From positions 600,001 to 632,000 of the forward strand of contig JASBSB010000006.1 of NCBI GenBank assembly GCA_030149205.1: DNA of 32,000 bases. The letters run 5' to 3'. The first letter of the stretch is position 1. Every line of letters starts with the position of its first letter. The notes below the pieces were generated by a model. That model did no database searches. It saw only the letters and a program-made list of their open reading frames with translations, and was not told the origin of the DNA. A program made the translations under genes and the position numbers. This stretch comes from Candidatus Heimdallarchaeota archaeon (GTDB lineage Archaea > Asgardarchaeota > Heimdallarchaeia > Heimdallarchaeales > Kariarchaeaceae). Shown one piece after another: positions 1 through 32,000 of this stretch.

Positions 1-1
1 C

Positions 2-1243
2 CATATAACCAAATTTAAAGGATAGAGACAATATGATCCTATGAATTTTTCTAAGTGGAAGATTATTATTTCTAAGAATTCTTAACACACCTCTGAAGAC
101 AGACACAAGGTTATCTGGACATGATTTATATCTAAAAAATTTAGTCAGCGTAATAACCAAATCCAAAGGTAAGCCAGATAGAACTGCTTCAACCCCAATT
201 TCAGTAATATAAAGCTTAATTCCTGTATTTGGTCGAATAATTAGACTCTCTAACGGATTACTTTTACTGAGTTTTCTTGATGTTTTAGATAATAACTGAT
301 GAGAAATCAGATTTTGTACCATACCAAAATTTGCAAGCTGAGTTTTAATGTGGGTTTGAATATCAATAGATGATGCTTTGATCATTTCCTTCATAATATA
401 AATATAGATAAGCTGACCCAAACATAGGAAAGGTTGGTTAGTACATCGTTGACAATAAACTCCATCTCCTTTGAGGCTGACTGTGTGTAATCCATCAATA
501 GTTGAAATCCTGATCTTTAAACGAGTAACTTTAGTTAAATCTAAATTATTTATATTCATTTGGTAAAAATTTTGTAATACCTCTTTAAGCTCTCTGAAAG
601 AGTTTATGCCTATTATAAAATGGGTGTCTAAGCTTTCCAACTCGTATAATCTTTTGAAAAATTTCAGAATACCTGTGATCAGGGTGGTGTTAGGGAAGGA
701 ATGTGTAGCGAAAATTACCCGTAGAATTTGTTCTTGAATCGATCTGAATGGAAAAAGAATGTTTGGTATTCGAGGTAAGAATTGTTGTGATTGAGACTTA
801 TCGGTTATATTAACCCCCATCGTATCTAAAATTTTCATTGTGTGAAATTTAGTTAAATTTGATTCCCTGCTCCATTCTTCATAAGAAGATATTTCTGATC
901 CCATAATAGGAGGATCTAAGACAGGTAATTGCTCATCTAAGATTTTTTCCTCAGCTTTGTTTGATAGAACCAATGGGATACCATATAGTTCACTAATGAG
1001 GAAAATGGGAAGGTGTTCGAATTGTAATTTTTCTACCAGAATAAATCTGAGTGAATCTATCTGTTCAATATAATCTGTTAACAGCCCCTTTAGAGTGTCT
1101 TTATACAAAATCTCATTTATCGTAAAGCAATTTATCTCGAATGTCTCTTCTATGATTTTTTGCAGTTTAACAGATGAGGTGATAATGAAGTCATTGTCAG
1201 AAAGATGTTCTATGACTTCTTGAATCACTGGCATAGTCAACAT
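2..1243 (-). CDS. Partial CDS (414 codons, runs off window start), hypothetical; degenerate SWIM-like Cys cluster and a possible winged-helix segment
   Basis: Not in the ORF track. I read the frame manually and found no stop from ATG 1243 to position 2. The ATG overlaps the upstream TGA (TGATG). Motifs: VSLKGDGVYCQRCTNQPFLCLG and LYITEIGVEAVLSGLPL. Confidence 0.8.
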   Translation of the reverse strand, partial: MLTMPVIQEVIEHLSDNDFIITSSVKLQKIIEETFEINCFTINEILYKDTLKGLLTDYIEQIDSLRFILVEKLQFEHLPIFLISELYGIPLVLSNKAEEKILDEQLPVLDPPIMGSEISSYEEWSRESNLTKFHTMKILDTMGVNITDKSQSQQFLPRIPNILFPFRSIQEQILRVIFATHSFPNTTLITGILKFFKRLYELESLDTHFIIGINSFRELKEVLQNFYQMNINNLDLTKVTRLKIRISTIDGLHTVSLKGDGVYCQRCTNQPFLCLGQLIYIYIMKEMIKASSIDIQTHIKTQLANFGMVQNLISHQLLSKTSRKLSKSNPLESLIIRPNTGIKLYITEIGVEAVLSGLPLDLVITLTKFFRYKSCPDNLVSVFRGVLRILRNNNLPLRKIHRIILSLSFKFGYM

Positions 1244-1989
1244 CAAATTACACCTAACTCCACATATCTTAGAAATGTGTCTGGATCCTCTTCTGGGTGA
1301 GACACTACTTGCATCGCTTTTCGATTTCTTAGCTCCATCACAACAAAAATAACCAATTGACTCAGAGTAAGTAATGAGGTATTTTCGAGTCCTAATGCAG
1401 GAACAAAGAATATTGAGCTAAAGATGATCCCAGCTAACATCATTAGTGTTAATGGGTGATCCCTGCCCATTAAAACAAAGACTCCAAAAAGTTCATTTGA
1501 TCTAGGTAATCCAGATATGAAGATTGAGACTATAATATACCACAGCATAAAATAGCTAAAATATACATTAAATCCATTATAGACCAAAAAAAGGATCAGA
1601 TTATCCTGGTAGATAAACAACAGGAGGTCAACAATTATCAAAACATATGGGGCAAAAAGAAAGGTTACCTCAGCCTTGAAATTTTGCCTTAGATTTACGC
1701 CCAGACCTACATATACTCTATCAAAGGTAATTGCAATTCCACTTGTGATATCACCTGAAAACAATCGGACAACAGTAAGTCTAATAAACAGTTTTGAGAG
1801 CGTTCCAATAAAGAATATTCTGTTAAGCAATCTAAACACTGTATCATCATTGTATTTGACTGCTGTAAATCTTAGCAATCTTAGAAATTGAGCAAGAATG
1901 AACTCATGGACAATAGGGAAGAAGAGCAAAGCTAAGAAAAAAGCAAGGACAATATACGAAATCTGATAGACAATGCTTAGATCCATCAC
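1243..1989 (-). CDS. Multi-pass membrane protein, degenerate M50/DUF3267 zincin-peptidase-like (HExxH incomplete)
   Basis: About 6 hydrophobic segments. Motifs IVHEFIL (second His absent), LFAPY and SGLPRSNE. Probable start is ATG 1986. Confidence 0.55.
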   Translation of the reverse strand: MMDLSIVYQISYIVLAFFLALLFFPIVHEFILAQFLRLLRFTAVKYNDDTVFRLLNRIFFIGTLSKLFIRLTVVRLFSGDITSGIAITFDRVYVGLGVNLRQNFKAEVTFLFAPYVLIIVDLLLFIYQDNLILFLVYNGFNVYFSYFMLWYIIVSIFISGLPRSNELFGVFVLMGRDHPLTLMMLAGIIFSSIFFVPALGLENTSLLTLSQLVIFVVMELRNRKAMQVVSHPEEDPDTFLRYVELGVI

Positions 1990-2008
1990 AATTAAAGTGT
2001 GAATTAGT

Positions 2009-2016
2009 TTTATAAA
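2009..2016 (-). promoter_or_regulatory. TATA box (TTTATAAA), leaderless promoter
   Basis: Lies 22 nt upstream of ATG 1986; the same spacing recurs at several genes. Confidence 0.55.
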
Positions 2017-2540
2017 GAGATAATCTGTGGAAATTGTACCACATCTAGATTCTGGTAGACCTGAAAATAAGGAACCTTAAGTTTGTTTCGACGAATTGGA
2101 GAAAATATTAATGTATGGATCTTTGCTGATTTGAGTTCTACAAGGATCTCTTCTAAAAATCGAAGATAATTTTTTGTGTAATGGTGCAGAGCATCAAGAT
2201 CATAAAAAACTAAAGTAAAGTTTTTCATTTTTTTGTTTCTAATCACAGATTTAATTTGAGAAAGAAGACCCCTCCCAATATTAGTGTCTTCCATCCAATT
2301 ACGGGTTGAGATGGTATAAACGTAAGACCTCAGGTTTGCAGGAATAAGACTTTCTGGAAATTCTTCTATGGTATCAACTATTAGGAATTTACTCTTGGGT
2401 AAGTTAATCTCAGGAAGAAGTATACGAACATTTTTCTTAACCAGGTTGTTTAAGATATGAATCAATGATACCCGAGATTCATATTTAGTATCAGCGTAGA
2501 AGCCAATTCTGACCATTGGAGATAATTCAGACGAAATCAT
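2010..2540 (-). CDS. Inactive RecA/KaiC-superfamily ATPase-like protein
   Basis: Strand/helix order resembles the RecA fold. The Walker A position reads IGFYADTKYESR (no GKT). A Walker-B-like LVFYDLDAL is followed by FLEEILVELKSAKIHTLIF. ATGA overlap with the helicase stop. Confidence 0.45.
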   Translation of the reverse strand: MISSELSPMVRIGFYADTKYESRVSLIHILNNLVKKNVRILLPEINLPKSKFLIVDTIEEFPESLIPANLRSYVYTISTRNWMEDTNIGRGLLSQIKSVIRNKKMKNFTLVFYDLDALHHYTKNYLRFLEEILVELKSAKIHTLIFSPIRRNKLKVPYFQVYQNLDVVQFPQIISL

Positions 2541-4363
2541 GAGTTTAACTCCTCAAGAGTATCATAACCTGAGAAAAAATTGTCAATTTCCCCAATTAAT
2601 CTCTCAAAATTTGTGAATTTCTTGATTTCAAAGCTCTTATCAAACCCTCTAAGTAGTTCAGCCCTAAAGTCTAAAATAACTAAAGCACCTTTATCTACGC
2701 TAGATCTAACAGTCCTTCCAATGGCTTGGCTTATCAGTTGAAACAATGGAATCACCTGTTCAAAGTTGGTCGCCAGCATATGGTTTTCTAAAACGTTAAG
2801 TAATAGCTGAGAAATAAATTTTTGATCTGGAGAAGGAGTAGCAAAGGGCAATCCAGCAAAGATTAAGGTAGAAATCAAAGAATTTCCATGTTGTACGAGT
2901 TGTATTCCTTCAGAAAGCTTACCTGAAGAGATAGCCAGTATCAAATGTTTCTTTTTTCTAAATCTGAGCGAATTCTGAATCTCTGAGATTTGGGTGCTTC
3001 TATCTTCCTTCACAATGGGAATCTTACTAATCTTGTTAAGATAGACAAATAAATCCTCTTGAAAAGAGTATGAGGGGCACACGACCATAATATGTCTGGG
3101 TGACACTTCTGCAAGCCTTAGAATTGCCCTGCTCATTGTAGTATAGAGATAGGGGTTTCTTCTTTCATATTTACTGGTCAGTCCTGAGTTTACGACAAAG
3201 CCCTTGAACATTTGTGTGTTATCGATTTCTTCAAGATCAAGTAGCCTTGCCTTACGGAAACCGAATATCTTTTGAAAAGTTTTTAGTGGTCGTAATGTAC
3301 CGCTCATGAATATTTGCAAAGCTGCATCATCCAAATTTTTCAGCCATTTAGCTGGAGAAACCCTTACAAAAGCAATTTCAGACCTATTTGATATTAGATA
3401 ACCAGTATTCCTCATCTTTAAAAATCGGTTAAATTGAAGTACTGGTTCAGAACTGAGATAAGTAAAAGTTTCTGGATCTGTGAACCTATCATCTACATCA
3501 AGCATGCTGCTTAGTTCATCCCAGACATATTCTGGAGCAACCTCATCTGTCGACAGCAGGTCAATATGTCCTATTATCTTCTTTAAAGTGTTAAGCAGAA
3601 CATGATTTCCAATGAATTCTTCTATAAATTCGATGTCATTGAGGGTTAAAGACTCTCTCACTGTGTTGGCTAAGTTATGTGCCTCATCCACAATAATTAT
3701 GGTATCATCTAACGATAGATTCATAGAATTTAAGAGGTATGAAAAAAGAGGCTCCAGGATATAAGGATAGGTTGTCAACACAATATCAGCAGCCTTAAGC
3801 ATTGAGTGCTGGATATAGTATGGACATTGATTCTTTTTAGAGTTAAATACTTGATGTTTAAAATATTCAGTGTTAGGATCTTTCAATAGTTTTAGATTGA
3901 TGGTGTGGAGATAACGTTCCCCCTGTGGTTTTTCAATGGTACGACTGGGATGAAAGTTACAGGGAAGAAGATGACAGAGAAATCCAACAGCTTCTGGAGC
4001 GATGTGCATACTTTTTTGAGAGGTGTTCGCTAAGATCCTGCACATTTTGTACTTTCCCAGAAAAGGCACTATTAATGGGGGATTCTTCTTTTTATGATAT
4101 ATCGCTCTCCATTCTCTGAGAAAAGAACTAAGCTGAGAGATTGTCCTACAGAATACAACGATTTTTTGATGTGGAGCTTTCTTCGCCAACGTCGCAGATA
4201 ACACAGCAATAGTCTTTCCTGCCCCTGTAGAGTTATGAATCATGATTTTACTTTTGGGCTCCGCACTGGCAATTTCTTCCATCATTCTGAACTGTGAGGT
4301 ACTCGGTGATTGATAGGGAAATAAGCTGTTGTACTCAGTAATTACCTGACTTGTCGTTTTCAC
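2537..4363 (-). CDS. XPD/Rad3/DinG-family SF2 DNA helicase with Fe-S cluster
   Basis: Q-motif FPYQ, Walker A STGAGKT, DEAH, four Cys (KMC, FLC, LPC, QCPYY), GKLSEGI and QAIGRTVR..DKG. Confidence 0.93.
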   Translation of the reverse strand: MKTTSQVITEYNSLFPYQSPSTSQFRMMEEIASAEPKSKIMIHNSTGAGKTIAVLSATLAKKAPHQKIVVFCRTISQLSSFLREWRAIYHKKKNPPLIVPFLGKYKMCRILANTSQKSMHIAPEAVGFLCHLLPCNFHPSRTIEKPQGERYLHTINLKLLKDPNTEYFKHQVFNSKKNQCPYYIQHSMLKAADIVLTTYPYILEPLFSYLLNSMNLSLDDTIIIVDEAHNLANTVRESLTLNDIEFIEEFIGNHVLLNTLKKIIGHIDLLSTDEVAPEYVWDELSSMLDVDDRFTDPETFTYLSSEPVLQFNRFLKMRNTGYLISNRSEIAFVRVSPAKWLKNLDDAALQIFMSGTLRPLKTFQKIFGFRKARLLDLEEIDNTQMFKGFVVNSGLTSKYERRNPYLYTTMSRAILRLAEVSPRHIMVVCPSYSFQEDLFVYLNKISKIPIVKEDRSTQISEIQNSLRFRKKKHLILAISSGKLSEGIQLVQHGNSLISTLIFAGLPFATPSPDQKFISQLLLNVLENHMLATNFEQVIPLFQLISQAIGRTVRSSVDKGALVILDFRAELLRGFDKSFEIKKFTNFERLIGEIDNFFSGYDTLEELNS

Positions 4364-4386
4364 TCTCTAAGTAATGTATTTCTTAT

Positions 4387-4394
4387 TTATTTAA
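4387..4394 (-). promoter_or_regulatory. TATA box (TTAAATAA), leaderless promoter of the helicase
   Basis: Lies 23 nt upstream of GTG 4363. The identical 12-mer TTAAATAAATAA occurs with identical spacing at 8674-8685. Confidence 0.6.
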
Positions 4395-4404
4395 AGAAAG
4401 ATTC

Positions 4405-4953
4405 TCATTTACTTGGTAGGGTCTCAAACCCTTGATTCTTTTGAATAGACGGTAGATAGGGTGAAATTGGGAAAAGTAATAGTGTATAAGGAAGAAATTC
4501 AATTCCACTGATTGCAGAAATCGTGTCAAACAAGTCAAAAATTACAGCAATCTTAAGTAACAGGATCCCCCAAGCCAGATTATCACCAGAAAATATCTCA
4601 TTCCAATCATCAAGTGTGGGTACAGAGTTGATGATAAAGACACCATACAACGCCCACCCTGCGTATTTCAACAAAGAGAGACTGGGAAGAGAGATTATCC
4701 AACTTTGAAGATACACGTTAAGCATCAAAAATAACAGAAAGGGGGCAATAAGTCTCGAGCTGATGAAAACCTCTGAATTTGTTCTAGGGTAAATCTCCTC
4801 AATAAGATGGGAAATGGAAGTTCTTAATGTAAGCCCAAATTTCATAAAAGGGTCAATGAACGTTTTTGGTAAGAGTGGCACCAATGCATAAAGAAGTACA
4901 CTTCCAATAATCACATGGATTAGATATATTTGTAAGAAATTTGAGAAAGTCAT
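4405..4953 (-). CDS. Membrane protein, probable paralog of 1243..1989 (degenerate M50/DUF3267-like)
   Basis: About 5 TM segments. LIAPF and NSVPTLDD match the LFAPY and SGLPRSNE motifs of the 248-aa protein. ATGA overlap with the upstream ORF. Confidence 0.55.
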   Translation of the reverse strand: MTFSNFLQIYLIHVIIGSVLLYALVPLLPKTFIDPFMKFGLTLRTSISHLIEEIYPRTNSEVFISSRLIAPFLLFLMLNVYLQSWIISLPSLSLLKYAGWALYGVFIINSVPTLDDWNEIFSGDNLAWGILLLKIAVIFDLFDTISAISGIEFLPYTLLLFPISPYLPSIQKNQGFETLPSK

Positions 4954-5303
4954 TGTTTAATTACCTTTATACCCTCATCATCAAGGATGATTTCAAATGA
5001 ACTGTTTTCCTCTTCTAACAGATAAACAGATGATTCTATTGGCATTTGTAAAAGAGAATATTTGGTATCCGATATCTCCATGGTAAATTCTTCAGACCCC
5101 GAACGTATATATTTCAAGCCAATGTAAATTAATTCTACTGATGCAATAGAAATCACAACCGGAATCAGGGGAAGTGAGATTACAAACCTTAAAAGTACAT
5201 AAGCTATTAAATCTCTTAAAACAAAATTGTTTAATAAAATCTTTTTCCAATTCCTCAGGAGATTCTCAGTGTCTAAAGTCATCCAAGGTTGAATAAAGTT
5301 CAT
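4950..5303 (-). CDS. Small membrane protein (TM hairpin plus acidic soluble tail)
   Basis: Hydrophobic stretch LIAYVLLRFVISLPLIPVVISIASVELIYIGL. Own TATA box at 5326-5333. Confidence 0.7.
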   Translation of the reverse strand: MNFIQPWMTLDTENLLRNWKKILLNNFVLRDLIAYVLLRFVISLPLIPVVISIASVELIYIGLKYIRSGSEEFTMEISDTKYSLLQMPIESSVYLLEEENSSFEIILDDEGIKVIKQ

Positions 5304-5325
5304 TACTTGATAATTCCAAAATCAA

Positions 5326-5333
5326 TTTATAAA
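5326..5333 (-). promoter_or_regulatory. TATA box (TTTATAAA), leaderless promoter
   Basis: Lies 22 nt upstream of ATG 5303. Confidence 0.55.
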
Positions 5334-5339
5334 CAAAAA

Positions 5340-8300
5340 TTAGGTTTTTGCCTTTAATACACTCTCAAATTTTGCCAAAAGAAATTCTTTACAGTTCTCT
5401 AATATTTTCCTCTTTTCAAGAGAGGATTCTGCTTTTTGATATTGAGATAGAATTTTGTTATACCCACGTAGTGATAGTTTTTTGACTAGAAACTTGTTGG
5501 AACTCTCAATTAAAACATGGTTAAGAACTGGATTTTTAATCTCAAAATCAACAAGATCAGTTACAATCATGCCACCACGGATTTTCTGATAATCTAGCAT
5601 CCTCTGATGTAATAATGAAATATAAAACTCTGAATCTGGTAACACAGAGGTTTCATCTAGATTCAGTATCTTCATTACTTGATCATAATCCGACTTCTGC
5701 TTTCTAAATGATTTTTCAGAAAGTTTCCAATAACTGAGAATAAACCTAACACTGTCCTGTATCATTTTTGAAGGGGTTCCGCTCCTGTTTAAAATTTCTA
5801 AAATAGAATTGTTCTCGGAGTCATTAAATTTGAATCCAATATTTGGGGGATAGAGAGAGCTTTGAATAGAGATTCCTTGAGAGAGTAGTATATATCTCCC
5901 TAAAGGTTTAAGTTTCATTAGTAAACCTTTGGACTTTTTGTTTATTCGGAGTGACCTCAATTCCTTTATCTCTTTAAGTAAGACTCGATCCTCAATTTCT
6001 AACTCTGAAGCTTCAATCTTTAAGAATTGTCTTAGACTAAGCTTAGAGTATTCATGCCTCCAATTAATGAAATATCTCAGAGCAAAACGATCCAATAGAT
6101 CCAATAATACCTTCTCATCTACTTGTTGAGATTCATCAATCAATAATGTGGGTAAAGCTCGAAAATCGATTTTGATAAAGGGTATCAAAGGTGTTTCAAG
6201 AGTCATTTTAAATTCCGAATTCGGAGAATGATTGTCCTGTTCAAATTTTGCACTAATCACAGAGTCTGATGATTTTAAATCACCTGTTGTCTCATTTTCT
6301 CTAATTTTTGGTTCAAGGACTATTTGATCCTCATTGACAGGCTGGTTGCTTGAACTAATATCTTGAATTTCAGTTGATTGTTCGATATATCGATGAAAGA
6401 ATATAGCTACTTTGGATTGCAGCTCTAATAAGATAAATCTGAGGAATTTTGATGCATCATCTAATATTGTATTTTTGTTCCAACAAATTATGAATGAAAG
6501 AAGAGAACTATCTAGATCATCTTCAGATTGAAGTTGATATTTTAGAGATAACAAGGATTTCACATAAAAGTAAGTGATATTTAGTTCTACAGGAATCAGG
6601 CCTTTATTTGACAGGTCTATGATTAATTCCTCAGAACTCAAAAATTTGTTCAGATCAACTCTATAAGACCTTATGTTGCCTAAGATCATATCAATATATT
6701 CCCTACCTTGATTTGTTACTATCAACTCCTCTGTAACGTCAGTATAACCTTTTCTAATTTTTTCCACTAATCCTCGAGAGATGAGTCTGTTAAGAGCATG
6801 TTCATCACCTTTTTCATTCAGAACCAGCGATAATGGAGTACTTTTGCCCATCTCTTCAATTTTTGAAATTGCTGAACCAAGAAAAGTTTTCTTTGGTACA
6901 AGTTCTCTTAGCAGTTGCAACTCAATTTTAGTTGCTTCGTATTCTTCTAACAATCGAGAATATGTTATTTTGATACTATTATCTCCCTTAAGCTCAGATT
7001 CTATAAACAGAAGAATTTCATGGTTCTCAGTTGTAATTGGTTGTTCATCAACCTCATGCAATTCATCTAGTAACAATTCATCATCTTGGTTTGTAATTTG
7101 CTTCAAGGGTTTAGAGTGATTGAAAGACACTATCTGAAACTTATCAGACAAAGGTGATTTGTAATAATATCCAGAGTACATTCTTTTGAATTGATTTATG
7201 AACCATTGATTCTGGGGATAACTGAGAAGTTTAGGTTCTAAAACCAATAAAGGAAGATTAATGGGATGCAGGCGTGGGTTAACCGCACGAATTATAAACC
7301 TGGTCTGTGGGCTCAAATTTTTAACTAGCTGGAATGTCTCCCTATTTATCAATAGATTGGATATCAAGGGGTCTTCAATTATTAGGGTATCAAAGAGTAT
7401 TCCCTTGACTTTTGCAAAAATGATGAATGTATAAAGTTGAAATAATGACTGAATAGGAGATTTATGGCTAAATTTTAGTAGAGGGAACCTAAATATTTCT
7501 GTTTCATATGAGGAATCTGAGTCAGGAGGGTTTAGAAATGTATAATTTTCAAAGTGTGAAAACGTTATCAAAATTTTATTCATCTCTTCATCATATCCTG
7601 AAAAGCCATTAAACTGTGTTTTATCCTCGAGTAATGAATCAAACCTTAATTTTGATAGGTTTGAAACGGAAAGAGTAGATGATTTAGCAGATTCAATAAG
7701 TAAAAGCAAATTTTCAGTCAGGTTATCCACATCAACTAACACTTCTAAGAACTTGCCAAATAAGGTGAGATCAAACCCTGCAGGTAATTTTTCCAATAGT
7801 TTAAAATAATCAGTCTTTAATAACTTAAAGTCAATTTCTTTAAATGGTAACTCGTTAGTTCCAACATATAAGACTCTCCCTGCATATCCAGAGAGGAACC
7901 TTTGGCACCACTCATCAAACTGCTCCTTCATGGCCAATGCAACCAAAGATTCTCCCTCAACTAAGGTATATTCTACCCCAGCAAGATTACAAACAAATGG
8001 TTCCATAAGAGGATCTGTAAGTGGTTTCAATCCACGGATGTCCAACATTTCTGAAAAATCTGCTGGAGGGAAATCGAAGAGTTTTCTAATTAAATCACTT
8101 AAATACCCAGGCTCTTCTGCTTCAATAAAACCAAATTTGTTGTCTAGGTAGAATGTTTTTGGGTTAATTGAAAGCATATCATCAGTACTTCTGTCGAGAT
8201 TTGGATTTAATGAAAAGTGTGATGACCTGATTTTTGCTTTATACAAACCTTTGACTGCTAAATCTTGAATGGGAATCTCATCGGTTTTAGGATGTACCTG

Positions 8301-8657
8301 ATGGTAGACTGCTACAAAGGCAAGCCTATGATTGTAACGAATGATCCGCAATTTCCAATTGTTCTCTTGTAAATATTTTAGAAGTTCAAAGAAAGAGTTG
8401 CTTTCTACCTCTTTGAATTTATCTGAAATCTTGGAATTAATGATTGTCAACTTCTCATCTTTTGTTTTCAGATTTCTTAGTTGTGGAATCTGATCCAATT
8501 TCTCTTTTTCATCTAATGTTTGATATGATATGCTAAAATTTGGTGGTTTAACAAGGTAAAATGAATAAACCATAGAATTATTATTTAAATCAATTTTCAG
8601 GTGATTTTTTCTAATCTTAGAAAAATTGGTTTCATAAGCTTGATAAGATTGCATCAC
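5340..8657 (-). CDS. Large cytoplasmic protein (1105 aa): possible degenerate HerA/VirB4-like ATPase region plus winged-helix domains
   Basis: Long ORF. Winged-helix signature ALNRLISRGLVEK...LIVTNQGREYI and a second ...MKLKPLGRYIL. Walker-B-like DTLIIED followed by RFIIRAVNP. No intact Walker A. Probable start is ATG 8654. Confidence 0.5.
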   Translation of the reverse strand: MMQSYQAYETNFSKIRKNHLKIDLNNNSMVYSFYLVKPPNFSISYQTLDEKEKLDQIPQLRNLKTKDEKLTIINSKISDKFKEVESNSFFELLKYLQENNWKLRIIRYNHRLAFVAVYHQVHPKTDEIPIQDLAVKGLYKAKIRSSHFSLNPNLDRSTDDMLSINPKTFYLDNKFGFIEAEEPGYLSDLIRKLFDFPPADFSEMLDIRGLKPLTDPLMEPFVCNLAGVEYTLVEGESLVALAMKEQFDEWCQRFLSGYAGRVLYVGTNELPFKEIDFKLLKTDYFKLLEKLPAGFDLTLFGKFLEVLVDVDNLTENLLLLIESAKSSTLSVSNLSKLRFDSLLEDKTQFNGFSGYDEEMNKILITFSHFENYTFLNPPDSDSSYETEIFRFPLLKFSHKSPIQSLFQLYTFIIFAKVKGILFDTLIIEDPLISNLLINRETFQLVKNLSPQTRFIIRAVNPRLHPINLPLLVLEPKLLSYPQNQWFINQFKRMYSGYYYKSPLSDKFQIVSFNHSKPLKQITNQDDELLLDELHEVDEQPITTENHEILLFIESELKGDNSIKITYSRLLEEYEATKIELQLLRELVPKKTFLGSAISKIEEMGKSTPLSLVLNEKGDEHALNRLISRGLVEKIRKGYTDVTEELIVTNQGREYIDMILGNIRSYRVDLNKFLSSEELIIDLSNKGLIPVELNITYFYVKSLLSLKYQLQSEDDLDSSLLSFIICWNKNTILDDASKFLRFILLELQSKVAIFFHRYIEQSTEIQDISSSNQPVNEDQIVLEPKIRENETTGDLKSSDSVISAKFEQDNHSPNSEFKMTLETPLIPFIKIDFRALPTLLIDESQQVDEKVLLDLLDRFALRYFINWRHEYSKLSLRQFLKIEASELEIEDRVLLKEIKELRSLRINKKSKGLLMKLKPLGRYILLSQGISIQSSLYPPNIGFKFNDSENNSILEILNRSGTPSKMIQDSVRFILSYWKLSEKSFRKQKSDYDQVMKILNLDETSVLPDSEFYISLLHQRMLDYQKIRGGMIVTDLVDFEIKNPVLNHVLIESSNKFLVKKLSLRGYNKILSQYQKAESSLEKRKILENCKEFLLAKFESVLKAKT

Positions 8658-8677
8658 ATTTGTAAGAATTGAGTTAT

Positions 8678-8685
8678 TTATTTAA
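8678..8685 (-). promoter_or_regulatory. TATA box (TTAAATAA), leaderless promoter
   Basis: Lies 23 nt upstream of ATG 8654. Confidence 0.6.
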
Positions 8686-8693
8686 GTGAGGGA

Positions 8694-9776
8694 TTATCTC
8701 TTTCTAGGTGCTTGAATTACACTTGATTGCTTAATACGATTTCTTGAAATTTTGAAGTAGGTTCCCCAGGTTAAAATTAAAATTAATATCCCAATAATAG
8801 GGGTACCACTTCCGTTGCTAGAGTATATAAAGTTTAAAGGGTTGAATCCCCACCCAGACCCAGTTTGATTGGTTTTTAATACTGGAAAAGAGAGATCAAT
8901 AGAGGTGAAACTTATATTTACTGCAGGACCAAACAAGAGAATCATTAGGTTGTTTTGTTCTTTAAGCTTCACATTTTCAAGGTTAAAAGTTAGAGAACCC
9001 GTTTTTCTATCAACGACATTTTGGGATTGTATTTCATTCAACGATATTTTAAGGGTTGATTTATCCAATAACCCCTGTGATCCAACCATAGTAACCTGAG
9101 TATGAATTGATACTTTTGCGATTTTCTGAATTGCTGTTACTGGGAGCATCCAATTGATTTCTTGAGAAGTCTCTGTAAAATAGATTGATTTCCCAAAAGT
9201 TACAGTGAAAAACGGGATATATTCCAGCTGTAATCTTGTTTGGGTTAAATCAACTGGGAGCTGCCCAGGAAGAAAGTAGGTGCCTGTTTTAATTGTAATA
9301 CTGATATTAAGGTTAGAGCCCCCAATACCACCTCTTGTAAATTTGGCTTTCATACTGACAGGGATCTGACCTTTATGTTCACTGAAAGAAGAAAATAGAA
9401 ATTTGTTTTGGAAATACAGCTGATTTTGTACAATGCTTGAATGCGGTATAGGTTGTACTTTCAATCGAACTTCGCTCCCAGTCAGAGTAAACACACGAAA
9501 GCTATTGAAAAGGGGTTCAATCTGTCCAAAATACAATTCCAAAATTCCAGTTTGATTACTTTTGATGGTTATATCGTAACTTAATATATCCTTGTACTCT
9601 ACTGAGGTGTTCAAAATAAACCTCTCAAACACTAAGTTAGGACTCAAAACTGACTGATGAAAAACCTCCGTTTTTTTTGTGATGAAACTTATCTTTGAGT
9701 TCTGTTCGGAGTGAACAAAACTTGTACTCATAACGAGAAGAAGAACTAGAAGTCCACAGAATAATAAAGATCTCAA
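8694..9776 (-). CDS. Secreted, C-terminally membrane-anchored beta-rich surface protein
   Basis: N-terminal signal peptide, several N-x-S/T sequons (NTS, NQT, NIS, NGS), and C-terminal TM IIGILILILTWGTYF followed by a basic tail. Confidence 0.8.
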   Translation of the reverse strand: MRSLLFCGLLVLLLVMSTSFVHSEQNSKISFITKKTEVFHQSVLSPNLVFERFILNTSVEYKDILSYDITIKSNQTGILELYFGQIEPLFNSFRVFTLTGSEVRLKVQPIPHSSIVQNQLYFQNKFLFSSFSEHKGQIPVSMKAKFTRGGIGGSNLNISITIKTGTYFLPGQLPVDLTQTRLQLEYIPFFTVTFGKSIYFTETSQEINWMLPVTAIQKIAKVSIHTQVTMVGSQGLLDKSTLKISLNEIQSQNVVDRKTGSLTFNLENVKLKEQNNLMILLFGPAVNISFTSIDLSFPVLKTNQTGSGWGFNPLNFIYSSNGSGTPIIGILILILTWGTYFKISRNRIKQSSVIQAPRKR

Positions 9777-27901: not shown

Positions 27902-28038
27902 TTTACAAAATAGAACAAACTTTCGTATTTAAATAAAACAAGAAGCAATGTAAAAAGAGGAAGATCTTTCATGGTAGGTATAGCAATTCAGTTGAAATTA
28001 TAGCTATATTCTTATAAATTTACTAATTAAATTGACCT

Positions 28039-28395
28039 ATGGACAGTTTAACTGGAACAGCTAAAACAATATTTGACGAAATTTTTGATGAGATTGATGA
28101 GGAGATCAAAGAGGCTCTAGATCCATATTTTAAGGAAAATGTTCTTGAAAATCTCATTAACAGCATCCAAAAGGATGTTAAGGAGGAGATAATTGAGGTG
28201 ATCAAAAAACACTATTCAGAAGACATGAAAGCTGTACACAAATTAATTTTAGGAGAAAAGGCTTCAAGAATTGTTACTTTCAAAGCAAAGGAATACATTC
28301 AAACCCTTGTTGGAGACGTCTTAAAGCACTCCTTTGATGTCATAGATGAGTTAAGGAATGAGATTATTGGAGAAGTGTTTGAGGAAACAGAGTAA
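28039..28395 (+). CDS. Hypothetical acidic helical protein
   Basis: 118-aa ORF with a TATA-like element upstream. Confidence 0.7.
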   Translation: MDSLTGTAKTIFDEIFDEIDEEIKEALDPYFKENVLENLINSIQKDVKEEIIEVIKKHYSEDMKAVHKLILGEKASRIVTFKAKEYIQTLVGDVLKHSFDVIDELRNEIIGEVFEETE

Positions 28396-28455
28396 ACTCA
28401 TGTCTATAACAGTTGAAGAGTCAAGTTAGGACAGCAATGGATATCCATAAATTTA

Positions 28456-29265
28456 GTGAATCTAACAAATGATTGCTTGAATTTAACAGAACATTCCCTG
28501 CAAGCAGGAAATAAACAGATCACTTATTATCTAAATAGAAAAGTTAGGAGCAAAAAGAGATGGTACCTAAAGCTCGTTATCAAAGAAGGGAAGGTCTTGG
28601 TTTATGCATCTAAAGCCGTAAAAACAGAAGAAATTAAAAATTTCATTCGAAATAAATCTAATTGGATTGAAGATAAGTTAGCACGATGGAATACTCTAGT
28701 TAAGAACAGCTATGAGCTTAATTTTGAAAGTGGGGGAAATCTACCATTTATGGGGGAATCCTACACTGTTACAATAAAGACCTCAGTAATACTTGAAAAG
28801 ATTGACATTGAAATTGACAAACCAGGAAAAAGAGTGATCATCACCCTGCCTCATACAGTTAATTTACTTGACTTGAAAAATAAAGAGAGTGAATCGTTCA
28901 ATCTAACAGAAAAAGCCCTCATAGCCACTTATAAAGAAAGTATATCACAATTTATCCAATTAGAGGTTGACAGACTTACTAAAAAAATTCAAGTAAGTTA
29001 CAATAAAATAAAAATTAAGACTTTGAAGAGCGCTTGGGGAACATGTACACCTCTGAACACATTGAATTTTAACTGGAGACTTATACTTACCCCAGAGGAG
29101 ATTATTCGATATGTTGTTGTTCACGAAGTGTGTCATCTCAAACATAGAAACCATTCAAAATTATTCTGGAAAGAAGTCTCAAGACATTACCCCTCCTATA
29201 AGGAGGCTAGGAAGTGGTTAACAAAGCACAACATATTGCTTCAAAATTCATTTTCTGTATATTAA
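28456..29265 (+). CDS. M48/YgjP (DUF45, SprT-like) metal-dependent hydrolase
   Basis: SAWGTC, NFNWRL, YVVVHEVCHLKHRNHSKLFW. Confidence 0.9.
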   Translation: MNLTNDCLNLTEHSLQAGNKQITYYLNRKVRSKKRWYLKLVIKEGKVLVYASKAVKTEEIKNFIRNKSNWIEDKLARWNTLVKNSYELNFESGGNLPFMGESYTVTIKTSVILEKIDIEIDKPGKRVIITLPHTVNLLDLKNKESESFNLTEKALIATYKESISQFIQLEVDRLTKKIQVSYNKIKIKTLKSAWGTCTPLNTLNFNWRLILTPEEIIRYVVVHEVCHLKHRNHSKLFWKEVSRHYPSYKEARKWLTKHNILLQNSFSVY

Positions 29266-30215
29266 ATCTTAAATTTGATGCCTGTCAGCTCTTCTGATCT
29301 TTTCCATAGCTCTTTAGCAATTTCTGGGTCATAACTAATCTCGACAGATTTATGTCGAACTGTTGGCCCCCTTGTATGTCCAAACCTCCTTGGACCAAAA
29401 TAATCCCCATTTTCTACATCTGGCCCCACACTTGCATACAACAGTGGAAGGGTTCCAGCATTCACACTTTGAGCTAAAAGAGGATTTAACACCTTATACA
29501 AGAAATAAAATGCACTTTTCCCATCCACACTCGGTCCGGCAGATTGTAAATTAGTCCTGGAATAACCGGGATGTGCTGCAGCTGCAATTACGTCAATTCC
29601 TTCAGCTTTAATCCTTCGTGAGAGTTCATACGTGAAATAAAGGTTAGCTATCTTAGATTGACCATATGCTGTGGTTTTGTTATACTTCTGTTCTGAGTTT
29701 AAATCTACGAAGTTAATTTTTCCTCTTGTCGCAGCAATTGAACTCACATTCACAACCCTACCTTGTGGACTACCTTTTAATGATTTAAAGAGGAGAGATG
29801 TAAGTGCAAAATGACCAAGGTGATTTACTCCGAACTGAATTTCAAAACCATCCTCTGTCTTCAGATATGGAGGCTGCATAATTCCGGCGTTGTTGAGTAA
29901 GACATCTATTTTCTCATAAATATTATTGATCTCATCTGCAAATTCTCTAATACTTCCCAGGCTTGCAAGATCTATTTTTACAAAATTAAGGGTTGCATCT
30001 GAAACTTCTGCTTTAATTTTGTTAATTGCATCTGATGCTTTCTCTTCGTTTCTTGCCGCTATGACCACCTCAGCACCTTTTGAGGCAAGAGCTTTAGCTG
30101 CAACGAATCCCAACCCACTGTTCGAACCAGTAATAATGATTGTTTTACCAGTCTGATCTGGAATTTTTTCATAATTCCAGTTATGAATTGCTAATGGTTT
30201 TGTTGACTGACTCAT
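29262..30215 (-). CDS. Short-chain dehydrogenase/reductase (retinol-DH/WWOX-like)
   Basis: TGSNSGLG, NNAG, NHLGHF, YGQSK. Confidence 0.95.
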   Translation of the reverse strand: MSQSTKPLAIHNWNYEKIPDQTGKTIIITGSNSGLGFVAAKALASKGAEVVIAARNEEKASDAINKIKAEVSDATLNFVKIDLASLGSIREFADEINNIYEKIDVLLNNAGIMQPPYLKTEDGFEIQFGVNHLGHFALTSLLFKSLKGSPQGRVVNVSSIAATRGKINFVDLNSEQKYNKTTAYGQSKIANLYFTYELSRRIKAEGIDVIAAAAHPGYSRTNLQSAGPSVDGKSAFYFLYKVLNPLLAQSVNAGTLPLLYASVGPDVENGDYFGPRRFGHTRGPTVRHKSVEISYDPEIAKELWKRSEELTGIKFKI

Positions 30216-30259
30216 TAGATTTTGATTAAGATAAAATATTTAAGAACTAATATTATCGC

Positions 30260-30294
30260 AAAAAAAAAAAAAGGAACCCAATGGGTCCCCTTTT
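30260..30294 (-). terminator. Hairpin plus U13 terminator downstream of 16S
   Basis: Minus-strand GGGACCC-AUU-GGGUUCC followed by 13 U. Confidence 0.8.
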
Positions 30295-30298
30295 CTTT

Positions 30299-30341
30299 AC
30301 ACAAAGAAATCAACTTTGACGTGAAATTGTATCATAATCAG
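30299..30341 (-). other. 3' arm of the 16S processing stem with bulge-helix-bulge
   Basis: Complementary to 31853-31897; RNA CGUC-AAA gives the central helix and 3-nt bulge. Confidence 0.9.
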
Positions 30342-30350
30342 AATGAAACT

Positions 30351-31803
30351 TAGGAGGTGATCCATCTGCAGCTTCCGCTACAGATACCTTGTTACGACTT
30401 CTGCCTTCTCACCTACAAATGCATCGTCCATGCCACGAAGGCATGTCCTCAACACAAGCAGACTCGAATGCAGCGACGGGCGGTGTGTGCAAGGAACAGG
30501 GGCGTATTCAGGGCATCATACTGAAATGCCCTTACTACTCATTCCGCGTTCATGAGGACAATTACATTCCTCAATCCCAACTGAGACAGCGATTAAGGGT
30601 TGGCGTCGTCTTTCGACGTTGCATCCTATTGCCACTGCCATTGTATGCCGCGTGTGGCCCTGTACATAAGGGGCATACTGACCTCGTCTAGACTTCACTT
30701 TCATCTAGCTCATCGCTAGCGATCTTTACAAAGTTCCCAAACTTCCCTGAGGAATTGCTGGTAATTGTAAATGAAGGTCTCGCTCGTTAAACCAATTAAG
30801 GTCACAACTCACGTCACGAGCTTGAACGGGCCATGCACCACCAACCTATACCTCCGGTAACTTCATCAAAGTGACCTTCATAAGTATAGGCGGCACAGGT
30901 AAGATTTCCGGCGTTGAATCCAATTAAACCGCAGCATCCACGAGTTGCGGTATTCCCCCGCCAATTGCTTTAAGTTTCAATCTTGCGATCGTAATCCCCA
31001 AGCGACCCGTTTAATGCCTTCGCTGCAGCACCGGGTTCTAAGAACCCGACACTTAACGGGTATCGTTTACGGCACTTGACTACAGGGGTATCTAATCCCT
31101 TTTGCTCCCAAGGCTTAAAAGTCTGACCGTCAGATGTGTCCTAGAGTATCGCTTTCGCCACAGGTGGTCCAAATAAGATCTACGCATTTCACCGCTCCCT
31201 TATTTGTACCATACTCCTCTTCCACTCTCAAGAAACCACGTTTCACCACCGATTCAATCGTTGAGCGATTGATTTTGAGCAGTGACTATGATTTCCGGCT
31301 GCACTTGCTTTAGGCTCAGTATATCAGTCCTCTCGAAGAGACAGTTTTACCGCGGCTGCTGGCACTGTCCTTGCCCTCTTCTTTCTTTCTAACTTATCTA
31401 CAGTTAGCAACAGTTTCCCGTTAGAGAAACACTCTGTTTTACCTCATCACGATTTCTCGCATTGTGAAGTTTTCTCGTCTGCTGGACTCCGTAGAGGCTG
31501 GAACGTTATCTCAGTTTCCACCTGGCGGCTCCTCCGTTAAGAGCCGCTACCAATTATCACCTAGGTGAGCCACTACCTCACCTACAAGTTAATTGGGCGC
31601 AGTTTCATCCTACCTTGAGTGTTGGTCTTTTCCAAGTCTCCACACCTATAGAGTATTAGCCACAGGTTACCGTGATTATTCTCTGCAGTAGGGTAGATTA
31701 ACGACGTTTTACTCAGTTTTTCGCCAAGATAGTAAACTATCTTTGACTTGCATGACTTAGTATAAAACAGATAGAGGCCTGATCCATCAGCATCAAATGG
31801 TGT
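30351..31803 (-). rRNA. rrs: 16S rRNA (archaeal type, highly divergent, not linked to 23S)
   Basis: Anti-SD GAUCACCUCCU, AAGUCGUAACAAGG, CACACCGCCCGUC (G1408), AUUAGAUACCCC, GUGCCAGCAGCCGCGGUAA, and h1 CCAUUUGAUGCUGAUGG. The ends are approximate. Confidence 0.97.
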
Positions 31804-31852
31804 GTCCCCCAATAAATTGAGGGTGCAAGTGTTTTCACACCTTGCTGTCGAT

Positions 31853-31897
31853 CTGATCACTTAATACAATTTCAATTCGTCGTTGCTTTCTTTGTGT
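31853..31897 (-). other. 5' arm of the 16S processing stem with bulge-helix-bulge
   Basis: RNA ACACAAAGAAAGCAAC-GACG-AAU-UGAAAUUGUAU pairs with the 3' arm, giving a canonical 3-4-3 BHB. Confidence 0.9.
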
Positions 31898-31952
31898 TTT
31901 GTGTGTAATTTTTTCCTCTTGCATCCTATTTGATGGTCATAGAGTTTGGAGG

Positions 31953-31960
31953 TGTTATAA
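31953..31960 (-). promoter_or_regulatory. Possible rRNA promoter TATA (TTATAACA)
   Basis: Position upstream of the 5' processing arm only. Confidence 0.3.
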
Positions 31961-32000
31961 TCAAAGGTGGGATTCAGTTGGTCATCACAGGATTGCTCGA

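What the first reader, a model, noticed from the sequence alone, without database searches (positions are those of the whole stretch)
30958..31800. Compensated flip of the near-universal central-pseudoknot pair (C18:G917 to G18:C917) and a rewritten helix 1
Seen (E. coli numbering): the 5' end reads CCAUUUGAUGCUGAUGG, so h1 is CCAUU/GAUGG and 17-19 is UGC. The 907-926 region reads AAACUUAAAGCAAUUGGCGG, so 916-918 is GCA. The two changes (window positions 31791 and 30967) lie about 820 nt apart and restore pairing. Known: h2 is essential for small-subunit function, and C18:G917 is almost invariant across domains as far as I know. h44 pairs 1409-1412/1488-1491 are also compensated, with eukaryote/TACK-type G1408. 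Inference: a functional, fast-evolving ribosome from a long-branch lineage.
Basis: partly seen in the sequence, partly recalled or inferred. Interest (0 to 1): 0.65.

Follow-up and report, generated by a model that had tools for sequence, protein, structure and literature searches.

The report
Flipped pair in 16S central pseudoknot
The only small-subunit rRNA gene of this Asgard (Heimdall-group) archaeon has the middle base pair of its core pseudoknot swapped from C:G to G:C with pairing kept. The swap is real and inherited across its family, but the same swap turns up in several other archaeal and bacterial lineages, so it is ordinary compensatory evolution and not a unique break of a universal rule.

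Summary
Window 30352-31803 (-) is a full-length archaeal SSU rRNA, and it is the only one in a 3.3-Mb genome. It reads U17 G18 C19 (31792-31790) and G916 C917 A918 (30968-30966). Helix 1 is CCAUU/GAUGG, position 1408 is G, and pairs 1410:1490 and 1411:1489 are compensated.

G18:C917 is shared by five species in three genera of the same family. A sixth species has A18:U917.

Across the order, helix 2 takes five fully paired states:
- UCC/GGA
- UCA/UGA
- UGC/GCA
- UAC/GUA
- GAG/CUC

About 80 other genomes of the phylum all keep UCC/GGA.

The claim of near-invariance is overstated:
- A truncated scan of species genomes found at least 119 16S genes without G917, mostly U18:A917 in Bacteria.
- 45 of 84 sampled Micrarchaeota species carry C917.
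- A truncated metagenome scan gave 120 C917 contigs. They include intact bacterial and other archaeal rRNA operons, and nearly all have a compensating G18.

The gene is a long branch: 52 changes at 554 phylum-invariant sites, against 28-39 in its kin. That count includes other flipped pairs (115:312, 939:1344).

Verdict: a functional, fast-evolving rRNA with an ordinary though uncommon covariation. It is a new member of a known kind and of low-to-moderate interest. The scan had flagged this same stretch once before (e1-5423258).

The parts
30352..31803 (-). Complete archaeal small-subunit (16S) rRNA gene, the only one in the genome
   Evidence: RF01959 1198.4 bits, model 1-1478; single match in the 3.3-Mb genome
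31790..31792 (-). 5' strand of helix 2 (central pseudoknot): U17 G18 C19; G18 = 31791
   Evidence: Sequence; E. coli-anchored alignment
30966..30968 (-). 3' strand of helix 2: G916 C917 A918; C917 = 30967
   Evidence: Sequence; pattern match at 30958-30977; alignment
31796..31800 (-). Helix 1, 5' strand CCAUU
   Evidence: pairs with GAUGG; the same in same-genus genome G002
31784..31788 (-). Helix 1, 3' strand GAUGG
30470..30474 (-). Base of helix 44, 5' strand: G1408 C1409 U1410 G1411 C1412
   Evidence: G1408 in all 34 Asgard SSU genes compared
30401..30404 (-). Base of helix 44, 3' strand: G1488 C1489 A1490 G1491
30260..30290 (-). 8-bp hairpin followed by a 13-T run about 60 nt past the 16S 3' end. 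Terminator-like; the 16S is a stand-alone transcription unit.
   Evidence: Read directly from the sequence; the 23S gene lies on another contig

Best explanation
This is the working 16S rRNA of a fast-evolving family of Heimdall-group Asgard archaea. The middle pair of the three-pair helix 2, the long-range helix that closes the central pseudoknot, has been exchanged from C18:G917 to G18:C917. Watson-Crick pairs are isosteric, so the pseudoknot should form as usual (inferred; published E. coli mutagenesis shows that complementarity, not sequence, is what helix 2 needs). The exchange happened on the long stem branch of the family, or earlier, and was inherited. One descendant moved on to A18:U917, which is reachable through a G.U wobble. 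A pyrimidine:purine to purine:pyrimidine flip has no wobble intermediate. With a single rRNA gene it therefore had to pass through a mismatch or a near-simultaneous double change. That makes such flips uncommon and concentrates them in lineages with accelerated rRNA evolution (inferred). The helix 1 and helix 44 changes are the same process at less constrained pairs. The helix 1 change from G-C to A-U pairs fits the AT-poor-to-rich drift of a 35.5% GC genome.
For: The gene is full length and the only copy, and there is a single unlinked 23S. UGC/GCA occurs in G000, G002, G004, G009 and G010, which span three genera, and UAC/GUA occurs in G007. Helices 1 and 2 are fully paired in 34 of 34 Asgard SSU genes. 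Family f1 is monophyletic at 100% bootstrap with a stem of 0.29 substitutions per site, and G000 has the longest tip at 0.23. G000 differs at 52 of 554 sites that are invariant in 26 other Asgard genes, against 34-39 for its family. These differences include other compensated flips (115:312, 939:1344) and transitions (512:539, 580:761, 1063:1193). The SSU gene is 47.4% GC, the lowest of the set, and the genome is 35.5% GC. The same compensated flip occurs independently in Micrarchaeota and in intact bacterial and archaeal operons scoring 1350-1565 bits. Literature: helix 2 needs base complementarity, not primary sequence (PMC3900107, citing Poot 1996/1998 and Brink 1993; PMC5329695).
Against: The genome is 93.5% complete, so a second, canonical 16S copy in the unassembled part cannot be strictly excluded. 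The order of events rests on a 16S tree with weak backbone support (59-69%). Isostericity and unchanged function are inferred, not measured.
Confidence: 0.9

Rival explanations
1. A near-unique break of a universally conserved pair, marking an exceptional ribosome.
For: Outside this order, about 80 genomes of the phylum with a 16S hit all read GGA at 916-918, and 13 of 13 checked read UCC at 17-19. G:C flips were only 4 of 119 non-G917 genes in the truncated species-genome scan.
Against: C917 is present in 45 of 84 sampled Micrarchaeota species. At least 120 metagenome contigs in about 20 sequence clusters carry it, including bacterial and other archaeal full operons, with G18 in nearly all that could be read. 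U18:A917 is common in Bacteria.
Confidence: 0.04
2. An assembly, binning or sequencing artefact, or a decaying extra rRNA copy.
For: It has the lowest Rfam score of the order (1198 bits against 1210-1340). Read support is untested.
Against: It sits on a 669-kb contig and is the sole SSU gene. Every helix 1 and helix 2 pair is intact, and the 530 loop, A1492/A1493 and the anti-SD tail are intact. The same two bases occur in four other species-level genomes and in family-like metagenome contigs. Two independent errors 824 nt apart that happen to pair are not credible.
Confidence: 0.02
3. The Heimdall-group order is a true hot spot where constraint on the pseudoknot sequence has been specifically relaxed or re-tuned (for example by a changed assembly pathway), beyond general rate acceleration.
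For: There are five helix 2 states in one order of 47 species, including all three pairs rewritten (GAG/CUC) in family f4, against one state in the rest of the phylum.
Against: All four families of the order sit on long 16S branches (0.27-0.35), so general acceleration suffices. Micrarchaeota also show four states. No guide or antisense RNA to either strand was found in this genome. A single origin of the purine:pyrimidine state for f1+f4 is not rejected (AU p = 0.44), which lowers the event count.
Confidence: 0.1

Closest known systems
Central pseudoknot helix 2 (17-19/916-918) of SSU rRNA, as defined by comparative analysis and by E. coli mutagenesis (Brink 1993; Poot 1996, 1998, as cited in PMC3900107 and PMC5329695)
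   Same: Three contiguous Watson-Crick pairs joining the 5' end to the 916 region. Pairing is kept through changes on both sides, as the mutagenesis rule (complementarity, not sequence) predicts.
   Different: The middle pair is G:C instead of the majority C:G. The natural variation usually discussed is 19:916 (A-U against C-G, PMC5329695).
Micrarchaeota (DPANN) 16S rRNA genes with UGC/GCA
   Same: An identical helix 2 sequence (U17 G18 C19 / G916 C917 A918) and the identical 907-926 string, seen in 39 of 84 sampled species plus 57 metagenome contigs.
   Different: A different phylum with about 1-Mb genomes. The helix 1 context differs (..CCAGUCGAUGCUGCUGG..). Canonical GGA in the other half of that phylum, and in all other Asgard, implies an independent origin.
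Heimdallarchaeia's known mismatch to the general archaeal probe ARCH915 (PMC7392546: only 2% of Heimdallarchaeia targeted)
   Same: The same 915-934 target stretch. The window differs from the probe target at 917 and at two further positions (probe sequence from my memory; the window sequence is).
   Different: The paper reports probe coverage only. It does not link the mismatch to pseudoknot covariation or to position 18.
U18:A917 variants in Bacteria (Verrucomicrobia, Bdellovibrio-like, mycobacteria, bifidobacteria, SAR11-like single cells)
   Same: Compensated replacement of the same pair (UUC/GAA or UUA/UAA) in 93 of 119 hits.
   Different: It is of transition type and reachable through a U.G wobble. 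The G:C flip has no wobble path.

Membership tests
Archaeal SSU rRNA (Rfam RF01959) | Full-length match above the gathering score | tested here: met
   1198.4 bits against a cut-off of 50, model 1-1478
Archaeal SSU rRNA (Rfam RF01959) | Conserved functional strings: 530 loop GUGCCAGCAGCCGCGGUAA, A1492/A1493, 3' GGAUCACCUCC | tested here: met
   Read directly; alignment
Archaeal SSU rRNA (Rfam RF01959) | It is the cell's working copy (no alternative gene) | tested here: met
   One match in the 93.5%-complete genome; the unassembled remainder is not excluded
Central pseudoknot helix 2 | 17-19 pair with 916-918 by three standard pairs | tested here: met
   U-A, G-C, C-G
Central pseudoknot helix 2 | Pairing supported by covariation in relatives | tested here: met
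   Five sequence states, all fully paired, in 34 of 34 genes; 97 of 99 and about 72 of 78 compensated elsewhere
Central pseudoknot helix 2 | Majority identity C18:G917 | tested here: not met
   G18:C917; this is the variant feature
Central pseudoknot helix 2 | The helix actually forms in the ribosome | not testable with these tools
   Needs probing or a structure
G18:C917 clade of Micrarchaeota | Common descent with that clade | tested here: not met
   Only 69-80% identity over 800 nt, and separate clusters; the window's genome belongs to a phylum whose other members are canonical

The most novel reading that the evidence does not exclude
The Heimdall-group order, among the closest archaeal relatives of eukaryotes, is a specific hot spot of central-pseudoknot rewriting. 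It shows five states, one of which has all three pairs replaced. This would reflect a lineage-specific change in how the pseudoknot is formed or checked during small-subunit assembly, and not just fast rRNA evolution.
Probability: 0.08. Interest if true: 0.6.

Novelty: new member of a known kind. Interest (0 to 1): 0.25.

Why it matters
It adds a clean natural example, in an Asgard family with a single rRNA gene, that the most conserved pair of the ribosome's central pseudoknot can be inverted if pairing is kept. It also shows that such inversions recur in fast-evolving lineages of both domains. In practice, G18, C917 and the helix 1 changes fall inside the targets of widely used archaeal primers and probes (Arch21F, 907R/926R, ARCH915; sequences from my memory). 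This family is therefore likely under-detected by PCR and FISH surveys, in line with the reported 2% coverage of Heimdallarchaeia by ARCH915 (PMC7392546). It does not point to a new kind of ribosome.

Tried and rejected
1. Trans-acting RNA complementary to the pseudoknot strands in this genome. The best hit was a 17-nt perfect antisense match to 16S nt 1-17 at C1:68798-68814. It lies inside a 457-aa ORF, in the sense orientation on the coding strand, so I read it as chance (about 0.02 expected).
2. Box C/D-style guides, defined as at least 9 nt antisense directly before a CTGA/TTGA box with a C-box upstream. Only coding-looking chance hits appeared.
3. ARAGORN found 18 tRNAs and no close pairs, so the lead was dropped.
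The Heimdall/Asgard label rests on genome-size fingerprints of neighbours and on earlier unverified notes.
6. One cmscan of 20 loci failed internally. I replaced it with BLAST and a smaller cmscan.
7. The original mutagenesis papers (PMC147307, PMC413681, PMC146175) are not held. They are cited only through PMC3900107 and PMC5329695.
8. The odd AT-rich pattern hits in the phylum scan: G162 was checked and is not rRNA. G163, G167, G173, G185, G199, G200 and G223 were not checked and are assumed to be chance.

Full report
**What is there.**
Window 30352-31803 (minus strand) is a complete archaeal small-subunit rRNA gene: RF01959, 1198 bits, model positions 1-1478. It is the only SSU gene in the 3.3-Mb, 12-contig, 93.5%-complete genome and lies on a 669-kb contig. 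The single 23S gene is on another contig. An 8-bp hairpin with a 13-T run follows the 16S 3' end, so the 16S is a stand-alone unit.

**Check of the observation.**
- Aligned with E. coli rrsH, the 5' end ACACCAUUUGAUGCUGAUGG gives U17 G18 C19, with G18 at 31791.
- AAACUUAAAGCAAUUGGCGG gives G916 C917 A918, with C917 at 30967.
- The two changed bases are 824 nt apart and pair.
- Helix 1 is CCAUU/GAUGG.
- The base of helix 44 has G1408, C1409-G1491, U1410-A1490, G1411-C1489 and C1412-G1488.
- Every statement of fact in the finding is correct.

**Relatives.**
The order holds 47 species genomes in four families, and 23 have the 16S region assembled. The helix 2 states are:

| Family / genera | Genomes | 17-19 / 916-918 |
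|---|---|---|
| f3 | G013 | UCC/GGA (canonical) |
| f2 | 16 genomes | UCA/UGA |
| f1, genera g1, g2, g3 | G000, G002, G004, G009, G010 | UGC/GCA |
| f1, genus g5 | G007 | UAC/GUA |
| f4 | G014, G016 | GAG/CUC (all three pairs replaced) |

- All 34 Asgard SSU genes compared have fully paired helices 1 and 2, and all have G1408.
- In a 400-genome sample of the phylum, about 80 genomes outside this order have the 16S stretch and all read GGA.
- The 13 outgroup genes that I extracted all read UCC at 17-19.
- The phylum is Asgard by inference. The neighbours include 6.0-Mb and 4.4-Mb closed genomes with 3 and 2 rRNA copies, and 1.3-1.4-Mb genomes. Earlier unverified notes call this genome Heimdall-group.

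**Phylogeny and rate.**
- In a maximum-likelihood 16S tree of 34 genes, family f1 is monophyletic (100%) on a stem of 0.29 substitutions per site.
- G000 has the longest tip (0.23).
- G007 (A:U) falls among the G:C-bearing members with 69% support.
- The backbone of the order is unresolved.
- Forcing f1+f4 together costs 2.3 log-likelihood units and is not rejected (AU p = 0.44). The purine18:pyrimidine917 state therefore arose once or twice in the order.
- G000 differs at 52 of the 554 columns that are invariant in the 26 other Asgard genes. Its family members differ at 34-39 and f4 at 28-29.
- Many of these differences are compensated pairs, including two more flips of the same kind (C115:G312 to G:C; G939:C1344 to C:G, and U:A in G007).
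- The SSU gene is 47.4% GC, the lowest of the set, in a 35.5% GC genome. This fits the G-C to A-U replacements in helix 1.

**How rare is the flip?**
  - 93 are U18:A917 (Verrucomicrobia, Bdellovibrio-like, mycobacteria, bifidobacteria, SAR11-like cells).
  - 3 are A18:U917.
  - 4 are G18:C917, all Micrarchaeota-like.
  - 2 are uncompensated.
- In a 121-genome sample of the Micrarchaeota phylum, 84 have the stretch: 39 GGA, 39 GCA, 5 ACA and 1 CCA.
  - One of the GCA genomes, G432, is flagged as unpublished.
  - Without it the count is 44 of 83 with C917, and no claim depends on it.
- A metagenome scan specific for C917 also stopped at its limit, with 120 contigs. They fall into about 20 clusters:
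  - 57 Micrarchaeota-like contigs;
  - about 15 like family f1;
  - bacterial clusters with UGG/CCA, UGC/GCA or UGU/ACA;
  - further archaeal clusters with UGG/CCA.
- Ten representatives are full-length SSU genes of 1350-1565 bits, and five of them have a 23S gene on the same contig.
- Of 78 contigs with a readable 5' end, about 72 have G18. Most of the apparent exceptions are mis-detections by my pattern.
- G18:C917 is therefore uncommon but recurrent in both domains, and fixed in large clades.

**Explanation.**
- Helix 2 closes the central pseudoknot. Published mutagenesis in E. coli found that complementarity, not sequence, is required (PMC3900107 and PMC5329695, citing Brink 1993 and Poot 1996/1998; the originals are not held).
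- A G:C pair is isosteric with C:G, so the helix should form as usual (inferred).
- A pyrimidine:purine to purine:pyrimidine exchange has no wobble intermediate. With one rRNA gene it must cross a mismatch. This explains why it is seen mainly on long branches, whereas G:C to A:U (as in G007) can go through G.U (inferred).
- The helix 1 and helix 44 changes are ordinary covariation.

**What I looked for and did not find.**
- There is no convincing antisense or C/D-type guide RNA to either pseudoknot strand in this genome.
- Reads could not be examined.

**Known context.**
- I found no paper that describes this pair in Heimdall-group archaea.
- PMC7392546 reports that the general archaeal probe ARCH915 covers only 2% of Heimdallarchaeia. 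That agrees with the variation seen here in its target.
- Primer mismatches in DPANN 16S genes are reported in PMC8407392.

**Verdict.**
The 'fast-evolving, functional ribosome' reading is right. The 'almost invariant' premise is overstated. This is a new member of a known kind, of low-to-moderate interest.

Noticed in passing
L009 (G014) and L015 (G016), family f4 of the same order: All three helix 2 pairs are replaced (G17 A18 G19 / C916 U917 C918), and 919-922 reads AUAG instead of AUUG. This is a much deeper rewrite of the central pseudoknot than the one in the window, and two species share it.
   Followed up: partly
L015 (G016), 16S gene, between E. coli positions 908 and 909: There is an AT-rich insertion of about 307 nt right before the 3' strand of the pseudoknot. 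The sister species G014 lacks it. It looks like an rRNA intron, but its splice structure was not examined.
   Followed up: no
window 30260-30290 (-) and genome contig C8:255460-258678: The 16S gene is unlinked from the single 23S gene (on another contig) and ends with its own hairpin plus a 13-T run. A short-chain-dehydrogenase-like ORF (29262-30215, -) starts about 45 nt past the T-run, about 135 nt past the 16S 3' end.
   Followed up: partly
window SSU gene, E. coli positions 115:312 and 939:1344: Two more phylum-invariant pairs are inverted in this family (C:G to G:C and G:C to C:G). At 939:1344 genome G007 again carries the A/U version, mirroring 18:917.
   Followed up: partly
Micrarchaeota genomes G422, G429, G437, G444, G509 and metagenome loci L175, L213, L249, L273: Helix 2 reads UGC/ACA, which gives a natural C19.A916 non-standard pair next to G18:C917.
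   Followed up: no
window 25380-25466 (+): An 87-nt tRNA (Rfam 51 bits) with a CAU anticodon for which ARAGORN could not assign an amino acid. It is longer than usual and possibly contains an intron.
   Followed up: no
genome contig C1:68798-68814 (L162 2299-2315): A 17-nt exact copy of the first 17 nt of the 16S gene lies inside a 457-aa ORF. I judged it to be chance.
   Followed up: yes
window 30389-30691 (+): A 100-aa ORF lies entirely inside the rRNA gene on the opposite strand. It is a spurious frame that annotation pipelines may call.
   Followed up: no
L074 (Mycobacterium MAG) and L103 (Pirellulales MAG): These 16S genes have A917 but C18, an uncompensated C.A at the middle pseudoknot pair. 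This could be real or an assembly chimera.
   Followed up: no
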